Source: a virus
Taxonomy: Duplodnaviria > Caudoviricetes
IMG/VR virus record: IMGVR_UViG_2974704529_000001
Span: 1 to 64,000 of that record
DNA length: 64,000 nt
Reading direction: 5' to 3' (one strand)
In this document: piece after piece, positions 1-64,000 of the stretch
Layout of the letters: every line of letters starts with the position of its first letter
Numbering within the stretch: position 1 is the stretch's first letter
Notes under the pieces: model-generated
Databases searched by the model: none
The model's input: only the letters and a program-made list of their open reading frames with translations
What the model was told of the DNA's origin: nothing
Made by a program: the position numbers and the translations under genes

Positions 1-90
1 AGCGTTTCTTCTCTCTCCGCCAATTCTGACCAGGACTAAGCGACCTAAAGTGCTCTAAAACCGCAGGTCGCACCCGATTAGGGGGACATT

Positions 91-468
91 ATGGGTGGTC
101 GCGGCGCTCCGCACTCTCGGAAGTACGGCGGGCGGGATCGTTCGACTCGGAAGGCCACGCGGGACGCTCACCAGGCGAAACCGCGTAACGCGATGGAGTA
201 TGCGCAGCAGTTGGGCGCTAAAGAGGGCTGGGACTACTCGGAAAAGCTTCTAGTTGACAGCCCTTCGGGCGCTACTCGGCATATGTACGGGACGTTCACG
301 AAGGGTGATGTGTCTATCGGCGTGCAGTACACGGATAGGCCGCGCACTAAGGGCCGTATCGCTGATGTCGCGGTCCGGCAGAACGGTACTCATACGAGCG
401 ATTATTTCGGCACTGCCAGCAAGAATAAGCGTAAAGCGATGAAGGAACTCTTTAAGAAGTACGGGTAG
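91..468 (+). CDS. hypothetical protein
   Basis: 125-aa ORF with GGGGA RBS, directly upstream of the terminase genes. Confidence 0.7.
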   Translation: MGGRGAPHSRKYGGRDRSTRKATRDAHQAKPRNAMEYAQQLGAKEGWDYSEKLLVDSPSGATRHMYGTFTKGDVSIGVQYTDRPRTKGRIADVAVRQNGTHTSDYFGTASKNKRKAMKELFKKYG

Positions 469-476
469 GGGGATTT

Positions 477-866
477 ATGCCACCACGGAAGAGGGCACCG
501 GCTAAAAGTGCTGTTCCGGCGGGTCTTATGGAGGCTGGCGAAACGTTGTGGACCAGCATTACCGCTAATAGGGAACTTGACGCCGCTAGTCGGGTGCTTC
601 TGCTCAATGCTTGTCGTATTGCGGACAGGCTAGATCAGCTTGACGACGAAATTGGTGGGCGGTTGCTTTCGTATAACCAGCGGGGCGATGAAGTGATTAA
701 CCCGCTTATCTCTGAGCATCGTCAGCAGTACACGGCGTTGGCGAACATTCTAGGCAAGATGGGGCTGGGCGAGTTGCCTAAGCCGAAGGCCGGTGAGTCG
801 AAGTGGGATGAGCTGGCGAAGAAGCGCGCGGAGCGGGCCGCTAAGGCTGCGGAGAAGGCGGGCTAG
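477..866 (+). CDS. terminase small subunit
   Basis: Position before TerL; LW..I....ELD / ACR.ADRLD / NPL..E.RQQ pattern typical of actinophage TerS. Confidence 0.7.
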   Translation: MPPRKRAPAKSAVPAGLMEAGETLWTSITANRELDAASRVLLLNACRIADRLDQLDDEIGGRLLSYNQRGDEVINPLISEHRQQYTALANILGKMGLGELPKPKAGESKWDELAKKRAERAAKAAEKAG

Positions 867-1085
867 GTGTGCCCAATAACGCTGGTTGATCCTGAGTTGG
901 AGTGGCTAGCCGCGATTCGTGAGCTGACAGCCGAGCTGGGAGAGGGCAATTTCTGCGCTCTTGATGTTGCGGAAAGGGCCGAGATTAGGCGCACCGAGTA
1001 TTTCATTCAGCTTGAGCGTGAGCTTGAGCTGATCATAGCGGAGCGCCAGCGTGCGGACTTAGAGATTGGATTTGGTGATGACTAA
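867..1085 (+). CDS. hypothetical protein
   Basis: GTG-start ORF abutting TerS; TAATG overlap with TerL. Confidence 0.55.
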   Translation: MCPITLVDPELEWLAAIRELTAELGEGNFCALDVAERAEIRRTEYFIQLERELELIIAERQRADLEIGFGDD

Positions 1086-2653
1086 TGCCTATGGCGGTCT
1101 TGGAGCCGTTATCTGAGGAGCAGGTCGACCAGGCGCGGCTTGAGGCGCAGGTACTTTCTGAGGTTGCAGACCCGTCTGAGAAGTGGCCGGAGCTTTCCGG
1201 CAATCAGAAGCCTCGTCTAAGTAACTATCCGACGTTCTTTACGTCGATGGCCGACGATGGCGTCGACTTCGTTGAGGCGTTCGGCTACAACCTGCTGCCC
1301 TGGCAAGAGGCGCTGTTCAGGCACTCTCTGGGCGAAACCATTGACGGCTTGTGGTCGGCGCGGCGCGTCGGCCTGATCGTTGTTCGGCAGCAGGGCAAGA
1401 CCGAGCTGCTTGAGGCGCGGGAGCTGTTCGGCCTGTTCGTGCTGAACGAGAAGATTTTCCATACGGCGCAGCAGGCTAAGACGGCTACGTTGTCGTGGCA
1501 GACGCTCCGGAACCGGATTGAGAACTATCCGGACCTGTCTGAGATGTGTCTACGGCCTAAGAATGGCGGCGAGGAAACGTCGATCCGCCTTAAGGCCGGT
1601 AATGGCTATCTCGATGGTGACCGGTTCGTTCGGTATATCGCTAGGTCTCCTGACTCTGGTCGTGGTTTCCGAAATATCGACTTGGTTGTGTGTGACGAGG
1701 CTTATGCCTTGTCTAACGCCGAGTGGGGTTCTCTGGGTCCAACTCAGCGCGCTAACCGTAATCCGCAGACGTGGTTTACCAGTTCGGCGGGTACCGAGGA
1801 TTCCGAAATGCTGTCGAAGCTGCGGGACGTTGGTATCGCGCAGGCTGACCCGAACCTGCTTTTTGCGGAGTGGTCGCTACCTGAGGGTTCGGACCCGACT
1901 AACCGGGAGCTGTGGCCTATTGCTCAGGCTTCGTTGGGCGCTCCGTTCTGTACGGTGCGCAACCTTGAGGCCGAGTTCATGGGAATGGACTTTGTTGAGT
2001 TCGCCCGCGAGCACATGGGTATGTGGGACGACCCCCGCGTTAACTCGGTTATCCCGATGGACAGTTGGGAAGCCTGCAAGATTGACGATCTGCCTAATGG
2101 TGAACAGCCGCAGGTGGAAGTTGAATGGACGGTCGCTTGTGTGGACGTGGCTCCGGACCGTGCGTGGGGTTCCATTGCGCTGGCCGGTAAGCGTCCGGAT
2201 GGCCGGTCTCATGTTGAGGTTCTGGTGGCCGATGAGGGCACTAACTGGATTATCCCGACGATGCAGCGGCTTATCAGTTCGAGCACGCCACCTAGGGCGG
2301 TCGCTTTGCAGGCTGGCGCGCAAGCTGGCGCGTATTACGCCGAGCTTGAGCAGATCGGCTACAAGGTCCACATGCTGACGCCTCAGGAGGTTTCAGCGGC
2401 TACGGCGAAGTTTTATGACGACGTTGTTAGCGAGAAGCTGACTCACTTGGACGACGACACCCTTGTTTCGGGTTTGGCCGGGGCTACTAAGTATCCAATC
2501 GGAAAGATTGAGCATGGTGGCTGGGGCTGGCTTCGTAAAGGGACGAACGTCGATATCACTGGCATTGTCGCGTGTTCTTACGCCAACCGGATTCTGACCC
2601 TGGAATCGGCTGAGGAATCCATGACTAAGAAGAAGCGGTACAGGATGGTGTAA
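1085..2653 (+). CDS. terminase large subunit
   Basis: Walker A-like VRQQGKT, Walker B VVCDEA, TSSAG motif III, C-terminal nuclease (CVDVAPDR ... DITG). Confidence 0.95.
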   Translation: MPMAVLEPLSEEQVDQARLEAQVLSEVADPSEKWPELSGNQKPRLSNYPTFFTSMADDGVDFVEAFGYNLLPWQEALFRHSLGETIDGLWSARRVGLIVVRQQGKTELLEARELFGLFVLNEKIFHTAQQAKTATLSWQTLRNRIENYPDLSEMCLRPKNGGEETSIRLKAGNGYLDGDRFVRYIARSPDSGRGFRNIDLVVCDEAYALSNAEWGSLGPTQRANRNPQTWFTSSAGTEDSEMLSKLRDVGIAQADPNLLFAEWSLPEGSDPTNRELWPIAQASLGAPFCTVRNLEAEFMGMDFVEFAREHMGMWDDPRVNSVIPMDSWEACKIDDLPNGEQPQVEVEWTVACVDVAPDRAWGSIALAGKRPDGRSHVEVLVADEGTNWIIPTMQRLISSSTPPRAVALQAGAQAGAYYAELEQIGYKVHMLTPQEVSAATAKFYDDVVSEKLTHLDDDTLVSGLAGATKYPIGKIEHGGWGWLRKGTNVDITGIVACSYANRILTLESAEESMTKKKRYRMV

Positions 2654-4309
2654 ATGGCTATTGAACTTCCCGAGGAAATCTCGGACGGCGACGTTCGGAA
2701 GTTCGTTGAGAATCAGTTGTGGCCGGAGTTCATTCGGCGGCGCGAGAAGCTGGACAAGATTGCTAACTGGGCGCGTGGTGAACAGCCGGATTATTTGATC
2801 CAGAATGCCAATAGGGAGAAGCGCGCGCTACTTAAGCTCGCTAAGACTCCGTGGTTGGGGCTGGTGGTCACTCATTTCACTCAGGCGTTGTTTGTGGACG
2901 GCTACCGGGCTGAGGGTTCTAAGGAGAACACTAAGGGGCCTTGGCAGACGTGGAACGCGAACAACATGCAGTCTCGTCAGATTGCGATTCACCGGGCCGC
3001 GTTGACCTATGGGTATGCGTATGCGCGCGTGCTGCCGGGTGAGGCGTGGGACGGTAAGAATCAGGCTGAGATTCGCGGTGTGTCGCCGCGTCGTCTGCTG
3101 GCTCTTTATGAGGATCAGATCAACGACGAGTACCCACGGTATGCGCTAGAGCTTGCCGCTAACGGTAAGTCGGTGCGGCTGTATACGGACGAGTTCTATT
3201 ACGAGCTTAAGATGCCGTCGCCGGGGAGTTTCCCTAACGAGCAGACGGTTAAGAAGGTCCGCCACGGTGTTGGTGTGTGTCCGTTTGTGCGGTACGTGAA
3301 CATGATGGACCTGGACGGCTTCACTATGGGTGAGGTCGAGTACCTGGTGCCGGTGGCGTCGAAGATCGACAAGACCGATTACGACCGGCTGTTGGCGCAG
3401 CATTACAACTCTTGGAAGGTCAAGGTTGCTACTGGCATTGACGACCTGTCTGAGGACGCTACGCCGGAGGAGCAGCAGCGCGCGAAGTTGATCCTGGCTC
3501 AGGACGACATTCTGATGCACGGCAATCATGAGGCGAAGTTCTACACGCTGCCGGAGACGAGCCTGGATGGCTTTATCGCGGCGCATACGCAGGACGTTGA
3601 AATCCTCGCTAACAACGCTCAGGTGCCGGTGTGGATTCTTAATGGGCAGCTTGCCAATCTTTCGGCAGATGCGCTTACAGCGGCCACTAAGGGCACGATC
3701 CAGAAGCTTTATGAGCGTCAGGTGACGTTTGGGTCGGCGCATAACCAGTTGCTTCGGCTCGCGGCGCATGTCGAGGGCGATGCTGCGGGTGCGCGTGACT
3801 TCACGGCCAGTGTGTCGTGGCAGGACACGTCGGTGCGGTCGCTGGCTCAGGCTGTGGACGCTTATGGCAAGGCAGCGACGATGCTGGGTATGCCTAAGGA
3901 GTTCCTGTGGGGTCTGATTCCGGGCATTACTAAGACGGACGTTGAGACGATGCGCGAGCACTTCAACGATGACGACGAGATGACGCAGATGCTCTTGTGG
4001 TGGACGGCTAACGGTCCTGGTGGCGAGTTCGCAGCCGAGATTGAGGTTGATACCCAGAAGCAGGTCATTGAGGCGCAGGGCGATGTCCAAAAGGCATTGC
4101 AGGATGCTCAGGCTAAGGCTCAGAAGGATTTGGCTAAGCAGAACGCGGACGCTCAGCGGAAGCAGGCTGTGGAGGTCGCTAAGGCGACTCCGGCTCAGCC
4201 TGCCGCTGGTGCGGCTCCGACTGCACGCAAGACCAGCTCTACGTCCAAGCGGACGGCTAAGAAGTCTGGCGGGGTGAGTGGTAACGACCCGTCGAGTAGG
4301 GCTGCATAA
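2654..4309 (+). CDS. portal protein with Ala/Lys/Thr-rich C-terminal extension
   Basis: Follows TerL; SPP1-gp6-like size and motifs (GVCPFVRYVN, LPETSLDGF, ANLSADAL). Confidence 0.9.
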   Translation: MAIELPEEISDGDVRKFVENQLWPEFIRRREKLDKIANWARGEQPDYLIQNANREKRALLKLAKTPWLGLVVTHFTQALFVDGYRAEGSKENTKGPWQTWNANNMQSRQIAIHRAALTYGYAYARVLPGEAWDGKNQAEIRGVSPRRLLALYEDQINDEYPRYALELAANGKSVRLYTDEFYYELKMPSPGSFPNEQTVKKVRHGVGVCPFVRYVNMMDLDGFTMGEVEYLVPVASKIDKTDYDRLLAQHYNSWKVKVATGIDDLSEDATPEEQQRAKLILAQDDILMHGNHEAKFYTLPETSLDGFIAAHTQDVEILANNAQVPVWILNGQLANLSADALTAATKGTIQKLYERQVTFGSAHNQLLRLAAHVEGDAAGARDFTASVSWQDTSVRSLAQAVDAYGKAATMLGMPKEFLWGLIPGITKTDVETMREHFNDDDEMTQMLLWWTANGPGGEFAAEIEVDTQKQVIEAQGDVQKALQDAQAKAQKDLAKQNADAQRKQAVEVAKATPAQPAAGAAPTARKTSSTSKRTAKKSGGVSGNDPSSRAA

Positions 4310-4326
4310 CTGAATAAGGGGGATGG

Positions 4327-5382
4327 GTGGCCGAGGACGACCAGGACGAAAGGGAGTACAAGGCCACTCTCCCATTGATCGCGGTTCCTGCCCTGGCCGC
4401 TTGGTATGCGACTCAGCATGTCGAGCGCCAGGAGGAAATCGCGGAGACGACTACGGCGGGCTTGGCTCTGCTGTGGCCGATCATTAACTTTGGCGATCTG
4501 GACGGGTCAACTCCGTCTTGGCTGCACGCCACCACGCTACAAATCAAAATGGGCTGGGATGAATCCAGCGAAGCGGCGTTTGAGTATGTGCAGCAGGCTT
4601 TGTTTGCGAATGAGCCAGACGCTACGCCACCTGTTAAGGCGGCGGTAAGTTTTCCCGCGCAGGAGATTCAAACTGCGATGCGGGTTCGCGGGCCGGTTCA
4701 GGTTAAGCGCCAAGTTGCGCGCGCTAAGCCTGAGTCGGAGGCGATGGAAGCCGGTAAAGCGGCCTCACAGGCAGTGGGTGCCACTAAGGCGACTGACGGC
4801 GGTCGCTCTGAGGTTTTGCAGTTCGTGCATCGAGAAGCCCCCCGGCGTTTAAAGCAGGGTGAGGCTATCGGGTACGCGCGTAAGACCGACAATAATCCGT
4901 GCTACTTCTGCGCCATTTTGGCGTCACAGGGTGCGGTTTTCTACAAAGAGGACGCTTTCAAGGTCTCGAACAGCAAGCTTCGGACGGTTAAGTGGTCCTC
5001 CAATAGTGACAAGGGCACGAGGCGCGCGTTCATCGGTGATGGACCGGCGAAGGTGCATGACAACTGTCAATGCACGATGCGACCGGTTTTCAGTGAAAAA
5101 GACAAATGGGATGAGCGCGCTAAGTATTTCCTTGATTTGTGGGAACAGTACGGCTTTGGGACGTACGTGGACGGTAAGTATTTGAGTCCTGAGGCGAATT
5201 TTCGCCGGAACTATACTCCGCCCCCACCTTACAGCGCAGATGTGCTGGATTTAAGCGAGCGCCGGAAGATTCTTGCCGACGTTCAAAGTAACCGTGAGCG
5301 CCTTCTAGCTCGCGGGTTTAAGGCGGATTCGCCAAACGTCAAGTTCATTGACGATTCGATTAAGAGACTAAGCATCGCTTAG
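4327..5382 (+). CDS. MuF-like / capsid maturation protein
   Basis: Between portal and scaffold; PCYFCAILAS and HDNCQCT motifs typical of MuF-like proteins. Confidence 0.75.
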   Translation: MAEDDQDEREYKATLPLIAVPALAAWYATQHVERQEEIAETTTAGLALLWPIINFGDLDGSTPSWLHATTLQIKMGWDESSEAAFEYVQQALFANEPDATPPVKAAVSFPAQEIQTAMRVRGPVQVKRQVARAKPESEAMEAGKAASQAVGATKATDGGRSEVLQFVHREAPRRLKQGEAIGYARKTDNNPCYFCAILASQGAVFYKEDAFKVSNSKLRTVKWSSNSDKGTRRAFIGDGPAKVHDNCQCTMRPVFSEKDKWDERAKYFLDLWEQYGFGTYVDGKYLSPEANFRRNYTPPPPYSADVLDLSERRKILADVQSNRERLLARGFKADSPNVKFIDDSIKRLSIA

Positions 5383-5432
5383 GACGCGGAACAGTCACGC
5401 GTTTTATTGACTGGCTTTTTGAGGAACTTTCT

Positions 5433-6041
5433 ATGTCTGATATTGACCCTACCGAGAATAACGATCCTGTTGAGACCGATCCTGCTGGTGGTGATGATCC
5501 TGCCGATAAGGGTAGTGAGAGCACGTTTAAGGCGATCACGTCTCAGGATGAGTTTGACAAGGCGGTTGCGCGCCGGGTGGCGCGTGAGCGGAAGAAGTAC
5601 GACGGCTTTGAGGACTTTAAGACCAAGGCTGAGCAGTTCGACAAGCTTGAGGCTGAAAAGGGTTCTGATATCGAGAAGCTGACCCGTCGTGCCGAGAAGG
5701 CCGAGGGGGAGCTAACCAAGCTGACCGAGAAGCTTAATACGGCTGAACGGAATGAGCTGGTGCGAGATATCGCGGATGAAATGGGTCTGCCTAAGAAGCT
5801 CGCTAAGCGGGTTCAGGGAGATACCGAGGAAGATATTCGCGCAGACATTGAGGATCTTCTAGAGGGCTTGCCAAAGAGCGAAAAGAAGGTCGAGAAGGAC
5901 GAGGACGGCGATAAGAAGAAGCCGCCTGCTCAGTCCCCTAAGGCTCGCATGACTTTCACGTCGACTGGCGATCAGTCAGATGACGGTTTGGAGCTTAGTG
6001 CCGACGACATTCTTAAGGATATTCCGCGCGGCAGCGCTTAA
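5433..6041 (+). CDS. capsid scaffolding protein
   Basis: Acidic coiled-coil; TSQDEFDKAVARRVARERKKY motif; directly upstream of the capsid gene. Confidence 0.85.
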   Translation: MSDIDPTENNDPVETDPAGGDDPADKGSESTFKAITSQDEFDKAVARRVARERKKYDGFEDFKTKAEQFDKLEAEKGSDIEKLTRRAEKAEGELTKLTEKLNTAERNELVRDIADEMGLPKKLAKRVQGDTEEDIRADIEDLLEGLPKSEKKVEKDEDGDKKKPPAQSPKARMTFTSTGDQSDDGLELSADDILKDIPRGSA

Positions 6042-6083
6042 TTAGCAGTCAATAACTTAATAACAAATTAATAGGAGAAACAT

Positions 6084-7232
6084 ATGGCACACATTTTCGT
6101 GAAGCCGGAACTCGTCGCTGAGATTGGCGTGAAGCAGCTACAGCGCGAGATCGTTCTACCTGGCCTGGTGTGGACTAACCCGCTGACCAATTTCGGTGGC
6201 TCTAAGAATGACACGATTACCGTGCGCGTTCCTGCCATCACCACGGCTAACCGGCGAGACCTGCGCGATACAGACCGTACGGTTGTCGCTTCTGAGCTGG
6301 TTGAGCATTCATTCGGCGTGACGCTGGATAAGCACATCTACGCCGCGCTTAAGTTCACGGACGAGCAGCGCACGTTGGATATCCGCGACTACACGTCGCA
6401 GGTGCTTGTGCCGCAGGTCTCGGCTGTTGCTTACGAGCTTGAGGATTACATCGCTGAGCTGATCGAGGGTGCTCCTTACGAGGAAACCATTCTGATTGAC
6501 CCATCTGATACGGTCCCGGCTTTTATCACGGCTGACCAGCGCATGGGTGAGGCTTTCGTGCCTACGGATGGCCGTACCCTGGTGGTCGGTTCTGCCGTGG
6601 CTGCGGCTCTGGCTAAGGATAAGCAGTTCCGTCATGCTGATTGGTCTGGCGATCAGGCTAACTCGGCTCTGCGTGAGGCTCATGTGGGCCGTCTGGCCGG
6701 TATGAACGTGATTCGTTCTCTGGCTATCGCACCGGACAAGGCTTATCTGTGGCACCGGACCGCTTTCATCCTGGCTTACCGGACGCCGGTTGTGCCGGAG
6801 GGCGCTAAGGCTGGTGCTTCGTTCTCGGCTAACAACGTGGCTCTGCGTTGGCTGGCGGACTACGACTACAGCCAGCTTGGGGACCGGACCCTGCTTGACG
6901 TGTTCACTGGCCGCAAGGTCGTGACCGAGGTCGACGGATCGTTCGTGCGCGCTGTGGAGCTACAGCTAACCGCTGCGGGTGTCTCAATCGTGGGTGGCGA
7001 CTTCGCGCTTGCGACCAAGACGGGCACGCGCCAGCTCAAGGTTCGTGACGACAACGGCACCGACGTTACGGCGCGTTGCACGTTTACGTCGGCCACTCCT
7101 GCCAAGGCCACGGTTTCGGCTTCTGGCCTGGTGACGGGTGTGGATTCGGGTACCTCGGTGATCACGGCGTCTTACGTTCCGCCTCAGGGTGGCGCGGCTA
7201 AGACGGCTACCGCTACGGTCACCGTTCCTTAG
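6084..7232 (+). CDS. major capsid protein with C-terminal Ig-like domain
   Basis: Position, strong GGAG RBS, DTITVRVP motif; C-terminal ATVSASGLVTGV Ig-like (Big_2-type) segment. Confidence 0.9.
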   Translation: MAHIFVKPELVAEIGVKQLQREIVLPGLVWTNPLTNFGGSKNDTITVRVPAITTANRRDLRDTDRTVVASELVEHSFGVTLDKHIYAALKFTDEQRTLDIRDYTSQVLVPQVSAVAYELEDYIAELIEGAPYEETILIDPSDTVPAFITADQRMGEAFVPTDGRTLVVGSAVAAALAKDKQFRHADWSGDQANSALREAHVGRLAGMNVIRSLAIAPDKAYLWHRTAFILAYRTPVVPEGAKAGASFSANNVALRWLADYDYSQLGDRTLLDVFTGRKVVTEVDGSFVRAVELQLTAAGVSIVGGDFALATKTGTRQLKVRDDNGTDVTARCTFTSATPAKATVSASGLVTGVDSGTSVITASYVPPQGGAAKTATATVTVP

Positions 7233-7243
7233 TCGAGGCTCTT

Positions 7244-7708
7244 ATGGCGGGTCTAGCGTCCGTTGAGGACTTGCAGACCCTCATGTCTCAGGTGTTTGAA
7301 GGCGATGATCTAGAGCAGGCGAGGCTTGTTCTAGACATCGTTTCTTCATGGGCGCGGGTGGTGTCGGGCCGAGCGTGGCCCGACGCCCCCACCGACGTTC
7401 CTGATGATGTGCGGGCTGTTGTGTTGCAGGCGTCCCGCCGGGAGCTTAAGAACCCTGACCGGGTTATTTCCCGGCAGATGGGTCCGTTCAACGTCCAGTA
7501 TTCCCAGCCACCGGACGGGTTCTTTTACCCGGCTGAGTTGGCGATCCTCAAGCGTTTCAAGCGCTCGGGGGGTCTACAGACGGTGAGCACTTCTCGCGGC
7601 GAGGAAGGACGGCCTTGGGCCGGTAAGACGGCCTTTATTCGATACGGGGGCAGCATGTTCCCGTTCTGTAGCGAGGACGACGGGTACGGAGACGTGGTGC
7701 CCTGGTGA
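7244..7708 (+). CDS. head-to-tail adaptor
   Basis: Follows capsid gene; ASVEDL...A..VLD..S / V.AVVLQ...R...NP / QMGPF pattern. Confidence 0.75.
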   Translation: MAGLASVEDLQTLMSQVFEGDDLEQARLVLDIVSSWARVVSGRAWPDAPTDVPDDVRAVVLQASRRELKNPDRVISRQMGPFNVQYSQPPDGFFYPAELAILKRFKRSGGLQTVSTSRGEEGRPWAGKTAFIRYGGSMFPFCSEDDGYGDVVPW

Positions 7709-8043
7709 ACGATGAGACTTTAACCGTTCGCCGGGGCGATACGGATAAGTACGGCAATCCGAACAAAGAGGTTCACGGCACCGTGAAGGGCATCTTCGCG
7801 TGGGGGCCGGGGACCAGCACCAACAAGTTTGGTCGGAAGCAAAATTTCAAGGGCGAGAGTTCAAGCCTGACTGCGGAGCTGTATGTGAAGCGGGGCGCGG
7901 ACCTTAAGGCTCGGGATCGCATCGAGCGCGCTAATGGCGAGGTTTATACCGTCGTTGGTCATTCGATGTGGGATCAGGGGCACGCCTTTGATGGGTTCGA
8001 TTTTGGCTACATGGTGTTTCAGGTGGAGGCGGTGAATGGGTAA
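7705..8043 (+). CDS. head-to-tail stopper
   Basis: Synteny and size; beta-rich TLTVRRG..DKYGN pattern. Confidence 0.65.
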   Translation: MNDETLTVRRGDTDKYGNPNKEVHGTVKGIFAWGPGTSTNKFGRKQNFKGESSSLTAELYVKRGADLKARDRIERANGEVYTVVGHSMWDQGHAFDGFDFGYMVFQVEAVNG

Positions 8044-8474
8044 TGCCTGCTGCCGGTACAACGATTGGGCACAGGCTTACTGATATTCAGATTCCGAACC
8101 CTAACCGTGGTTTGGCGCAAATTCTGATCAGTCCGAATATGGAACTTCTGATGGGCATTCTCGGCCAGGAGGTCGTGCTTGCTTATCGGGCTGGTGTTGC
8201 TAAGCGGACCGGAAAGCTTATGTCGTCTGCGAGCGCGCAAACGGTGATTGGCGGTAAGAAGAATGACCGCTGGGTTTCGCACGTCACTATCGGCGGCGAG
8301 ACGGCTGTGTCTACATGGCACAGCCCACGTAACCCTAATCCTGGTGACCTGTTCTTTTACGGCGTTCTTCATGAGCACGGCGACGGTGGCAACCCGCCTT
8401 CGGGCTGGGATTTCCCTGCGCACAAGGATTTGAAGAAGGCCCTGGCTGTCGTTAAGGCGAAGAACGGGGCTTAA
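8043..8474 (+). CDS. tail completion / neck protein (hypothetical)
   Basis: Synteny between stopper and tail terminator; KRTGKL..S motif. Confidence 0.55.
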   Translation: MPAAGTTIGHRLTDIQIPNPNRGLAQILISPNMELLMGILGQEVVLAYRAGVAKRTGKLMSSASAQTVIGGKKNDRWVSHVTIGGETAVSTWHSPRNPNPGDLFFYGVLHEHGDGGNPPSGWDFPAHKDLKKALAVVKAKNGA

Positions 8475-8483
8475 GGGGGGCTT

Positions 8484-8987
8484 ATGTCTTTGGTTCTGCC
8501 GGATTGGTACGAAGAGAGCTTCGTAAACATGGAGAACCTGTTTATCGACATTTTCACGAAACTATTGCCGGATTATGAGTCGGGGTGCTGGATGCCCGAT
8601 GACTGGCTCGACAATGCGGACCCCGACCCTACGTTGTGGTTCTTCCGGCTGCCGGGAGGCCAGGTGAACTGGGAGGCCCGCAAGGACGAGTGCCAGATGC
8701 AGGTAATGGCTGTTACTGGGTCGCGCGATGATTCGTGGCGGCTGATGAACTTTGTCCGGTCGATGCTCCTGCCTATGCAGGGGGACAAGTTCAAGATGGC
8801 TGACGGCTACACGGCGCAGATTCGCTGCGACAAAGAGGTGGCCGGGCCGCAATTGCTGACGCCGAATCAGCGGATAGATAACCGCGTTGTCACGGCGACG
8901 TTCCAGGTGTCGGTGTCGATGAAAACCGCGAAGGACTACAAGAAGTTCCTTTATGCCTTGTGGCATGGGATCACCGGTGGCCCGTAG
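8484..8987 (+). CDS. tail terminator protein
   Basis: Directly upstream of major tail; 167 aa. Confidence 0.65.
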   Translation: MSLVLPDWYEESFVNMENLFIDIFTKLLPDYESGCWMPDDWLDNADPDPTLWFFRLPGGQVNWEARKDECQMQVMAVTGSRDDSWRLMNFVRSMLLPMQGDKFKMADGYTAQIRCDKEVAGPQLLTPNQRIDNRVVTATFQVSVSMKTAKDYKKFLYALWHGITGGP

Positions 8988-9014
8988 CGAACAATTAAAT
9001 AAGGACAACTTAAT

Positions 9015-9917
9015 ATGGCTGATTTTTACACGATTAAGGACGCGCAGGCTGACCTAGCGATTGCGCCTCTTAACCTTACCGTGCTTCTGGCTCCGTATTC
9101 GGCGACCCCGGCGCTAACGCTTGAGTCTGCTGTTGATGGGTCGCTGGAAATTCCTCCTGGCTACAAGTCTGTGGGCCATTTCCAGAAGCAGGCGGGTCTT
9201 ACGCTCGGTAACGAGTTCGACTCGAAGGATATTGAGGCTTACGGCGAGCCTGAGCCGATCCGAACGATTATCAATAAGCGGACCACGACGTTCGATTTCT
9301 CGATGTACCAGAACCAGCGCAACGTGCTTGAGCTGATCTGGACGCAGGACTTCTCGGACATCGAGCCGTCTGAGTTCGGTGGCATCGTTCTGGAAGCGCC
9401 TAAGGTGCCGAAGAACATCTACTACCGGGCAATTCTGGTCGGTATGGATGACCGGGGTGACCGGGAAATCTGGATGTACTGGCTGATGCCGAAGGTGAAG
9501 CTGGATCGGCTGGATAACCAGACGCTTAATGACGACAACGTTATTGAGTACAAGCCGACGCTTAAGGCGTTCCGTGATGACACGGTGGGCTACTCCGTGG
9601 CTCAGGGCTTCGCTGGGCCGGGCTGGCGCGACATTGTGGCTACGGCTGGCTTTGGCCGGGCGCTGACCGCTCTGACGATCACGCCGAATGCTCCGTCTGT
9701 GACGGTTGCTTCTGGTGCGAGCCATACGGCGCAGCTTCTCGTTGAGGGTGACAACGGCATTAACTACACGCCGGATTGCACCTTTGAGTCGAGCGATCCG
9801 CTTAAGGCGAGCGTTTCGGCTAACGGTCTGGTGACCGGTGTTGCGGCTGGTACCGCGACGATCACGGCTAAGAAGGGCGCGCTGACGGCTACGGCCACGG
9901 TGACGGTTACTGCTTAG
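9015..9917 (+). CDS. major tail protein with C-terminal Ig-like domain
   Basis: Precedes tail chaperones; SVGHFQKQAG motif; C-terminal ASVSANGLVTGV. Confidence 0.9.
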   Translation: MADFYTIKDAQADLAIAPLNLTVLLAPYSATPALTLESAVDGSLEIPPGYKSVGHFQKQAGLTLGNEFDSKDIEAYGEPEPIRTIINKRTTTFDFSMYQNQRNVLELIWTQDFSDIEPSEFGGIVLEAPKVPKNIYYRAILVGMDDRGDREIWMYWLMPKVKLDRLDNQTLNDDNVIEYKPTLKAFRDDTVGYSVAQGFAGPGWRDIVATAGFGRALTALTITPNAPSVTVASGASHTAQLLVEGDNGINYTPDCTFESSDPLKASVSANGLVTGVAAGTATITAKKGALTATATVTVTA

Positions 9918-9937
9918 TCGCAGTTTGGGGGAATGAG

Positions 9938-9972
9938 GGGAGCGGGCTTAGGTTCGCTCCCCTCTCCCTTTG
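9938..9972 (+). terminator. putative intrinsic terminator after major tail gene
   Basis: GGGAGCGGGC-TTAG-GTTCGCTCCC hairpin followed by TCTCCCTTT. Confidence 0.55.
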
Positions 9973-10005
9973 ATGTCTGAATTACCTAAAGGGGGAAGAA
10001 AACTT

Positions 10006-10305
10006 ATGGAAGAAAACAAGGAACTGAACGATCTGGTTGGGTCTCTGTTCGCTGATCTGATTGCGTCGGTGCGTGTGCCTGAGCCTCTAGTGGTTGCGCC
10101 GGGCCTGGTGGTTAAGAACCCGACTAAGAAGCAGGCTAACGCTCTGATTAAGGCGGTGACCGAGGAGGAAGCTCAGCGCATTATCTTCGGCGAGGACTAC
10201 GACCGCGCTATGGAGCTGTTCGATCCTCAGCCTGTCCAGGTGTGGAACAAGTTCATGGCTAAGTACAACGAGCACTTTTTCGGAGATAAGGACTCGGGAA
10301 AGTAA
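10006..10305 (+). CDS. tail assembly chaperone (G-like)
   Basis: Between major tail and tape measure; ends GAC TCG GGA AAG TAA with slippery G GGA AAG. Confidence 0.85.
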   Translation: MEENKELNDLVGSLFADLIASVRVPEPLVVAPGLVVKNPTKKQANALIKAVTEEEAQRIIFGEDYDRAMELFDPQPVQVWNKFMAKYNEHFFGDKDSGK

Positions 10306-10829
10306 TCTACGCTGCGGACATTGTTGAGCGGTATTGGCGTGCGATCTGTTGGGATTTCCAAACGATTCTGCACGTCAATGCCCTTGACTACTTCGCAGCG
10401 CCGTGCCGGTGCGGCCAGTGCCGCGAGAGGTACGGGGATGACGTAAACGCTCGTTATGCGTCACGACGGAACTGGGATCAGTTCATCATGTTCTACGAAA
10501 CGTTGCTCCAAATCCGTGGCTCTTACACGCAGGCGATGTACCTGCAAGACCCTGACGTGATCGAGATTCAGGCTAACGCTAAGGATGAGGACTGGAAGGC
10601 CGCTAAGCCTCCGCTGTTCGGGTGGACGGCTGAGCTTGACGCTCTGTTCTATATCGCTGATCAGGTCCAGGCGGGTCGGGTGCAAAAGGCGGACGACTTT
10701 AAGCCGTATCCACGTCCCGAACTTCCGGCTGAGAAGGTGCGGAAGCGCCGTAAGGAGACGAAGGTTAACGCTGGTCTTGAGGCAGCTATGGCTCGTGGTA
10801 TCGAGTCGGCTAAGTGGAACTATCTGTAG
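10296..10829 (+). CDS. tail assembly chaperone -1 frameshift extension (GT-like)
   Basis: GGGAAAG at 10296-10302; the -1 frame (GGG AAA GTA ATC TAC...) is open and in frame with ATG 10488 through 10829. Confidence 0.85.
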   Translation, partial: GKVIYAADIVERYWRAICWDFQTILHVNALDYFAAPCRCGQCRERYGDDVNARYASRRNWDQFIMFYETLLQIRGSYTQAMYLQDPDVIEIQANAKDEDWKAAKPPLFGWTAELDALFYIADQVQAGRVQKADDFKPYPRPELPAEKVRKRRKETKVNAGLEAAMARGIESAKWNYL

Positions 10830-10870
10830 TTCCGAATACAACTGAATAACAACTTAATAGAGGGGGCACT

Positions 10871-13800
10871 GTGGCTGAATATATTGCCGCCCAAGCGGGG
10901 GTACTTATGGTGCCCACGCTTGGGAAGGGTGCCAATAGCTTTCACCAGAAGCTAAGGACACAACTACAGACGGTGCGCGAGTCTGTCGAGGTCAAGGTTG
11001 AGGCCAAGACGGCTGAAATGCTGACCGAGATTGAGGCCGCTAAGAGGGCGGCTGAGCGTGACCCGATCCGGCTTCGGATTGAGGAACAGCAGGTCACTCA
11101 CCAGATCACGTCGATTAAGCGCAAGGTCAACGACCTTAAGGACCAGACGCGGCGCGGTTTGACCCTGAATATCGCTGTGGCTGGTATGGCGCAGCTCACG
11201 CAGCTCAGCTTGCTATTGGGGTCGCTGAACACGTCAATCGTGCAGTTGTCCCAGTCGTCATTGGTGCTGCCGGGGATTATGGGCGGCTTGGCGTCGTCCA
11301 TTGGGACGGTGCTGGTTGGCTCTCGCGGCCTGGCCGACGCGTTTAAGGCGCAGTCGCAGGCGCAGCAGAGCGCCGTTGAGTCGGCCAGGCAGCAGCGTGA
11401 CGCTAACCGCGCGGTGCGGGATTCGACGCGCGAGCTGAACAACGCGATCCGTGATGCGCGCCGGAACCTTGAGGATTTGAACGCGCAGCTCCGTGACGCG
11501 CCGCTTGATGAAGCCGAAGCGATGATGAACCTGCAAGAGGCCATCGCGGAGGCTAGCGATAAGGCTGGCAAGTCGGCTTGGCAGATGCAGAAGGACCAGC
11601 TAGCGCAGGTGCGCGCTGAGTCCCAGCTTACGGAGACGCGGCGACGGAACCTCCGACTACAGGAGGACGTGCAGGAGGCTAACTCCAAGGGCATTCAGGG
11701 CAGCGATTCGGTGGTGGCGGCGCAGGAGCGTTTGGCTCAGGCGCTTGAGACGGCGGCGGATGGCGCTACGGCGGTTAAGAAGCTCGCGGACGCGATGGGT
11801 GAGCTGTCGCCGAATGCTCAGGACTTCGTTACTCGGGTCCGGTCACTCAGTGGTGCGTGGATGGACTTGCGTACGGCTGTGCAGGATCGGCTGTTCGCCG
11901 ATCTGGGGACTGATATTCAGGACTTGGCGGGTACGGGCCTACCTCTGCTTGAACGTGGCTTGACAGGCATTGCAGGGGCCATTAACGGCAACCTGCGGGC
12001 GGTTATCACCCAGTTGGGTGACGGTCAGAACCAGGGTTTCCTTGAGCGCCTGTTCGGTAACACCGAGGACGCGCAGAACCTTTTGACTCGCGCTATTGAT
12101 CCGTTGGTCGGCGGGGTGCTTCGCCTAACGGCGGCTAGTTCAGATTCGCTACCTCGTCTGTCGGATGCGTTCGGCGACGTGATGACGCGGTTTGAGAACT
12201 TCGTGACTGCGGCTGACGACGACGGTCGACTTGATAAGTGGATCGACTCGGGCCTTAAGGCACTTACTGATCTAGGTAACACTCTGCTGAATATCGGTTC
12301 GATCATGAACTCTGTCAGCGAGGCGTTCACTGGTACAGGTGGCCGTGGCCTACTTGATCTTCTTAGCGATGGCACTAAGCGTCTGGCCGATTTCCTTAAG
12401 AGCGCCGAGGGGCAGCAGAAGCTTAAGGACATCTTCTACGAGGCTCGTGCTGAGTTCCAGAAGTGGCGTCCGACGTTGGAGCAGATTCCCGGCATTCTTA
12501 AGAATGTGCAGGAGGCCGCTCAGCGGTGGGCCGACATGCTGTTGCCATTCCTTAACACGGCGGCGACTCTGCTTAAGAATCACCCGATTCTCATTCAGAC
12601 GATCCTGTACGCGTGGTTGGGGTGGCGGACTATCCAGCCGATCCTTACGGGAATCAAGACGGGCATGGATGGCCTTAAGAAGGCTATTGACCTGGTGTCT
12701 AACGCTTTCGGCGATGGCAGTTCGGGTGCTAACGGGAAGGCTTCGCGGTTCAGCAGCCTAATGGCGGTGGGTGGTCCTATCGCTACGGGTGTGGGCGCGG
12801 TGGCTTCGCTACTGCTGTACCAGTATGTGAATGCTCAGCAGGAGGCCGCTGAGTCGACTGCTTACCACGCGGATATGGTCGCGCGGTTGCGGAGCGAAAT
12901 GGACGCGCTGTCTGGGTCGCTGACGCAGCAGGGCTTGACTGAGAAGCTGGGCCGGGCTGGCGGTTTCGTTGATCCTAACGAGTCGGACGCTAAGCCACGT
13001 GACCTGCCGGGGCTGGCTCAGAGCGAGTTCAACATTAGCCGGGAGCAGTTCGGGCAGGCGTTGACGCCGACGAATCAGGCTGCGCGTGATCAGGTCGTTA
13101 ACACGGCTCGTGAGTCGATCCTTGGCGAGCTGAACTCTAAGCCTCTGGCTGAGTTTGTCGGTGAGGACGACGCGAATTTCCTTGATCTGCTGAATAAGCA
13201 GCGGAAGCCGGAATCTCGAATCACTAATGATGTCCTGGCGCGGGCGCTTACTGGCGATGCGCAGGCTCGGGAGCTGTTTGAGGGGTCTGGCGCTTCGTTC
13301 TCGCTTAGCGATCTGCTGTATGGCTACAACAATCCGTTGTCGTGGCTGCCGGGTTCGCGTAACGATGACACGCCGGGCCTGTCTCAGCGCGCTCGGGCGG
13401 GCGCGAATATCAGTCGGTTCGTTATGGACGACACTAACCATGCGTTGCAGGTTGGATCGGAACTTCGGGCGAACAATGAGGCTGTTACCGGTCGGGCTGA
13501 GTTTAGGCCGGGCACGCCTAACCCGTTCGCGGGTCTGGGTAGCCCTAGCCCGTATTTCGAGCCTGGTGGGCAGGGCGCGGCTGGTGTTCGCGTCGATATG
13601 CCGCTTAGCGAGATTAAGAAGAACCATCCTGACCTGGTTGAGAACATTCGCAAGAATGGTGGCCGGTTCGAGGAGCTGGCTGACGGCACGGTGATTCATC
13701 TTGACGCTGACCGGGCGGGGTTGTACTTGCAGCCTGCGCCTACGGCGGCTACGGGCGGTTTGTTCAGTGGGCCGGGAACGGGTCGTAGCGATTCGATTCT

Positions 13801-15982
13801 GGCGCGGGTGTCTAACGGTGAGTTCATTACTCGCGCGGATGCTGTGGCTAAGTACGGTCAGGACTTCTTTCACGCGCTTAACCAGGGCGAGATTGATCCG
13901 TCCATGCTGCCTGGTTTCGACGGTGGTGGTCTGGTTGATCTGATCCTGCCGGGTGCCGGTGCGGGTGCTCCTGCGGGAGGTAACCGCTTCGACGCGGCTC
14001 CGTTGCCGATCAGTGGGTTTGGACCTAAGCCGCTGGCTCCGGTTCCGCCTGCGCCGCCTGGTGCATTCGATGCGCCGACTCCACTGGATATGTTGCCTAA
14101 GCCGGTAATTCCGTTGCCTGACGTGACGAATCCTGGTCTCTACGACCCGACGAGCGGCAAGTACGGTGCTGCGCCAGCGTCAGCGGTTCAGAAGCCACTT
14201 AAGCCGGGTGTCGATGGGGACAAGGGCGAGACGAGTGGGCCTAACGTGCCGCCAACCGATCCGCGTTCGCCTGGTTACGGCCAGCCGAATCACGGTTTGG
14301 GTGGTTCGCCGGGGCCGGGGAATGGCATCCCGCATTTGACGGGTGCTACGCCGGGGCCGGGCACGCCGACTGTGGCGGGTCTGGCTGTGCCGGGGCTTAC
14401 GCCTCAGGCGGGCGATCCTATGGGGCTGTCTGGCCTGCCGGATGAGTTGCAGCCGGTCAGCATTTTGGAGCAGATCGGGGAGATTCTACTTAGCGCGGTA
14501 TTGGGATTCTTTGGGATTGATCCAACGTATTTCAATATTGGCAAGCGAATCTTTACGGGCCTGACTGGTCAGGATAAGGATAAGAAGAATAAGCCTCGGG
14601 AGGCTGACCCTCAGGTTCAGCAGATTATCGACGGCTATCCGACTGACCTAGGAACGCAGTATCCGTTTGTTGGTGCGCTGAATGGTACGGGATCTTCGGC
14701 TTCGCAGCGTGCGGCGAATATGGCTGACCTTATGGCGGGTAAGCCTTACGTGTGGGGCGGTGCGGGCCTTGATGGCACGGACTGCTCGGGTCTGGTTATG
14801 TATGTGGCAGACGCGCTTAACGGTAAGCCTTTCGCAGGCCGTACGGGTGGTACCGGCGGGTTCGCGCAGGCCATTCCGGCTAAGGGTGGCGTGATCATTA
14901 GTGATCCGTCGCAAGCGCCGCCGAATAGTTACCGGATTGGCTGGAATGCTTCGCATACGGCGGCAACGCTGCCTGATGGCCGGAACATTGAGTCAAGCAC
15001 GTTTGGTAAGCCGATTGCGGTTGGGTCGGGGGCTTCGGGTTATAACGATCCGCAGTTCACGAACTGGGCGTACTTCCCGCTGCCTAGCTATGCCAGTGGA
15101 GGGTTCCTGAGTGGTGCCGGTACGGGCCGTTCAGATTCGATGCTGGCGCGTGTTAGTAACGGTGAGTTCATCACGCGTGCGGATTCGGTCGCTAAGTACG
15201 GTCGCGGCTTCATGGAGGCGATCAACTCGGGCCATATTGATCCGTCTGCGTTGCCAGGCTTTGCGCCTGGTGGTATGCCGTTGCCTCCGGTGACTCCGTT
15301 GCCTAATCCTCAGCCAGCTCCACCGCCGCCAGTTGCGACGGCTGCGCCTCCTGGTGCGCCTAGCGATCCGGCTGCGGCTCCACCGCCTGAGCAGCCTGTC
15401 GTCCCTACGGAGACGGCAGAGCAGGCGCTTGGTGGGCTTGGTAACGCGCTGGCTGGTACTGGTGCCGGGCCGAGCGGGCAGATGCCGGGTGCGGCTGCGC
15501 CGGAAGGTGCAACGCCGGGTGTTGATCCTCGCTCTGTCGCGGGCCGTGCGCCGACGAACCTTGACCACAACAACCCTGCCTTGAGCAAGGGTATTCAGTC
15601 TGGGTTTGCGCATGTGGGCAGCTTGGTTGCTACGGCGGCGTCTATGGGCGCTGGCGCTGCGGGGGCTGCGGCTCCTGGCGCTGGCGCTGCGGGTGGCGCT
15701 GCGGGGGCTGGCATTCAGGCGGGCGCGCAGATTGCGGGGCAGGTCGCTAGCGGCGCTGTCAACATTCTGTCGAGCTTGCTGGTGGGCACGCTGTCTGGTG
15801 GTTCGTCACCTAACGCGTATGGCGCTCCGGTGCTGCCTCAGCAGCCGCAGGGTAGCGGTATGGGTGGACCGGCTGTGGTTAACAACTACGGCGATATCCA
15901 CACGGCTTCTTATGACCAGTTCTATCAGGGTCAGCAGAGGCGTGAAGCTCAGACGCAGGCACCATTCCTGCCGATGAAGTAA
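10871..15982 (+). CDS. tape measure protein with NlpC/P60 peptidase domain
   Basis: 1703 aa, helical Ala/Leu-rich, follows chaperones; PYVWGG...DCSG...SHTA catalytic Cys/His motif near the C-terminus. Confidence 0.95.
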   Translation: MAEYIAAQAGVLMVPTLGKGANSFHQKLRTQLQTVRESVEVKVEAKTAEMLTEIEAAKRAAERDPIRLRIEEQQVTHQITSIKRKVNDLKDQTRRGLTLNIAVAGMAQLTQLSLLLGSLNTSIVQLSQSSLVLPGIMGGLASSIGTVLVGSRGLADAFKAQSQAQQSAVESARQQRDANRAVRDSTRELNNAIRDARRNLEDLNAQLRDAPLDEAEAMMNLQEAIAEASDKAGKSAWQMQKDQLAQVRAESQLTETRRRNLRLQEDVQEANSKGIQGSDSVVAAQERLAQALETAADGATAVKKLADAMGELSPNAQDFVTRVRSLSGAWMDLRTAVQDRLFADLGTDIQDLAGTGLPLLERGLTGIAGAINGNLRAVITQLGDGQNQGFLERLFGNTEDAQNLLTRAIDPLVGGVLRLTAASSDSLPRLSDAFGDVMTRFENFVTAADDDGRLDKWIDSGLKALTDLGNTLLNIGSIMNSVSEAFTGTGGRGLLDLLSDGTKRLADFLKSAEGQQKLKDIFYEARAEFQKWRPTLEQIPGILKNVQEAAQRWADMLLPFLNTAATLLKNHPILIQTILYAWLGWRTIQPILTGIKTGMDGLKKAIDLVSNAFGDGSSGANGKASRFSSLMAVGGPIATGVGAVASLLLYQYVNAQQEAAESTAYHADMVARLRSEMDALSGSLTQQGLTEKLGRAGGFVDPNESDAKPRDLPGLAQSEFNISREQFGQALTPTNQAARDQVVNTARESILGELNSKPLAEFVGEDDANFLDLLNKQRKPESRITNDVLARALTGDAQARELFEGSGASFSLSDLLYGYNNPLSWLPGSRNDDTPGLSQRARAGANISRFVMDDTNHALQVGSELRANNEAVTGRAEFRPGTPNPFAGLGSPSPYFEPGGQGAAGVRVDMPLSEIKKNHPDLVENIRKNGGRFEELADGTVIHLDADRAGLYLQPAPTAATGGLFSGPGTGRSDSILARVSNGEFITRADAVAKYGQDFFHALNQGEIDPSMLPGFDGGGLVDLILPGAGAGAPAGGNRFDAAPLPISGFGPKPLAPVPPAPPGAFDAPTPLDMLPKPVIPLPDVTNPGLYDPTSGKYGAAPASAVQKPLKPGVDGDKGETSGPNVPPTDPRSPGYGQPNHGLGGSPGPGNGIPHLTGATPGPGTPTVAGLAVPGLTPQAGDPMGLSGLPDELQPVSILEQIGEILLSAVLGFFGIDPTYFNIGKRIFTGLTGQDKDKKNKPREADPQVQQIIDGYPTDLGTQYPFVGALNGTGSSASQRAANMADLMAGKPYVWGGAGLDGTDCSGLVMYVADALNGKPFAGRTGGTGGFAQAIPAKGGVIISDPSQAPPNSYRIGWNASHTAATLPDGRNIESSTFGKPIAVGSGASGYNDPQFTNWAYFPLPSYASGGFLSGAGTGRSDSMLARVSNGEFITRADSVAKYGRGFMEAINSGHIDPSALPGFAPGGMPLPPVTPLPNPQPAPPPPVATAAPPGAPSDPAAAPPPEQPVVPTETAEQALGGLGNALAGTGAGPSGQMPGAAAPEGATPGVDPRSVAGRAPTNLDHNNPALSKGIQSGFAHVGSLVATAASMGAGAAGAAAPGAGAAGGAAGAGIQAGAQIAGQVASGAVNILSSLLVGTLSGGSSPNAYGAPVLPQQPQGSGMGGPAVVNNYGDIHTASYDQFYQGQQRREAQTQAPFLPMK

Positions 15983-16001
15983 AACACTCTAAGGACGGGT
16001 T

Positions 16002-16050
16002 AGCCCCGCTCGAATGTCGGTACTAATCCGGTGGCCGGGCGGGGCTTTCT
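16002..16050 (+). terminator. hairpin / putative terminator after tape measure
   Basis: AGCCCCGCTCG...CGGGCGGGGCT stem followed by TTCT. Confidence 0.5.
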
Positions 16051-16071
16051 CGTTAGAAAGACAACTGAATA

Positions 16072-16986
16072 GTGAGCGATTACGTCAAGATTACTTTGAC
16101 GGGTCGGGATGGTTCTACCTGGTGCTTGTCTGGCGCTGGCGCGGGTCGAGAGGGCGTAACCCTTTCCCCGAATGTCCAGAATCTTATTGATGCGCCGGTT
16201 AAGACTTTGTGGACGCCCGGCCCCTTCGGAGAGCAGTACGCCGGTAAGCGTGTGCGTCGGCGCGAGGTCATTTTCTCTGTCCAGGTTGGACATGAGGGAT
16301 GGGACCCCGATACGTGGGCCACGGTTGATTCGCGTTGGCGGTGGGCCTGGGATTACGACCAGGAATGCACGCTAACTGTCGAAACTAGCGACGGTATCCG
16401 GAACCTTAAGCTCCGGCTGCTAGAGGAACCTAAGGCTTACGGGACGAAAGACCCGTTCCTTACTGGCGACTGCGAAGTGATGATGACGACGGTCGCTGAG
16501 TTTCCGTATTGGGTTAGTGAGCCGGACGTTTTCATTTGGAAAACGCCGAACCTTGCGGACCGCACGACGGTGTTTGTCGCCAATAACGGCGATGTGCCGG
16601 TGTGGCTGCGGTGGACGTTCACTGCGCCTGGTACGTGGACGATTCCTGATTTTTCGTGGGAAAACGACATGTTTGCGCGCGGTGAAATGGACCGGGGCCG
16701 AACGCTTGTGCTGCCTGAGCTTAAGCAGGGCGAGCACCTTACGGTCGATTCAGACCCGCGTGTGCAGACGATTGTGGCCGCTAATGATTCGCCTGTTCAG
16801 CACAGGTGGAAGGGCAATGACCTGCTGTACCCGCTGATGCCGGGTAAGAGCGGGGAGATTCCGGTCGGGTTCAGGGCTAAGCCTACTGAGCCGGGGTCTG
16901 AGAACGGTGGCGCTTTCAAGCTGACTGTTCCTAAGTGGTATTCGCGTCCGTGGTCGCGTCCGCATGTGATTCGGACGGTGTACTAA
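16072..16986 (+). CDS. minor tail protein (distal tail, Dit-like)
   Basis: First gene after tape measure; W.......WRWAWDYDQECTL motif of mycobacteriophage Dit-like proteins. Confidence 0.8.
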   Translation: MSDYVKITLTGRDGSTWCLSGAGAGREGVTLSPNVQNLIDAPVKTLWTPGPFGEQYAGKRVRRREVIFSVQVGHEGWDPDTWATVDSRWRWAWDYDQECTLTVETSDGIRNLKLRLLEEPKAYGTKDPFLTGDCEVMMTTVAEFPYWVSEPDVFIWKTPNLADRTTVFVANNGDVPVWLRWTFTAPGTWTIPDFSWENDMFARGEMDRGRTLVLPELKQGEHLTVDSDPRVQTIVAANDSPVQHRWKGNDLLYPLMPGKSGEIPVGFRAKPTEPGSENGGAFKLTVPKWYSRPWSRPHVIRTVY

Positions 16987-18720
16987 ATGTGGCAGGACAG
17001 TGACCTTTGGGAGATTGACAAGTCTTGCGATTACTACCGTGGTCGGCACGAGTCGATGCGGAAGGCGCACCCGCTAATCCGGATTTGGATTAACGATCCA
17101 GAGAATAGTCATGGCGCTGTCTGTGTCGGGCGGATCGACTTTACGGACACCATTAAGGGTTCATTTCCTTTTAAGAACAACACGGCCACTCAAGGCGTGT
17201 TGCAGATTCGAGACGATCATTACATTGCGGTGTTCCTTAAGCGGTTGCCGCAGGATCAGCGCTATCAGAAGAACGTAATGATCACGGTCGACTTTTACGG
17301 CGGCGCTAAGCGTTGGTCGGGGTTGCTGGATAAGTGGAACATTAAGACCACTGAGGATGGCGCAAAGTATTTCGAGATGACGTTTCAGGACGACCTCACT
17401 TACTTGCAGTACCTTTTGGCACCGCCTAATCCGTTCCTGCCGATTCCGATTTTCCAATTCCCGCGCATGTTCATGCTGGCTGGCCCTAGCAAGTGGGCTA
17501 TTTCGATGCTCATTCTGCTTAACCTGCTAAGGGTTGAGGGCAACCTTTGGGAGCTACCGGACGACCCGTTTGACCCTGAGGAGTGGGACCAGATTCTTGA
17601 TTGGTCCGACTGGCAGGTTCACATTAAGGGTTCGCCGTGGCTAATTGACGACTCGTCTATGTGGACGTTCCTGTCCGCGCGTATGAACCCGGTGGACGCG
17701 GTTATCGCTGATGCACTGGATGACTGCCAGCTCACGATGACGTACCGGCGAGTTCTGACCGATGACGGCGAGGTCGCGGACGGCCTGATGGGCATTGCGG
17801 ACGGCACGCGCGTTAAGAACGGTGCGCTCGTTTTCGAGGTTGTCGATAACTCTAACGCGCACGCTTTCGACGGCACGTTCCTATCGGGGACGGTCATTGA
17901 CGGTTTCGCGCGGTCGCTAATCACGTACGGCGGCGGGTTTGTTGAGGATGTGTTTAACCAGGTCGGGGAGGACTCGACGCTGCATCCGGACGAGTATTAC
18001 CAGTCTGGGTGGTTGGGCACTATCGCTAAGCAGCCGTGGCTAGTTATTCGTGATAGCGAGTGGACGCCGATTACGTCGTCTGATATGTCGTGGGGTCCGT
18101 CTAAGAACGTTTCCGTTGTTGTGGGTGGTGATAACCCGGCGGCGGACGCCATTGCAAAGCTGATCATTGAGACGACTGGCGCGCTCATTGGGTACTTCCT
18201 ACTAGCTGGATTCTCCGGCTTGGGGAGTATCGCGGCGGACGTGATTATGCCGTTCCTTGTGGGGACCATCGCGGCCTGGCTGCAATGGAAGAACACTGGG
18301 CGAGCTAACGCGCTTGGCTGGATGCACTACTGGGAGCTGTACCAGGCCGGTGCCGAGAATAACTCTTGGTCCCTGGCTGCGCTTAGCGCGCTGCGTGGTG
18401 GGTTCCTGGTGGGCAAGTCGGAGACGACTCATCTAGTGGCGTTGCATGATTCGTGGGCCATTCCTGGTTTGCATTTCGATGTGGGTCACCGGATTGGTAC
18501 GACGGTGGATTCGCCGGGCGTGCAGGACATCGTTTGGGTTAACCAGGTCGAGGAAATGGTTGCGGAGTGGGATAACTCCGGCGACGGTCAGCCGTATGCG
18601 TGGGTCATTAAGGCCGGTAAGTCGCAGCGGAACATGAGCATTGGCGAGCGGTTGGCGCGGCTTTCAAAGAAGTTCCTAGATGCAATTAACAACGTTGGCG
18701 TTCACCTTGTTCAGGGTTAA
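16987..18720 (+). CDS. minor tail protein (baseplate hub, Tal-like)
   Basis: 577 aa; LQYLLAPPNPFLP...QFPR motif; synteny. Confidence 0.85.
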   Translation: MWQDSDLWEIDKSCDYYRGRHESMRKAHPLIRIWINDPENSHGAVCVGRIDFTDTIKGSFPFKNNTATQGVLQIRDDHYIAVFLKRLPQDQRYQKNVMITVDFYGGAKRWSGLLDKWNIKTTEDGAKYFEMTFQDDLTYLQYLLAPPNPFLPIPIFQFPRMFMLAGPSKWAISMLILLNLLRVEGNLWELPDDPFDPEEWDQILDWSDWQVHIKGSPWLIDDSSMWTFLSARMNPVDAVIADALDDCQLTMTYRRVLTDDGEVADGLMGIADGTRVKNGALVFEVVDNSNAHAFDGTFLSGTVIDGFARSLITYGGGFVEDVFNQVGEDSTLHPDEYYQSGWLGTIAKQPWLVIRDSEWTPITSSDMSWGPSKNVSVVVGGDNPAADAIAKLIIETTGALIGYFLLAGFSGLGSIAADVIMPFLVGTIAAWLQWKNTGRANALGWMHYWELYQAGAENNSWSLAALSALRGGFLVGKSETTHLVALHDSWAIPGLHFDVGHRIGTTVDSPGVQDIVWVNQVEEMVAEWDNSGDGQPYAWVIKAGKSQRNMSIGERLARLSKKFLDAINNVGVHLVQG

Positions 18721-18744
18721 GGCCAGCTTAGGGGGAGATAAGTA

Positions 18745-19242
18745 ATGCTATCGCAGAACGAATGCGACATGGAGAATCCGGAAGAGTTTGCGGCGTGGGC
18801 GTTCGCTGCGGGGGTACCTGACCCTCGCGGCGAACGTTACCCGAATCAGCCTTTGATTCCTGCGAAGTGCTTTAAGGGCTTGTCGCAGATGCTTTGGGAT
18901 TTCGGTTTCCGTTGGCATGAGGATAAGCAGGCTAAGTGGGTTAGTCCTCGCACCGGGCCGACGCGCAACTTTGAGGCGTGGGGCAGTACGGATATCAAGC
19001 CTGAGGACGTTATGAGTGACGTTGCTCAGATGGCGGTTGAGGAGTTCCCGCAGATCGCGGCGAAGGTCGCGGCGGTGACGCCGGAGAAGCACCAGGAAGC
19101 GCTTGAGGAAGCGACTAAGGACTTGCTTAGCAAGATCGAGCGTCTTAATGAGGCGCGGTCGCGTATGGAGAGTCGTTTGGCTGAGCGCGAGGACCGGGAG
19201 GTAACTCCGGAAGCGGAGGCGGTCGATGGCGGGTCTGCCTAG
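18745..19242 (+). CDS. minor tail-associated protein (DUF2744-like)
   Basis: MLSQNECDMENPEEFAAWA and LSQMLWDFGFR resemble the conserved mycobacteriophage DUF2744 family. Confidence 0.6.
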   Translation: MLSQNECDMENPEEFAAWAFAAGVPDPRGERYPNQPLIPAKCFKGLSQMLWDFGFRWHEDKQAKWVSPRTGPTRNFEAWGSTDIKPEDVMSDVAQMAVEEFPQIAAKVAAVTPEKHQEALEEATKDLLSKIERLNEARSRMESRLAEREDREVTPEAEAVDGGSA

Positions 19243-21022
19243 TGGTGGTGCGGGTCTAGACGACCCCAAGTATGTAATTCAGAACACGGTCAAGGCGCTC
19301 GCGCAGCGGACGCAGGCCAATGTTGAGGCTGAGCACCGGGCGGCAATTGAGGACGCGGGCAATCCGCTGTCTCCGGCTATGACGTTTTTCTTTAACACGA
19401 TCATGGGCGGCTTTCAGACGCTAAGCAATTTTCTTGAGCAGATCATTCAGGCCATCACTGGCGCTGCTAATGGCACGCTAGCCACGCTTTCGAGCTTCGT
19501 TACGGGCGTCGTGACCGACGTTGGTAATGCGCTGGGCTGGCTGGCTGATCTGGTGGACGATCTGTGGAACAACGCGGCGTCGGTGATCGGGTCTATCCCG
19601 CAGACGCTTGTGTCGGGCCTACAGAGCGCGCTTAACGGCATTAACAACACGATCCAGGCGGTTATCGAAGGCATCATTGGCGCTATTCGGGGTATCCCGT
19701 TGGTGGGTGCTGGGATTGCTGATCTGGTGTCGATCCTTACGGGTTACCGGGAGGGTGTTGAGACTGATCAGGTTGTTCAGCAGAACCTAACGATTTCGTC
19801 TACGAGTTCGGTGCAGCGGCAGCCCGCTTGGGCGTCGTCTTATCCGATTTCGGCGGTGACGTATCCGGCGATCCTGCATTCGGATTTCACGGTCTATGCG
19901 GAGACGGTGGGGCCTGCTACGGCGGGTACTGCGCACTCGCATGAGATTCGTGGGTCGACTGATGATGCTTACGCTATTGCGCCGTTTTGGGCGTGTGAGC
20001 AGAACGGCAGCTTGGGCGGGTTTGTTACTGCGTCTGAGGATACGGTGTTCTCCAAGTTTGGCCTGGTGATCTTCGCGGACACGACTCCGGTTCCTGCTGG
20101 GACGGTCTATTTCGAGGTCTACCGCGAGCAGCCGGGCGGCAGTTTGGAACGGCTGACGCAGACGGATATCTCGGCGAACATCACCAATACGAGCAAGCTT
20201 CTGGTATTGCAGTGGACGGACTTCCGGATCGTTGCGCGCCGGGGCGAGCGGTACCTACTGCGGATTAAGAACACGTCGAGTCCTAACGTCGTGCCGCGTT
20301 TGCGTGGCCTTGCGTGGGGCACTGGTGTTCCGGAGATTCAGTGGGAGACGACGACCGCTGCCAACACGAACAAGACGACCTACACGGCGGCGGAAGCGGC
20401 TGCGGTTATCTCCACGTCAGGTATTACGCCGTGGCTGATGCTGGCGGCTGAGGAAACCGATATCCCTGAGGCGCGGACGTGGGCAGACGACTTTAACCGC
20501 CCTGAGCTGGGCTACTTGTGGAACCACAGCAAGACGGATAACGGCGATCTGGTCATTGCGGCTAACAAGCTGACGTACGGCGGGACCACTAACGGTTTCC
20601 AGCAGGCTTTGTATATCCATCCGTTGGCTACGGACAAGTTCAAGCTAACGGCTGAGGTTTCAAACCTTGGCGGTACCGGCCAGGTGTATTTCATGTGCGC
20701 TGGTGGCCGCAATAACAATGTGTCGGCGGTGCTGGCTATTGGCACGACTGGTGTGTCTATTCAGACCTTGATCGGCACGACGGTGACGGTGCGAGCGCAG
20801 GTGCTCAGGGTTAATAACGCGGGTCGGTACACGTTTACGTATGACCCGGCGTCTAAGACGTACAACGTTCTGCTTAACGATCAGCCTATCGGGCTGTCAT
20901 GGACCGACAGTGGCAACTTGCTAGATAAGGGTGTCCAGTTCCGGTATTTCCAGATTCAGATTCAGCGCGTTAGTGGCGTTAATGGGGGGCAGGTGGACAA
21001 TTGGGTGATTCAGGACAACTAA
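19226..21022 (+). CDS. minor tail protein
   Basis: 598 aa; helical N-terminus, beta-rich C-terminus (DDFNR motif). Confidence 0.8.
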   Translation: MAGLPSGGAGLDDPKYVIQNTVKALAQRTQANVEAEHRAAIEDAGNPLSPAMTFFFNTIMGGFQTLSNFLEQIIQAITGAANGTLATLSSFVTGVVTDVGNALGWLADLVDDLWNNAASVIGSIPQTLVSGLQSALNGINNTIQAVIEGIIGAIRGIPLVGAGIADLVSILTGYREGVETDQVVQQNLTISSTSSVQRQPAWASSYPISAVTYPAILHSDFTVYAETVGPATAGTAHSHEIRGSTDDAYAIAPFWACEQNGSLGGFVTASEDTVFSKFGLVIFADTTPVPAGTVYFEVYREQPGGSLERLTQTDISANITNTSKLLVLQWTDFRIVARRGERYLLRIKNTSSPNVVPRLRGLAWGTGVPEIQWETTTAANTNKTTYTAAEAAAVISTSGITPWLMLAAEETDIPEARTWADDFNRPELGYLWNHSKTDNGDLVIAANKLTYGGTTNGFQQALYIHPLATDKFKLTAEVSNLGGTGQVYFMCAGGRNNNVSAVLAIGTTGVSIQTLIGTTVTVRAQVLRVNNAGRYTFTYDPASKTYNVLLNDQPIGLSWTDSGNLLDKGVQFRYFQIQIQRVSGVNGGQVDNWVIQDN

Positions 21023-21187
21023 GCAAGATGGGTGTTTACGTGCCAGACAAGGGCACGGAGGCGGTTCCCGATGATGTGCCACAGAAGCCGTCCATTAAGG
21101 AACCGATTCTTTCCGCGAGTGCAGAGGTTCGTCAGCAGATCGCCGAGGCCACCCTTAAGCGCGCTAGGGCCGAGAAAGGGGGGCTAA

Positions 21188-21463
21188 GTGTCGCTTAAGA
21201 AGTTCACGCAAGACCCAGATGAAGTATTGGACTACACGATTGATTGGTCGGAGTGGCTGGCTGAGGGTGACACGATCACCGAAGTTACGGCTACTCCGGC
21301 TTCTGGGATCACGGTTGATTCCACTTCTTTCACGGTTAGTTCTACGACCATTTGGGTTTCTGGTGGCGCTGCTGGTCAGCGTTACGACATTAGCGTGCAT
21401 GTGGTTACTAACGGCGGGCGTGAGGGTGACCGGTCGATCACGATTGAGATTAAGGAGAAGTAG
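21188..21463 (+). CDS. minor tail / baseplate small protein
   Basis: DPDEVLDYTIDWSEWL motif. Confidence 0.6.
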   Translation: MSLKKFTQDPDEVLDYTIDWSEWLAEGDTITEVTATPASGITVDSTSFTVSSTTIWVSGGAAGQRYDISVHVVTNGGREGDRSITIEIKEK

Positions 21464-21547
21464 TGACGAACCCGGTTTTCACTCTGGTGGCTTATGCCAC
21501 TGCGGAGGTCACTCCGGCTAATACACAACTAAATATGGAGGACGGTA

Positions 21548-21934
21548 ATGACGGTCGGGATTCACACGGTCAACCTGGCGAATAAGTGGCTTGGCATCCT
21601 GCGGGGTACGGCTTTCACTGCGCCTACTGGCATTTATATTCAGCTTCATAAGGGCGATCCTGGCGGGGCTGGCACGGCCAACCTTTCAGCGGTGACGACG
21701 CGGGCGCTGGCGACTTTCGCGGCTCCTGCCTCGGGCGCTATCGCGCTTACGGGCACTAACCCGTCGTGGACGATGACGGCCACGGAGACGATCACGCATA
21801 TCAGCGTGTGGGACGCGTCGACCAGCGGAAACTTTCTGTGGTCGGCGGTGCTGGCTGCGTCTAAGAACGTGCAGTCGGGTGACACGTTGACGCTTACTAC
21901 GTGCGGGCTGTCGCTGGGCGCTTTGGCGGCTTAA
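21548..21934 (+). CDS. minor tail protein
   Basis: YIQLHKGDPG...THISVWDASTSGNFL pattern of tail fibre/base proteins. Confidence 0.7.
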   Translation: MTVGIHTVNLANKWLGILRGTAFTAPTGIYIQLHKGDPGGAGTANLSAVTTRALATFAAPASGAIALTGTNPSWTMTATETITHISVWDASTSGNFLWSAVLAASKNVQSGDTLTLTTCGLSLGALAA

Positions 21935-24223
21935 ATGGCTATCGCGTTCAACGCGGCCACCGTTGGGAATATCACCCCTTCTGGGCGGACCGCTTCTGTT
22001 ACGCATACAGCTAATGGCTCTAACCGGGCCGTAATCGTTATGGTCGTCGGTGGGTGCGGGCCAAGCAATGAACAACCTTGGGGCAATGGCGATTCCGAGG
22101 GTTTGACCTGCACCTACGGCGGTTCGGCTATGACCCTGTTGGGCCATATCGGCACTAACGCGGGCACTTTCGGTGGTGTGGCGTTCTTCGGGATGCTTAA
22201 CCCGCCCACTGGTGTGCAGACCGTCGCGTTCTCTAAGACGAACAACACGTGGTCGTTGCGGGCGGCGGCTATGTCGTATACCGGGGTGGCGAGCTTCGGG
22301 GCTGCGTCTGCGACTTACGGGACTGGCTCGGGGGCCGGGCTGGGAATGACTGTCTCGGCTGCCGTGGGTGAGGTTGTCGCTCAGGCGTTTGTAACGCTCC
22401 TGGGCACGGTTTCGAGTTGGTCGGCTACCGGCGGTGGCACGCAGCGCCAGATCGTTAATGCTACCGATTCTGGCGGTGGCGCTTACGGGGTGTTCGGAGA
22501 TGCGCCGGGCGCAGCGTTGGTTGCGTTCAGTGGAACGCGTACCACTTCGGGTGATCAGTATGCGGCGGCTGCGGTTCGTCTATTGCCTGCGGAGGGCGGC
22601 GAACCGGAGAACCCTGGCGAGCTGGCGACGTTCTCAACCACTGGGCCTTATACGTATGACATTCCGTCGTGGGCTACCCATGTCGATGTCATTGCGATTG
22701 GTGGCGGCGGTGGTGGTGCTGGCGGCGCTAACGTCGGTAACGGCGATGGTCAGGGCGGTAGCGCTGGCACGTGGCAGTCGTTGACTGTTAAGCGCGGTGT
22801 TGATATTCCGTCGGGTGTTACGCAGATTACGGGCGTCGTCGGGACTGGCGGTACGGCTGGTGGTTCAGGTAACGGCTCTGGCGGTGGCGGTAATGCGTCG
22901 ACTGCCTTAGCTTCTGGGCTTAGCGTTTCGGCTGCCGGTGGTGGTGGCGGTTCGGGCACTAACCCTGCTGGCGGCCAGACGACGTATGGCAAGTCGCCGG
23001 GGAATCGGGTCTTTAACGGCCAGACCTATACGGGTGGTGCGCAGGCTGGCACGTCGAATAACCCAAGCGGCACCGGTACGACGGGCAATGCTCCCGGCGG
23101 CGGTGGCGAAGGTGGCGGTGGCGTTCTGTTTGGAACCGGCTCGAATGGTGGCCCTGGTGGTGCCGGGCGGGTGTTCTTCTACGCGTATCGCGTGGGTGTC
23201 GACTACGACGGCCAGGCTTCGCTTGCTGTGGTGGTGTCCACGGAGGCGTCTGCCACGCTGCGGGCGGTAGCGCAGGCGGTTTTGGCGGTGGACGCGGTTA
23301 CGTCGTCTGTCGTTTCACATGGACAGGCCATAGAGGCGTCTCTAAGCGTCTCAGCGGACCCAGACGATGTGGCCCGGTATGACGCCCTCGGTAACACCGA
23401 TTTGTTCCTAGATGTGGCTTTCACGGCTTCTGGCATGAAAACCCTGAACGGAATTGCGGTGCTGTCACTGACGGCGGATACGTGGGCTGACGTTACGGAG
23501 TTCAGCGTGGCTGATGCGGAGCTGTCTGTGGTCGCTGACATGTCGGCGGACGTTTCGCAGTGGCAGCCGCTTAGTGGGTCGCTGGCGGTCGGGGTTACGC
23601 CTACGGGTGAAATGTCGCAGGGCCAGGACGTGGGCGCTGATCTTGAGGCCATCGTGTCGCCTACGGCGGCGATGCTTTACGAGGGCGCGGTGCGGGCGAA
23701 CCTGGTGGTTAACGCAACGTTCGTGGCGGTCGCGGAGCGGGATGCTCCGGTGGACGCGGACCTGGCTGTGGTGGTGGTCGGTACGGCTGACGCTTCGTCG
23801 GGGCCGGTCGCTGGCTCGGGCCTGGCGGTGGTTGTGACGACTACGGCGGTGATGCAGCGCACGCAGTACGTGGACGCGGACCTGTCGCTGAGCGCTATCA
23901 CAGACGGCGAGCTGTCCGCGAGCTTCGGCATTGATGCCGTCCTAGAGCTGGTCGCTAACGCGTCGGTTTACTTCGGCTCAGTCCGCGAAATTGTGGTGGT
24001 GCCTTTCCATGATCGGCACGCGGTTGTGCCTGAGAGTCCGCGCTTAGTGGAGGTTAACGGCGAGCTGCGCCTAATCAAGGCTGATGGCGATTACCGCATT
24101 GTGGGTGTGCCTGAGGTTGAGCGTGTGGTTTTGGTCGGCGAATCGGATAGGTCCGCGCTGGTGGCCCCTGCCGATAGGTGGGTTCAGGTCGCGCCGGTAC
24201 CTAAGGCGGTGGCGGTGCGCTAA
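21935..24223 (+). CDS. glycine-rich minor tail / tail fibre protein
   Basis: 762 aa; IGGGGGGAGG glycine-rich domain, then an Ala/Val/Asp repetitive C-terminal region. Confidence 0.75.
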   Translation: MAIAFNAATVGNITPSGRTASVTHTANGSNRAVIVMVVGGCGPSNEQPWGNGDSEGLTCTYGGSAMTLLGHIGTNAGTFGGVAFFGMLNPPTGVQTVAFSKTNNTWSLRAAAMSYTGVASFGAASATYGTGSGAGLGMTVSAAVGEVVAQAFVTLLGTVSSWSATGGGTQRQIVNATDSGGGAYGVFGDAPGAALVAFSGTRTTSGDQYAAAAVRLLPAEGGEPENPGELATFSTTGPYTYDIPSWATHVDVIAIGGGGGGAGGANVGNGDGQGGSAGTWQSLTVKRGVDIPSGVTQITGVVGTGGTAGGSGNGSGGGGNASTALASGLSVSAAGGGGGSGTNPAGGQTTYGKSPGNRVFNGQTYTGGAQAGTSNNPSGTGTTGNAPGGGGEGGGGVLFGTGSNGGPGGAGRVFFYAYRVGVDYDGQASLAVVVSTEASATLRAVAQAVLAVDAVTSSVVSHGQAIEASLSVSADPDDVARYDALGNTDLFLDVAFTASGMKTLNGIAVLSLTADTWADVTEFSVADAELSVVADMSADVSQWQPLSGSLAVGVTPTGEMSQGQDVGADLEAIVSPTAAMLYEGAVRANLVVNATFVAVAERDAPVDADLAVVVVGTADASSGPVAGSGLAVVVTTTAVMQRTQYVDADLSLSAITDGELSASFGIDAVLELVANASVYFGSVREIVVVPFHDRHAVVPESPRLVEVNGELRLIKADGDYRIVGVPEVERVVLVGESDRSALVAPADRWVQVAPVPKAVAVR

Positions 24224-24254
24224 GGCCGCTTAATAACTAAATAGAGGGGGTCCA

Positions 24255-24404
24255 ATGATTATGGATCACGCGGGGGAGCCGGAGGTTCGCTGCGTTGCAT
24301 GTGGCGACCGCAGTGTGGACCATCCCACTTTCAAGCATAGGGCTTGGAATTGGTTGGCGGCTTCCGAGGCTTTCGTGCGGTTTCACCTAGGGCGGGTGCT
24401 CTAG
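24255..24404 (+). CDS. small hypothetical protein (CxxC)
   Basis: Read from sequence: MIMDHAGEPEVRCVACG...; GAGGGGG RBS; fills the gap exactly. Confidence 0.5.
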   Translation: MIMDHAGEPEVRCVACGDRSVDHPTFKHRAWNWLAASEAFVRFHLGRVL

Positions 24405-25346
24405 GTGAAGCACGAAGCTGTATTGAGCACGATTCCCATGTCGCGGGGATCGGGATTTAAGTACGAATTGCGCGGTAAGCCGGGCGATTACTGGCCGGAG
24501 TCGGGCACCGCTTACGTGGTGTTTTACGAGTCGACGGGCGCGGTTATCGCAACCCTTGAGGGGACGGTTAAGCCGGAGCTGCTGCTGTTTGAGGCCGAGC
24601 CGCCAGAGGTTGAGTCCATTCCGCATGGTGCGGGGTTTGAGCTGTTCGTTACGCCGGATGAGACCGGAGTGCCGGTGATGGTTCGTTATGGGACGGTCAC
24701 GCGTCGGGAGGTCCGGTTTCCGGATGCGCCTGCTACGGACGTTTCGGATACTGCGCTGCTCTATGCGGACGATATGCAGCGGACGATTCTTGGGCCTAGG
24801 TGGCGCAAGGTTGGCGGCAAGGCGGCGATTTACGACGACTGGATTTCGCTGCATCCTAAGCGCGCTATCGGTCCGGACTTCGTTTTCTTTGACCGGGCGT
24901 CTGTGTTGTGGTTTGCGCCGCTGAATCTGGATTCGGTGACCGTCAATGTCAACATTGTTAACGCGGGTGCCGGTAAGTCGACGGTCGTTTTGGCGTCGGA
25001 CTACAACATGACTTCATGGCTGGGAGTCCAGTTCGAGACGGGCATTTCCAATAACAAGTGGCACATCGTGGTCGGGCATTCGCCTCAGGGTGACGACTAC
25101 GAGATTAAGGCCAGCGTTAACGCGAACTCGGACAACGGTAATAACGCGCTGATCAAGTTTAACCACGCTGCACGGCAGATTACGGCGTTCCGGAATAACG
25201 GCACTACGCCGGTTTTGACGTGGACCGATGAAACGGAGTCGCTGCCTATTGGTGACGGCTTCCGCTATACGGGGTTCTCTTGGATTTCGTCGTTGGCTGC
25301 TCGTGGTGCGTGTTTCTACGACTGGTGGGCTAAGGACGGTATTTAG
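24405..25346 (+). CDS. minor tail protein
   Basis: 313 aa; last gene before lysis; lectin/ConA-like beta-rich C-terminus. Confidence 0.65.
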   Translation: MKHEAVLSTIPMSRGSGFKYELRGKPGDYWPESGTAYVVFYESTGAVIATLEGTVKPELLLFEAEPPEVESIPHGAGFELFVTPDETGVPVMVRYGTVTRREVRFPDAPATDVSDTALLYADDMQRTILGPRWRKVGGKAAIYDDWISLHPKRAIGPDFVFFDRASVLWFAPLNLDSVTVNVNIVNAGAGKSTVVLASDYNMTSWLGVQFETGISNNKWHIVVGHSPQGDDYEIKASVNANSDNGNNALIKFNHAARQITAFRNNGTTPVLTWTDETESLPIGDGFRYTGFSWISSLAARGACFYDWWAKDGI

Positions 25347-25349
25347 CAG

Positions 25350-26300
25350 ATGGCTTTTGTTAGCAGGTATGGAAACTGGTATTCGGAGAACGGGTGGCGT
25401 ATGTGTGACGCCAACGAGCTTGACCGGGGGGCGGTGCCGGGCACTTCGCTGGTGCTGCCTATCCGGAAGGGTGTTGCCAACCTGATCCTTAAGGGTTGGG
25501 TGGCGTGGTTTCACCGCAATGTTGAGTCGTTGAATAACGCTCGCGGTTTCAGTGATGAGGGCGCGTGGACGCCGACTAATGACGTGGCGAACTCGAATCA
25601 CCTGTCAGGTACGGCGGTTGACCTTAACTGGTCGGACCACGCCTTTCGGGTGTCGTATTCGGGGTTCACTCAGGCGGAAATTAATAAGGTCCGTGAGGGT
25701 CTAAAGCTGTTTGAGGGGACGATCTGGTGGGGCCAGGACTGGAACTCGCCTAAAGATCCGATGCACTTTCAGCTTAACTACGGCGAGGGTGACGCGCGGA
25801 ACGCGGCTTTTGCTACGAAGTTGCAGAACGGATATCTGAATATCTGGTCTGGCGGCGGTGGGGTCATTGAGCCTCCGGCGGGCGTGGATGACATTTACGC
25901 GGAGCTGGGCGATTCGGGCGACCGGGTTAAGCGTTTGCAGCAGTTCTTTAACGACAACTTCAAGAGCTATTCGCGGCTTGAGGTCGACGGCGATTTCGGA
26001 CCGGCGACTAAGGCTGTGGTTGTCGAGTTTCAGAAGCGGGTTGGTGTTCTGGCTGACGGAATCGTCGGGCCGGTCACGTTGGCCGCAATGGTGAAGCACG
26101 GCTTTAAGACTGAGAGTGGGGTGAAGGTGGCGAATCTGCCTGAGGATTGGACGGACCGTCAGGTCATTAACGATATCTGGGAGCAGTTGCGCGGTCCGGA
26201 CGGTAAGGGCTGGGAGCGGCTAGGGAAGAACGCTAAGGGCGAGAATCTTTCGCTGGTCGACGCCATTGCCGAGGTTAAGAAGCGTCTAGAGGCGGCCTAA
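25350..26300 (+). CDS. lysA: endolysin (Lysin A): M15-like peptidase plus peptidoglycan-binding domain
   Basis: SENGW start, SNHLSGTAVDLNW and DPMHF Zn-peptidase motifs, VDGDFGPATKAVV...FQ PG-binding motif. Confidence 0.92.
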   Translation: MAFVSRYGNWYSENGWRMCDANELDRGAVPGTSLVLPIRKGVANLILKGWVAWFHRNVESLNNARGFSDEGAWTPTNDVANSNHLSGTAVDLNWSDHAFRVSYSGFTQAEINKVREGLKLFEGTIWWGQDWNSPKDPMHFQLNYGEGDARNAAFATKLQNGYLNIWSGGGGVIEPPAGVDDIYAELGDSGDRVKRLQQFFNDNFKSYSRLEVDGDFGPATKAVVVEFQKRVGVLADGIVGPVTLAAMVKHGFKTESGVKVANLPEDWTDRQVINDIWEQLRGPDGKGWERLGKNAKGENLSLVDAIAEVKKRLEAA

Positions 26301-27271
26301 TGCCGCTACAGGTCGGCTCGCAGGGCGAGCTAGTTAACCAGTGGGTCCGGACGATGAACAAGCGGTTTTCGTCTTACTCGCGCGAGAAGGATGGAACTCC
26401 GCTTAAGGTCGACGGCTATTTCGGTTATCCGGACCGTGACGTTCAGCGGGAGTATGAGCGGCGCACAAATCAGGTGCAGGACGGCATCGTTAGCGATGGC
26501 GACTTGGCGGCGCTGGGGTTGATTGCGACTCCACCCGCCGAGGAGCTGCCGGTCCTGTTTACGGTCAGCGGGACGTTCGCGGACATGTGGTCGGGCTATC
26601 CGGCGGACGTTGCTCGCGCGCTGGCGGGCGTCTACTACTGGCAGCCGGTCAACTATCCGGCGGCGGCATTCCCGATGGAGCCGAGCGTCAATGAGGGTGT
26701 CCGTGAACTGATCAGCCTGATTAACAAGATGCGGCCAGGCCGGAAGTTCGCGCTGTGTGGTTACAGCCAGGGCGCAATCGTGTGCTCGCTGGTGCTGATT
26801 GAGATTCTGTTCGGCAGCTTGTCGCACCGTAAGGACGACCTGCTGGGCGGCTCGATGTTCGGTAACCCGATGCGGCAGGGCGGGGTGTCGTTCCCTGGCG
26901 GGCGTGATCCTGGCGGGCGCGGTATCGCGCTGGAACAGCTCAAGGTGACGCCGCCGAATTGGTGGGAGTACGCGGACCCTGACGACATTTACACGGCCAC
27001 GCCTGCGGGTGCTGGGGGAGAGGAAATGTCCTCAATCTATGCCGTGGTGATGGACCCGCTTAAGGGTGCGCCGAAGTTGATTTGGCAGATTTGGGAGCTT
27101 TTGGCTAACCCGGCTGCGGAGGCACCGGCGCTTGTTAAGGCAATCGTGCTGGGGCTTAAGTTCGCGGGCACTCGGACGGCTGCGCATGTGGAGTACCACA
27201 TTCGCCAGGCCACGCCGGGGACCACGTATTTGCAGCACGCAATCAATCATTTACGAAGCATTAAGGGGTAA
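26300..27271 (+). CDS. lysB: Lysin B (cutinase-like mycolylarabinogalactan esterase)
   Basis: GYSQG nucleophile motif, FGNPMR, follows LysA. Confidence 0.92.
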   Translation: MPLQVGSQGELVNQWVRTMNKRFSSYSREKDGTPLKVDGYFGYPDRDVQREYERRTNQVQDGIVSDGDLAALGLIATPPAEELPVLFTVSGTFADMWSGYPADVARALAGVYYWQPVNYPAAAFPMEPSVNEGVRELISLINKMRPGRKFALCGYSQGAIVCSLVLIEILFGSLSHRKDDLLGGSMFGNPMRQGGVSFPGGRDPGGRGIALEQLKVTPPNWWEYADPDDIYTATPAGAGGEEMSSIYAVVMDPLKGAPKLIWQIWELLANPAAEAPALVKAIVLGLKFAGTRTAAHVEYHIRQATPGTTYLQHAINHLRSIKG

Positions 27272-27275
27272 TCCA

Positions 27276-27743
27276 TTGTTGATTTATGACGAGCAAGTGC
27301 CGGTGTTGGACGACACGTTTGAGGGCGACGAGGTTGCGCTACTAGCGGTGCGTGGTGGCCGGGTGGATCGGCATTTCCGCCGGAACTACGCATGGGCTAA
27401 GCACGCTGCCGACCGGGGCCAGCTAAAGAAGATCGTTGTGAAGGTCGGGGTCACTAAGGACTCATGGGTTCACACGGTGGGTGCGGTCATGTCGGCCCTA
27501 TCGGGCCAGCGGTTGCATCCCTTGGCGGCTTTCAATGTGGACTCGGACGTTCGGGATATCGGCGGCGACAAGCTAACGCAGGTATTGGAAGCGCTTAAGG
27601 AGCTGGCACCTAAGCCAGCGGCCTTCATGGCTTCGGATGCCGACGTTAAGGCTCTTGTGCGGGCACAGAACGCGCAGGCGAAGAATGCGCCCAAGCCGGG
27701 GCCTAAGAGTGATGCGACTAAGGACGTGAAGGACGGTGAGTAA
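27276..27743 (+). CDS. hypothetical protein in lysis cassette
   Basis: Open frame filling the gap between lysB and holin; probable TTG start near 27276. Confidence 0.5.
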   Translation: MLIYDEQVPVLDDTFEGDEVALLAVRGGRVDRHFRRNYAWAKHAADRGQLKKIVVKVGVTKDSWVHTVGAVMSALSGQRLHPLAAFNVDSDVRDIGGDKLTQVLEALKELAPKPAAFMASDADVKALVRAQNAQAKNAPKPGPKSDATKDVKDGE

Positions 27744-27997
27744 TGAAGATTCTCGGGCACAAGCCGAGCGAGATTCGGAAGTCAATTGCGGGGTTCGCGG
27801 CTGCCCTGTTGGTACTGCTAGTGGCGTTGCCTGTGGCCGGTCTACCGGTAGGTGTTGCGGCTGTAGTGGCGACTGTGACGGCCTTCCTGACGGGTGTGAG
27901 CGTTTATCTCGCTAAGCCCAATGTGGCTGCGGTAATTGATGGGCTGGACGTGATTGATCCACCTGTCGAATACCCACCATTTATTGAGAAGTCATAG
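27743..27997 (+). CDS. holin
   Basis: 84 aa, two hydrophobic helices; KPSEIRKSI start typical of actinophage holins. Confidence 0.75.
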   Translation: MKILGHKPSEIRKSIAGFAAALLVLLVALPVAGLPVGVAAVVATVTAFLTGVSVYLAKPNVAAVIDGLDVIDPPVEYPPFIEKS

Positions 27998-27999
27998 CG

Positions 28000-28422
28000 A
28001 TGCCGGAGACGGGCGAGTGGATTGGGGTGCTGGTCACTAACTGGCCTGAGCTTGCAGTGATTGCCAGCTTAGTGTTCGGCGTTTATATGATCGTTCGTTT
28101 CCTGGCGGGCACCTTTGAGTCGTTTAGTAGGGCGCTAGGGCCGGTGGGTCGATTCCTCCGTGCCCAGCGCGCTATTAACAAAGCTGAATCAGACGACATG
28201 CGGAAGCGGATTGCGTATCTGGACAACCGGGTAACGAAAATGCTTTACCGCGACCAGTGTTATTTCGCGTACGTGTTGGCTGACACGGAGTGGCATCGCA
28301 GGCATGAGCTTAAGGCGGCGGCACTTGGTTGGGTGTTTGAGCCGCACGTTTCATTCCTTGAGTTCCGCGACACGTGGATGCGCGAGCGTGGACTAGATAA
28401 GGAATTGGAAATTTGGAAGTAA
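28000..28422 (+). CDS. membrane protein (lysis accessory)
   Basis: N-terminal transmembrane helix plus coiled-coil, directly after the holin. Confidence 0.65.
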   Translation: MPETGEWIGVLVTNWPELAVIASLVFGVYMIVRFLAGTFESFSRALGPVGRFLRAQRAINKAESDDMRKRIAYLDNRVTKMLYRDQCYFAYVLADTEWHRRHELKAAALGWVFEPHVSFLEFRDTWMRERGLDKELEIWK

Positions 28423-28679
28423 CGGTTTACTCACCAGCGACCGCTTGCACAGGCTGTATGGCAACGAAGCTTGCTCTTAAGAACGCGGCTATTCCGTTTA
28501 CGGCTGTAGTGGCCTCTGACGATCAGGTAGAGAAGTTTAAGGCGGATGGGCACGCGTCGTTCCCCGTCGTCATCGTTGATTGTGGCGATGGCGCTACGTG
28601 GACGTGGAGCGGTTACCGCCATGGCGACATTAAGCGACTTAAGGATTTGCGGCAGGAACAGACGCCTTTGGCGGCTTAA
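28413..28679 (+). CDS. nrdH: NrdH-like glutaredoxin
   Basis: VTVYS...CTGC..TK..L, SFPVVIV, WSGYR motifs. Confidence 0.85.
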   Translation: MEVTVYSPATACTGCMATKLALKNAAIPFTAVVASDDQVEKFKADGHASFPVVIVDCGDGATWTWSGYRHGDIKRLKDLRQEQTPLAA

Positions 28680-28686
28680 ATAGACT

Positions 28687-28742
28687 CGGGCACTCGCGCT
28701 CCCCTCTTTCCCCTGGGGTTGAGCGCGGGTGCCCGTCTTTTT
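28687..28742 (+). terminator. intrinsic terminator ending the late/lysis operon
   Basis: CGGGCACTCGCGCTC...GAGCGCGGGTGCCCG stem then TCTTTTT; lies between convergent operons. Confidence 0.8.
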
Positions 28743-28748
28743 GTGTCT

Positions 28749-29096
28749 CTAGCAGTATCCGCAGTTGCAGTCGTTCGGTGACCGGCTGGATATCGTCATC
28801 ACGTCGATGTGCCGCCCGAAGGCCACCGGCTGGTCGATCTTGGCCGGTGGGAACTTGCCGTATATGCCGTCCTCGAATCCATCTAGGGTCCGCTGGTGTT
28901 GCCAGTCGGCCCGCTCGATGAGCGCCTGGTCTCGCTTGGCCCGTTCTGCCGCCTGAGCGTCCTGCCGCCGAACGATCCTCATAGCGATGCGGTAAGCCAG
29001 CCAGACGACCGTTACGCCCAGCAGAAGCGGCCACACAACTTTGACCACTAGAACTATCACAACAGCGATAGCCAGCCAGACGACGAACTCACTCAT
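28749..29096 (-). CDS. membrane protein
   Basis: Hydrophobic N-terminal two-helix segment. Confidence 0.65.
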   Translation of the reverse strand: MSEFVVWLAIAVVIVLVVKVVWPLLLGVTVVWLAYRIAMRIVRRQDAQAAERAKRDQALIERADWQHQRTLDGFEDGIYGKFPPAKIDQPVAFGRHIDVMTISSRSPNDCNCGYC

Positions 29097-29101
29097 GAGA
29101 C

Positions 29102-29434
29102 TTAGGCTCCCTTCGCGTATATGGACGCTTCGTATTCGGGGCAGTAGTAGGCGACCGCGCCGCTAAGGATGCCGACCGCCAGGGCCTTGTCCCCTAAAAG
29201 GTTGGTGTCGTCAGCCAAGATGTCTCGCCATGACGCGCCGTCCGCCAGTTGGGCGCACCGCGACTGAGCGATGGGGACGGCCATGTTGCAGTTAACGTTG
29301 CGCCCCGTCTGCCCGGTCACGTAGGTACAGAACTCGTAGTCGTCCTGCGGCGCGGCGGCGGCTTGCGGGGCGCTTAGGACGCTGAGCGCAAGGGCTGCAA
29401 GCCCCACAAGCGCGCGTGCGTGTCGATTAACCAT
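29102..29434 (-). CDS. secreted protein, DUF732-like
   Basis: Signal peptide; C....A...C..L and A..YYCP motifs of mycobacterial DUF732. Confidence 0.6.
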   Translation of the reverse strand: MVNRHARALVGLAALALSVLSAPQAAAAPQDDYEFCTYVTGQTGRNVNCNMAVPIAQSRCAQLADGASWRDILADDTNLLGDKALAVGILSGAVAYYCPEYEASIYAKGA

Positions 29435-30120
29435 TGGTCGATCTTGGCCCGGTTAGGTTCGTCTGGCAAGGAAGTCGTAGCTTCCGCGCGCTGGATCATG
29501 TCGCGCCAGTCTGCGATGTCCTCTAGCACTTGCGACTGGGCGACCTCGCCGTTGCGGATGCTCAGCAGGTAGTCCCGGCGCAGCTCCATCATGGGCATCT
29601 GCATTTCGCCGCTGACCAGCATTTCGTGGCCCTGCATGAGGAGCCGGAGCGCATGGAACGCGGCCTTAGTGTCGTAGCCGTGGGCCTCAATTAGCTCGGG
29701 CCGGTTGGTGCGCGGCGCGCGTTCGCCGGTTAGCCGGGCGGACATGGAGTCTGCGTATCCCATGTGCCGGGCAGCTAACCGCTTGCTAAGGAACATCTGC
29801 CGGTTCTCTTGGAGCCTGATCATGTCAGGGAAAATCAGGTTAGGCGTGAACAGTAGGGTCATGACCGTAGGGTTGCCCTGGCAAACGAGGCTCACATATT
29901 TGCGCAGCCCGTAAAACTGCGTCTCGGAGTCCCCGGCCTCACTCTTAACACCTTCGGGCTTGTCGCGCCTACGCACGGCCCCGACCTGCGGCTTAAGTCC
30001 GATTAGCGCTTCTGGCGGATCGGGATAGATACCGATGTAGTCATGGTCGGAGTCCTCACGGTTTAGGCCGTGGGCAAACGATCCAATCTCGCCAATGATC
30101 AATGGCTTTATCTCAGCCAC
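29374..30120 (-). CDS. pol-beta superfamily nucleotidyltransferase (RlaP-like, RNA-repair associated)
   Basis: GSFAHGLNREDSDHDYIG motif, GNPT..LLF, YDTK...HALRL. Confidence 0.8.
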   Translation of the reverse strand: MAEIKPLIIGEIGSFAHGLNREDSDHDYIGIYPDPPEALIGLKPQVGAVRRRDKPEGVKSEAGDSETQFYGLRKYVSLVCQGNPTVMTLLFTPNLIFPDMIRLQENRQMFLSKRLAARHMGYADSMSARLTGERAPRTNRPELIEAHGYDTKAAFHALRLLMQGHEMLVSGEMQMPMMELRRDYLLSIRNGEVAQSQVLEDIADWRDMIQRAEATTSLPDEPNRAKIDQWLIDTHARLWGLQPLRSAS

Positions 30121-30206
30121 ATTCCCCCCTTAAACAAAGCTAACCCCGGTTGGCGCTCCACCCTCCCAAGAGGAGCGGCCAGCCGGGGCCAGCGGTCTTT
30201 GCGCCG

Positions 30207-30674
30207 TTAAGGCTCTCCCGCTGCCGAAAACTGCGGGTCGTCTTTCTTCTGAGCCGGTGCAGCTTTCTTAGCTGGCGCGGCTTTCTTGGCCGGTGCCGGT
30301 GCGGCCTCTTTGATTTCGTCGCCCGTAGGTGAGCCAGCGGCTTTCCAAGCCCGAATGACACCTGCGGAGACGCGGCCACGGTCGGACACTTCGTGTCCGT
30401 TGACCTGCGCCCACTTGCGAACGTCTGCGAGTGGCAAGCCCGGTTCCCCGCCGGAGAACGTGTTCTTGCTGCTAGAGCGCTTGCGACCGGTTTCCTTGCC
30501 GACCCGCGAGGCAACTTCCAGCCACTTCTCCAAGTCCTTGTCGAACTGCTTAGCGTTCTTCTCGGACAGGTCCAGGTGGTAGTTAACCCCGTTGACGGAG
30601 AAGTCGCGTTCCGCCTCCGCTTCCAGCTCCGGCTCGTAGTCATCGAACAGTGTGACTGTTACCCGCTTACCCAT
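30207..30674 (-). CDS. lsr2: Lsr2-like nucleoid-associated protein with PAKKA tail
   Basis: MGKRVTVTL.DD..YHLDLSEKNA dimerisation domain; VRKWAQVNGHEVSDRGRVSA AT-hook-like domain. Confidence 0.9.
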   Translation of the reverse strand: MGKRVTVTLFDDYEPELEAEAERDFSVNGVNYHLDLSEKNAKQFDKDLEKWLEVASRVGKETGRKRSSSKNTFSGGEPGLPLADVRKWAQVNGHEVSDRGRVSAGVIRAWKAAGSPTGDEIKEAAPAPAKKAAPAKKAAPAQKKDDPQFSAAGEP

Positions 30675-30750
30675 TTCGGTGTCCCTTCGGTTTCGTGTTT
30701 CGGGTATGTGCTGCGTACACAGTAAGCACCCTAATCATTATCCGTCAACT

Positions 30751-31152
30751 TCATCTGAGCGGATTAGTCGCTAACTGCACAACGAACAGGACGAACATGG
30801 TTAGGACCACAGCCGCGACGATACCGCCGATGATGAGCTGAGTAGGCGTTACGCGCCGGTAGAGCGGGACGCGCTTAACGACGGCTTTGGACCAGGCCAG
30901 TTCAAGCTGGCTGATGTCCGCCGCAAGCTGCTTGTACTTCGCTTCATGCTGCTGAAAGTAAGGCCGAGGGCTGACGAGGGGATCACGTTTCCAGTTGTCG
31001 AGCGCGAGCCTGTAGCGGTCGAGAGCGTCGTTCGCTTCCCGTAGCGCCAATGCGCGCGCCCGCAGGGACGGGTCTCGTTGCAATGCCGCGATGAACGGGG
31101 GCGGGTTCGTGGTGCTCATGCGCGCGTGTCTCCTACCGGACTTAGTAACCAC
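30751..31152 (-). CDS. membrane-anchored hypothetical protein
   Basis: Helical N-terminus, C-terminal transmembrane segment. Confidence 0.55.
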   Translation of the reverse strand: MVTKSGRRHARMSTTNPPPFIAALQRDPSLRARALALREANDALDRYRLALDNWKRDPLVSPRPYFQQHEAKYKQLAADISQLELAWSKAVVKRVPLYRRVTPTQLIIGGIVAAVVLTMFVLFVVQLATNPLR

Positions 31153-31434
31153 TAGTTATGAGGACTGTTCACTTACTCAACGTGAGTTGCGTTAGAGCGT
31201 GATTAGAAGATTTCGTTTAAAGACCCAATGCCCAAGGTGACGTTTAGCGGGTTGTTGTCGTTGCTTGGCAGGGGAACGCTACTAGCGAGTGTCCTGTACT
31301 AGAACAGCAGGAATTTCGCAAATTATGGAAATATTAAAGAAAACCCACAGGGTTCCCACAGGGGTGGAGGGTTGCCCAGACATGTCCGCAGGTGTACCGG
31401 TCGCGGCGCTCCGACCAGGGCTGATCCGGCTCTT

Positions 31435-31633
31435 AGTTGATACTTTTGTTGATACCTCGGAGCAAAACACCCTCTGACCTGCGTGTTCTTAACCTCACAT
31501 GAGGATTAAAAGTCCGTAGGTATACCCCCTGCACGCCTGGGTGTATGGTGTCAAACATGCAGCTAAGGCGGGTTAAGAGCCTCTAGAGGACTCAGGATGA
31601 CTCACCCGTAGTTGATACCTGTAGTTGATACCT
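31435..31633. other. attP region with four arm-type GTTGATAC repeats and candidate core
   Basis: GTTGATAC at 31436, 31448, 31611 and 31624 (two tandem pairs) flanking GGATTAAAAGTCCGTAG at 31503-31519; directly 5' of integrase. Confidence 0.7.
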
Positions 31634-31656
31634 GGGCACCGCGAGAGGGGCGAAAC

Positions 31657-32958
31657 GTGGCCGACGAGCCGAAGAAAAATAAGAGGCGCGCGAAGGGCGA
31701 TGGAGGGCTGTACGAGGACGCGAACGGGTTGCATGTCGGCATCGTCTGGGTGACCGGTCCGGACGGCAAAAAGAAGCAGAAGCGGGTAGCCAGCAAGAGC
31801 AAAGCGGAGGCTGCCGCGAAGCTGAACAAACTGCGCGCCGACGTGCTGGCCGGGAAGGTCGGAACGACGCCGGGGAAGGTCCGGACGGTGGGTGAGTGGC
31901 TGGACTACTGGCTGACCGTTAAGAAGCGCGAGGTTCGCCCGAAGTCCTACAAGAGCTACGAGAGCACCGCCCGGCTGTACCTCAAGCCTCATATCGGCCA
32001 TATCCGGCTGGATAGGCTGACGGTCGCTCAGGTCCGCTCTATGCTCTCGGCGCTACAGGATGGGTCCGGAGACACCAAGGGGTCCACGCGGAACGCTGAG
32101 AAGGCGTACCAGGCGCTAAACAACGCACTCAGGCAAGCGGTCAACGAGTCCGCGATTCCACGCAACGTGTGCGATGCGATCAAGAAGCCGAAGCACCGGA
32201 AGCAACAGCGCGGCGCATTCGAGACGAACGCGGCGGTCCACATTCTGCGGACGGCGGCCAAGCGTGACGACGAGGACGCACCCAAGCGGCCTAAGCTCGC
32301 GTCCCGGTGGGCGGCGGCGTTCATGACCGGCGCGCGGCAGGCTGAGCTGATCGGGTTGGAGTGGGATCGGGTCGACATAAAGAACGGCGTGCTGGATATC
32401 TCGTGGCAGTTGCAGCGGCTTTCGTATGAGCACGGCTGCGGGGAGCCTAAGGACGGCAAGTATCCGTGTGGCAAGGTTCGGGTCGGGTACTGCCCTGACC
32501 GGAAGTTCGTACCGCCTCCCGGCTTTGAGTACCGGCCTTGTCACCGGTCGCTGTTCTGGACGCGGCCTAAGACGTACGCGGGGGAGCGGATTGTTCCGAT
32601 GGCTCCGCTGCTCGCTGAGTCGCTTAAGGTGCATTCCCGGCTGGATACGGACCCGAACCCGTATGGGCTAGTGTGGCATCACCGTGACGGCAGGCCGTTA
32701 AGCCAAGAGGACGATAACGAGCAGTGGAACATGTTGATGGCTGCCGCCGGGATTGAGAAGCTGCCCCGGCAGGTGGTGCTGCATGAGGCGCGGAATACGG
32801 CGGCAACGATGCTCTTAGAGTCGGGTATCGACGCTAAGGTCATTCAGCAGATTTTGGGACATACGTCGATCTTGCAGACGCGGGAGTACCAGAGGGTCAG
32901 TTTGGAATTGGGCAAGAGCGCCGTTAGCAATGCTTTCGACGCTCTGCTGCCCGGTTAG
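31657..32958 (+). CDS. int: tyrosine integrase
   Basis: TGARQAEL (R), LHEAR (HxxR), ILGH and T.EY catalytic motifs; GTG 31657 with GAGAGGGG RBS. Confidence 0.95.
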   Translation: MADEPKKNKRRAKGDGGLYEDANGLHVGIVWVTGPDGKKKQKRVASKSKAEAAAKLNKLRADVLAGKVGTTPGKVRTVGEWLDYWLTVKKREVRPKSYKSYESTARLYLKPHIGHIRLDRLTVAQVRSMLSALQDGSGDTKGSTRNAEKAYQALNNALRQAVNESAIPRNVCDAIKKPKHRKQQRGAFETNAAVHILRTAAKRDDEDAPKRPKLASRWAAAFMTGARQAELIGLEWDRVDIKNGVLDISWQLQRLSYEHGCGEPKDGKYPCGKVRVGYCPDRKFVPPPGFEYRPCHRSLFWTRPKTYAGERIVPMAPLLAESLKVHSRLDTDPNPYGLVWHHRDGRPLSQEDDNEQWNMLMAAAGIEKLPRQVVLHEARNTAATMLLESGIDAKVIQQILGHTSILQTREYQRVSLELGKSAVSNAFDALLPG

Positions 32959-33734
32959 ACTGCGCCGTCGAGCTGCTTGGGCGCGGAGGCTTTCTTGGCC
33001 CTGCGCTTAAGCGGCTTCTCGGCGCGGATGCGCTTCCACACGTGAGCTTTAAGGTGGCGCTGCTTGCGGGTCCACGACAGGCTCATGGTGACCGTCCACA
33101 GGATGGCTGCGAGGACGGTGATTCGCCAGGGCCAGCGCCCCTCAGCTACCCCGATTGTGACGGGGGCGGCGAGCGCCAGGCCGGTGCCGATCAGGTAGAG
33201 GTTGGCGATTAGTGGCGAGCGTGGATCGGTTTGGCGGATGCGCCAGAACAACCAGCAGGTATGGGCAAGTAGCCAGACGTACACCGTGATTGCAACCGGG
33301 GTAACGGCGGCATCGTTGTCGGTTACCCACAGTCCGATGATTGTTGGCGTGGTCACGGTGAGTGGGATGCCTACGTGGCTGTTGAGTAGCGCGTCTTTGT
33401 ATAGGCGCGTCCACTCCATGCGTTCGATGAGTTCGCCGAGGAATACCGCGTAGCCGGTCATGAGCACGATGTGCCCGATAACGAACTGTGCGGGGATATG
33501 GCTGTAGCTGAATGTGTTGGGGGCCAGTGGGTTAAACACTGATAGCCAGGGCGATAGCAGGGCCAGGGCCGCGAGCATGAGCGCGGCGCTGGCAGTGGTG
33601 CCCGTCTCCCATCGAATGCGCCAGGTATGTCGTCGTAGTACCTGGTTGGCGATTCCTACGGTGATCAGCGTCCACATGAGCGCGTGGTCTACGAGGGAGG
33701 TTAGTTCGTTGGCAAGGTGGAACTGATCAAGCAT
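32955..33734 (-). CDS. multi-pass membrane protein downstream of repressor
   Basis: About 7 hydrophobic segments; co-oriented with the repressor. Confidence 0.75.
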   Translation of the reverse strand: MLDQFHLANELTSLVDHALMWTLITVGIANQVLRRHTWRIRWETGTTASAALMLAALALLSPWLSVFNPLAPNTFSYSHIPAQFVIGHIVLMTGYAVFLGELIERMEWTRLYKDALLNSHVGIPLTVTTPTIIGLWVTDNDAAVTPVAITVYVWLLAHTCWLFWRIRQTDPRSPLIANLYLIGTGLALAAPVTIGVAEGRWPWRITVLAAILWTVTMSLSWTRKQRHLKAHVWKRIRAEKPLKRRAKKASAPKQLDGAV

Positions 33735-33906
33735 AGGGTCGTGCCTTTACGGGAGGGGCTGGACTCGCACGTATCTAGGCTGTGTTTCTGAGTCCGGTGG
33801 GAGGTGGAAACGGCTTGTGGCTCAGGCCGTTACAGGGAATGTACTGCCCTGTTACCCAGCCGTCAATGGCTGTTTTACCTCCCAGCAACCTCCCGCAAAA
33901 AGCGCA

Positions 33907-34296
33907 CTACAGAGGCGGAATATCGGTGCGCGCTTTGGGCTGGCTAAGTCGGCTCTTGGTCCGTCTCCTCACTGTCGTTAGCACCGGAGGGTCCAAGGCC
34001 CCGTCGCCTCCGTCTGCTATGACCTCACCCTCCCGCTCTAGGAAGTCGATCAGGTCCGTTTTGGATAGGTGGCCGAAGCGCACCAGCAGATCAACCTTGT
34101 CTAGGTGGAAGTGCTCAGCGACCGCCATGAGGTTGGGAATGCTGTTGAGCACGCCTTTGTCCCGCTGCTCGTAATAGGTGGAGCGGGACATGCCTAGCGC
34201 GCTCAGCGCCTCTTGCATACGTACCTGCCGTTTAAGCAGGTAGCTCACTACAACGATCAGGTCATTGTCTTCATCTCTGGCCGACATGCCGATCAT
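33907..34296 (-). CDS. immunity repressor (HTH); likely start ATG 34287
   Basis: ALSALGMSRSTYYEQR helix-turn-helix; divergent from Cro, near integrase. Confidence 0.8.
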   Translation of the reverse strand: MIGMSARDEDNDLIVVVSYLLKRQVRMQEALSALGMSRSTYYEQRDKGVLNSIPNLMAVAEHFHLDKVDLLVRFGHLSKTDLIDFLEREGEVIADGGDGALDPPVLTTVRRRTKSRLSQPKARTDIPPL

Positions 34297-34324
34297 CTTG
34301 TCCGACTATCGGGACAAGTGTCAA
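34295..34324 (-). promoter_or_regulatory. putative leaderless repressor promoter TTGACA-N18-CAAGAT
   Basis: Minus-strand TTGACA at 34324-34319 and CAAGAT at 34300-34295, 7 nt from ATG 34287. Confidence 0.5.
34297..34318. promoter_or_regulatory. operator O1 (CTTGTCCGA-CTAT-CGGGACAAG)
   Basis: Imperfect palindrome lying between the -35 and -10 of the repressor promoter. Confidence 0.65.
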
Positions 34325-34362
34325 CCCGGCTGACCAGCAAAGACGGTCTTACACGGCTGTAA

Positions 34363-34386
34363 TTTTGTCCGATCTGTCGGACAAAA
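34363..34386. promoter_or_regulatory. operator O2 (TTTTGTCCGA-TCTG-TCGGACAAAA)
   Basis: Perfect 10-bp-arm palindrome between repressor and cro. Confidence 0.7.
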
Positions 34387-34481
34387 TACTTCCGAATCGG
34401 ACCGGACTGTGTACTGTTCAAACCGTGACGCCGACAACCTCCCAAACCTCAGCCCACACAATTCGCTGGATTCCCGAAGCC

Positions 34482-34712
34482 GTGCAGAATCTCCTGCATA
34501 ACAACGACATTCTGACCCGCACCGAGCTTGCAAAAACGCTGGGTGTAGCCCGTTCCACCGTGTACCGCACGTTCGATGACGACTGGTCCGGTGAGCCGAG
34601 CATGACGATGCTGGCGACGATGGCAGGGCACTTCAAAGTCCCCCTAAACCGCATCGTTACCGAGCCTGGCAGCGGCGGGCCGCGCCGTAGAACTGTCCGG
34701 CTGGCCGGATGA
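34482..34712 (+). CDS. Cro-like HTH protein (start uncertain)
   Basis: LTRTELAKTLGVARSTVYR HTH; divergent from repressor. Confidence 0.75.
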   Translation: MQNLLHNNDILTRTELAKTLGVARSTVYRTFDDDWSGEPSMTMLATMAGHFKVPLNRIVTEPGSGGPRRRTVRLAG

Positions 34713-34924
34713 CTGCCGCCACAGAGCTTCTGTCCGATGAACCCGACAGATTGCTTGTGACTCGCCCAGAAGCCGCACGAATGCTGTCCCTATCGGTTCC
34801 TGAGATTGACCGGCTGCGCCAGGCCGGGAAGCTGCTGGCGAAGAAACACGGCTCAAAGGTGCTGTTTCCGGTGAAAGAGCTTGAGCGTTTCGCTAACAAC
34901 CTGCCTTGGGAGCTTGACCAGTGA
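34709..34924 (+). CDS. excisionase-like HTH protein
   Basis: LLVTRPEAARMLSLSVPEIDRL...GKL...KHGSKVLFPV pattern. Confidence 0.8.
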   Translation: MTAATELLSDEPDRLLVTRPEAARMLSLSVPEIDRLRQAGKLLAKKHGSKVLFPVKELERFANNLPWELDQ

Positions 34925-35283
34925 CCAGAACCCGCATTGAACCTGACACCGAAGCAGTCGAAGAACTTAAGGCCGCGTTAGCGCGGCTTAGGAAGGACGG
35001 ATGGAACCGTGGAAAGTTTCACGATTTCTCAACAGGCAAGTGCTGTGCTCTTGGGGCATTCGGACACCAGTTCCCCATGGACTCGCCGGGCGTTAAGTAC
35101 CTCGCCTACGCAATCCGCACCCGCAAAGCCGGGCACCCATACCCGGCAGACATGCCTGATATGTCCGTCGTCATTCATTTCAACGATGCACACGGCAGAA
35201 AGTGGGTCGATATTGAAGCCGTATTCCTCGCCGCTATCCGTTACGCGGAAGGTAAAGGCGTCTATGTCCGAGAAGGCCGTTAG
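34921..35283 (+). CDS. hypothetical protein
   Basis: ORF coupled to xis; GKCCALGA motif. Confidence 0.65.
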   Translation: MTRTRIEPDTEAVEELKAALARLRKDGWNRGKFHDFSTGKCCALGAFGHQFPMDSPGVKYLAYAIRTRKAGHPYPADMPDMSVVIHFNDAHGRKWVDIEAVFLAAIRYAEGKGVYVREGR

Positions 35284-35370
35284 GGATAACGTGCTGGCCG
35301 CGCTGTCGCTGGCCGCACTGATCCTGCTGGGTGCCATCGTGCTTAACGATCTGTTCGCGGCGTGGCACGC

Positions 35371-35784
35371 ATGAGTACAGCGCCCGTACGGAAACTTGGT
35401 TCTATTGTTTCCATATCCCCCGAAAACTACGTAGAGTTATTAGTAGAGGGGGAGGGGATGAGAAAGTTCCGAGACGTGATCAACGAAGCGCGAAAGGTCG
35501 CAATGTTGAATCCACTTGGACGTAACACCGGTAAGGGTTACTACGAGTATGGAGAGCCTTGCTGCTTCTTCGGTCACGTCTTGGAACGTCTCGGACTTCC
35601 CGTCGCCAAATGGGAAATTGCCCTCTTTAACACCTACACACTTGCTGAACTGCCCTGGCCGCATTGGGGCATCGAAGAACCTAACGATTATCAGCGGCTA
35701 TGGATCGCTAAGGTCCAAGCTGCTGCCGATAACGGAGATTCGTGGATTATCGCTATTGCGATGGCTGACGCGACTCTCATTTAG
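35371..35784 (+). CDS. hypothetical protein
   Basis: EPCCFFGHVLERLG motif; ATG 35371. Confidence 0.6.
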   Translation: MSTAPVRKLGSIVSISPENYVELLVEGEGMRKFRDVINEARKVAMLNPLGRNTGKGYYEYGEPCCFFGHVLERLGLPVAKWEIALFNTYTLAELPWPHWGIEEPNDYQRLWIAKVQAAADNGDSWIIAIAMADATLI

Positions 35785-36012
35785 ATTTCAGCTAAGCACC
35801 TGAGGCTGACTAAACAAATCAGCTGCACATTGTAGAAGTACCTAGTTCTATCTGTTGACCTATACGAAGTAACTCCGTTGCCGGAGCGTCTGTGTTCAGT
35901 GTCCAGACGGCAGAGTGGTTCGCCTGCAAGTAAGTCAGCATGAGTACGTCCGCACTACGAATCGGTCCCTGATGGGTTTATGTCCTGTCGGCAGCCGGAG
36001 ACGTGCGGGGTA

Positions 36013-36118
36013 GCGATACGCGGTTGGTACCCGAGGGTGACCGCATGAAAACGCTCTGGCGGGGTCCGTGGCCTTATCTACGGGCCGGGGCATCCAGGTT
36101 CGATTCCTGGGTATCGCA
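36013..36118 (+). ncRNA. enlarged tRNA-like RNA (106 nt)
   Basis: Acceptor GCGATAC/GTATCGC plus discriminator A; T-arm CCAGG-TTCGATT-CCTGG; two long hairpins replace the D and anticodon arms. Confidence 0.6.
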
Positions 36119-36272
36119 CTGGGCCGGGAGGTTGAGGCGCACGGCACTAACGGGCATTAGTGCTTAGGCGCGGGACGTAAGGGTGTGGCGTTCGCGCTGC
36201 CTTGTTTGCGCTCCCTCCCGGCCATTCTCTTTCACCACCGATCACCACATCACCACCACGAAAGGGCGCGCT

Positions 36273-36635
36273 ATGACGGTTATCTACTTGGGCGAACCGA
36301 CCGGCCCGCGACTCCGGAGCCTGACCCGTACCAAAGAGCAGGAGCTTGACGCCTGGCTTACCAGTGCGCTTAAGAACCCGCCCAAAAAGCGCGACCTGCC
36401 TAGCGACCTGGCCGACTTCACCAGGGCTTTAAGTGCCTTAGCTAAGCGTCGGGGTATTCAGTTCCATTTCAACGGGGACCGTATGCGCGTACGTGGCGAA
36501 GTGGTCTTTGGCAGGAACATTCCCGGCTGTGTTGGCGGGTCGAAACGAAAGGTCACGGCGGGTAACGAACGTGAGGCGTTCACGAAACATGGGCAGCGCG
36601 TCGAACCCTGGAATATGAGGGATTGGCGTGAATGA
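36273..36635 (+). CDS. hypothetical protein
   Basis: ATG 36273 with AAAGGG RBS. Confidence 0.6.
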   Translation: MTVIYLGEPTGPRLRSLTRTKEQELDAWLTSALKNPPKKRDLPSDLADFTRALSALAKRRGIQFHFNGDRMRVRGEVVFGRNIPGCVGGSKRKVTAGNEREAFTKHGQRVEPWNMRDWRE

Positions 36636-36689
36636 GTTGACACCAACGGTACAAGGCATGTACCGTACTGATTGCGAGGAGTTCAGAAA

Positions 36690-36869
36690 GTGGCAAAGCA
36701 GTTTTCTTGCCCGCTGGAATGTGGAGCCTCTTACTCCGAGGAGTACCAGCTCCACCTTCACGAGTACGCATCCGAAAAAGGCATCCTTCCGACGTGTGGT
36801 CGGGGGGCCGAACGAAAGGCGCACTATGCCGGAGGCGATCACGCTGCAAACGGACTTGAGGCAGCCTGA
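36690..36869 (+). CDS. small zinc-finger-like protein
   Basis: GTG after GAGGAG RBS; CPLEC...HLH motif. Confidence 0.45.
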   Translation: MAKQFSCPLECGASYSEEYQLHLHEYASEKGILPTCGRGAERKAHYAGGDHAANGLEAA

Positions 36870-37659
36870 GAAGCTAATGCTGGCCGGGGACTGGCACGGC
36901 AATCTGCCGTGGGCGTTCAAGGCGATCCACTTCGCTAAGGCGAACGGCGCAGACACGATTCTGCACGTGGGCGACTTTGGCTGGTGGGCACCGATTGAGC
37001 GGACGTTCCAGTTCCTCTCGGAGGTCGACAAAGAGCTTAAGACGACCGGCATTGACCTCCTGTGGGTCGACGGCAACCACGAGGACCACGCGTTCTGGCA
37101 CCAGTTCAACAAGCCGGGCGCGTATCCACAGACGTTCATGTCCTACTCGTCCATCACGCACTTGCCGCGTGGTTTCCGGTGGAAGTGGTGGGGCGATACG
37201 TGGATGGCGCTGGGTGGCGCTCACTCGGTCGACCGGAGCTGGGCGACGGAGGGTGAAACCTGGTGGCCGGGCGAGTGGTTGCAGGACGACCAGCTTGAGT
37301 ACGCATGTCGACCGGGCAATGTCGACATCATCGTGGCGCATGACGCACCTACTAACGTCACGATCCCTGGCATTGTCCCCGGTAAGGCGATTTACCTGAA
37401 TATCGGTGGCCTTAAGCGCCGTGTTCCGCAGGTGGACTTGCTTAAGGCTGAGGAGCACCGCGCTCGCATTCAGCAGGTCGTGGACACGGTTAAGCCGGTC
37501 GAGTTCTACCACGGCCATTACCACCGGGCTTATCAGTCGTTGGCTCGTCATGAGGGCGGCGGCTACACCCTGTGTCGTGGCCTGGATAAGGACGAAACCA
37601 CGATGGCTAAGAACACCCATTTCATCACCGGAGGGACGCAGGATGACGACGACGACTAA
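36826..37659 (+). CDS. calcineurin-like metallophosphoesterase
   Basis: GDWHGN, HVGDFG, GNHED, AHDAP, HGHYH motifs. Confidence 0.9.
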   Translation: MPEAITLQTDLRQPEKLMLAGDWHGNLPWAFKAIHFAKANGADTILHVGDFGWWAPIERTFQFLSEVDKELKTTGIDLLWVDGNHEDHAFWHQFNKPGAYPQTFMSYSSITHLPRGFRWKWWGDTWMALGGAHSVDRSWATEGETWWPGEWLQDDQLEYACRPGNVDIIVAHDAPTNVTIPGIVPGKAIYLNIGGLKRRVPQVDLLKAEEHRARIQQVVDTVKPVEFYHGHYHRAYQSLARHEGGGYTLCRGLDKDETTMAKNTHFITGGTQDDDDD

Positions 37660-37975
37660 CCCTGAGCGGGAGGTCTGCCGGTTGCCCAGCGGCGACCTGA
37701 CGATTAAGGGGACCAAGGTTTGGTTGCCGTCCGCTCCGGACCTGTTGGAGCGGGAGCGTCAGGAGACCGCGCAGCGGCTCACCGACATTCTCGCCGCTAA
37801 GCGGTTCCTGGCCGAGGAGGAGGACCGGGAGTACGGCGGGGCTATCGACTTCGCGTGCCGTAAGGCTAACGAAGAGGTCGGGCGCGCTAACCAGGTGCTC
37901 TACCGGGATATGTCGGGCCGTGACCAGCGCTGGTGGGTCGCTTTCCTTAAGGCGGTGCGCCATGAAGGCGAGTGA
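37643..37975 (+). CDS. hypothetical protein
   Basis: ATG 37643 with GGAGGG RBS. Confidence 0.5.
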   Translation: MTTTTNPEREVCRLPSGDLTIKGTKVWLPSAPDLLERERQETAQRLTDILAAKRFLAEEEDREYGGAIDFACRKANEEVGRANQVLYRDMSGRDQRWWVAFLKAVRHEGE

Positions 37976-38169
37976 ACGGCTAGCGGAGCGTAACGACATT
38001 CTCGAAGTCATCGCTGAGATTGATTCCGAGTTGGCCGGGCTAATCGGCGTTAGGTCTTTCCGCGCTGCGCAGGAGGCGCGGGAGAAGTTGGATATCCGCC
38101 GGGGTTTGGAGGCGGAACTTAACTCGCTTGGGTTTAAAGCGCCTGAGCTTGACGAGAGGTTGAAGAACC

Positions 38170-38415
38170 GTGAGGTTGCTAGCGGCAGTGCTGCTACTGG
38201 TGGTGATCGTTCTGGTGGTGGTGGCGGCGATTCAGTGGTTGCGAAACGCCGTATTGGACCGTCGCCTCAAGCGAGCTAACGACCCGTTGCAGTACCTCAC
38301 CCGGCAGGAGCGTCGGGAACATGCGCGGGCGCTCGCTAAGCGCCACCTGTCCGAGGCGGACGAGGCGTATTACCAGCGCCTTAACAACATGCTTTACAAC
38401 ACACCGGCTCTGTAA
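38170..38415 (+). CDS. small membrane protein
   Basis: N-terminal transmembrane helix. Confidence 0.6.
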   Translation: MRLLAAVLLLVVIVLVVVAAIQWLRNAVLDRRLKRANDPLQYLTRQERREHARALAKRHLSEADEAYYQRLNNMLYNTPAL

Positions 38416-38596
38416 CTCAGGGCCACCCTCTAAGAAAGGTAATCGCACCAAAATGAAGAAGATCATGGAGTTCTTCGGTTTCACGTCGGCTGGCAAGTTC
38501 ATGCCGGAGTGGAAGGCCCTGACCGATCAGGACCGGGAGCAGCTCAAGGCCGGTATCGAGGACGGCTCGCTGACCTACTAACCGCACTTCCTAACT

Positions 38597-38633
38597 AAGC
38601 CCCCACTGACTTCGGTTGGTGGGGGCTTTGTTG
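38597..38633 (+). terminator. intrinsic terminator with UUCG tetraloop
   Basis: AAGCCCCCACTGAC-TTCG-GTTGGTGGGGGCTT-TGTTG. Confidence 0.75.
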
Positions 38634-38672
38634 TGCGTAAAAAACAAATCCCTTTAGAAAGGAACCCTTACG

Positions 38673-39623
38673 TTGAACCGTAAGAAGATTGCCACTCTCG
38701 CACTCGCTGGCCTGGTGGCGCTCCCGATTGTCGGGTGTTCGACTCAGATTCCGGCGGGCCAGAAGGCCGTTAAGGTCGAGGACTACGCGATCATTCCGAC
38801 CGCGCCTGAGCTGATCGGCTGCCAAGACCCAGAGACTTCGGCTTACAACCCGATTGGCGGGTATGAGACGTACCCGTATCCGACGCGGCTGATCAATTAC
38901 GACATGACCGGCGAGCGGGACCAGAGCGGGAACCTGATCGCTGAGGCTGAGGCCACTGTGGTTGTGTCCAACGCTAAGGCTCCGGCTGAGCTGCGGGTGC
39001 CGATCCAGTTGACGTTCGACATGACGAGCGACTGTGACGCGTTGCAGGACTTCCACCGGGAGATTGCTACGCAGTACAGCGCGTGGCTGAACGACGACGG
39101 CTCGGTGTCGGCTGGCTACCTGGACATGCTGCGGAACATCGTCGGCCTGCCTGCGCAGCAGACGTTGATCAAGACGGCGCAGAAGTACACGTGGCGTGAA
39201 ATCTGGAACGACGAGAATGTGCGCGTCGAGTTCCAGAACGCGCTGCGGGAGACGCTGCCGGAGACCGTTAAGGCGCGTACCGGCGGTCGGGAATACTTCA
39301 ACAACTTCACGGTCGTTGTTGGTAAGCCCACTCCGGTGGATCAGAACTTGGTGAATGCCATCACCGCTGAGCAGTCGGCGCTTGCCGAGGCTCAGGCGCG
39401 CGAGGCTAAGGGTGTCGCGGACGCTAAGGCGGCTGAGGCTCAGGCTAACGCGGAAGTTACCTCCGCTGAGGCTCAGACCAAGGTGGCGCAGGAGAAGGCC
39501 AAGCAGCGCCAGGCTGAGGTTTCGGGCTACCCGTCTGAGGACACCTACCTCAAGCAGAAGGCGATTGACGCTGGTATCACTCCGTGGCCCGCGCCGATTG
39601 TTACCGGGATGCCGGTGCGCTAA
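38673..39623 (+). CDS. SPFH/band-7-like lipoprotein
   Basis: Lipobox IVGC; band-7-like core, then an Ala/Glu/Lys coiled-coil. Confidence 0.75.
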   Translation: MNRKKIATLALAGLVALPIVGCSTQIPAGQKAVKVEDYAIIPTAPELIGCQDPETSAYNPIGGYETYPYPTRLINYDMTGERDQSGNLIAEAEATVVVSNAKAPAELRVPIQLTFDMTSDCDALQDFHREIATQYSAWLNDDGSVSAGYLDMLRNIVGLPAQQTLIKTAQKYTWREIWNDENVRVEFQNALRETLPETVKARTGGREYFNNFTVVVGKPTPVDQNLVNAITAEQSALAEAQAREAKGVADAKAAEAQANAEVTSAEAQTKVAQEKAKQRQAEVSGYPSEDTYLKQKAIDAGITPWPAPIVTGMPVR

Positions 39624-39804
39624 TGCTTAGCCGCATTAAGCCAGGCGATATCCGGTTCCTGGCCTTTAGCGTCATCGTGATTGCGGTGTGCGTTATCGGC
39701 CTGGCGATCTTCGCCTAACTAACCCTCCCTAGATGGGGCGCGCATATCTAGGGGTGATTAACGCACGCGCACCCTAAACCCTGTGAGAATTAAGGAAAAA
39801 CACC

Positions 39805-40230
39805 ATGTCGAAAAAGTCCCTGTTCAAGCAACCGGGTGTCGAACAGTTGCTCCCCGGCGCGGACCTACCGGTCGGCGTTAAGGTCACCGGTCGCAACATG
39901 CACGCCGTGTCGCTGCTGGCGTCGGTGAGCGGCGAGGCGCTGGGTCGTCGGACCATCGTCAAGTCCTACTTTGAGGAGGACGGCTCGCTGTCACACGTCA
40001 GGATTGTTGACGAGGACGGCACCGTCGATATCAAGGCGGGCGACTACATGACCCTCGGTGACGACCGCAAGACCATCGTCGTGGTCACTCCGGAGGTTTA
40101 CGCGCAGCTTAAGTCGGTGCTGCCTCTGGTCGTCGCGCTCGGTGATGCCTTTGCCGGTGCTGGCGCTACTGGCCTGCCGATCTTTGACGGCCTGGCCGGT
40201 GTGTTCGGGACCATGTTCGGGAGCGTCTAA
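39805..40230 (+). CDS. hypothetical protein
   Basis: AAGGA RBS; GDY motif. Confidence 0.65.
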   Translation: MSKKSLFKQPGVEQLLPGADLPVGVKVTGRNMHAVSLLASVSGEALGRRTIVKSYFEEDGSLSHVRIVDEDGTVDIKAGDYMTLGDDRKTIVVVTPEVYAQLKSVLPLVVALGDAFAGAGATGLPIFDGLAGVFGTMFGSV

Positions 40231-40469
40231 TGGCGCTGTTCAAAAAGCCCGTTCCCGTCGTCGCTCCTCCTAAGTCCGTAGCGTCCATTACGGCGGGGCT
40301 GAGCGACACTCTCGCGGAGCTTGAGGCACACGCCGACCACCAGGCAGAGCAGGTGTCGTTTCAGAACATGCTCGCGGAGCAGGCGCGGAATGCCGCTAAG
40401 GCGCATGAGGTAGAGCACGACAAGGCGCTTAAGGTTGCCGGGAATATCAGGGCGCTACTCGACTCGTGA
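40230..40469 (+). CDS. coiled-coil hypothetical protein
   Basis: TAATG coupling to the upstream gene. Confidence 0.65.
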   Translation: MALFKKPVPVVAPPKSVASITAGLSDTLAELEAHADHQAEQVSFQNMLAEQARNAAKAHEVEHDKALKVAGNIRALLDS

Positions 40470-40595
40470 TCAATTTCGTTTTGCGGAACCTGTCCGCGCT
40501 TCATTACTTCCGTAAGGAGCGCGGCAGGTTTCCCACACTCAAAGAATTTCGTGATGAAACACGATGACACTACGACCTTGCCCTAAGGAGAACTA

Positions 40596-42026
40596 ATGAC
40601 GACGTTTTTGCAGAGCCTTACCGGCCAGCTCAACACGACCCGCACGGAGAACGGCGATAAGGCGCATAAGTCGTCGCTTGATCCGGTGGTCGATTACTTC
40701 GGTTTGGCGGGCGCTATGCGTGACCGCGCCGAGGCGAGCGCTGATCTGTTTGAGAAGGCGTTCCGCGTTGACCCGCAGGCTGCCGTGCGGACCCTGTTCT
40801 ATCTGCGCGATGTGCGCGGGGGCCAGGGGGAGCGTGACGTGTTCCGCGCGGGCCTCAAGCGCCTGTTTGCCGTCGACCCGTACACGGCGATGGCTGTTGT
40901 TGAGCACGTCCCGTTCTATGGGCGCTGGGATGACTTGTTCATCTTCGGGTCTCAGGTTCCGGCGGGTATCTCAGCGATCATTCGGAACCAGTGGTCCGAC
41001 GACGTTGACGCTTACGAGCGCGGCGAGAAGGTCTCGCTACTGGCTAAGTGGCTGCCGTCCGACAAGAGCCGGTCGAACTTGGAGCTGGCTATCGCGGTCC
41101 GCGAAATGCTGGGTCTGACTCAGCGGGAGTACCGCCAGACGCTTAGCGCGCTTCGGGGTCGTATCGACCTGCTCGAGCACGCCATGTCGGAGGGCGTGTA
41201 CGCGAACGTCGACTACGGCAAGATTCCGGCGCAGGCGCACCGTAAGCACGTTAAGGCGTTCCGGCGCAACGACGGCGAGCGGTACCAGGCGTTCCTAGAC
41301 GCGGTTGACCGTGGCGAGGCCAAGGTGAACACGTCGACCCTGTATCCGTACGAGCTGTACGACATGGTTAAGGGTGGGGACGCGGCTGCCGCTAACACGC
41401 TGTGGAACAACCTGCCGGACTACACGCGCCCCGGCCAGGACGCGATCGTTCTAGCGGACGTTTCAGGCTCGATGTGGGGTCGGCCTATGTCGGTGTCTGT
41501 GTCGCTGGCTTTGTACTTCGCAGAGCGCAACACAGGGCCGTATAAGGGCTACTTCATGACGTTCGCCTCTACGCCTGAGCTGGTGCAGGTAACCGGTAAG
41601 ACGTTGGAGCAGAAGCTTCACGCTATCGAGCACTCGACTGGCTGGTGTGGGTCGACCGACTTGGAAGCGGCGTTTAAGGCGATCCTGCGCGCCGGTAAGC
41701 AGTCGGGCACCGTCCCGGCGACGCTCTACGTCGTGTCGGACATGCAGTTCAATCAGGCGCTTAACCACGCTGATCTGAGCGTGTTTGAGTCGGCCCGGCT
41801 GGACTTCCAGCGGGCGGGGCTTGAGCTGCCGCATGTCGTGTTCTGGAACGTCAATGCGCGCCACGATCAGCTTCCGGCCACGATCCTTGACGGGAACGTG
41901 ACGCTGGTGTCTGGCCTGGCGGCTACGACGTTCGGCATGGCTGTGGAGGGTAAGACCCCTCGTGAGCTGGTAAATGACGTGATCAACAGCGAGCGGTACT
42001 CGCAGATCAACGTTTACGGTTCCTAA
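40596..42026 (+). CDS. Ro60/TROVE-like RNA-binding protein (DUF2828-type, helical ring plus vWA)
   Basis: TENG, LFYLRDVRGGQGER, YGRWDDL, AKWLPS motifs; vWA MIDAS DVSGSM, SDMQF, VVFWNV. Confidence 0.85.
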   Translation: MTTFLQSLTGQLNTTRTENGDKAHKSSLDPVVDYFGLAGAMRDRAEASADLFEKAFRVDPQAAVRTLFYLRDVRGGQGERDVFRAGLKRLFAVDPYTAMAVVEHVPFYGRWDDLFIFGSQVPAGISAIIRNQWSDDVDAYERGEKVSLLAKWLPSDKSRSNLELAIAVREMLGLTQREYRQTLSALRGRIDLLEHAMSEGVYANVDYGKIPAQAHRKHVKAFRRNDGERYQAFLDAVDRGEAKVNTSTLYPYELYDMVKGGDAAAANTLWNNLPDYTRPGQDAIVLADVSGSMWGRPMSVSVSLALYFAERNTGPYKGYFMTFASTPELVQVTGKTLEQKLHAIEHSTGWCGSTDLEAAFKAILRAGKQSGTVPATLYVVSDMQFNQALNHADLSVFESARLDFQRAGLELPHVVFWNVNARHDQLPATILDGNVTLVSGLAATTFGMAVEGKTPRELVNDVINSERYSQINVYGS

Positions 42027-42064
42027 TGTTTCCGATACCGGGTGCCGCCCGGTATCTTTAATCT

Positions 42065-42120
42065 TGTGGACGCTAACAGCAACTAAAACTGTTTGCGGAT
42101 AACAAAGAAATGCGTCCAGT
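42065..42120 (+). ncRNA. Y-RNA-like unit 1
   Basis: TGTGGACGC-TAACAGCAA ... GCGTCC-AGT; TGGACGC pairs with GCGTCCA. Confidence 0.65.
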
Positions 42121-42127
42121 TAAAACG

Positions 42128-42253
42128 TGTGGACTCCTACAGCAATTACAACGCTTCCACTGTTAATGGCGAGGTCTGGGTTCGAGTCCCAGTAGCGGCC
42201 CCGTGTCGCTGTAGCTTAAGGGCAGAGCGCGTATGCAAAAAACGGAGTCCAGT
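42128..42253 (+). ncRNA. Y-RNA-like unit 2 containing a circularly permuted tRNA-Asn(GUU)-like module
   Basis: TGGACTCC/GGAGTCCA closing stem; inside, in order: anticodon arm, T-arm, loop-closed acceptor stem, D-arm. Confidence 0.75.
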
Positions 42254-42260
42254 AAGCGGT

Positions 42261-42325
42261 TGTGGTCACTAACAGCAATCCTATGAAATCAATTTAACTG
42301 AAACTGATAATCAAATGTGACCAGT
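42261..42325 (+). ncRNA. Y-RNA-like unit 3
   Basis: TGTGGTCAC-TAACAGCAA ... GTGACC-AGT; TGGTCAC pairs with GTGACCA. Confidence 0.65.
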
Positions 42326-42341
42326 CTTGCCGCGCCAGATT

Positions 42342-42382
42342 AGCCCCGTATCCAGTCCTAGCCGACTGGCCGGGGCTTTTTT
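42342..42382 (+). terminator. intrinsic terminator closing the RNA array
   Basis: AGCCCCG..CCAGTC/GACTGG..CGGGGCT followed by TTTTT. Confidence 0.8.
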
Positions 42383-42527
42383 GTGCCCTAAGAAAGGATT
42401 TACATGCCTGGACCAATGTCCGCGCCCAACGGAAACGCGCTGATCACCTACAGCGCCGAGGCGCGCAAGAAAGCCGGTCGGACCGGCAAGACGGAGCTTG
42501 TGAAAGCCCGTAAGGGGGATAAGAAGA

Positions 42528-42863
42528 ATGCGTAAGGCAATCGTCGCAGCCATGCTGGTTGGCGCGCTGTCGCTGGTCGGGTGCGCTACCCAGAATCAGC
42601 ACTGGGAGCGCGGCTGCAAGGTCCAGTCAAAGGACATGCTGTACGGCAGCAACAGTGACGGCGGGACCACGCGCACTAAGCGCATTAGCACCACATGCGG
42701 CGCGTTCGACGTGGAGGACGCTATCGAGGTCGGCCACATGAACAGCTATGACCTGTGGGCCAAGCTCGAAGAGGGCAAGACCTACGACCTCAAGGTGGGC
42801 GGGCTGCGTAACGGCTTCTTTTCGATGTTCCCCACGGTGTTGGAGGTTAAGGATGCCAGTTAG
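42528..42863 (+). CDS. lipoprotein / secreted protein
   Basis: Signal peptide with LVGC lipobox; GLRNGFFSMFP motif. Confidence 0.65.
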   Translation: MRKAIVAAMLVGALSLVGCATQNQHWERGCKVQSKDMLYGSNSDGGTTRTKRISTTCGAFDVEDAIEVGHMNSYDLWAKLEEGKTYDLKVGGLRNGFFSMFPTVLEVKDAS

Positions 42864-43580
42864 CGTTAGCGAGGCCATCCGGCGCTACAAAGAGGCGCAG
42901 GCTGAGAAGCGCGGCGAGACGCTGCCGGAGAAGTTCTACCCGGTGCCCAACCGCAAGGCGATCCGCGCGCACCGCTTCGGTGGTTTCCGTGAGGGCCTTG
43001 GTTCTGGCGATTCGTACGTCCTGATGAGGCCGTACCGGTCGCGTATTCAGCGTGGCAAGTCGCGTCCTCAGCCGCGCGGGCAGATTGTCCGGCGAGGCTT
43101 TAAGGACTACTTGGAGAACGGTCCGGACGCGGACAGGGGTAAGCCGTCCGCTTGGACGCAGAAGCTATGAGCTACCGCGTAGAGGTTCTGCTTAGGGACC
43201 GCGTACTTCCGCCGATGGTTGCCGTTAGGGAGCCGGAGGTTAGCCACAACGGCATTCTTCAAGTGATGCTCAAAGATGGCTATTTGGTATACGCGCCGGG
43301 CTATTGGTTGAGCTACGGAGTTAAGGAACATAAAGATGGCTAAGGTCGGCACTGTTTACCGCAAGGATTACGAGCCTGACTGCGGTTGTAGCGCGGGTCC
43401 ATGTTTCGACATGTACGTCAAGACGCTGGATGGCTGGCTTCTAGTCGACCAGTACGGGCCTCAGGGGATCGTGGCAAATAAGCCGTGGAAGCGCGCTGCT
43501 GGGTTTGTCCGGTTCCCGCCGAAAGTTAGCGAGGACTAATCACTGACTATCAAGTAAAGCGTGACTACTGGGACCGTCCG

Positions 43581-44513
43581 ATGGTTTACCCACCGGACTT
43601 CCAGGGTCAGCTAACGGGGGAATGGCGCGAAGGCAGGGGGCGCGATGGAAAGCAAAAGCGCTGGTGGTACTCCAAAGACGCCAAGGGATATAGCCGGGCG
43701 TCCGGTGCGGGCAAGGGTCTCGACACCAAGGATGGGCTTATCGACTGGGCAGCCTGTCAGGCAGCCGTTGGCATCCTCTTGGACTCCTCCGCACGCTCAG
43801 AGGTCGCAACGCTTATCAACGAATACGACGCCGACCCCTGGTACAAGGGCGACGACGGCGGCACCCGCTCCGGTAAAGAGCGGCTTAAGGCCGCTGTTGA
43901 GCAAGCGCGTAACACTGCCGGTCAGCACACTGCTGCTTCTGCTGGCACTGAGTTCCATAAGCTCGGTGAGCTGCGCAATAAGGGCGAAACGCCGCGCGTA
44001 ATTCAGGAGCACCTTAAGGAACCTCTCGCTAAGTACGACAAAGCGGTCGAACCTATCGAGTTCATTGATCAGGAAATGCTTATCGTTAACGACAAGCTGG
44101 AACTGTGCGGCTCGGTGGACTATCTGATGGCGCTGCCGCCGGGGATTACTACTCCGGATGGCGTTAAGCACGATCAAGAGCTTGTCGTTGTGGGCGATCT
44201 TAAGACGGGGCGCTGGGACGCGAAGCGGCCTATGGGTGTGACCTGTCAGCTTGCGGCTTATGGGACGGGTCTGCGTTATGACCAGGAGACGAATACGCGT
44301 ACTCCGCTGCATAACCAGATCAATAACAAGTGGGGAGTGATGGTTCATTTCCCAATCATGACTAAGAACCCTCAGGTCAAGTTCTATTGGGTTGACCTTG
44401 AGCTGGGTTTGCAGGCGGCGATGCTCGGCAAGCAAGTCGAGGCTATGCGCCGCGTTTTCAATTCTAAGGATTCAGAGCTTAAGGAGTTGAGCCTTGACCG
44501 TTATCAGTGGTAG
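43581..44513 (+). CDS. PD-(D/E)xK exonuclease (RecE/Cas4-like); N-terminus may extend to 43539
   Basis: GTEFH, CGSVD, VGDLKTG, QLAAY motifs; adjacent to an ERF-like gene. Confidence 0.8.
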   Translation: MVYPPDFQGQLTGEWREGRGRDGKQKRWWYSKDAKGYSRASGAGKGLDTKDGLIDWAACQAAVGILLDSSARSEVATLINEYDADPWYKGDDGGTRSGKERLKAAVEQARNTAGQHTAASAGTEFHKLGELRNKGETPRVIQEHLKEPLAKYDKAVEPIEFIDQEMLIVNDKLELCGSVDYLMALPPGITTPDGVKHDQELVVVGDLKTGRWDAKRPMGVTCQLAAYGTGLRYDQETNTRTPLHNQINNKWGVMVHFPIMTKNPQVKFYWVDLELGLQAAMLGKQVEAMRRVFNSKDSELKELSLDRYQW

Positions 44514-44808
44514 CCGGGAAACCAGCTTGGCGGCGTACATGGCGCTGAGTAAGGACGATCTGCGGGAGTCGCAGCGGGCGGTGCTTAAGGCGCTGGGCCG
44601 TCTGCGTAAGGGCGGTACCGATACGGATATCGCGCGGGTTTACAACCGGTCCAAGTGGGGCGCGGTGCTGCCTCAGTCACCTTCGGGTCTGCGGACTCGT
44701 CGGTCGGAGCTGGTGCGCCAGGGGCTTGTGGTGGATACCGGCGTGCGTAAGCGGCTGGCGAGTGGTCGTCAGTCCGTGGTGTGGGCCAAGGCAAAGAACG
44801 GGGCGTAG
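44494..44808 (+). CDS. winged-HTH DNA-binding protein
   Basis: SPSGLRTRRSELVRQGLVVDTG.R....GR...VW motif. Confidence 0.7.
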   Translation: MTVISGSRETSLAAYMALSKDDLRESQRAVLKALGRLRKGGTDTDIARVYNRSKWGAVLPQSPSGLRTRRSELVRQGLVVDTGVRKRLASGRQSVVWAKAKNGA

Positions 44809-45564
44809 TTGACTGCAACCAAAGCTGAGTTGGAGGCCGCGCTAGCGGAGTCTGACGCCAAGATCGAGTCCCTTGAGGAGGAGCTTAAGACCGCTCCGAG
44901 GTTGGACGGGTCAAACATTCCCACCGTCTATGAGGCGTGGAACCGCGTTATGCGCGATGTGCAGTTCATTAGTAAGAACTCGCGCAATGAGCAGCAGAGG
45001 TTCAACTTCCGTGGCATTGACGCGGTGATGAACGCGGTCGGCCCGGTGCTCCGTGAGCATGGCGTGATTGTCGTTCCTAACGGTGTGCGTCACGATTCGG
45101 AGCGTTACACGACCGCTAAGGGTGGTCAGATGTGTAACCGGACCGTCGAAATGGGCTTTGAGGTATTCGGCCCCGCTGGTGACTCGTTTAAGGGTTACGC
45201 GTTCGGTGAGGCTGCGGACGCTGGCGATAAGGCCATCACTAAGGCTGAGTCGGTGGCGTTGAGGACGTTCCTGCTGCAAGCGCTGATGTTGCCGACTGAC
45301 GATCCGGACCCTGATGGCGACTCGCACGAGCGGGCCACTCCGGCGACTGCTGCGCGGGCGCAGCCGCCAGCTCCGGTTGGTAACGCGGATTCTGCTGCTG
45401 CGCGCGGAAAGCTGCGCGAGCTGGCGACTTCTAAGAACTGGGACTTGAACGGCATCGCTAACAAGTTCGCGGAGCACAACAAGGGCCGGGAGCTTAAGGA
45501 CGCCACTGCCGAAGAGGTCACGGCGTTTACGAACCTTCTAGAGACAGGGGCGGTCACCGTCTAA
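44809..45564 (+). CDS. ERF-family ssDNA annealing protein
   Basis: FNFRGIDAV, GEAADAGDKAITKAES..LRTFL motifs. Confidence 0.85.
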   Translation: MTATKAELEAALAESDAKIESLEEELKTAPRLDGSNIPTVYEAWNRVMRDVQFISKNSRNEQQRFNFRGIDAVMNAVGPVLREHGVIVVPNGVRHDSERYTTAKGGQMCNRTVEMGFEVFGPAGDSFKGYAFGEAADAGDKAITKAESVALRTFLLQALMLPTDDPDPDGDSHERATPATAARAQPPAPVGNADSAAARGKLRELATSKNWDLNGIANKFAEHNKGRELKDATAEEVTAFTNLLETGAVTV

Positions 45565-45760
45565 TGTTCAACAACACGATTGCGGGTATCCCTGTGGAGC
45601 TGGTCGACGCTCCACAGGGCATCGTGGTTCCTTGTGAGCTTTGCTTCGTTAAGGAGGCTGAGTTCGCGGTGGGTTCGCACGATCACAAGCTGGTGTGCGA
45701 AGGCTGCCTCGATTATGGGGATTCGCGCCGGTTCTGGAATCTGGAACCGAGGCAAGCTCT

Positions 45761-46042
45761 GTGAGTGAACCGGAACTGTGGGACGCCCGACGCATCCTTG
45801 AAAACTTTAAGGTCGGCCATGCTGACCACGGATGGCATGAGGAATTGCAGGCTATCTGGTATGCGGACCGCGAGCGCACCTGGGAGTTGTTAGACGAGGT
45901 TGGCGACGTGGGCCGGATTGTTGATCCGGTGATCATTGACCGTGCCTCTAACCAGGTGTGGGACGGCCACCACCGTATCGCCGTGGGCTTAGCGCTGCTT
46001 ATGCCAGTTCCGTTGGTCTATAGGGAACAGGGGGACCGTTGA
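45761..46042 (+). CDS. ParB/Srx-like small protein
   Basis: PVII.......WDGHHRI motif. Confidence 0.6.
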   Translation: MSEPELWDARRILENFKVGHADHGWHEELQAIWYADRERTWELLDEVGDVGRIVDPVIIDRASNQVWDGHHRIAVGLALLMPVPLVYREQGDR

Positions 46043-46398
46043 GTGAGTACAACCCGGTATCTGTAGAGCAGGAAATCCTAGCGACCGTTAACGATATCTC
46101 GTCTGGGATTATCACGGCGCGGGATGCTCACGAGAAAAAGCTGGAAACGGAGCGCGCCTACAAGCGTGCCTATGCCCGCGCGTTCATGGCACATAAAGGT
46201 CCGCAGACTGAGAAAAAGGTCGCGGCGAACATCGTCGAAGATGTCATGAGCGCCGAGGATGAGCGGGACGCTTGGGCGGTCGCTTACGAATACGCGAAGG
46301 ACAACAACCGGGCGCTTAGCTCAAAGCTGGACGCTATTCGGTCTGTGGGCGCTTCTGTTCGTCAGGCGTACGCGAACGCGGGCAGGGGCGAGTGGTGA
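46039..46398 (+). CDS. coiled-coil hypothetical protein
   Basis: ORF track; coupled to neighbours. Confidence 0.65.
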   Translation: MSEYNPVSVEQEILATVNDISSGIITARDAHEKKLETERAYKRAYARAFMAHKGPQTEKKVAANIVEDVMSAEDERDAWAVAYEYAKDNNRALSSKLDAIRSVGASVRQAYANAGRGEW

Positions 46399-46444
46399 GG
46401 TTCGTTCACTGGTTCTGGCTCCATATGTGCCCGCCCGCTCCGAT

Positions 46445-46831
46445 GTGAGCGAGAAGAAATGCCGTCAAATCCTCAAGGTCCGCTCTGAGGGCTTCTGTGA
46501 GCGGTGTACCCGGTGGGGCAACCTCACCCTTCACCACCGCAAGAAACGCTCCCAGGGCGGCTTGTGGACGGCTGAAAACTGCGTCCTGGTGTGCGGCCAC
46601 GGTACGACCGGCTGCCACGGATGGATTGAGCACCACCCAGACCAAGCGGAAACGCAGGGCTGGCATGTGCGCCCTTGGCAAAACCCGGCTGAGATTCCGC
46701 TGCTTTGGCGCGGGTCGACCTGGGTTCTCTTAACCAACGATGGAGGGATTCAGCATGTCGAGAAACCTCAAGGTGCTCCTGGCAGCATTCGGGACGGCTT
46801 TAGCTATGACTGCGTGCCAACCGAGTGCTGA
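46445..46831 (+). CDS. HNH endonuclease
   Basis: CERC...HHRKKRSQGG....NCVLVCG.GTTGCH. Confidence 0.8.
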   Translation: MSEKKCRQILKVRSEGFCERCTRWGNLTLHHRKKRSQGGLWTAENCVLVCGHGTTGCHGWIEHHPDQAETQGWHVRPWQNPAEIPLLWRGSTWVLLTNDGGIQHVEKPQGAPGSIRDGFSYDCVPTEC

Positions 46832-46988
46832 GAACGGGGTCAGCACTGACTCTGGTACTAGCTCCGGCGACTCCGGCTCCGGCTTCGTTATCTCCCCTAG
46901 GGGCGGTATCGGGTTCGACATGGGCGGCGGCATGTACCTGGACCCCGGTAGCGGCCAGATCGGCTTCGGCGGCATTCCGCTGGGATGA
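46755..46988 (+). CDS. glycine-rich lipoprotein
   Basis: AMTAC lipobox; GGIGFDMGGG. Confidence 0.55.
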   Translation: MSRNLKVLLAAFGTALAMTACQPSAENGVSTDSGTSSGDSGSGFVISPRGGIGFDMGGGMYLDPGSGQIGFGGIPLG

Positions 46989-47665
46989 GCGACTTCGGGA
47001 AAATCCACCGGAAGTTCTGGGACCACCCAAAGGCTAAGCAGGCGGGTAACGCTGCGCTTGGCCTTTGGGTCAAGGCCAACGCGTGGACTCGGGATAACCG
47101 ATCCGGAGGGTTCGTCCCGCGCGAGGTCGCACTAGAGCTGGGAACACGCGAAGAGGCTAATGCCCTGGTTAAGGCCAGGCTTTGGCGCAGGGTCGATAAG
47201 GACGGCGAGTTCATCGGCGTTCAGTTCAACGACTACGAGCACTGGAACGATGACGTTGAGCCGAACACTGAGGCGGGAAAGCTGGTCCGTAAGACCATTC
47301 CGGAGTCGCAACCTTTCGCTATCCGGCAACAGCTAGTCAAAAAGACGGCTGAGCTGCTGCGCGAGGGTATCGACCTGGAAATCATGGAGCGCGCACTTAA
47401 CCTCTGGCTCGCTAAGGACTTTGGGCCGGGCATTCTGCCTAGCCTGGTCAGTGAGGCGCAGAAAGAGGCGCAGCGCGCGGCCACGCTAAGGAACACGATC
47501 ACTGAGTGTCTTAAGACGGGGCAAGTTTCACCGCTTAAGGCTTACGGATATATCTTCTCGCCTCCCGTTCCGCCGGATGGGCTTGACGTGGACTCGCGTC
47601 GGGTTTGGATGGATCGCGCTAAACGGGACTGGCTGAATGAACTTAGAGGGAGGGTAGCGGCCTAA
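46985..47665 (+). CDS. replication initiator-like protein
   Basis: FWDHPK....GNAALGLW....W motif; upstream of DnaB. Confidence 0.6.
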   Translation: MSDFGKIHRKFWDHPKAKQAGNAALGLWVKANAWTRDNRSGGFVPREVALELGTREEANALVKARLWRRVDKDGEFIGVQFNDYEHWNDDVEPNTEAGKLVRKTIPESQPFAIRQQLVKKTAELLREGIDLEIMERALNLWLAKDFGPGILPSLVSEAQKEAQRAATLRNTITECLKTGQVSPLKAYGYIFSPPVPPDGLDVDSRRVWMDRAKRDWLNELRGRVAA

Positions 47666-47955
47666 TGGGGCTGGCATATCCGCGCCGCGATGATGCGGTG
47701 CGTTACGAGAAGTTCGACGGGACGCTTGAGTCTGTGCAGCGGATTGTCAACATGACTCGGATTCCGGTTGACCTGGTGATTGAGCCACGTGACTCATTTC
47801 TGGCGGGTGATGTCCTGAGGATTAGCCAGTTTAGCTGGGGCAATGGACAGGTTAACTCCGGCGATTACGTCACCTTTAGGGATAAGCAGGTGTTGGTGTA
47901 TCCGGACGACGTGTTCCATGCCAAGTTCTCAACTAAGGACGGATGGGGTAATTGA
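47665..47955 (+). CDS. hypothetical protein
   Basis: GDY...YP..VF motif common in small phage proteins. Confidence 0.6.
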   Translation: MGLAYPRRDDAVRYEKFDGTLESVQRIVNMTRIPVDLVIEPRDSFLAGDVLRISQFSWGNGQVNSGDYVTFRDKQVLVYPDDVFHAKFSTKDGWGN

Positions 47956-49217
47956 CAGAAGTTCAGCCTCCCAATGATCAGACTGCCGAGCAGTGCGTTA
48001 TTGGGTCGCTGCTCTTGTCGTCCAAGGCGCTTAACACGCTTTCGACGTTAGTTACCGCTGAGGACTTCTACCGTCCTATTCACGCGGATATTTTCACGGC
48101 AGCAATGGACTTGCTGGCTGCCGGTGAGGCGGTCGACGCAATGACCGTCGCTAAGGAGCTTGAGTCGCGCGGCCAGCTCCGCAAGATCGGCGGGGCACCG
48201 TACCTGCTGACCTGTATGGAGAACACGCCTACTGCTACGAACGCTGAGGCGTACGCGCGGATGGTTCTGGATAAGGCCCGGCTCCGGCGTATGGCTGAGC
48301 TGGGCAACCGGCTTAAGCAACTGGCCTACTCGGAGGCGACGACCAGCGATGACGTTGCTTCGCTGCTGGGGGAGGGTGAGAAGTTCTTCCGGCAGGAGCA
48401 CGAGCCTGACGACCGGGCGCTTGACTTCGGGAAGATGCTTGAGTCCTGGGAACACTGGCAGGCGACCAGTGAGGGCTATATCAAGACCCCTTGGGAAGCG
48501 CTCAATGACCGGCTGAATGGCGGTTTGCAGCGCGGCAGGCTCTACACGATTGCGGCTAGGCCGGGCGGCGGAAAAAGTGTTGCAGCGTTGCAGCTAGCGA
48601 GCAATGCGGCGTTCTGGGGTTTCCCGTCCGCGTTCTTCACACTGGAAATGTCGAGCGACGAAGTTACGTCTCGTCTCGTTTCTGCCGGTTCAAGCGTCGA
48701 CTTCACGAAGATCATGAAGAAGAGGCTGGACTTAGAGGACCGGGCGAAGATCGACAACTTCGTTAAGTTGAACGACACCATTCCGCTACAGGTTGTGGAC
48801 CGGCCAACGATTAGCACAGAGCAGATCGTTGCCCACTGCCGGTCGGTCGGAAACCTGGGTGTTGTCGTCGTGGATTACCTGCAATTGGTTAAGCCGTCCG
48901 ATAGCAAGGTGTCACGTGAGCAACAGGTGGCGCACATGTCGCGGTCACTCAAGATTGCGGCGCGTGAGCTTAACGTGGCGATGGTCCAGTGTGCGCAGTT
49001 GAATCGCGGTCCCGTTAAGGACGGTAAGCCACGTGCGCCGACTATTGCGGACCTCCGCGAATCCGGAGCGATTGAGCAGGATAGCGATGTGGTTCTCCTG
49101 TTGCATACCGACGAGGACGATCCCGGCATTATCCAGATGATTATTGGTAAGAACCGGAATGGCCGAATGGGCGATCTTGCCCTGAATTTCGAGGGCCACT
49201 ATCAGAGGATCACGTGA
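47952..49217 (+). CDS. dnaB: DnaB-like replicative helicase
   Basis: AEQCVIGSLL, ARPGGGKS Walker A, VDYLQL, DLRESGAIEQDSD, KNRNG. Confidence 0.95.
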   Translation: MTEVQPPNDQTAEQCVIGSLLLSSKALNTLSTLVTAEDFYRPIHADIFTAAMDLLAAGEAVDAMTVAKELESRGQLRKIGGAPYLLTCMENTPTATNAEAYARMVLDKARLRRMAELGNRLKQLAYSEATTSDDVASLLGEGEKFFRQEHEPDDRALDFGKMLESWEHWQATSEGYIKTPWEALNDRLNGGLQRGRLYTIAARPGGGKSVAALQLASNAAFWGFPSAFFTLEMSSDEVTSRLVSAGSSVDFTKIMKKRLDLEDRAKIDNFVKLNDTIPLQVVDRPTISTEQIVAHCRSVGNLGVVVVDYLQLVKPSDSKVSREQQVAHMSRSLKIAARELNVAMVQCAQLNRGPVKDGKPRAPTIADLRESGAIEQDSDVVLLLHTDEDDPGIIQMIIGKNRNGRMGDLALNFEGHYQRIT

Positions 49218-49453
49218 GCGTTGACATTAAGGCGCTAATGGAAGGTAAGACGCTCCGTTGGCAAGACGAGGCGGCTTGCGATAGCGACGACCGTTTTACC
49301 GGTCGGGTCGAAACGCTTAGCTGGCGCGATCACGTCGAAATGCGGCTCTTGTGTGAGAGCTGTCCAGTTTTTGACGAGTGCGCTAAGTGGGCTGAGCGTG
49401 AACAGGTAATCGAGGTATTCGCAGCGGGCCAATGGAGGTACCCGAATGGATGA
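49214..49453 (+). CDS. divergent WhiB-family protein
   Basis: WQDEAAC...CESCPVFDEC four-Cys pattern; GVWGG replaced by VFAAG. Confidence 0.65.
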   Translation: MSVDIKALMEGKTLRWQDEAACDSDDRFTGRVETLSWRDHVEMRLLCESCPVFDECAKWAEREQVIEVFAAGQWRYPNG

Positions 49454-49803
49454 GTACGACGACGACTACGACGACGTAGACGAGGAATACCCACGTGACA
49501 GTTAAGCATAAGCAGACCGTTGAGTTGAGCCACCCGATTCATTTCGGGGACGTAGAGCAGTTCGTGCAGATGGGGAAAGACCTGGGCGTTAAGCCTGGGG
49601 CTGAGGTCAATGTCCGCATTTTCGCAGTGCATGGCGGCGGTTACAGGGCGGACCTATCAGTAGGGACAGTCAATGGAGCCTGACGACGATTACGAAAACC
49701 CGGTCGGCGAAGTTCTAGACGAGGACACGGTTAACGATCTTAAGTCCAGCCACTTCGTCTTTTCGATTGCCGGTCTGCTGGGAATTAAGACGGGAGAGTC
49801 CTG

Positions 49804-50661
49804 GTGACCGTTCACCTAAAGGTCTACGCCGAGAAGCTCGGCACTATTAACGCGGCTGCGGAGGTGTTCAAGTTTCCCGGCGGGGAGCTGCACCTTAGGA
49901 GCATTCTCCCGCCGCTGATTGATGGGACGTGGATTGCGGACGTGCGGGGCGCTGCTACCGACGACCTGGTAACCGCGCTGCTGCTGGCTGACCACGCGGC
50001 GCAACTGGGCCAGCCGTTCGTGTTGTTCCTGCCGTACCTTCCGGCTGCTCGCGCGGACCGGGGGACTCCGTTCGGCCTGCGGGTGTACGCGGACATGATC
50101 AACAACTGCGCGTATGCGGAGCACGTCATGGTCATTGACCCGCATTCGCCGGTCGCTAACCGGCTGGTTAGGAACATCTGTCCGCTTGAGCCTCTGCCGC
50201 TGCTGGACCGGGCGCTAGAGAGTCAGGGCCATTGGCGTTACGACGCGATCATTGCGCCAGATAAAGGCGCGGTGGATCGGGCCGGGGCAATCGCTAAGCA
50301 CTACGGGCTGGACCTGGTTGTGTGCGATAAGGAACGCGATTTCGAGACGGGCCGGATTACCAAGTACAAGGTGCCAGTTCTGTCCACCAAAGGTAAGTAC
50401 CTGGTGGTCGATGACATCTGCGACGGCGGCGGCACCTTCGCGCTCTTGGCTAGCGAGGCGCTTATCTCTAAGTCCAACTTGGACCTTTGGGTTACGCACG
50501 GCATTTTCTCCGGAGCTGCTACCAACCTCCGGAATTACTACGGGCGCATCATGACGACCGACTCTCACCCTGGGCATAACCGGGTGGGTGTGGCTACGTC
50601 GATTGTGCCGACTTTTACATACATGCACCAGGCGATGGTTGAGCTTAAGGGGATAGGGTGA
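49804..50661 (+). CDS. Prs-like pyrophosphokinase (putative ADPR-PP synthetase, Adps)
   Basis: FPGGE, PYLPAARADR, IDPHS, APDKGA, VVDDICDGGGTF PRPP-binding motif. Confidence 0.85.
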   Translation: MTVHLKVYAEKLGTINAAAEVFKFPGGELHLRSILPPLIDGTWIADVRGAATDDLVTALLLADHAAQLGQPFVLFLPYLPAARADRGTPFGLRVYADMINNCAYAEHVMVIDPHSPVANRLVRNICPLEPLPLLDRALESQGHWRYDAIIAPDKGAVDRAGAIAKHYGLDLVVCDKERDFETGRITKYKVPVLSTKGKYLVVDDICDGGGTFALLASEALISKSNLDLWVTHGIFSGAATNLRNYYGRIMTTDSHPGHNRVGVATSIVPTFTYMHQAMVELKGIG

Positions 50662-52142
50662 GCACGAAGTTTGCGCCGGTCGCGGCGCTATTCGAGACGG
50701 ACGCATACAAGCTGGGCCACGTCGACCAGTACGCGCTTAGCGGCGACGTGACGCGGGTGTATTCCAACTACACCAACCGTAAGTCGCGGCTGCCGGGCGT
50801 CGATAAGGTCGTGCATTTCGGCTTGCAGGCATATATCACTAAGCACCTGATGGAGGCTTTCGAGCCGTTCTTCGCGGCTAAGGAGAATGAGGTTGCCGCG
50901 CTTTACGAGGAGCGGGTAGCCCAGATTCTCGGGCCGGATGCGGCCCACTCGATTGGGTCGGACCACATTCGCCAGTTGCACGGCCTTGGGTTCCTGCCAC
51001 TGCGGTTCAGTGCGGTGCCTGAGGGGACGCTAGTGCCTATCGGGGTGCCGTCGTTCACAGTGGAGAACACTCACGAGTCGTTCTACTGGCTGACCAACTA
51101 CATCGAGACCGGCCTGAGCGCTGGGGTGTGGCAGGCCAGCACGAGCGCGACTATCGCCAAGCAGTACCGGCGGGTGCTTGAGGCCGCGGCCTTGCGGACC
51201 GGTGCGGACCTGGCGGGCGTCGACTGGCAGTGCCATGACTTCTCATACCGGGGCATGTCGTCGCATGAGAGCGCGGCGGCGTCGGGCGCAGCCCACCTGC
51301 TGAGCTTCACCGGTACGGACTCGCTGGTGTCGCTGGACTGGATCGACCGTTACTACGGCGGCGATTACGTGGCCGGGTCGGTCCCGGCTACCGAGCACTC
51401 GGTTATGTGCACCGGCATCGAGACTGTCGGGGAGCTTGAGACGTTCAAGCGGCTGCTGGACCTGTACCCGTCCGGCATCGTTAGCGTCGTTAGCGACACG
51501 TTCGATCTATTTAGAGTGCTCAACACGTACCTGCCGACGTTGCATAAGCAGATCGTGGGCCGGGACGGGAAGCTGGTTATCCGGCCTGACTCCGGCGATC
51601 CGGAGAAGATCATTTGCGGCGATCCGGACGCGCCCGCTTTCTCTAACGAGTGGATGGGTGTGCTCGGGCTGCTCTACGAGCACTTCGGCGGCAAGAAAAA
51701 CGCTGCGGGGTTCATTGAGCTTGATCCGCACGTCGGTGTGATCTACGGCGACTCAATCACGGTTGAGCGTGCGACGAGCATTACCGCGCGCATGGAGAAG
51801 CTGGGTTACGCGTCGTCCAACGTCGTGTTTGGCGTGGGTAGCTTCACGTACCAGTACAACACGCGTGACACGTTCGGGTCCGCGATGAAAGCGACGTGGG
51901 CTGAGGTCGACGGCAAGGGTTACAACCTGCTCAAGAATCCGGTGACCGACGACGGGACTAAGAAGTCCGCTACGGGCCGGTTGGCTGTGTTGGAGAACAT
52001 CTGGGGCGATCTGGCGCTCAAGCAGAACGCCACGATTGAGGACGAGAAGTCGAGCTTGCTCCGTCCCGTCTGGGAGAACGGAAAGTTTCTAGGCCGGCAA
52101 TCGTTTGCGCAGGTCAGAGGCGTTTTAGCGCGTCAGCGGTAG
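50658..52142 (+). CDS. NAMPT-like protein (putative Namat)
   Basis: TDAYKLGH, HDFSYRG, GTDS, SVPATEHSV, SVVSDTFD, IRPDSGDP, IYGDSIT, KKSATG. Confidence 0.9.
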   Translation: MSTKFAPVAALFETDAYKLGHVDQYALSGDVTRVYSNYTNRKSRLPGVDKVVHFGLQAYITKHLMEAFEPFFAAKENEVAALYEERVAQILGPDAAHSIGSDHIRQLHGLGFLPLRFSAVPEGTLVPIGVPSFTVENTHESFYWLTNYIETGLSAGVWQASTSATIAKQYRRVLEAAALRTGADLAGVDWQCHDFSYRGMSSHESAAASGAAHLLSFTGTDSLVSLDWIDRYYGGDYVAGSVPATEHSVMCTGIETVGELETFKRLLDLYPSGIVSVVSDTFDLFRVLNTYLPTLHKQIVGRDGKLVIRPDSGDPEKIICGDPDAPAFSNEWMGVLGLLYEHFGGKKNAAGFIELDPHVGVIYGDSITVERATSITARMEKLGYASSNVVFGVGSFTYQYNTRDTFGSAMKATWAEVDGKGYNLLKNPVTDDGTKKSATGRLAVLENIWGDLALKQNATIEDEKSSLLRPVWENGKFLGRQSFAQVRGVLARQR

Positions 52143-52148
52143 GTGGGG

Positions 52149-52168
52149 GTGTCCGACGTTTCGGACAC
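52149..52168. promoter_or_regulatory. distal operator O3 (GTGTCCGA-CGTT-TCGGACAC)
   Basis: Perfect palindrome matching the TGTCCGA-N4-TCGGACA core of O1/O2, in the gap before Pnkp. Confidence 0.65.
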
Positions 52169-52228
52169 TTTCGCATGTTTCCGGAGTACACGTGTTGTAC
52201 TTGAAACCGAAGCAGAGAGGGGGTCGGA

Positions 52229-53155
52229 ATGACGACCTTATGGGCGATGCGGGGTTATCCCGGCTCTGGTAAATCGACCAGGGCGCGTGAAATCGCTGAC
52301 GAGACCGGCGCGGTTGTCGTTTGTCGTGACGACTTGCGCATGATGCTGCACGGCACGTATTTCTCGGGCAAGAAAGAGCTTGAGGAGGAGGTTACGGTTG
52401 CGGAGCGGGCGCAGGTTAGCGCGTTCCTTAAGGCCGGTATCTCCGTCGTTGTCGACGCCACGCATTTGGAGCCGTCTTACCTGCGTAAGTGGGCGAAGAT
52501 GGCGAGCATGTACGGCGCAGAGTTCAAGCGCGTCGATATCGAGACTCCCGCTAGCTACTGCATCGTCGCTGACTTTAAGCGCGGCGAGGCCGGGGACCGG
52601 ACTGTCGGCGCGGAGGTGATTAACCGGATGGCTAAGCGTCACCCGATTAAGAACTGGCCGAATATCCAGGCTCCTCCGACGTTCGACCCTAAGCCGGTCG
52701 AATGGATTGAGGGTCTGCGGGAGGCCATCATCGTGGATATCGACGGCACGGTGGCCCACATGACGGGCCGGTCACCCTACGACTACACGCAGGTCCATAC
52801 CGACGTGGTTGACGAGAACGTGCGCTGGCTGGTCAACGTGATTGACCAGTTTGGCATCACCAACGATGTATCGGTGCTGTTCGTATCGGGCCGGGACGAC
52901 TCTTGCCGTAACGAGACGGTTCGTTGGTTGTACGACAACGGCATTCCGTTCGATGAGCTGCACATGCGGCCTACCGGCGCTAAGGATGAGCACGGTAACA
53001 AGCTGCCGGATTACCTGGTCAAGTACGACCTGTTCGACCAGAACATTCGCGGTAAGTACAACGTGCGGTTTGTGTTGGACGACCGGGACCAGGTTGTGAA
53101 CTTGTGGCGCTCGCTGGGCCTTAAGTGCCTGCAAGTTCAGCCGGGAGACTTCTAA
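52229..53155 (+). CDS. polynucleotide kinase/3'-phosphatase (T4 PseT-like Pnkp)
   Basis: GYPGSGKST P-loop, CRDDLR; HAD DIDGT, SGR, DDR motifs. Confidence 0.93.
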   Translation: MTTLWAMRGYPGSGKSTRAREIADETGAVVVCRDDLRMMLHGTYFSGKKELEEEVTVAERAQVSAFLKAGISVVVDATHLEPSYLRKWAKMASMYGAEFKRVDIETPASYCIVADFKRGEAGDRTVGAEVINRMAKRHPIKNWPNIQAPPTFDPKPVEWIEGLREAIIVDIDGTVAHMTGRSPYDYTQVHTDVVDENVRWLVNVIDQFGITNDVSVLFVSGRDDSCRNETVRWLYDNGIPFDELHMRPTGAKDEHGNKLPDYLVKYDLFDQNIRGKYNVRFVLDDRDQVVNLWRSLGLKCLQVQPGDF

Positions 53156-53269
53156 TGGAACCGATTCTAGCCACCGTAGGGGTGCTGTTCCTGGTGGGCT
53201 TCGCCGCGTTCTTCGGGCTAATTGCTTGCTTCATTTGGTCGGTTTACAAAGAGCTAAGGGGGCCACTCA

Positions 53270-53518
53270 GTGGGAAGCGTCGTAATCACCGGTAACGGCG
53301 GGGTGGCGATCACTCCGGAGGGTGTGCAGATAAGCCTGCCGGACACCAATGTCGTCTTTAAGTACGACACGGCCACGCACGCGATTACGCTAGAGGGTGC
53401 AGAGTTCGCCCGGTTCTCGGATGACATTAAGTCAACCCACCTGATGTTCAGGCAGGACCGGAACGCCAAGCAGGAGATTCTGCTGCTGCATCCCGACTGG
53501 CCTGGTTTCAAAGAATAA
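53270..53518 (+). CDS. hypothetical protein
   Basis: GTG with GGGGG RBS. Confidence 0.55.
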   Translation: MGSVVITGNGGVAITPEGVQISLPDTNVVFKYDTATHAITLEGAEFARFSDDIKSTHLMFRQDRNAKQEILLLHPDWPGFKE

Positions 53519-53674
53519 GACTTGGATGGGTGCGTTAAAGGGTGTTAACCCGATCCCAAGGTGGGATGGTTCCCATGCGCCCCAAGCCTGGCCCAAGACC
53601 CGAATCGAAGCGGCGAGGTCTGCGCTGCGCACCCATCTAACTAACTTTCCCCCTCCCCTAACGGGGGAAATGTT

Positions 53675-54073
53675 TTGGAGCACCTGCTAGTAGCGCCTTT
53701 CAAACGGCCACCTATGACCGCTAACGATCAGCGGCGCGCACATTGGGCCGTGGTCCGAAAGGCCAAGCAAGAGGTAGGGGACACGGTTTTCTGGTTGGCC
53801 CGGCGGGCGGGCATTAAGGACTTAGGTCCGTCCGTCGTGTCATTCCTCTGGTACACGCCCACTAGGCGGACTACCGATTCCGATTCCCTCGGCCCTTTCG
53901 TCAAAGGGGCCTTAGACGGATTAGTGCGGGCTGGTGTTTGGCCCGACGACAACTCTAAGTACGTCAAACAAACGCGCATGGCAGTAACGGACTCGGATAC
54001 GAAAAATCCACGGATTGAGATAAGGATTTGGGAAGTTGGCGACACCGGAATTGAAATGGCGGGAACTGGCTGA
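53675..54073 (+). CDS. rusA: RusA-like Holliday junction resolvase
   Basis: DSDSL..FVKGALDGLV.AGVWPDDN motif. Confidence 0.8.
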   Translation: MEHLLVAPFKRPPMTANDQRRAHWAVVRKAKQEVGDTVFWLARRAGIKDLGPSVVSFLWYTPTRRTTDSDSLGPFVKGALDGLVRAGVWPDDNSKYVKQTRMAVTDSDTKNPRIEIRIWEVGDTGIEMAGTG

Positions 54074-54332
54074 GTGCCAGTACACCGACCCCGAAGCGTT
54101 CTTTCCGACCGAGAAAGGGTCGACAGAACCCGCTAAGCGCATCTGCAACACGTCTTGCGCAGTGCGCGAAGAGTGCCTAGACGCGGCCATGCGGGAGGAA
54201 TACGGGCTGTGCGCAAACATGCGCTTCGGAGTTCGCGGCGGTCTAGGCGCTAAGGGCCGGTACCTGCTCGCTCTTAATCGTGGTGAGCCAGTCAGCCGTA
54301 GAGAGTTGGACGAACTAGGAGAGGCAGCGTAG
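54036..54332 (+). CDS. whiB: WhiB-family transcription factor
   Basis: W...AEC...DPEAFFP...AKRIC...CAVREEC...FGVRGG. Confidence 0.88.
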   Translation: MATPELKWRELAECQYTDPEAFFPTEKGSTEPAKRICNTSCAVREECLDAAMREEYGLCANMRFGVRGGLGAKGRYLLALNRGEPVSRRELDELGEAA

Positions 54333-54737
54333 ATGTACTCGGTTAACCAGCGCGTCGGCGTTGAAATGCGGTTCGCCGCTAACCGGATGAGTCGCGGAAG
54401 TGCGTTCAGCATTCCCGTCACGAACGTTAGCGGTGTGCGCAGCAAGCTTATCCCTGAGTTGGACATTCCCGATCTGCCGGGCGCGGCCTGCAAGGGGTCT
54501 GTTACCGACGCTGACGACGACCCGTTCTTTCCTAAGGCGGGAGCTGGCGGGCGGAAGCAGGTCGCAGAGGCTCGCGTCATGTGCAACGGCTGCCCGGCTA
54601 AGCGGAAGTGCTTGGACGCGGCGCTCGAATGGGACCGCGCGCACCCTGACTATTTCGACCGCACCCAAGGCGTCTGGGGTGGGACTACGGAAGCGGAGCG
54701 CCGAGAAATCCTTAAGGAGGAGAACAATGCTGCTTAG
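54333..54737 (+). CDS. whiB: WhiB-family transcription factor with N-terminal extension
   Basis: AAC...PFFP...CNGCPAKRKC...GVWGGTTEAERR. Confidence 0.88.
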   Translation: MYSVNQRVGVEMRFAANRMSRGSAFSIPVTNVSGVRSKLIPELDIPDLPGAACKGSVTDADDDPFFPKAGAGGRKQVAEARVMCNGCPAKRKCLDAALEWDRAHPDYFDRTQGVWGGTTEAERREILKEENNAA

Positions 54738-55035
54738 CGCCACGATAAAGCTTAACTGCGGAGTTTTGGAGTACGGGTTTAACCCGGCGCACAACTACCA
54801 CCTGGTGCAGGTCTCGCAGGGCTGTACCAGGGGTTTCCGCCGAGAGCTGTACCGGTCGGCGGGCGAGGCGATTAGCGGCCTGTCCCCGTACCGTGAGGAG
54901 AACACAGAGGTAGCGACTCTGATTCGCTGGCTGTCCCGGTTCCCGCACGATGCGTAGGCGGCGCAAGCCCCGCCGGAACTGGCGGCGGTTCCTATCCGAT
55001 CTATTCGAGTCATTCCTTGACGGGGTGTTCGACGT

Positions 55036-55602
55036 ATGGGACTAGCGGAACGCTGCCGGGCCGGGCGCAGGTGCGTTAGCCGCACTCCGGACGGCCCGGC
55101 CTTGGTCGCGCTACGTCCACTGTGCGACGGCTGCGTTAAGGACATTCAGAAGTGCCTAGATGAACTCCCGACGTATTCCGACTTGCTCGAAACCTATAAG
55201 GGCTATGTGCCCGGTTCGGTGGGGCAGTCGAAAGTCAGTTCATCGGCAGAACCTAAGGCACCGTTAAACCTGACGGTCGTTGATCTGATCGGCCAGATTC
55301 GCGCGGTGATGCACCGGGCGGACGGCTACCTGGTGCGCGACTTGATCACGCTTACCGGTGGCCTAGAGGTAGCGCTTGATATCCGCGATGTCTATTCCAA
55401 GGCTGACGGGATTATCGGGCTGCAAAGGGTGTGGGAGCGGAGGCGCGTCCCATGTCCTGAGTGCGCTTTACCCACTCTCGGGGGATGGGTGGGCGAGGAC
55501 CGCATTTACTGCACTAACGCGGATTGCGGGACCGTCTTAACGAAAGCGCAGTACGAAGAATATTGCGAAATGAAATCAAAGGAGAAACGTGCCAAACGCT
55601 GA
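55036..55602 (+). CDS. zinc-finger hypothetical protein
   Basis: LCDGC near the N-terminus; CPEC...YCTNADCG at the C-terminus. Confidence 0.65.
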   Translation: MGLAERCRAGRRCVSRTPDGPALVALRPLCDGCVKDIQKCLDELPTYSDLLETYKGYVPGSVGQSKVSSSAEPKAPLNLTVVDLIGQIRAVMHRADGYLVRDLITLTGGLEVALDIRDVYSKADGIIGLQRVWERRRVPCPECALPTLGGWVGEDRIYCTNADCGTVLTKAQYEEYCEMKSKEKRAKR

Positions 55603-55975
55603 AATTACGATTCAGGGCAACCTTACCGCTGATCCGGAATTGCGGTTCCTTGAGTCGGGCGTGGCCGTCGCTCAGTTCTCGGTGGCTTCTACGCCTCGGG
55701 TTAAGAAGGGCGACGAGTGGGTGGACGGCGAGACGGTGTTCCTCCGTACCTCCGTGTGGCGCGAGCTGGCTGAGGGTGCGGCTGAGTCCCTGCGTAAGGG
55801 CGACTCGGTTGTGGTGATCGGCAAGCTCAAGCAGCGGTCGTTTGAGACCCGCGAGGGTGAGAAGCGGTCCGTGTTTGAAATCGACGGCGAGTTCGTCGGG
55901 AAGAACGTGCGTAAGCGCCGGGAGAACGGCGGCGGCGGGTATCAGTCTGCCGCTAACGACGCTCCCGCCTGGTAA
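55589..55975 (+). CDS. ssb: single-stranded DNA-binding protein
   Basis: ITIQGNLTADPELRF, W.DGETVFLR.SVWRELAE, KQRSFETREGEKR. Confidence 0.95.
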   Translation: MPNAEITIQGNLTADPELRFLESGVAVAQFSVASTPRVKKGDEWVDGETVFLRTSVWRELAEGAAESLRKGDSVVVIGKLKQRSFETREGEKRSVFEIDGEFVGKNVRKRRENGGGGYQSAANDAPAW

Positions 55976-55990
55976 TCGAAACCGCCGGAG

Positions 55991-56021
55991 GTAGGGCTAG
56001 TAACCCTGGCCCTACCTTTGT
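55991..56021 (+). terminator. putative terminator after ssb
   Basis: AGGTAGGGCTAG...CTGGCCCTACCT followed by TTG. Confidence 0.55.
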
Positions 56022-56039
56022 GGCCCGTAAGGATACGAA

Positions 56040-56255
56040 ATGTCTCATGAGAAAACTTCCGTTGTGCTGCGAAAGATTGATAAGGCCGCGCGGGTTCGGG
56101 GTCTTACTTTCGAGATTCGACGGCCCGGCGGTAATCACACCATTTATGACTTAGACGGTCTGATGGTCACTATCCCTAATGGCACTAAGGTCACGCGGGT
56201 TGAGGCCACTTACCGGCAATTGCAGGACAAACTTGGAAAGGGCTGGTGGCGGTAG
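56040..56255 (+). CDS. HicA-like small RNase
   Basis: 71 aa, basic; IRRPGGNHTIY...VTIP motif resembles HicA GxH. Confidence 0.65.
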   Translation: MSHEKTSVVLRKIDKAARVRGLTFEIRRPGGNHTIYDLDGLMVTIPNGTKVTRVEATYRQLQDKLGKGWWR

Positions 56256-56671
56256 TGGCTAGGCGAATCTTAGTTACGGGTTCCCGCGACTGGACCGACA
56301 GGAACGATGTTTTCCTAAGGCTGTCCATTCAAATGGCCGGGGCCGATTCGGTGGTGATCGTTCACGGCGATTGCCCTACGGGCGCTGATCTGTTCGCGGA
56401 CGACTTCGGAGTGCGGCATCCGCGCTGCGTGGTGGAACCTCACCCGGCGGATTGGTTCAAGGCTTGCACTGATAAGTGCTTCCACAAGCCGCGCGTTAAG
56501 GACGGTAAGCCGTACTGCCCGGTGCAGGGCTTTATCCGGAATCAGAAGATGGTTGACCTTGGCGCAGACGTTTGCCTGGCTTTCCCGCTCGGTAAGTCGC
56601 CGGGCACCCGCGATTGTATGCGCCGCGCTAAGAAGGCGGGCATTCACGTAATCAACTGTGGAGACGAATAG
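56246..56671 (+). CDS. SLOG-family (DUF2493/YspA-like) protein
   Basis: ILVTGSRDW, IVHGDCPTGAD, RNQKMV, CLAFP...SPGT. Confidence 0.85.
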   Translation: MAVVARRILVTGSRDWTDRNDVFLRLSIQMAGADSVVIVHGDCPTGADLFADDFGVRHPRCVVEPHPADWFKACTDKCFHKPRVKDGKPYCPVQGFIRNQKMVDLGADVCLAFPLGKSPGTRDCMRRAKKAGIHVINCGDE

Positions 56672-56760
56672 ATGAACAAGTTCTTTAAGGGCCTTGACCG
56701 CCGGAAGGTGCTCAAGCTCATTGACCGGATTTTGTGGGGTGTAGAGGGGCGGTGGGTTAA

Positions 56761-58041
56761 GTGAGCTTTGACGCTCCGGAGAACGCTAACTACGCGGCGA
56801 CAATCGTTAAGCTGCCGCAGGGCGTCCTCCTAGACGGCCTGGACAACTTGGTCGGCGTGCCCATGTTCGGGTACCAGGCGCTCACTCAGAAAGAGGGCTA
56901 CGAGCTGGGCGCGCTGCGGGTGCTGTTCATGGCTGAGACTCAGCTAGACACTGAGTATGCGCGGCAGAGCAACCTGTTCCGTGAGGCCACGCTGAACCGG
57001 GACGCGAGCGCGACCGGCTACCTAGAGCCGAATGCCCGCGTTAAGGCGCTGCGGCTGCGTAAGCACCAGTCGGACGCGCTGCTGATGCCGGTGTCGTCGC
57101 TGGCCTATACCGGCTACGACGTGTCGACGCTCAAGCCGGGGGACACGTTCGACAAGCTGAACGGTCACACGATCTGCCGGAAGTACGTCCCGAAGGGTAA
57201 GAAGCAGGCCACTCAGGGCCAGCCCAAGGTTCGTAAGCAGGTTGATGAGCGGCTGTTCCCGAAGCACCTGGACACGGAACATCTGTTCCGGAACCTGCAT
57301 TACTTCCGTGACGCTAAGCGCCTGGTGGTGACGCAGAAGTTGCACGGCACGAGCTGGCGCGGCGGCAATGTCCCGGTCAACCGGACTAAGGGTCGGTTTG
57401 AGCGGTTCCTGAACCGGCTGGGTGTTGTCACTCCTGACACGGAGTACAAGCACGTCTACGGCTCTCGGAACGTGGTTAAGGGCCGGTCGGAGAACAACCA
57501 CTACTACAAGACCGATTTGTGGTCGAAGTTCGGCGCGAAGCTTGACGGCAAGATTCCGGAGAACTTCATCATTTACGGCGAGCTGGTCGGGTGGGTTAGC
57601 GAGGATGAGCCGATCCAGAGGGGTTACACCTACGACCTGCCGCCGGGTGAGTGCGAGCTTTACGTGTACCGGGTAGCGACGGTGAACCCTAAGGGTGTTA
57701 TCGCTGACCTGTCATGGGAAGGCGTTAAGGACTTCTGCCGGACGTTGGAACTTAAGACGGTGCCAGAGTTCGGGTACGACACTGAGCATCTTCCGAATCA
57801 GGAGTCGGAGGAGTTGTTCATTGAGGATTACCAGGAAACCTATCTAGATCGGCGCTACGCGGACGATTACCCGACCGGTGGGTATCTGCCGCTGAGTGAC
57901 CGTAAGACGGTTGACGAGGGTGTCTGCGTCCGTATCGAGGGCCAGATTCCCCACGTCTTTAAGGCTAAGTCTCCGAAGTTCCTTGAGCACGAGACTAAGC
58001 AGTTGGATAAGGGAGAGGTTGACCTTGAGTCGGTGGCTTAA
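56761..58041 (+). CDS. ATP-dependent RNA ligase (Rnl2/DRB0094-like)
   Basis: Motif I TQKLHGTS, IIYGELVG, YVYRV, EGVCVR, FKAKSPKFL; N-terminal extra domain. Confidence 0.8.
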   Translation: MSFDAPENANYAATIVKLPQGVLLDGLDNLVGVPMFGYQALTQKEGYELGALRVLFMAETQLDTEYARQSNLFREATLNRDASATGYLEPNARVKALRLRKHQSDALLMPVSSLAYTGYDVSTLKPGDTFDKLNGHTICRKYVPKGKKQATQGQPKVRKQVDERLFPKHLDTEHLFRNLHYFRDAKRLVVTQKLHGTSWRGGNVPVNRTKGRFERFLNRLGVVTPDTEYKHVYGSRNVVKGRSENNHYYKTDLWSKFGAKLDGKIPENFIIYGELVGWVSEDEPIQRGYTYDLPPGECELYVYRVATVNPKGVIADLSWEGVKDFCRTLELKTVPEFGYDTEHLPNQESEELFIEDYQETYLDRRYADDYPTGGYLPLSDRKTVDEGVCVRIEGQIPHVFKAKSPKFLEHETKQLDKGEVDLESVA

Positions 58042-58200
58042 GGCCATTGTCGCGGGTGCCGCAGTGTTGGCAGCTTTCGGGCTGTCAGCCTGCGGCGCTT
58101 CCGTGCCTGCCAATACATACAAGCAGAAATTGCCAGACGGTCGCACCGTTCAGTGCGTCACGAGTGGTCCCGCTATTAGCTGCGATTGGAGCAATGCTAA

Positions 58201-58875
58201 GTGATGAACGATACGGTCATTAAGGATCGTTTCAAGGATGCTTTCAAGGCAGCCAAGCTGCGTGAGGTTGAGGCTAAGGCCGACCTTGCGGAGTTGCAGA
58301 CCGGCCAGGCGCAGCGCGCGGAGCGTCATTTCAAGGCGACTGACGACATGGTTCACCAGCACTATTTCATCGGTGGCGTGGACTCTAAGAACGTCGCTGA
58401 GTGCGCGCAGCACCTTGAGTTCTGGCACCGGCTGGACCCGACGTGCGACATGAACATTGAGATTCACTCCGGCGGCGGGGCTGCGCTGGCGGGCCTGAGT
58501 CTGTTCGACAACCTGACGCGCTACAGCTTGCGTGGGGGCGGTCAGCACAAGGTGACCATGACTGTCCGTGGCCTGGCCGCGAGCATGGCGACGGTGCTGG
58601 TTCAGGCTGCCGACGAGCGCGTTATCGGGCCTGAGTCGTTCTTTATGGTTCACGAGCTGTCCGGTAACACGGCGGGCAAGATCGGTGAGCTTGAGGACAC
58701 GATGGCGTTCTACCGGAAGCTCAATACGCGTATCGGTGAGATTTACGTGGAGCGGTCTGGCGGTAAGTGTTCTGCGGATAAGTTCGCGGCGCTGTGGACG
58801 CGTCAGGACGTGTGGCTTAACGCTCAGGAGGCTTTCGATCTGGGCTTTGTGGATCGTATCGAGGGGGTGGTTTAA
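58201..58875 (+). CDS. clpP: ClpP-like protease
   Basis: IHSGGG, GLAASMA (Ser), FMVHE (His), DVWLNAQEA..LGFVD. Confidence 0.88.
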   Translation: MMNDTVIKDRFKDAFKAAKLREVEAKADLAELQTGQAQRAERHFKATDDMVHQHYFIGGVDSKNVAECAQHLEFWHRLDPTCDMNIEIHSGGGAALAGLSLFDNLTRYSLRGGGQHKVTMTVRGLAASMATVLVQAADERVIGPESFFMVHELSGNTAGKIGELEDTMAFYRKLNTRIGEIYVERSGGKCSADKFAALWTRQDVWLNAQEAFDLGFVDRIEGVV

Positions 58876-59481
58876 GTGGAGTACGGCATGAGCGCGGCTG
58901 ACGCTGCATACCGGGACGCCGCTAAGGCTCCCACGTTGACGCTGAATGGCCGTAAGGGCGGGCACGCGGTGCAGCCGCACGAGGTTGCTTTCCAGCCTCA
59001 GGTTGGCGCTAACCCGTTCGCTAATCCCAATGCTGACGTTCCGTCGCGGGTTAAGGCGATTAAGGCGGCGCGCGATTCTGTCGCCGCCTATGGCGAGCGC
59101 CTTGGGCTTAAGGACGCCAAGTACGCGGTGGAGGCCACGTTCCAGTCGGTCGCTGATCAGGGCTTCGTGATCAAGCGGTCGACTGCGGGCGACGAAATCG
59201 AGCTGACCGACGCTGAGAAGAAAGCGGCGCGTAAGGCCATCGGTCAGATTCACGCCAACATGGACGTGAAGCTGCAAGCTGTGTTGGACGCCATTAACCA
59301 CGTGCGGTCTAACGATCCGGTGGGGACGCTGCGTAAGAACAGCAAGGGTGTGTACGCGTTCGCTTTCGAGCCGGGCAAGTGGCTGCTTATCGACGTGGAT
59401 AAGCCTGCTTACAAGTCGGTGGAGACGCCTGCCGATAGCGCGGCTATCCAGAACTCTTGGGAGCTGGTGGTTTCCGGCTAG
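58876..59481 (+). CDS. hypothetical protein
   Basis: 201-aa ORF abutting clpP. Confidence 0.65.
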   Translation: MEYGMSAADAAYRDAAKAPTLTLNGRKGGHAVQPHEVAFQPQVGANPFANPNADVPSRVKAIKAARDSVAAYGERLGLKDAKYAVEATFQSVADQGFVIKRSTAGDEIELTDAEKKAARKAIGQIHANMDVKLQAVLDAINHVRSNDPVGTLRKNSKGVYAFAFEPGKWLLIDVDKPAYKSVETPADSAAIQNSWELVVSG

Positions 59482-59802
59482 TGGTCAATTACCTGTCGGG
59501 GTTGTTCGTGGGCGCGGTCGTTGGGGCCGCGCTCACGGCCTACCTCTTTGCGAGCGGCAAGTTGTCGGTTACCGGCGAGGAGGACTAATGGCTTACAAGG
59601 TGGTTAAGATCACCGGCCCGAACTCCGCGATTGTGGAGCACGAGCCGGGCGAGGTTTTCGAGTACGCGAACATCGGCGGCACCGTTGTGTCGTACGTGCG
59701 GGTGGAACATGCGTTCGGCTGGAACGGCAAGTACCTTGCAGAGTTCGCCACTATCGACCAGCTCCGCACGTGGTGGAATTACGACCGGCTGCCTAAGGCG
59801 TC

Positions 59803-60141
59803 GTGAGTAAGTGGCCGTGGCCTGCGGACACTAAGGACGACCGGTACCGCAGGATCATTGACCACTACCGGTCAGCCCTAGCGGAGATTGACCTAGAGGC
59901 TTGCCTGGTTGTCGATAAGAAAATGGCAGAGTACGGGCAACCGTGGGTGTCTGATAACTCAATTATCGACGTGAACGAAATGCTGAGCGCTAAGCAACTA
60001 TCTGAGCGGTTCGGCATTTCGGAGTGGGACGTGCGGAACTGGGCTAAGCGTCATCCCGACAAGATCAGGCGGCATAAGGCGGCTAACGGTCGGACGTTAT
60101 TCCGTGTCGGGGACGTGCTCACTTTCCATGCGACCCGCTAG
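59803..60141 (+). CDS. HTH DNA-binding protein
   Basis: LSAKQLSERFGISEWDVRNWA...RTLFRVGDV. Confidence 0.7.
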   Translation: MSKWPWPADTKDDRYRRIIDHYRSALAEIDLEACLVVDKKMAEYGQPWVSDNSIIDVNEMLSAKQLSERFGISEWDVRNWAKRHPDKIRRHKAANGRTLFRVGDVLTFHATR

Positions 60142-60188
60142 GGAACTCTTGGTCATGATTTAATTAAAGAGGGGAAAGTTGTACCCAA

Positions 60189-60602
60189 ATGTGGGCTGAT
60201 ATTCCTATTCCAGAACTTAAGGGGTACCAGGCCAGCGACCAAGGCAAGATTCGTGGCCCTCGCAAGGAATTGTCCGAGTGGCCCGACGAGCGGGGCTGTA
60301 TGCGCGTTAAAGCGGCTGGGAGGCCGTGGGCGGTACATCTGCTCATGTTGCTGACGTTCGTTGGCCCTAGGGCTGATGGGGCGGCTCCAAAGTGGCTCAA
60401 CGGCGATCCCACTGACAACCGGCTTGTCAATCTCAAGTGGCAGATGCCGGATGATCCTGAGGTTCAGACGCGGGTCAATCGTTGCCGCAATGGTCACGTG
60501 TACTCACGAGAAAACACAAAGGTATGGGGTTCGGGTCACCGGGTTTGCCTAGATTGCGATAAGGGCGTCCCTAAGGTGATTCAGCTTCCGGAAGTGATTT
60601 AG
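60189..60602 (+). CDS. NUMOD4-HNH protein, apparently degenerate
   Basis: W..IP....YQASDQGKIR (NUMOD4); LNGDPTDNRLVNL lacking the usual preceding His; CRNGH...CLDC. Confidence 0.65.
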   Translation: MWADIPIPELKGYQASDQGKIRGPRKELSEWPDERGCMRVKAAGRPWAVHLLMLLTFVGPRADGAAPKWLNGDPTDNRLVNLKWQMPDDPEVQTRVNRCRNGHVYSRENTKVWGSGHRVCLDCDKGVPKVIQLPEVI

Positions 60603-60645
60603 CGCGCCCGTCCAACGAGGAAACTGGACGGTTCTGGCTGCGCTG

Positions 60646-60689
60646 AGGCGGGTGTCCTGGCGAGGGGTCGGGGCACCCGCCTTTCTCTT
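60646..60689 (+). terminator. intrinsic terminator
   Basis: AGGCGGGTGTCCTGGC-GAGGG-GTCGGGGCACCCGCCT-TTCTCTT. Confidence 0.7.
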
Positions 60690-60700
60690 AAGGGGGTGCG

Positions 60701-60940
60701 GTGAAGCCATCTGACTATGCGTGGTTGGCATTGCTTAGCGCGATTGTCGGATACGAGATTGCGGCACCACCCGGCGAGCTACTTAGTGAAGGCTGGGACC
60801 GCTACTTGCAGAGGTTTCCAATTGGCGCGCGTGTGCTGCCGTTGGTGTTGACCTTGCATGTGATTAATGCGCTGCCTGAACGCTATGACCCGGTTCACCG
60901 GTTGTCTGTGCTGTTCGCGGCGCTTGGGGGAAAGAATTGA
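60701..60940 (+). CDS. small hypothetical protein
   Basis: GELLSEGWDRYL...LTLH..N..P..YDP.H motif seen in actinophages. Confidence 0.6.
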   Translation: MKPSDYAWLALLSAIVGYEIAAPPGELLSEGWDRYLQRFPIGARVLPLVLTLHVINALPERYDPVHRLSVLFAALGGKN

Positions 60941-61290
60941 CCACTAGGGACGCTATTAACCCGTCGCACTACAAAGACGGGTGGTCGGATAACGCTGAGC
61001 TGATCAGCATTACTGAAAACTTGACCAGCTCGGGTGGGCAGGCTGTGCAGTACATTGCACGCGCTACTCGACTGGATACGAGCAAAAACAAGGGTAAGAA
61101 CACACTTGAGTGGATTCAAGACCTAGAGAAGGCTAAGTGGTTCCTTGACCGGGAGATTAAGCGTCTCCGGAGCAAGACTGCGCAGCCGGTTAAGCCGATT
61201 CTCATTAACGAGTATGCGGTGCCGTTTCCTAGCGCGGTCGACCACATGAAGGCGCTGCGCAACGAGTGGCACCCTAGGGCGTTCGCGTGA
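60937..61290 (+). CDS. DUF3310-like protein
   Basis: DAINPSHY...AVQYIARA...K....DLEKAKWFL. Confidence 0.8.
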   Translation: MTTRDAINPSHYKDGWSDNAELISITENLTSSGGQAVQYIARATRLDTSKNKGKNTLEWIQDLEKAKWFLDREIKRLRSKTAQPVKPILINEYAVPFPSAVDHMKALRNEWHPRAFA

Positions 61291-62072
61291 GCGCCCGCGT
61301 CCTAATCCTCGACATTGAGACGCAGCGGGCCGTCGTTGAGACGTTCGGCCTGTTCAAGCAGTTCATTGGGATTGATCAGGTCCAGGTGCCGACGCGTGTC
61401 CTGTGCTGGGCTGCTAAGTGGCGCGGCGAGGATCGCGTGATGTTCAAGGCCGCGTGGGACGACCGCGACGAGGCTGCTTACCGAAGCATGATGCAGGTGA
61501 TGTGGGATGCGCTGGATAGCGCCGACATCGTTGTGACGTGGAACGGTGATCGGTTCGACCTGCAATGGCTTGAGGCTGAGTTCCTACGCCTAGGTATGGG
61601 CCGTCCGCTGCCGTACAAGTCGGTTGACTTGATTAAGACGGTGCGCCGCTGGTTTAAGGGCGGGCTGATGAGCATGAAGCTCGATTGGTCGTCTCGCATG
61701 ATCCTTAAGGATCGCAAGGTTCATCACGGAGGGAGTGACCTCTGGTGGGATATTAGGCACGGTACGCGGGCTGAGAAGCGCGCTGCGCAGAAGATTATGC
61801 GTGAGTACAACGAACATGACGTAGAGCTAACGGCCCGTCTGTTTGAAACTCACTTGCCTTATCGGACTGATCTGAACTTGGCGCTGTATGAGGACACGGT
61901 TGATGACGGTGTTGAGCGTTGCGTTAAGTGCAATAGCGAGAATTTGAAGAAGGATGGCGTGAAGGCTTACGTCACTTCGGCGGGTGTTTATCAGATGTTC
62001 CGCTGTAAGGACTGTGGGGCGACTTCGCGCGGTAAGCGTATTCGCGGCACGACCGAATTGAGGCCGGTGTGA
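61287..62072 (+). CDS. DnaQ/RNase H-like exonuclease with C-terminal zinc ribbon
   Basis: LDIET, TWNGDRFDL, YNEHDV; CVKC...CKDC. Confidence 0.85.
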   Translation: MSARVLILDIETQRAVVETFGLFKQFIGIDQVQVPTRVLCWAAKWRGEDRVMFKAAWDDRDEAAYRSMMQVMWDALDSADIVVTWNGDRFDLQWLEAEFLRLGMGRPLPYKSVDLIKTVRRWFKGGLMSMKLDWSSRMILKDRKVHHGGSDLWWDIRHGTRAEKRAAQKIMREYNEHDVELTARLFETHLPYRTDLNLALYEDTVDDGVERCVKCNSENLKKDGVKAYVTSAGVYQMFRCKDCGATSRGKRIRGTTELRPV

Positions 62073-62762
62073 CGGATACATCTGAGTTCATGCCGGGCGG
62101 CGATCACGCGGGCTGTCGTGTCATGTCCCTAACCCCTGGTGGGCCGTGGGTCTGTATCGGTATGCACTGTGCATTTTGCGGTAAGCCCTGCGGAGCGCAG
62201 GGCCATATGGATTGTTGGGAGAAATCGAAACATGAAGCCAGTGGCGCAGCCGAACCAGTTGCACCAGATGATCGTTAGTTCACTGCTCGACAATAAGCAG
62301 GTGTATGTCCCTGCCCCTAAGGGTGTGGATGGTCCTGGTCATTGGCGGGGCGCGTTGGCGAACAACGTGTCGGAGCTGAACATGGATCGCGCGGCTAAGC
62401 GGTGGCTTAAGTGAGCGACACCGTTTACATGCTGTACGACCCCGACGCCAAAGGTAAGGGTCGTTTCAGCCTAGGTGGGGGTTCGTCCACGCCTAGCGCG
62501 CCTCGTGTGTACGACACGCCAGAGGAGGCGGTGCGGATGCGTAAGCGCTATTTCCCGCGCGCTCTCGTCCTACCGGTGAGGCTTCGCGGCGGTGAGTAAA
62601 GAAGCAGCGTCCCGGCGGCAGGAATTGCGCCGGTCCAACGCGGCGGTCCCACACCGGAACCGTTACCGGGAGCGTAAGGCTGGTCTGATCACTCCTGGCG
62701 GTAATCCGCTGTGTGAAGAGTGCGGGGACTGGTACACAGGACGCCACGATTGCGGGGTGGAC

Positions 62763-63186
62763 GATGCCGGGGAACCTTCGTAAAAAGGGTGGGACTGGCA
62801 AGACTGAGCGTGATTACCTTAGGGCGCGTAACCGCGTACTGAGGCAGTCTCAGATTTGCGCACTCCCAAGTTGCCGAAAGGCAATTGACCTCACCCTTAA
62901 GCCGATCTGCCAGTTCGTGGATACGAGCAAGTACACGGTAGAGACGGCGCACTTGATTCCTTTGGACTGTGGCCCTGAATGTCGGGAGCTTAAGCACTTC
63001 CGTAAGAGCAATCCGTGGGGCAAGTCCGCTAACCACAAAATCTCGGTGGCCTCGTTGCCGCCTGATTCACCACTGTTGGCGTCCGCTAAGAATCTTGAGC
63101 CTATGCACTTGAAGTGTAATCAGGAGCTTGGAGACGGCAAAAACGCTAAGCCTCGGAATAAGACTTCGAGAGATTGGTTCGCATAG
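62763..63186 (+). CDS. HNH endonuclease (possibly packaging-associated)
   Basis: QICALPSC, SANHKIS, NLEPMHLKCN. Confidence 0.7.
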
Positions 63187-63404
63187 TGTCGGATAATTCT
63201 TCGCCCGACGACCAGGGCAATATCATGGTCGGGGAGCTGCGCATCGTTCAGTACATTGACGGTGACGGCACCCTTAATACCGTGGATTTGTCTCAGGGGC
63301 CGGGTGGCGCTGAGCTTGAGGACGAGGCGTATTCGCAGTTGCTCGATTGGGGCCACGCGTTCACGTTGGCTCCGAAGGTGGCGGCGATTCTCGCTAATGA
63401 GTGA
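63174..63404 (+). CDS. hypothetical protein
   Basis: ORF track; coupled to neighbours. Confidence 0.5.
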   Translation: MVRIVSDNSSPDDQGNIMVGELRIVQYIDGDGTLNTVDLSQGPGGAELEDEAYSQLLDWGHAFTLAPKVAAILANE

Positions 63405-63650
63405 GGTTTACACGTCGGAGGTTTTCGCGCGCTGTTTGGAGTGCGACGATTCGATCCGGCAGGGCGATGAGATTACTGAGTATGCGGGGGAGCTGTTTCA
63501 TGCCGAGTGCGTCTAAGGTCAAGCGGCCTTGCGTGGAGTGCGGCAAGTCAGTTCCTACAGATCGTTTCCATAAGATTTATGGGCGCGGTTGGAGCAAGCT
63601 ATTTCATGTGGAGTGCGCCCCAGATCAAATAGAAGCCACCGGGACGCGTC

Positions 63651-63854
63651 ATGTCGAATAGCTGGACGGACCATATGCGGTCGCTGCTAGGACAGCAGGT
63701 TGTGGTTGTGCTCAATCGTGAGCCGCTAGCTGCGGTTGTCGGTGAGCTGTTGTCGTTTGACGAGGGCGGCGAGGTCGTCATTCGTGACGATGGCGGCTTT
63801 GTGCGTTGGTGCTGGCCTGCATTGGAGGCAGAGCGTCGTGGAGTTCAAAGCTAA
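63651..63854 (+). CDS. small beta-rich hypothetical protein
   Basis: LLGQQVVVVL...VGELLSFDEGGEVVI (Sm/SH3-like spacing). Confidence 0.5.
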   Translation: MSNSWTDHMRSLLGQQVVVVLNREPLAAVVGELLSFDEGGEVVIRDDGGFVRWCWPALEAERRGVQS

Positions 63855-64000
63855 GTGCTGTACGCCAGGACATGACTGGTGTGATCCGTGCTGCGTGTGT
63901 GGTGAGCCGGAGGGCATTAATGAGCGGCCTGATCTTGCGCCGCCGTCGAATCCGGTTCCGTCGCGTATCAAGCGGAAGATCAATAATCCTTGGCCGACCG

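Follow-up and report, generated by a model that had tools for sequence, protein, structure and literature searches.

The nearest known kind of RNA to the element described below is the tRNA-like stable RNA of phages, as represented by RNA1 and RNA2 of phage T5, which are annotated as 'tRNA-like stable RNA with unknown functions' in NC_005859.1. These RNAs are phage-encoded and non-decoding, comprise 125-144 nt and fold with an acceptor-like stem, a D-like arm and a canonical T arm around an enlarged middle. Further similar phage RNAs are the 'species 1 and 2' RNAs of T4 (rnaC, rnaD). Elements with the shape of a tRNA are also cut out of longer transcripts by RNase P and RNase Z, as is the case for mascRNA at the 3' end of MALAT1 (RF01684) and for mitochondrial tRNA punctuation; the cuts set both where a structured upstream RNA ends and where the downstream RNA begins. 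In the artificial 'tRNA scaffold' of Ponchon and Dardel, a cargo hairpin reportedly takes the place of the anticodon arm, and the cell is said to process and stabilise the resulting RNA. Mycobacterium smegmatis produces YrlA, a tRNA-like Y RNA with a 7-bp acceptor-like stem that is cleaved by RNase P and gains CCA in vivo; the 7-bp acceptor stem was identified as a major RNase P determinant (PMC4201824).

Here, we have analyzed a tRNA-like element of a mycobacteriophage and show that it is a real, conserved and unannotated RNA domain. It shares the general architecture of T5 RNA1 and RNA2; however, these two are encoded within a tRNA gene cluster, whereas the element lies outside the tRNA array of its phage and inside a larger early RNA. 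A covariance model built from its frame detected only true tRNAs on the T5 stretch, and neither sequence nor model homology to RNA1 or RNA2 was found. Mitochondrial punctuation and mascRNA are organellar or eukaryotic and not homologous to the element; matches to mascRNA in the window remained at chance level, with none at the element. The scaffold of Ponchon and Dardel differs in being artificial, whereas the element is natural, occurs in one copy per genome and has a non-canonical D region.

Results

The window, which is the whole 64-kb stretch of DNA analyzed here, represents the start of the 77,876-bp genome of a mycobacteriophage of Cluster L. The nearest record is that of phage Bazzle with 89.5% identity across positions 35400-36700. 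The element (36013-36118, + strand) is located in the early region in an intergenic gap of about 470 bp, which starts at about 35785 or 35804 and ends at 36272. The initial annotation had reported a gap free of credible ORFs, and this was confirmed: the ORFs crossing it are all mechanical and none is conserved. The gap is bordered on the left by an early gene of PHROG 572 (35362-35784) and on the right by an early gene of PHROG 5916 (36273-36635), followed by a gene for a calcineurin-type metallophosphoesterase (36628-37659). The true tRNA array of the phage is found about 30 kb away at genome positions 64028-67863. A consensus scan of the region identified neither a promoter nor a clear terminator, and the + strand of the conserved block upstream of the element was also free of matches to the promoter consensus.

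GenBank records of subclusters L2-L4 do not annotate any feature under the element match (43/43 records, BLAST with a 151-nt query). For L1, a small ORF named gp44 is annotated at this place in LeBron, and the records of Silverleaf and Rose5 annotate the L1 version of the element as tRNA-Leu. The element is absent from Rfam; in the literature searched, we found neither a publication describing it nor a Cluster L transcriptome.

The coordinates previously assigned to the parts of the element proved to be correct base for base. The MFE fold of 36013-36118 reproduced the four-way structure described before, with -51 kcal/mol and z = -3.2, and 1 of 200 shuffled sequences was equally stable. The acceptor stem is formed by GCGAUAC (36013-36019, +) and its perfect complement GUAUCGC (36111-36117, +); all 7 bp are formed, and 100% of the alignment cells are paired in 16 sequences. 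Double changes were seen in two of these pairs, giving GCGAUGA/UCAUCGC in L3. A D-like hairpin of 25 nt, GCGGT...ACCGC (36020-36044, +), follows directly after the acceptor strand. It consists of an outer 5-bp stem (36020-24/36040-44), a bulge UGG (36025-27), an inner 4-bp stem (36028-31/36036-39) and the loop CGAG. Four of the five outer pairs show double changes (GCGGU/ACCGC vs GUAGC/GCUAC in L3), and the UGG bulge is almost invariant and may be the equivalent of G18-G19.

The linker ATGAAAAC (RNA: AUGAAAAC; 36045-36052, +) is unpaired in the MFE fold and leads to a variable central arm, GCTCTGGC...GCCGGGGC (36053-36091, +). This arm, designated type A, is a bulged hairpin composed of an 8-bp outer stem, a 5-nt bulge GGGGU, a 6-bp inner stem and the loop CCUUAU. 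The linker is specific to type A and is exchanged along with the arm in other phages. The T arm CCAGG-UUCGAUU-CCUGG (36094-36110, +) has a canonical T loop and is 100% paired, with double changes in 3/5 stem pairs (CCAGG, CCCGG, UCCGG, CCCAG and ACGGG). GGTTCGAWTCC, the motif of the T loop, has a single occurrence in the window as compared to 0.04 expected, and a 20-nt stretch of the T arm is identical to the T arm of tRNA-Gln encoded by the same phage (genome 65436-65455). The discriminator A36118 (36118, +) is followed by CUG, so that CCA is not encoded. This 3' end differs between subclusters: A-CCA is encoded in L3 and L4, whereas CCA is encoded neither in L1, which reads G-CAA, nor in L2.

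The earlier assignment of the element as a non-decoding RNA is supported by the missing anticodon arm, the missing ARAGORN call and the lack of Rfam tRNA, tmRNA or YrlA matches at E ≤ 10. A weak or pseudo call by ARAGORN had been anticipated; instead, the program called nothing at the element and predicted 0 tRNA or tmRNA genes in the window. Infernal searches, also proposed initially, gave no match to Rfam 15 at gathering thresholds, and a search with 231 nt (35950-36180) was silent at E ≤ 10. The element shares with canonical tRNAs (RF00005) a 7-bp acceptor stacked on a 5-bp T stem and a T loop of the GUUCRANYC type. However, a canonical anticodon arm has a 5-bp stem and a 7-nt loop with U33, whereas the element has an 8+6-bp bulged hairpin with a 6-nt loop. 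Canonical tRNAs furthermore have U8 and a 2-nt linker before the D stem, where the element has G8-C9 paired with G43-C44. A likeness to class II tRNAs (tRNA-Leu) exists in the UUCGAUU loop, the discriminator A and a 3-5-bp D-like stem with GG, but the D loop of the element contains an extra 4-bp helix.

YrlA (RF02553) resembles the element as a tRNA mimic that does not decode. It is, however, circularly permuted, with its ends in the Ro-binding anticodon-side stem and an acceptor closed by a loop; in the element, the ends form the acceptor stem and the middle is closed. Nearly all YrlA RNAs were reported within 4 kb of the Ro gene; the element, located 4.5 kb upstream of it, is at the edge of this range. 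Since the defining features tested failed, the element was placed outside the tRNA, tmRNA and YrlA families. A tmRNA had been considered and was rejected: the third acceptor pair is G3-C70 in 16/16 sequences, not G3:U70, and ARAGORN found no tmRNA. An upstream reading frame resembling a tmRNA tag (GCA AGU AAG UCA GCA UGA) is broken by an indel in L4, and the tag reading was rejected because this frame is not conserved there. Likewise rejected was an attP site or the 3' half of a host tRNA; the element has both acceptor strands, and attP lies upstream of int (PMC10865867).

We then compared the element with its counterparts in Cluster L. By BLAST, 91 Cluster L records matched the flanks, and 43 of these records also matched the element itself. 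The element was present in every Cluster L mycobacteriophage examined, covering subclusters L1-L4, and its acceptor stem, D-like hairpin and T arm were found in all 15 relatives compared, including LeBron and Silverleaf (L1) as well as Lolly9 and Whirlwind (L3). A covariance model restricted to the frame, from which the two L3 phages had been left out, recovered the element in 16/16 Cluster L sources; the held-out L3 copies were detected with E-values of 2e-5 and 9e-5. Covariation of the stems in related phages, which the initial annotation had suggested to look for, was found: in the model alignment of 16 sequences, 96.7% of the cells were paired and 10/21 pairs had changed on both sides. This alignment is fitted to the model and favours the structure for that reason, but the same changes are visible in the raw sequences. 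The observed covariation was reached in 0/500 shuffles, and slid controls paired at 33-52%. The + strand represents the RNA strand, as G.U pairs are allowed on this strand only. The tRNA frame is under purifying selection for pairing.

Homologues outside Cluster L were sought in IMG/VR using a T-arm/acceptor pattern. The matches were rejected as members of an unrelated 70-nt tRNA-like family from gut viral contigs, which were retrieved because the pattern fixes the acceptor. In IMG/VR, a 5' pattern retrieved only Cluster L genomes; across 185,579 species genomes it gave four matches, all by chance and located inside coding sequence.

The sequence between the D-like arm and the T arm exists in at least seven mutually unrelated types, although the flanks are 70-100% identical. 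Type A occurs in this window (36053-36091), in Bazzle and CELFI and in the L4 phages Chaser, Bromden and DyoEdafos; the arms of these five phages are 90-97% identical to it. Type B is found in 28 Faith1-like records, type C in the MkaliMitinis3 group and Douge, type D in L1 (e.g. LeBron), type E in Archie, type F in Lolly9 and type G in Whirlwind. Type C represents a degenerate tRNA nested within the element; it scores 36.2 bits against Rfam tRNA in Douge, where its acceptor is mismatched and its anticodon loop comprises 8 nt. Types A and C each occur in both L2 and L4, despite surrounding genes being only about 60-75% identical. In type A, all variable stem positions (n = 3) are wobble-compatible, and the loop reads CCUUAU, CCAUAU, CCGUAU or CCGAAU; hence, selection seems to act on the helix and not on the loop letters. 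These data do not support the earlier suggestion of a tRNA decoy, as the central arm is unlike an anticodon arm and, among members of one type, the loop is free to vary.

The modules were found nowhere else in 50,697 phage records, and a search of six genomes for their source was negative. Module matches of 12-13 nt near attP were rejected as an origin, being at chance level. The module (36021-36100) is the sole segment of the 77.9-kb genome showing the type A distribution when four type A genomes are compared with seven others, and the identity profiles of these 11 genomes revealed no co-inherited partner locus. Two segments that the genome has in common with Chaser alone and one common to Mkali and Douge were dismissed as ordinary mosaic pieces of the tRNA region. 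A search for an antisense target of the central arm with BLAST-short against the window and the whole genome returned only chance matches of ≤13 nt. Duplex energies between the element and the neighbourhood of the tRNA array were at the level of shuffled sequences in 9 genomes.

The element is one domain of a structured, ORF-free early RNA of about 370 nt, which extends from about 35863 to 36231 (+) and in all Cluster L mycobacteriophages is flanked by two early genes. Three abutting hairpins (35873-35927, +) are found at the start of this larger RNA; RNAalifold analysis of 13 sequences from L1-L4 gave 19 pairs, 5 of them with double changes. They are followed by the invariant block CAAGUAAGUCAGCAUGAGUACGU (35927-35949, +), which is single-stranded in the consensus fold as well as in the centroid and is located 64 nt upstream of the element. 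A further hairpin closed by CCGCAC/GUGCGG (35949-36009, +) stops 3-4 nt short of the tRNA-like 5' end; it is present in every subcluster, with differing sequences in CELFI, Archie and L1. On the other side, a multi-hairpin domain of about 105 nt, closed by GGCCGGGAGG/CCUCCCGGCC (36121-36226, +), begins 2-3 nt past the discriminator (RNAalifold, 14 sequences: 20 pairs, 4 with double changes); downstream of it come a CA-rich linker and then the SD/ATG of the gene starting at 36273. Terminal hairpins, either conserved or compensated, abut both ends of the element within 2-4 nt in all subclusters. Folds of the whole gap (z -0.58) and of its upstream part (z -0.18) were about as stable as those of shuffled sequences; support therefore rests on covariation.

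The invariant block CAAGTAAGTCAGCATGAGTACGT (35927-35949) has a perfect reverse complement beyond the window at genome positions 65902-65924 in the rightward tRNA array (BLAST E 2e-7 to 5e-7). Block and complement co-vary in 11/11 genomes, in which four exactly mirrored versions were observed. The complementarity extends over 27 nt in L1, 21-23 nt in L2, 25 nt in L3 and 25-26 nt, including an indel, in L4. The single difference in Bromden can form a U.G pair only when the RNA corresponds to the + strand at both sites. In L1 and L2, the array target is located directly 3' of a tRNA-Ser(UGA) gene or pseudogene, and in L4 directly 5' of it. A Ser-like tRNA gene beside the target is absent in both L3 phages: in Whirlwind the target begins 3 nt past tRNA-Lys(CUU), and in Lolly9 no called tRNA adjoins it.

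The phage encodes a set of RNA-repair functions comprising an RlaP nucleotidyltransferase (PF10127, E 9e-24), the metallophosphoesterase and a Ro-like protein; in LeBron, this set is extended by a polynucleotide kinase and an RNA ligase (PMC13148394). All 10 relatives possess the Ro-like gene, leaving no contrast between presence and absence that would bear on a link to the element, and a weak YrlA-like match exists near the Ro gene (42130-42254; Rfam RF02553, 23.1 bits, E 0.018). Our results do not support the possibility, raised initially, that the element is another ligand of the Ro-like protein: it has no YrlA topology, contains no GNCGAAN0-1G Ro-binding motif and gives no model match, and conservation is lacking in its central arm. 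Sequences similar to the vertebrate Ro site exist in type A (GGUCCGU) and type D (GGUCCGA); the other module types lack this motif.

Discussion

We propose, with moderate confidence, that the element is a non-decoding tRNA-like module for RNA processing and stability, which is cut by RNase P and RNase Z. The initial annotation had regarded the acceptor/T-arm minihelix as the part recognised by RNase P, RNase Z and the CCA-adding enzyme. Our results are consistent with such recognition: this minihelix is the conserved and covarying part, and L3 and L4 phages encode A-CCA. A processing tag had been one of three options considered initially and is the one we favour, since terminal hairpins abut both ends of the element. 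In its mode of action, the element is probably comparable to mascRNA and other tRNA-like processing signals.

According to this model, the region would be transcribed together with the rightward early genes. RNase P would cleave at 36012/36013, and trimming after A36118 would be achieved by RNase Z or by an endonuclease followed by exonucleases, with subsequent addition of CCA; the D-like arm with its GG bulge could form the elbow. Three products are predicted. The upstream RNA of about 150 nt would carry three 5' hairpins, the single-stranded 23-nt block as an exposed seed and, protecting its 3' end, a hairpin that reaches to within 3-4 nt of the cut. The second product would be the 106-nt tRNA-like RNA, and the third the downstream mRNA, whose new 5' end would be protected by a long hairpin 2-3 nt past the cut. 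The upstream product may then pair with the tRNA-array transcript over 21-27 perfect bp, and RNase III could plausibly cleave such a duplex. The central arm would act as a structural spacer, which on this processing reading accounts for its drifting and swapping.

Several observations were counted against a processing module. Neither a promoter nor a clear terminator was identified by the consensus scan, and the fold of the whole gap was no more stable than those of shuffled sequences. The D-like arm and its loop letters are strongly conserved, although RNase P needs the acceptor/T minihelix only; this conservation may indicate an additional role. The complete exchange of the arm, in one type for a nested tRNA-like sequence, exceeds what a pure spacer would need. 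The 23-nt repeat could, in principle, also be a site acting at the DNA level.

If the processing model is correct, the element would represent tRNA punctuation in a bacterial virus, with RNase P and RNase Z carving non-coding and coding RNAs from an early transcript, and this processing would be tied to an antisense contact with the tRNA array of the same phage. The interchangeable arm provides a natural test bed for the contribution of a tRNA frame to RNA stability in mycobacteria, and the element is a possible natural scaffold for RNA expression in these bacteria.

The exchange of the arm could also mean that the released 106-nt RNA is itself the effector, with the swappable arm as a cargo that binds or titrates a protein and different modules serving different targets. 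Candidates are the Ro-like protein, an RNA-repair enzyme of the phage or a defence nuclease by which the host targets tRNAs, and the frame would supply precise ends, CCA and stability. This would explain the clean replacement, at structural boundaries, of at least seven unrelated and well-folded modules which cross subclusters (A and C in L2 and L4); it also agrees with the richness of the phage in RNA-repair functions (RlaP, the metallophosphoesterase, and the Ro-like protein with a YrlA-like RNA) and has a precedent in T5 RNA1 and RNA2 as stable phage tRNA-like RNAs with enlarged middles. However, the loop letters of type A vary, so that no sequence-specific loop is evident, and the modules differ though all phages were isolated on one host strain. 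A co-varying phage partner locus was not detected, mimicry of an anticodon arm is confined to the degenerate nested tRNA of type C, and the element lacks the Ro-binding motif, GGUCCGU/GGUCCGA being restricted to types A and D. We consider this cargo function rather unlikely, and rate it no lower on account of the clean, recurrent arm replacement and the richness in RNA repair. A combination of both functions appears quite improbable: here, a scaffold recruiting the tRNA-maturation enzymes of the host, with a cargo arm that engages either a host defence directed at tRNAs or the RNA-repair/Ro set of the phage, would form a two-part regulator of the phage tRNA supply together with the co-transcribed upstream RNA, which would be released by RNase P, pair perfectly with the array transcript and control its processing. 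Module swapping would then be the signature of an arms race.

Some tRNA-like traits raise the question of whether the element once was, or still acts as, a tRNA. A decaying class II (Leu-like) tRNA gene or a tRNA dimer without present function would be in line with the borderline tRNA-Leu(caa) which ARAGORN calls within the L1 version in Silverleaf, with the 36.2 bits of the nested type C sequence against Rfam tRNA and with the presence, in some genomes, of T arms that match phage tRNA-Gln or tRNA-Cys exactly. But the boundaries of the ARAGORN call differ from the conserved frame and the call is lost in LeBron, acceptor and T arm remain 100% paired by compensatory changes from L1 to L4 while neighbouring proteins are at 60-75% identity, and the flanking RNA domains are conserved as well; decay is very unlikely. 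It is also highly improbable that the element is aminoacylated, in keeping with A73 and an upper body resembling that of tRNA-Leu, and serves to donate or sequester an amino acid or to mimic a tRNA, charged or uncharged, towards a sensor. Recognition by bacterial LeuRS is independent of the anticodon, the acceptor with discriminator A is intact and CCA is encoded in L3 and L4; yet the discriminator is G in L1, paired G8-C9 replaces U8, the D region is non-canonical and no transferase gene adjoins the element. It is scarcely probable that the region acts as DNA, for example as a recombination site, an origin or an array of protein-binding sites. The conserved ORF-free gap of 470 bp and the 23-bp block repeated in inverted orientation 30 kb away, possibly as two protein-binding sites, would suit such an element, but they are outweighed by the compensatory changes that keep pairing with G.U on the + strand only, by the canonical T loop and by the one difference in the Bromden repeat being wobble-compatible for RNA.

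Under the favoured processing model, the contact with the tRNA array raises interest beyond the element itself. Cluster L phages depend on their own tRNAs for lysogeny (PMC10865867); they also possess a complete RNA-repair kit. In the genome analyzed here, the array target is located 77 nt upstream of a DUF4417 gene.

Complementarity of the early RNA to the phage tRNA array

The early structured RNA, an ORF-free region of about 370 nt containing the tRNA-like domain as one of its parts, was compared with the whole phage genome (G000:C1), including the part beyond the window. A perfect complementarity of 23 nt was found between positions 35927-35949 of the window and a spacer within the array of phage tRNA genes (G000:C1:65902-65924). 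Comparison of 11 Cluster L genomes revealed that this complementarity co-varies and occurs in four versions.

The antisense target abuts a degenerate tRNA-Ser(UGA)-like gene located at about G000:C1:65809-65893 and also contained in the retrieved DNA stretches L017 and L019. Its anticodon loop reads CUUGAAA; a GCGGGGAGUCCCGC hairpin is located where a normal D arm is expected, and the T loop is spoiled. ARAGORN returned no call for this gene at G000:C1; the same gene was called as tRNA-Ser in the relatives MkaliMitinis3 and Douge. On the other side, 77 nt downstream of the target site, starts a gene encoding a DUF4417 protein (G000:C1:66001-66624, E = 1.6e-60), which is located within the tRNA array.

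Relation of the tRNA-like domain to tRNA genes

A 20-nt stretch at the T arm of the tRNA-like domain (window 36093-36112) recurs unchanged in the T arm of the phage tRNA-Gln (G000:C1:65436-65455). The LeBron and Chaser versions of the domain match the T arm of their own tRNA-Cys over 20 nt and 17 nt, respectively. These identities could result from gene conversion or from convergence.

In GenBank, a tRNA-Leu(caa) is annotated inside the L1 version of the domain for phages Silverleaf (726-809 of stretch L012) and Rose5. ARAGORN reproduced this call in Silverleaf and not in the near-identical LeBron. The boundaries of the call disagree with the conserved frame of the domain; therefore, the tRNA-Leu(caa) is probably a mis-annotation.

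Furthermore, about 75 uncultured viral contigs from IMG/VR (L043-L121, most of them from sample 3300045988) carry a 70-nt tRNA-like gene sharing the acceptor stem GCGAUAC/GUAUCGC. Its T arm is canonical, its D region is odd, and its middle part contains CUCAUGA. This gene was matched only because the search pattern fixed the acceptor, and bears no relation to Cluster L.

RNA-related genes in the window

The gene at 29374-30120 (-), annotated as 'nucleotidyl transferase', is a member of RlaP (PF10127, E = 9e-24), an RNA-repair Pol-beta family of Pfam, and extends the RNA-repair set of the phage. The Ro-like protein matches DUF2828, DUF7788 and VWA, not the TROVE model. Directly downstream of its gene, an RNA with a permuted tRNA-like layout (42130-42254, +) gave a sub-threshold match to YrlA of Rfam (23.1 bits, E = 0.018).

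What the first reader, a model, noticed from the sequence alone, without database searches (positions are those of the whole stretch)
40596..42382. Ro60/TROVE-like gene followed by a tandem array of three Y-RNA-like units with covarying stems
Seen: directly after the DUF2828/TROVE-vWA-like gene are three units with the pattern TGTGG-[stem]-T(A)ACAGCAA-[variable]-[stem']-AGT. They lie at 42065-42120, 42128-42253 and 42261-42325, separated by exactly 7 nt each and closed by a U-tailed terminator (42342-42382). The stems change sequence but keep pairing: TGGACGC/GCGTCCA, TGGACTCC/GGAGTCCA, TGGTCAC/GTGACCA. The ACAGCAA and flanking TGTGG/AGT are invariant, while the interiors differ completely (56, 126 and 65 nt units). 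Established: Ro60 orthologs bind Y RNAs through a stem formed by the 5' and 3' ends, and bacterial Y RNAs are encoded next to the Ro gene. Inference: this is a phage Ro-like RNP with a modular multi-RNA cassette, one constant protein-docking handle carrying interchangeable payloads. The ACAGCAA handle does not match the Y RNA consensus I know, so it may be an undescribed family tied to DUF2828-type proteins.
Basis: partly seen in the sequence, partly recalled or inferred. Interest (0 to 1): 0.92.

Follow-up and report, generated by a model that had tools for sequence, protein, structure and literature searches.

The report
Phage Ro60-like protein, three partner RNAs
A mycobacteriophage gene for a protein predicted to fold like the RNA-binding ring protein Ro60 is followed by three small structured RNAs that share one conserved "handle"; the same protein-RNA pairing recurs beside this gene family in very different phages, is in no RNA catalogue I could search, and most likely forms a new kind of Y-RNA-like particle.

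Summary
The window is a Cluster L mycobacteriophage, 94% identical to phage Archie. Gene 40596-42026 (Pfam DUF2828 + DUF7788/vWA) models confidently (pLDDT 90), and its 12 best PDB matches are all Ro60. Three units follow it, each built as 7-bp closing helix, 2 nt, single-stranded ACAGCAA, variable interior, 3' strand, then G. A hairpin precedes the array and an intrinsic terminator closes it.

The array is conserved with compensatory stem changes across Cluster L. The same architecture lies on the gene strand beside DUF2828 genes in 82 of 93 diverse phage loci. By rule, 129 units are on the gene strand and 1 is opposite. A covariance model gave 115 hits, all on the gene strand. In five whole phage genomes it hit only near the gene in four and found nothing in the fifth.

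Unit 2 carries a permuted tRNA-Asn-like body, as YrlA RNAs do. No unit has the canonical GNCGAA Y-RNA motif, and no Rfam family reaches threshold. The canonical Ro60 phage Bxz1 has no such RNAs.

Binding, expression and function are inferred, not shown.

This scan has already reported the same family many times on other DNA. The handle resembles Dictyostelium Class I RNAs; homology is unproven.

The parts
40596..42026 (+). Gene for a 476-aa Ro60-like protein: an alpha-helical repeat domain plus a vWA domain with an intact MIDAS motif (D288-x-S290-x-S292, T354, D382)
   Evidence: Pfam DUF2828 E 2e-28 and DUF7788 E 6e-30. AlphaFold2 pLDDT 90.2, pTM 0.88. Foldseek ranks 1-11 and 13 are Ro60 chains. 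Invariant residues come from the 33-sequence alignment. GenBank relatives are annotated 'Ro-like RNA binding protein'.
42034..42056 (+). Stable hairpin between the stop codon and unit 1, with only a weak U tail. It may protect the mRNA 3' end, act as a leaky terminator or mark a processing boundary.
   Evidence: -17.3 kcal/mol. A hairpin also sits at this position in Wyatt2 and Samty, with a different sequence in Samty.
42065..42120 (+). RNA unit 1 (56 nt): helix 42067-42073 / 42112-42118, spacer TA, ACAGCAA at 42076-42082, interior with a small hairpin, and an unpaired G at 42119
   Evidence: (R1 41.1 bits; this unit was in the training set). In relatives the helix changes to TGAGCGC/GCGCTCA and TGGACACA/TGTGTCCA.
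42128..42253 (+). RNA unit 2 (126 nt): closing helix 42130-42137 / 42244-42251 and ACAGCAA at 42139-42145. The payload is a circularly permuted tRNA-like body: anticodon-like hairpin 42157-42169 (loop CUGUUAA), T arm 42176-42192, acceptor-like hairpin 42193-42211 and D arm 42214-42228.
   Evidence: Weak full-length YrlA match, 23.1 bits, E 0.018. After rotation, the body aligns best with the phage's own tRNA-Asn(GUU). Some GenBank relatives annotate this unit as tRNA-Asn or tRNA-Thr. ARAGORN calls no tRNA here.
42261..42325 (+). RNA unit 3 (65 nt): helix 42263-42269 / 42317-42323, spacer TA, ACAGCAA at 42272-42278, an A/U-rich interior, and an unpaired G at 42324
   Evidence: R1 47.7 bits; this unit was in the training set. 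In Samty and Lolly9 the helix changes to TGGACGG/CCGTCCA.
42342..42382 (+). Intrinsic terminator that closes the gene-plus-RNA transcription unit
   Evidence: GC-rich two-tier hairpin followed by U6. An equivalent terminator follows the last unit in Wyatt2 and Samty.

Best explanation
The three units are genes for small structured RNAs of a large, uncatalogued family. The family is defined by a shared handle: a 7-bp helix joining the 5' and 3' ends, a 2-nt spacer, single-stranded ACAGCAA, and an unpaired G after the 3' strand.

I infer that the handle is the docking site for the adjacent DUF2828 protein, a distant structural relative of Ro60. The gene and its array would then make a set of Y-RNA-like ribonucleoproteins: one protein with several RNAs.

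The variable interior is the payload. In unit 2 it is a permuted tRNA-Asn-like body. In units 1 and 3 it is a short hairpin in an A/U-rich loop. By analogy with Ro60 and Y RNA, I infer that the payloads tether or gate the ring protein, or mimic tRNA towards tRNA-handling enzymes. The setting would be RNA damage and repair during infection.

The RNAs are probably co-transcribed with the gene and cut out of the stretch between the post-stop hairpin and the terminator.

Shown here: the anatomy, conservation, covariation, strand and location specificity, and the protein fold. Inferred: expression, processing, binding and physiological role.
For: RNA family
- Three matches to GTGG-N6-ACAGCAA against 0.02 expected.
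- The array is conserved in other Cluster L subclusters with compensatory helix changes.
- Listeria, Escherichia (Felix O1-type), Staphylococcus, Campylobacter, Bacillus and Sinorhizobium phages all carry the same architecture beside their DUF2828 gene.
- Over 93 loci (630 kb), the rule 7-bp helix + 2 nt + exact ACAGCAA finds 129 units on the gene strand and 1 on the opposite strand. With one core mismatch allowed the counts are 248 and 35, and 82 of 93 loci have at least one unit. An earlier, looser version of the rule found about 8 units per mononucleotide shuffle.
- All 7 helix pairs show double-sided changes and 98.8% of cells are paired.
- Model R1 gave 115 hits at E<=0.01 in 80 IMG/VR loci, all on the gene strand.
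- In five complete phage genomes (549 kb) R1 gave 11 hits in four of them, all within 2.7 kb of the gene and on its strand.
- Three loci not used in training all have hits just downstream of the gene.
- No protein-coding neighbour is conserved (at most 6 of 86 loci). The RNAs are therefore the gene's only constant companion.

Protein
- The model has pLDDT 90. The best PDB matches are Ro60 from Xenopus, human, Deinococcus and Thermus phage phiLo, aligned along the full length.

Specificity of the pairing
- Bxz1, which has a true TROVE Ro60, has no R1 hit in 156 kb. It carries GNCGAA-type Y-like RNAs instead.

Payloads
- Small-unit interiors are enriched in 7-nt-loop hairpins: 34 of 81 observed against 34 of about 300 in shuffles. 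Of those, 15 against 1 fit the anticodon-loop pattern YU-NNN-R-N.
- 23 of 48 mid-sized units carry a T loop.

Context
- 56 of 90 loci have tRNA genes within 3 kb.
- This phage also encodes RlaP, Pnkp and an RNA ligase.

Experiment on a relative
[quoted passage not shown] That fits an RNA-free protein acting on host RNA.
Against:
- The protein does not reach Pfam TROVE. Its only sequence-level PDB hit is Ro60 at E 0.22.
- The handle lacks the GNCGAA/GGUCCGA motif that Ro60 proteins are known to contact, so the analogy in recognition is structural, not sequence-based.
- 11 of 93 loci show no unit within 3 kb, and R1 hits only 55 of 80 IMG/VR loci.
- The pairing statistics come from units that were selected for pairing. 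The window's units 1 and 3 were in the R1 training set, so their E-values hold by construction.
- Co-location does not prove that the protein, rather than a host factor, reads the handle.
Confidence: 0.7

Rival explanations
1. The handle elements are cis-acting operators on the DUF2828 transcript. The protein, or a host factor, would bind them to control translation, stability or processing of its own mRNA and of neighbouring tRNA transcripts. They would not be free-standing partner RNAs.
For: The units lie in the untranslated flanks of the gene, upstream in some phages and downstream in others: 138 upstream and 82 downstream, with median distances near 400 nt. In this window no promoter-like site precedes unit 1, and the array lies between the stop codon and the terminator.
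Against: Arrays of up to 8 units, and units interleaved with tRNA genes up to 2-3 kb away, are hard to explain as operators of one gene. Each unit is a self-contained end-to-end helix, like mature Y RNAs and tRNAs. The payloads are tRNA-like bodies.
Confidence: 0.1
2. This is a toxin-antitoxin-like pair in the style of type III systems. The Ro-like protein would be harmful on its own, and the adjacent RNAs would exist mainly to sequester it.
For: LeBron gp53 alone is moderately cytotoxic in M. smegmatis. An RNA array sits next to the gene and is bounded by hairpins.
Against: Type III antitoxin arrays are near-identical tandem repeats cut by the toxin itself. Here the interiors are unrelated (56, 126 and 65 nt) and the protein has no nuclease fold; it has a Ro60 fold and vWA domain. 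Many overexpressed phage proteins are toxic: 39 LeBron genes scored as cytotoxic. The family sits in lytic phages with large tRNA arrays.
Confidence: 0.07
3. The units are decayed tRNA genes or other structured debris of a tRNA region, plus terminator-like hairpins. They would have no shared function, and the ACAGCAA would be a lineage relic.
For: Unit 2 is tRNA-derived and some GenBank records annotate it as tRNA-Asn or tRNA-Thr. Many loci lie in tRNA arrays.
Against: The same 7-nt core, in the same register relative to a covarying helix, is kept in phages of Actinobacteria, Firmicutes, Proteobacteria and Campylobacterota whose proteins are 30-40% identical. There is a strict strand bias of 129 to 1. 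Units 1 and 3 have no tRNA features. This window's array is 22 kb from the phage's tRNA cluster.
Confidence: 0.03

Closest known systems
Ro60 (Rsr, TROVE + vWA) with Y RNAs: Deinococcus Yrn1/Yrn2; Salmonella and Mycobacterium smegmatis YrlA/YrlB; Cluster C mycobacteriophages (Chen et al. 2014, PMC4201824; Rfam RF02553)
   Same: A ring-type helical-repeat plus vWA protein is encoded next to, and on the same strand as, two or more small RNAs. Each RNA's 5' and 3' ends pair, and a conserved motif sits just 3' of the 5' strand. One RNA per locus carries a permuted tRNA-like module with a T arm, an acceptor-like hairpin and a D arm. The other RNAs are simple hairpins. The RNAs come from a polycistronic locus.
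   Different: The protein belongs to Pfam DUF2828/DUF7788, not TROVE, and shares only 10-15% identity with solved Ro60 structures. The RNA motif is NN-ACAGCAA, not GNCGAA(N)G. The closing helix is a short 7 bp with no bulge. Rfam YrlA scores 23 bits against a cut-off of 69. Bxz1, with a true Ro60, has none of these RNAs.
Thermus phage phiLo Ro60 with Yrl1/Yrl2 (NAR 2025, PMC12135203; PDB 9KOP, 9L5Y)
   Same: A phage-encoded Ro60-fold protein has two Y-like RNA genes beside it. It is among the best structural matches to this model. According to that paper, the protein binds its RNAs and can form a complex with host PNPase.
   Different: phiLo Ro60 is a recognisable Ro60 homolog, and its RNAs were found through the CGAA motif. 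The present RNAs have a different handle. No partner enzyme is known.
Dictyostelium Class I RNAs (Rfam RF01414; Kjellin et al. 2021, PMC7919456)
   Same: The design is the same: about 60 nt, a short covarying helix joining the ends, a conserved single-stranded motif directly 3' of the 5' strand (CCUUACAGCAA against phage C-NN-ACAGCAA), and a variable remainder. RF01414 is the best full-length Rfam match for small units in two phage lineages (Staphylococcus and Felix O1-type) and a part-length match inside unit 2 here, at 18-22 bits. The positions most conserved in dictyostelids (C6, C9, A10, A11) are also over 90% conserved in phages.
   Different: Scores are far below the Rfam cut-off of 41.5 bits. 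The Class I helix is 6 bp with a 3-nt spacer. The genes are eukaryotic nuclear genes with their own DUSE promoter. The only known direct binder is the RRM protein Rnp1A. The authors reported the class as unique to Dictyostelia. I could not test whether dictyostelids encode a DUF2828 protein.
T4-type tRNA repair (Pnkp + RNA ligase) and RtcB/Rsr RNA-repair operons
   Same: This phage encodes Pnkp, an RNA ligase and an RlaP nucleotidyltransferase. A Listeria phage locus has an RtcB-type ligase 1.3 kb from its DUF2828 gene. In Salmonella, Rsr and the YrlA/YrlB RNAs are encoded together, within 2 kb (PMC4201824).
   Different: In this genome the repair genes are 10-15 kb away. No repair gene is a conserved neighbour across loci. 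A functional link is only suggested.

Membership tests
Ro60 / TROVE protein family | Significant match to the Pfam TROVE domain (PF05731) | tested here: not met
   The Pfam scan at E<=0.1 lists DUF7788, DUF2828, VWA_CoxE and VWA_2 only. As a positive control, the TROVE model does find the Bxz1 Ro60 gene.
Ro60 / TROVE protein family | Helical-repeat ring plus C-terminal vWA domain (the Ro60 fold) | tested here: met
   AlphaFold2 model with pLDDT 90.2. Foldseek ranks 1-11 and 13 (no rank 12 was listed) are Ro60 chains, E 3e-8 to 3e-5, about 500-560 aligned columns, best TM 0.55-0.62. Both sides of the inference rest on a predicted model.
Ro60 / TROVE protein family | MIDAS motif in the vWA domain | tested here: met
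   D288, S290, S292, T354 and D382 are invariant in 33 sequences. The region aligns to the Xenopus Ro60 MIDAS region (E 0.22).
Ro60 / TROVE protein family | Binds Y RNA on its outer surface and misfolded RNA ends in the central cavity | not testable with these tools
   Needs EMSA, pull-down or a structure.
YrlA-type bacterial/phage Y RNA (Rfam RF02553) | Reaches the Rfam gathering score (69 bits) | tested here: not met
   Unit 2 scores 23.1 bits, E 0.018, over the full model length. Units 1 and 3 do not match. The Bxz1 Y-like RNA beside its canonical Ro60 gene also scores only 32.5 bits, so the model is insensitive for phage members.
YrlA-type bacterial/phage Y RNA (Rfam RF02553) | GNCGAA(N)G motif near the 5' end, the presumed Ro60 contact | tested here: not met
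   There is no G-N-CGAA anywhere in 42027-42400. The motif is present in the Bxz1 RNAs (GGCCGAGAG, GGCCGAAGG).
YrlA-type bacterial/phage Y RNA (Rfam RF02553) | tRNA-like module: T arm, acceptor-like hairpin and D arm enclosed by a terminal helix | tested here: met
   In unit 2 only: T arm 42176-42192, hairpin 42193-42211, D arm 42214-42228.
YrlA-type bacterial/phage Y RNA (Rfam RF02553) | Encoded within 4 kb of, and on the same strand as, the Ro-type gene | tested here: met
   The array starts 39 nt after the stop codon on the same strand. The same holds family-wide.
Dictyostelium Class I RNA (Rfam RF01414) | Reaches the Rfam gathering score (41.5 bits) | tested here: not met
   20.8 bits in the window, for a part-length match inside unit 2. 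22.4 bits twice in a Staphylococcus phage. 19.7 and 17.9 bits in a Felix O1-type phage.
Dictyostelium Class I RNA (Rfam RF01414) | Short end-joining helix, conserved motif next to its 5' strand, variable remainder, about 42-65 nt | tested here: met
   Units 1 and 3 are 56 and 65 nt. The family median is 67 nt. The core ACAGCAA equals motif positions 5-11.
Dictyostelium Class I RNA (Rfam RF01414) | DUSE promoter about 60 nt upstream; nuclear gene of a dictyostelid | tested here: not met
   This is a bacteriophage genome. The units are tandem, inside a phage transcription unit.
Type III toxin-antitoxin RNA array | Near-identical tandem RNA repeats next to an endoribonuclease toxin | tested here: not met
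   The interiors are unrelated and of different length. The protein has a Ro60/vWA fold.

The most novel reading that the evidence does not exclude
The ACAGCAA-handle RNAs of phages and the Class I RNAs of Dictyostelium may be the same kind of molecule. Both would be ligands of DUF2828-type Ro60-like proteins; Pfam describes DUF2828 as also present in eukaryotes (my recollection, not checked here). If so, the long-unexplained Class I RNAs would be the Y-RNA equivalents of a second, ancient Ro-like ribonucleoprotein lineage shared by viruses, bacteria and eukaryotes.
Probability: 0.1. Interest if true: 0.9.

Novelty: new variant of a known kind. Interest (0 to 1): 0.8.

Why it matters
Ro60-Y RNA particles are a classic but still poorly understood RNA-surveillance system. 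This locus would be a second, sequence-unrelated dialect of it, with a different protein family and a different RNA handle.

The protein family is very large: more than 6,500 protein clusters in metagenomes and 707 cultured-phage records. It is consistently paired with several RNAs that display tRNA-like parts. That points to an unrecognised way in which phages deal with tRNA or RNA damage, or with host enzymes that act on tRNA.

This copy is especially useful because it sits in Cluster L mycobacteriophages. These grow on M. smegmatis mc2 155, and an inducible expression clone of the LeBron gene already exists with a growth phenotype. By my own knowledge they can also be engineered. Binding, processing and function are therefore directly testable.

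M. smegmatis also carries a canonical Rsr-YrlA system (PMC4201824). That allows a side-by-side test of handle specificity.

Tried and rejected
I did not survey bacterial chromosomes myself.
- Rfam: nothing at gathering threshold in the window or in six other phage loci except tRNAs. A CRISPR-DR61 hit (17 bits, E 5.4) and other weak hits were rejected as noise.
- ARAGORN: no tRNA in the window, nor in unit 2 even with relaxed settings.
- Conserved protein neighbours: clustering 541 flanking ORFs gave no family in more than 6 of 86 loci. A fixed multi-protein operon was rejected.
- Dictyostelium link at the protein level: the search for longer homologs gave 2 uninformative hits. The near-length search gave 120 unnamed metagenomic proteins. 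The Atlas gave only viral and bacterial clusters. Avesson et al. 2011, which lists the other three Class I-binding proteins, is not held.
- Prior description: Burroughs and Aravind 2016 (NAR, on RNA repair systems) and Sim et al. 2020 are not held, so I cannot rule out a mention there. A full-text search for DUF2828 found 5 irrelevant papers. ACAGCAA together with Ro60 found nothing relevant.
- ACAGCAA pairing inside its own RNA: predicted pairing of the core is inconsistent (0.58, 0.35 and 0.13 in the three units), so I rejected it as a conserved feature.
- The window's ORF 38673-39623, annotated band-7-like or lipoprotein in relatives, gave no Pfam hit.
Full report
**What the window is.** The region is 94% identical to Mycobacterium phage Archie and to about 40 other Cluster L phages of M. 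smegmatis. In those records the gene is annotated 'Ro-like RNA binding protein' and the downstream 350 nt carry no annotation, except an occasional tRNA-Asn or tRNA-Thr call. The window belongs to a 77.9-kb virus record.

**The observation.** GTGG-N6-ACAGCAA occurs three times in the window, only here, against 0.02 expected. These are the only exact-core units in the whole genome. A stable hairpin (42034-42056) lies between the stop codon and unit 1, and a two-tier hairpin followed by U6 closes the array. Wyatt2 and Samty have the same layout. This suggests one transcription unit: gene, hairpin, three RNAs, terminator.

**The protein.**
- Pfam gives DUF2828 and DUF7788 (a vWA domain) but not TROVE.
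- A profile search of PDB sequences finds only Xenopus Ro60, weakly (E 0.22), at the MIDAS region.
- An AlphaFold2 model built on 33 homologs is confident (pLDDT 90.2, pTM 0.88).
- Its best Foldseek matches (ranks 1-11 and 13; no rank 12 was listed) are all Ro60: Xenopus, human, Deinococcus Rsr and Thermus phage phiLo. They align along the whole chain, with E down to 3e-8 and TM up to 0.55-0.62. Plain vWA domains follow from E 2e-3.
- The MIDAS residues and a basic R-D-x-R-G-G-x-G-E-R stretch are invariant or nearly so.
- I conclude it is a distant Ro60-fold protein, not a member of the TROVE family as Pfam defines it.

**The RNAs within Cluster L.** Archie, Lewan, Faith1, Crossroads, Wyatt2, Samty and Lolly9 all keep three units.
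- The helices change by compensatory substitutions. Unit 1 reads TGGACGC, TGAGCGC or TGGACACA. Unit 2 reads TGGACTCC or TGGACCCC. Unit 3 reads TGGTCAC or TGGACGG. Each has the matching 3' strand. Wyatt2's unit 2 has the core GCAGCAA.
- In Crossroads the tRNA-like core of unit 2 (T arm, acceptor-like hairpin, D arm) is replaced by a different one inside an otherwise identical handle. This is direct evidence for payload swapping.

**The RNAs beyond Cluster L.**
- tblastn finds the protein in 707 phage records from more than 30 host genera.
- In six phages sampled blind, the same architecture lies beside the gene on its strand, upstream or downstream, and often interleaved with tRNA genes. The six are Listeria P61, Escherichia VpaE1, Staphylococcus S-CoN_Ph5, Campylobacter CP39, Bacillus MrDarsey and Sinorhizobium phiM7.
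- I added 80 IMG/VR loci. A fixed rule (at least 7 bp, 2-nt spacer, exact ACAGCAA) then finds 129 units on the gene strand and 1 on the other. With one core mismatch allowed, the counts are 248 and 35, and 82 of 93 loci are positive.
- The consensus is W-[W R G R C N C]-NN-ACAGCAA ... [G N G Y C Y W]-G-U. Each core position is 86-97% conserved.
- Unit lengths peak at about 50-70 nt, with a secondary cluster near 120-130 nt.
- On 58 small units all seven pairs show double-sided changes. These units were selected for pairing, so the strand asymmetry and the shuffles are the real controls.
- A covariance model (R1) gives 115 hits at E<=0.01 in the 80 IMG/VR loci, none on the opposite strand.
- In five complete genomes R1 gives 11 hits in four of them, all within 2.7 kb of the gene. 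In the fifth, CP39, the search's first-look filter found nothing, although the rule finds two units there.
- Three loci fetched afterwards, and not used in training, all have hits just downstream of the gene.
- No protein-coding neighbour is conserved. tRNA genes are common neighbours, in 56 of 90 loci.

**Payloads.**
- Unit 2 has a T arm, a 7-bp acceptor-like hairpin and a D arm in the permuted order typical of YrlA. It also has a 3-bp hairpin with a perfect anticodon-type loop, CUGUUAA.
- After rotation into tRNA order, its body aligns best with the phage's own tRNA-Asn(GUU) at 67522-67595 (score 63, against 38-55 for the other nine tRNAs tested).
- Family-wide, 23 of 48 mid-sized units carry a T loop.
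- The interiors of small units are enriched in hairpins with 7-nt loops, many of which fit the anticodon-loop pattern.
- In unit 1 of Cluster L, a 7-nt-loop hairpin is kept by covarying stems (my reading of the sequences).

**Comparison with known systems.**
- Canonical bacterial and phage Y RNAs sit beside TROVE Ro60 genes and carry GNCGAA(N)G next to the 5' strand of a long closing helix (PMC4201824).
- In Bxz1 I confirmed a TROVE gene and a YrlA-like hit 260 nt upstream (32.5 bits). Two closing helices there carry GGCCGAGAG and GGCCGAAGG. R1 gave no hit in 156 kb.
- The window has no GNCGAA.
- Two mycobacteriophage lineages on the same host therefore use two protein families with two different handles.
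- Rfam 15 has no family for the new handle.
- RF01414 (Dictyostelium Class I RNA) is the best full-length match for small units in two phage lineages (Staphylococcus and Felix O1-type) and a part-length match inside unit 2 here, at 18-22 bits and well below its cut-off. Its design and core letters coincide with the phage handle. This is a resemblance. Membership fails on score, spacer length, promoter and host.

**Function.**
- By analogy with Ro60 and Y RNA (PMC4201824, PMC12135203), I propose that the handle docks each RNA on the protein, and that the payloads tether, gate or decoy.
- Context supports an RNA-damage or tRNA theme. This phage has RlaP, Pnkp, an RNA ligase and a metallophosphoesterase and 11 tRNAs. 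A Listeria phage locus has an RtcB-type ligase nearby.
- None of this shows binding or activity.

**Prior work and the scan.** In the held literature I found no description of DUF2828-associated RNAs. Several key papers are not held. Earlier notes of this scan report the same protein-RNA family on many other genomes, including the Class I resemblance. They are AI notes and I did not count them as evidence. One of them was later re-checked, with low odds (6/100) given to its bold reading, and that tempered my probability for the Dictyostelium link.

**Verdict.** This is a new variant of the Ro60-Y RNA kind, sitting in a genetically tractable phage-host pair.

Noticed in passing
window 29374-30120 (-), 36628-37659 (+), 52229-53155 (+), 56761-58041 (+): RNA-repair genes are dispersed across the window. 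They are an RlaP nucleotidyltransferase (E 9e-24), a calcineurin-like phosphoesterase, a Pnkp kinase plus HAD phosphatase (E 1e-47) and an RNA ligase (E 3e-13). In LeBron the genes annotated RNA ligase and polynucleotide kinase are cytotoxic on overexpression, and clones of a predicted phosphoesterase gene could not be recovered.
   Followed up: partly
own genome G000:C1:64028-67863 (just beyond the window): A cluster of 11 tRNA genes, including tRNA-Asn(GUU) at 67522-67595. Its D arm, anticodon loop and T loop are the closest match to the rotated body of unit 2.
   Followed up: partly
L005:1299-1429 (Crossroads) versus L007:1299-1420 (Faith1): Unit 2 of Crossroads keeps the same handle, linker and 3' end, but has a different T arm, acceptor-like hairpin and D arm. 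Its anticodon-like loop is 8 nt. This looks like a payload swap by recombination.
   Followed up: partly
L097:1120-1380 (Mycobacterium phage Bxz1, upstream of its TROVE Ro60 gene): Two canonical Y-like RNAs have long closing helices and GGCCGAGAG / GGCCGAAGG motifs. The first has a tRNA-like module that scores only 32.5 bits against Rfam YrlA, below its cut-off of 69.
   Followed up: partly
L102:1604-2422; window 38673-39623: A Pfam Band_7 (SPFH) gene lies 1.6 kb upstream of the DUF2828 gene on a 280-kb metagenomic contig. In Lewan the gene at the same position as window ORF 38673-39623 is annotated band-7-like, but the window ORF gave no Pfam hit. As I recall, SPFH/Band-7 modules have been proposed as RNA-repair scaffolds (Burroughs and Aravind 2016, which I could not read).
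   Followed up: partly
GenBank records KX580961 (Zakai), KX580962 (Wilder), KX507361 / NC_031124 (Gardann): A tRNA-Thr or tRNA-Asn feature is annotated in these records within the stretch that matches this RNA array, most likely over unit 2. If so it is probably a mis-annotation of the permuted tRNA-like RNA, since ARAGORN calls no tRNA at the equivalent place here.
   Followed up: no
window 49804-50661 and 50658-52142: A gene with a phosphoribosyltransferase domain (E 5e-6) overlaps the start of a 494-aa ORF. I did not test that.
   Followed up: no
93 phage loci, small-unit helices: Units of one genome share helix positions 1, 2 and 5 more often than positions 4 and 6. The excess of within-genome over between-genome identity is 0.15-0.26 against 0.04-0.07. 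This hints that part of the helix is read sequence-specifically and co-evolves with each protein.
   Followed up: partly

What the first reader, a model, noticed from the sequence alone, without database searches (positions are those of the whole stretch)
42151..42232. Circularly permuted tRNA-Asn(GUU) retaining all four arms inside RNA unit 2
Seen, 5' to 3': anticodon arm (T)TCCA-CTGTTAA-TGG(CG) with a canonical CU-GUU-AA loop (anticodon 42162-42164); variable AGGT; T-arm CTGGG-TTCGAGT-CCCAG (42176-42192); acceptor 3' strand TAGCGGC (42193-42199) joined by a 5-nt loop CCCGT to the acceptor 5' strand GTCGCTG (42205-42211); then U8-A9 'TA' and D-arm GCTT-AAGGGCA-GAGC (42214-42228). ACGC (42151-42154) pairs with GCGT (42229-42232) and connects the module to the closing stem. 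The tRNA is thus opened between the D and anticodon arms, and its acceptor end is sealed. Established: YrlA-class Y RNAs have a T-acceptor-D tRNA mimic with a loop-closed acceptor stem, in which the Ro-binding stem takes the anticodon-arm position. Inference: here an intact anticodon hairpin is kept as well, so the RNA could be a non-chargeable decoy or sensor for Asn-anticodon nucleases, or a substrate for phage Pnkp/ligase.
Basis: partly seen in the sequence, partly recalled or inferred. Interest (0 to 1): 0.88.

Follow-up and report, generated by a model that had tools for sequence, protein, structure and literature searches.

The report
Phage Y RNA mimicking whole tRNA
A mycobacteriophage small RNA gene next to a Ro60-like protein gene is shaped like a complete, rearranged and sealed tRNA, anticodon arm included; this design recurs in many known "YrlA" Y RNAs, so the Asn anticodon seen here is probably incidental.

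Summary
The described arms are all present at the stated coordinates. The RNA (42129-42252) is the middle of three small RNAs downstream of a Ro60-fold gene (40596-42026) in a cluster L mycobacteriophage. It is a YrlA-type tRNA-mimic Y RNA on a different "handle" (CCUACAGCAA).

Two corrections:
The conserved, covarying pairing is C42230-G42231 (tRNA positions 27-28) with C42170-G42171 (positions 42-43). It extends the 3-bp hairpin into a 5-bp anticodon stem with a 7-nt loop, so the tRNA is opened between positions 28 and 29.
- This hairpin is not new. It is the stem-loop that Chen et al. 2014 call the "V arm". I found it in phage Bxz1 and in half of 46 YrlA-like RNAs, always with a 7-nt loop carrying Y32-U33...R37-A38 and often U36-A37-A38.

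The anticodon is not conserved. Sister phages have GGU, GAU or 8-nt loops, and Lumosvirus has no loop. An Asn-specific decoy is therefore unlikely, and a generic whole-tRNA mimic is the better reading. ARAGORN's "tRNA-Asn" call on the de-permuted sequence means nothing, because 92% of shuffled controls are also called. Earlier notes of this scan report the same design on other DNA.

The parts
40596..42026 (+). Gene for the Ro60-fold partner protein (476 aa; annotated 'Ro-like RNA binding protein' in sister phages)
   Evidence: Pfam DUF2828 + DUF7788/vWA. An AlphaFold model from a 41-sequence alignment has pLDDT 82.7. Its 12 best PDB matches (all those with E < 0.001) are all Ro60/TROVE structures, aligned over the full length.
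42129..42252 (+). Unit 2: YrlA-like Y RNA, the middle of three tandem small RNAs
   Evidence: Rfam YrlA hit over 42130-42254, 23.1 bits, E 0.015, below the gathering score. Conserved in 62 cluster L records. All 20 sequences read have three units.
42130..42137 (+). 5' strand of the 8-bp terminal stem (TGGACTCC); pairs with 42244-42251
   Evidence: Constrained folds of all homologues keep it. It covaries, ACTCC/GGAGT versus ACCCC/GGGGT.
42136..42145 (+). Handle motif CCTACAGCAA, the presumed docking site for the Ro-like protein. It replaces the GNCGAA motif of classical YrlA.
   Evidence: ACAGCAA is invariant in units 1-3 of all cluster L phages. It matches the conserved motif of Rfam Dicty_Class_I_RNA at 20.8 bits. 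The same motif lies next to DUF2828 genes in L240 and L286.
42157..42169 (+). Hairpin CCA-CTGTTAA-TGG: tRNA positions 29-31, loop 32-38 (GTT = 34-36), 39-41
   Evidence: Sequence. The 3-bp plus 7-nt design is found in 23 of 46 YrlA-like RNAs, against 2-6 for any other loop length. Loop signature.
42170..42171 (+). Positions 42-43 (CG); pair with C42230-G42231
   Evidence: Offset test: both pairs form in 40 of 50 RNAs at a 5-nt variable loop, against 5-14 of 50 elsewhere. Both pairs show changes on both sides.
42172..42175 (+). Variable loop AGGT (class I length); U48 pairs with A15
   Evidence: The 15:48 pair covaries within cluster L.
42176..42192 (+). T arm CTGGG-TTCGAGT-CCCAG
42193..42211 (+). 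Sealed 7-bp acceptor-like stem TAGCGGC/GTCGCTG with loop CCCGT (42200-04)
   Evidence: All 7 pairs show changes on both sides across homologues. Length is 7-12 bp in cluster L.
42212..42228 (+). U8-A9 and D arm GCTT-AAGGGCA-GAGC
42229..42231 (+). G26, then C27-G28, which pair with 42170-71 and complete a 5-bp anticodon stem. The chain then leaves for the terminal stem.
42244..42251 (+). 3' strand of the terminal stem (GGAGTCCA)
42066..42119 (+). Unit 1: short handle-bearing RNA without a tRNA module
42262..42324 (+). Unit 3: short handle-bearing RNA without a tRNA module
   Evidence: Weak Class I RNA match at 14.4 bits.
42342..42382 (+). Terminator-like hairpin AGCCCCG...CGGGGCT plus a T run, closing the RNA array
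   Evidence: Read from the sequence; not scanned with the terminator tool.

Best explanation
Unit 2 is the tRNA-mimicking partner RNA (YrlA type) of the phage's Ro60-fold protein.

Architecture:
- An 8-bp terminal stem and the CCUACAGCAA handle presumably dock the RNA on the protein ring. This step is inferred.
- The rest folds as a whole tRNA wired in a different order: T arm, loop-sealed 7-bp acceptor stem, U8-A9, D arm, 4-nt variable loop, and a composite anticodon arm.
- The composite arm has two pairs formed between the 3' segment (C27-G28, 42230-31) and positions 42-43 (42170-71). These are continued without a break on the 3' strand by the 3-bp hairpin (42157-59 / 42167-69) and its 7-nt loop.
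- The handle is therefore attached through a nick between positions 28 and 29.

What is conserved: the tRNA shape and the generic loop signature (pyrimidine 32, U33, purine 37, A38, often U36-A37-A38). The anticodon is not conserved. GUU here is most likely a free-varying or recently copied feature.

Function, inferred from Y RNA biology: the module presents a non-chargeable tRNA look-alike. This either recruits a tRNA-binding enzyme to the Ro-like ring or baits or titrates one during infection.
For: Partner protein and array:
- The partner protein has the Ro60 fold.
- The RNA lies 103 nt downstream on the same strand, in a three-unit array conserved in all cluster L phages read.

tRNA-like core:
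- Rfam YrlA is the best family match and places a 16-nt insertion exactly at the hairpin.
- The T, D and acceptor arms and the 15:48 tertiary pair covary.

Composite anticodon arm:
- 27-28:42-43 pair in 40 of 50 RNAs at the correct register, against 5-14 of 50 at other registers.
- Within cluster L these pairs change CG:CG, UU:GG, GC:GC.
- A cis hairpin with a loop of exactly 7 nt occurs in 23 of 46, against 2-6 for other loop lengths. 7 of 46 instead continue the stem in trans, and none do both.
- Loop logo: U33 in 19 of 21, A38 in 19 of 21, purine 37 in 18 of 21, positions 34 and 35 near uniform. Y32-U33-R37-A38 is seen in 14 of 21, against a 2.4% background.
- The same hairpin is in phage Bxz1 YrlA beside a TROVE Ro gene.

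Published support:
- YrlA RNAs are tRNA mimics modified by TruB and DusA, and 'resemble circularly permuted tRNAs' (PMC4201824; 10.1101/312249).
- The 5-nt variable-loop register used here agrees with the S. Typhimurium crystal structure numbering in 10.1101/312249.
Against: - No expression, end-mapping or probing data are available here.
- Thermodynamic folding alone does not favour the cloverleaf.
- Coaxial stacking of the hairpin on the 2-bp helix is inferred from the zero-nucleotide junction, not shown. Chen et al. 2014 read the same hairpin as a variable arm.
- The family sample came from one T-loop/D-arm pattern, capped at about 120 rows per collection. It was not corrected for phylogeny, and only some members have a confirmed Ro or DUF2828 neighbour.
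- The cis-hairpin rows were selected for pairing.
- The classical Ro-binding motif GNCGAA is absent, and the Rfam score is far below gathering.
- The anticodon arm's near-identity to the phage's tRNA-Asn could mean that identity does matter in this subclade.
Confidence: 0.6

Rival explanations
1. The hairpin is a variable-arm-like side branch, as labelled 'V' by Chen et al. 2014. On this reading the handle stem stacks under the D stem in the anticodon-stem position, as in the Salmonella YrlA crystal structure, and the hairpin projects sideways.
For: This is the published reading of the same stem-loop (PMC4201824). In the trans-type relatives (Lumosvirus, Salmonella type) the handle does continue the anticodon stem (10.1101/312249).
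Against: The hairpin lies 5' of the covarying positions 42-43, whereas a tRNA variable arm lies 3' of position 43. The variable loop already has a class I length of 4-5 nt. The hairpin abuts the 2-bp helix with no linker, while the handle is joined by linkers of 6 nt and more. 3 + 2 bp plus a 7-nt loop reproduces anticodon-arm dimensions and the loop signature.
Confidence: 0.2
2. Asn-specific decoy or sensor. The GUU loop and the tRNA-Asn-like stem are selected to bait an enzyme that reads the tRNA-Asn anticodon, such as a host anticodon nuclease or a modification enzyme. The RNA would protect real tRNA-Asn or report its damage to the phage's Pnkp and RNA ligase.
For: Of the phage's 11 tRNAs, tRNA-Asn(GUU) is closest to the de-permuted module (55 of 70 identities, against at most 50). 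The anticodon arms differ by one flipped pair. The sister phage genome encodes a polynucleotide kinase, an RNA ligase and a tRNA array. A Ro60-like phage protein counters the ppl defence (10.1101/2024.10.10.617714).
Against: Position 35 changes to G in phages with otherwise near-identical RNA, and to A in others. Two lineages have 8-nt loops, and Lumosvirus has lost the loop while keeping the protein and the three-unit array. Family-wide, positions 34 and 35 are near uniform. Most of the similarity to tRNA-Asn lies in positions that are consensus for hairpin-type YrlAs (CG, CGC...GCG).
Confidence: 0.12
3. A true circularly permuted tRNA gene that is processed (circularised, then opened at the acceptor loop) into a working tRNA-Asn.
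For: All four arms are present. M. smegmatis YrlA with a 7-bp acceptor stem is cut by RNase P and receives CCA (reported in 10.1101/312249, citing Chen 2014). Some GenBank records annotate the spot as tRNA-Asn or tRNA-Thr.
Against: The phage already has a normal tRNA-Asn(GUU). The anticodon is not conserved. No bacterial splicing-type machinery for the needed ligation at 28/29 is known. The terminal stem and handle are conserved as in non-tRNA units 1 and 3. The GenBank 71-nt 'tRNA' spans the handle and has no acceptor pairing, and ARAGORN rejects it.
Confidence: 0.03
4. Chance resemblance: the hairpin is not formed or has no role.
For: Only 3 Watson-Crick pairs. The minimum-energy fold does not form it. 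ARAGORN accepts 92% of shuffled hairpins.
Against: The loop core UGNUAA is kept across two phage genera while the flanking linkers diverge. The same design is strongly enriched family-wide.
Confidence: 0.03

Closest known systems
YrlA-type bacterial and phage Y RNAs bound by Ro60/Rsr (Rfam RF02553; Chen et al. 2014, PMC4201824; structure in Wang et al. 2018, 10.1101/312249)
   Same: Encoded beside a Ro60-fold gene on the same strand. Has T arm, loop-sealed acceptor-like stem, U8-A9 and D arm in that order, with the tRNA tertiary nucleotides and a covarying 15:48 pair. Has the stem-loop upstream of T (their 'V'). The 7-bp acceptor stem matches M. smegmatis YrlA.
   Different: The partner protein scores as DUF2828, not TROVE, in Pfam. 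The handle is CCUACAGCAA instead of GNCGAA. The Rfam score is 23 bits against a cut-off of 69. My reading of the 'V' hairpin as the lower part of a nicked anticodon arm differs from the published label. The published Salmonella structure has no such loop.
Circularly permuted tRNA genes of Cyanidioschyzon merolae and some archaea (cited in 10.1101/312249)
   Same: The 3' half precedes the 5' half, the acceptor end is initially closed, and the RNA ends pair near the anticodon stem.
   Different: Those are matured into working tRNAs through a circular intermediate. Here nothing suggests maturation, and the anticodon drifts among relatives.
Handle-bearing small RNAs next to DUF2828 genes, and Dictyostelium Class I RNAs (Rfam RF01414; Kjellin et al. 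2021, PMC7919456)
   Same: A short stem joins the 5' and 3' ends, a conserved 11-nt motif sits directly after the 5' strand, and length is about 55-60 nt for units 1 and 3. The five universally conserved motif positions (U3, C6, C9, A10, A11) are all present.
   Different: Unit 2 carries a 96-nt tRNA-like insert. Rfam scores are below gathering (20.8 and 14.4 against 41.5). No link between Class I RNAs and a DUF2828 protein was tested here.
t6A-type anticodon loops of ANN-decoding tRNAs (36-UAA-38 determinant of bacterial TsaBD; PMC13276492)
   Same: The loop is C32-U33-N-N-U36-A37-A38 with positions 34 and 35 free. 12 of 21 hairpin-type YrlA loops, including this one, have UAA at 36-38.
   Different: This is only a sequence resemblance. 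No modification was tested, and 9 of 21 loops lack UAA.

Membership tests
YrlA (Rfam RF02553 / Chen et al. 2014) | Encoded within about 4 kb of a Ro60 orthologue, on the same strand | tested here: met
   103 nt downstream of 40596-42026 (+). The model of that protein matches Ro60/TROVE structures as its 12 best PDB matches. Pfam itself calls it DUF2828, not TROVE.
YrlA (Rfam RF02553 / Chen et al. 2014) | Near-invariant T and D stem-loops with tRNA tertiary nucleotides and a covarying Levitt pair | tested here: met
   A15:U48 and G15:C48 alternate within cluster L.
YrlA (Rfam RF02553 / Chen et al. 2014) | Loop-closed acceptor-like stem between the T and D arms | tested here: met
   7 bp here and 7-12 bp in relatives. 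All 7 pairs show changes on both sides.
YrlA (Rfam RF02553 / Chen et al. 2014) | GNCGAAN0-1G Ro-binding motif near the 5' end | tested here: not met
   Absent. CCUACAGCAA follows the terminal stem instead.
YrlA (Rfam RF02553 / Chen et al. 2014) | Score at or above the Rfam gathering threshold (69 bits) | tested here: not met
   23.1 bits. Phage Bxz1, whose YrlA-like locus lies beside a TROVE Ro gene, also reaches only 32.5 bits, so this test is weak.
YrlA (Rfam RF02553 / Chen et al. 2014) | Bound by the Ro protein; carries pseudouridine 55 and dihydrouridine | not testable with these tools
   Needs immunoprecipitation and modification mapping.
Canonical tRNA-Asn gene | Contiguous cloverleaf with free acceptor ends, recognised by tRNA finders | tested here: not met
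   ARAGORN finds none in the window or in sister loci. Rfam tRNA scores 14 bits against 29.
Canonical tRNA-Asn gene | Anticodon conserved among orthologues | tested here: not met
   GUU, GGU, GAU, 8-nt loops, and no loop at all.
Canonical tRNA-Asn gene | The de-permuted sequence is a valid cloverleaf | tested here: inconclusive
   ARAGORN calls it tRNA-Asn, but it also of 1000 shuffled-hairpin and 711 of 1000 random-hairpin controls.
Class II tRNA variable arm (the 'V arm' reading) | Extra hairpin located 3' of position 43-45, before position 48 | tested here: not met
   The hairpin lies 5' of the covarying positions 42-43, and a 4-5-nt variable loop follows them.
Handle RNAs of DUF2828 proteins / Dictyostelium Class I-like (RF01414) | Short terminal stem plus a conserved 11-nt motif directly after its 5' strand | tested here: met
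   Present in units 1-3. Rfam scores are 20.8 and 14.4 bits, below the gathering score of 41.5. DUF2828 genes lie next to the same motif in L240 and L286.

The most novel reading that the evidence does not exclude
About half of YrlA-type Y RNAs, whether partnered with TROVE or with DUF2828 proteins, display a complete anticodon stem-loop on a nicked anticodon stem. The published 'V arm' would then be mis-assigned. The loop carries the C32-U33-N-N-U36-A37-A38 signature, which is the determinant for bacterial t6A synthase. On this reading Ro-type particles present a whole, non-chargeable tRNA decoy to enzymes that read the anticodon loop, either modification enzymes or tRNA-cleaving defence nucleases. 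In phages this would serve counter-defence.
Probability: 0.25. Interest if true: 0.8.

Novelty: new variant of a known kind. Interest (0 to 1): 0.6.

Why it matters
The effector that binds the tRNA-like domain of YrlA Y RNAs is still unknown. The published structure is described as lacking an anticodon loop. If many YrlAs, including this phage RNA, carry a full anticodon arm with a conserved loop signature, the search narrows to enzymes that read the anticodon loop. That is directly testable, for example by t6A mapping at A42165, TsaBD binding, or cleavage assays.

It also ties the tRNA mimic to the large, little-studied group of phage DUF2828 Ro60-like proteins. One of these has been reported to counter a bacterial defence system.

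On the practical side, several GenBank phage records annotate this RNA wrongly as tRNA-Asn or tRNA-Thr.

Tried and rejected
- **ARAGORN on de-permuted constructs.** It calls tRNA-Asn, but the shuffle control shows the call is driven by the other three arms. Rejected as evidence.
- **Rfam at gathering thresholds.** Nothing in the window.
- **Free-energy folding.** No signal: z = -0.2. Constrained folds are ambiguous for the linkers.
No covariation in sister phages. Rejected in favour of 27-28:42-43.
- **Loop pairing with units 1 and 3.** The loop CUGUUA is complementary to UAACAG in their handles, but GGU and GAU variants face an unchanged handle. Judged coincidental.
- **Handle-pattern scan of viral contigs.** Mostly chance coding matches; one new relative, L052.
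- **The genome search 'relatives'.** Not available for a virus record.
- **Partner protein.** The single-sequence AlphaFold model was too poor (pLDDT 41.6). phmmer and profile searches of PDB sequences found no Ro60. The fold search on the alignment-based model did.
- **Supplementary tables of Chen et al. 2014.** Not held, so I could not check whether cluster L phages were among their 22 phages.
- **Bas63 gp130.** Its homology to this protein was not checked directly. Only Felixounavirus homologues at 33-34% identity were seen.

Full report
**Where we are.** The window is a cluster L mycobacteriophage of the genus Faithunavirus. Its nearest records are Archie and Bazzle, at 93.8% identity over 42030-42400. 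The whole record is 77,876 bp.

The gene at 40596-42026 (+) is annotated 'Ro-like RNA binding protein' in sister phages. Pfam sees DUF2828 plus a vWA domain. Sequence searches against PDB find no Ro60, and a single-sequence model was useless. A model built from a 41-sequence alignment reached pLDDT 82.7. Its 12 best PDB matches (all those with E < 0.001) are Ro60/TROVE structures aligned over the full length: Thermus phage phiLo, Xenopus, Deinococcus and human. The partner is therefore a Ro60-fold protein.

Downstream lie three units. Each is closed by GTGGNC...GNCCAG and carries ACAGCAA right after the 5' strand. A terminator-like hairpin follows. All 20 sequences I read have the three units.

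**The observation.** The T arm, D arm, U8-A9 and the sealed acceptor stem are conserved across cluster L. The acceptor stem varies from 7 to 12 bp with full compensation. The 15:48 tertiary pair switches between A:U and G:C in step. Rfam's YrlA model is the best family match (42130-42254, 23.1 bits, E 0.015).

Folded alone, the RNA is no more stable than shuffles. ARAGORN finds no tRNA in the window. Three GenBank records annotate 71 nt here as tRNA-Asn or tRNA-Thr. That stretch runs from the handle to the acceptor 3' strand and has no acceptor pairing.

**A control that matters.** When I cut the acceptor loop and joined the D arm to the hairpin, ARAGORN called tRNA-Asn(gtt). It also calls nearly every homologue, including Lumosvirus as 'tRNA-Phe(aaa)'. 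It further of 1000 constructs with the 17-nt hairpin shuffled, and 711 of 1000 with random 17-mers. The call therefore says nothing about the anticodon arm. A strict fixed-register test (at least 3 Watson-Crick pairs, at least 4 of 5 pairs, U33, purine 37) passes in about 1% of controls.

**The hairpin across cluster L.**
- The window, Archie, Wilder and Faith1: CCA-CUGUUAA-UGG.
- Zakai, Loadrie and Vetrix: CUGGUAA.
- Crossroads and a viral contig (L052): 8-nt loops CUGGUAAA and CUGAUAAA.
- CELFI, Bromden, Chaser and DyoEdafos: UCC-AUGAUAA-GGA.
- The five Lumosvirus phages: no such loop.

The core UGNUAA is kept in two genera while the flanking linkers diverge. Position 35 takes three values, and a sister genus does without the loop.

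**The hairpin is known.** Chen et al. 2014 (PMC4201824) report YrlA RNAs next to Ro60 in 254 bacteria and 22 phages, including mycobacteriophage ET08. [quoted passage not shown] Wang et al. [quoted passage not shown] They also say Salmonella YrlA 'lacks the anticodon loop'.

In phage Bxz1 the YrlA upstream of Ro gp220 reads CUC-AUUGCAA-GAG before AGAGGUC and the T arm. That is the same 3-bp, 7-nt design. From memory, Bxz1 belongs to cluster C like ET08; I did not check this.

**A wider sample.** I scanned genome, viral and metagenome contigs for a T loop, 22-30 nt, then a D arm. Of 394 matches, 313 lie inside ordinary tRNAs. Forty are non-redundant RNAs with a closed acceptor stem. Adding 10 cluster L and Bxz1 representatives gives 50. 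Some have a TROVE or DUF2828 gene alongside.

Three tests followed.
1. **Register of 27-28:42-43.** The two bases after N26 pair with the two bases lying 5 nt upstream of the T stem in 40 of 50 RNAs. At any other offset the count is 5-14 of 50. Allowing a 4- or 5-nt loop gives 46 of 50. Sliding the 3' partner gives 11-22. This register matches the Salmonella crystal numbering, which has a 5-nt variable loop.
2. **Loop length.** Directly 5' of those two bases, three bases pair across a loop of exactly 7 nt in 23 of 46 RNAs. Every other loop length from 3 to 12 scores 2-6. In 7 of 46 the stem instead continues in trans, as in Salmonella and the Lumosvirus representatives (Lolly9, Whirlwind). No RNA does both.
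3. **Loop content.** In 21 non-redundant loops, position 32 is C or U in 17, position 33 is U in 19, and positions 34 and 35 are near uniform. Position 36 is U in 14, position 37 is A or G in 18, and position 38 is A in 19. The signature Y32-U33-R37-A38 occurs in 14 of 21 against a 2.4% background. Excluding the cluster L representatives it occurs in 12 of 17. These probabilities are not corrected for relatedness.

On a 20-sequence alignment all five stem pairs show changes on both sides. Those rows were selected for pairing, so tests 1 and 2 are the unbiased ones.

**What follows for this RNA.**
- These two pairs share a continuous 3' strand with the hairpin. Together they make a 5-bp stem and a 7-nt loop, which are the dimensions of an anticodon arm.
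- The handle joins through single-stranded linkers at a nick between positions 28 and 29.
- The hairpin lies 5' of positions 42-43, so it is not where a variable arm would be.
- Coaxial stacking is inferred from the zero-nucleotide junction. It is not shown.

**Is it Asn?** Joined at 28/29, the module is closest to the phage's own tRNA-Asn(GUU) among its 11 tRNAs, with 55 of 70 identities against at most 50. The arm G-CGCCA-CUGUUAA-UGGCG compares with G-CGCGA-CUGUUAA-UCGCG, a difference of one flipped pair. But CG, CGC...GCG and CUNNUAA are also the consensus of hairpin-type YrlAs from unrelated bacteria. The anticodon also drifts among close relatives. I therefore rate an Asn-specific role at about 0.12.

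**Leads on function.**
- 12 of 21 loops, including this one, have U36-A37-A38. Bacterial t6A synthase strictly requires 36-UAA-38, tolerates any base at positions 34 and 35, and also reads the D stem (PMC13276492). This is a resemblance, not a test.
- A 7-bp acceptor stem made M. smegmatis YrlA an RNase P substrate (10.1101/312249).
- The sister phage Archie encodes a polynucleotide kinase, an RNA ligase and 12 tRNAs.
- A Ro60-like protein of phage Bas63 counters the ppl defence (10.1101/2024.10.10.617714). I did not verify that it is homologous to the protein here.

**Earlier notes of this scan.** They report the same permuted-tRNA-with-anticodon-arm design on a CAGCAA handle in other phages. 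They also report the likeness of the handle to Dictyostelium Class I RNAs. My Rfam result and the published motif (PMC7919456) agree with that.

**Verdict.** The RNA is a new variant of the YrlA kind. The main added value is the re-reading of the 'V arm' as a nicked anticodon arm with a conserved loop signature.

Noticed in passing
42066-42119 and 42262-42324; motif at 42136-42145: All three units have a short end-joining stem followed by (C/U)(U)ACAGCAA. Rfam's Dictyostelium Class I RNA model hits units 2 and 3 at 20.8 and 14.4 bits, and the five universally conserved positions of the 11-nt Class I motif are present. The published paper calls Class I RNAs unique to dictyostelids.
   Followed up: partly
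L001:1900-1970, L002:400-470, L003:400-470: GenBank records of phages Wilder and Gardann (tRNA-Asn) and Zakai (tRNA-Thr) annotate 71 nt of this Y-like RNA as a tRNA gene. The stretch has no acceptor pairing and ARAGORN rejects it, so it is probably a mis-annotation.
   Followed up: yes
L013:312-446 (phage DuncansLeg): Compared with its relative Whirlwind, this RNA has 5 extra nucleotides (GGGTT), a duplication in the 5' strand of the T arm. The module may be damaged in this phage.
   Followed up: no
L228 (viral contig), upstream of its T arm: A perfect tRNA-Asn-like anticodon arm GCGA-CUGUUAA-UCGC is followed by about 23 extra nt, then a T arm, a sealed acceptor stem and a D arm. This is a different wiring of a similar mimic, and it is unexplained.
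   Followed up: no
L277, L321, L335, L365: These contigs each hold two YrlA-like modules in tandem, usually one hairpin-type and one of another type. TROVE genes lie next to L321, L335 and L365.
   Followed up: partly
Proteins P0010, P0020, P0029, P0051, P0100: Close homologues of the phage Ro-like protein (53-74% identity) are encoded on large contigs of Mycolicibacterium and Mycobacteroides abscessus. They are probably prophages, or else a host copy of the system.
   Followed up: no
L423 (phage Archie 33000-70000), equivalent to about 49.8-57 kb of the window: The sister phage is annotated with PRPP synthetase, nicotinamide phosphoribosyltransferase, polynucleotide kinase and RNA ligase, followed by a 12-tRNA array. 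This looks like a possible RNA-repair and NAD-salvage counter-defence kit in the same early region.
   Followed up: no
L240, L286, L318, L344, L381 (viral and metagenome contigs): tRNA-like modules with sealed acceptor stems sit on ACAGCAA-type handles in unrelated phage contigs. L240 and L286 have a DUF2828 gene (32% identity) alongside.
   Followed up: partly
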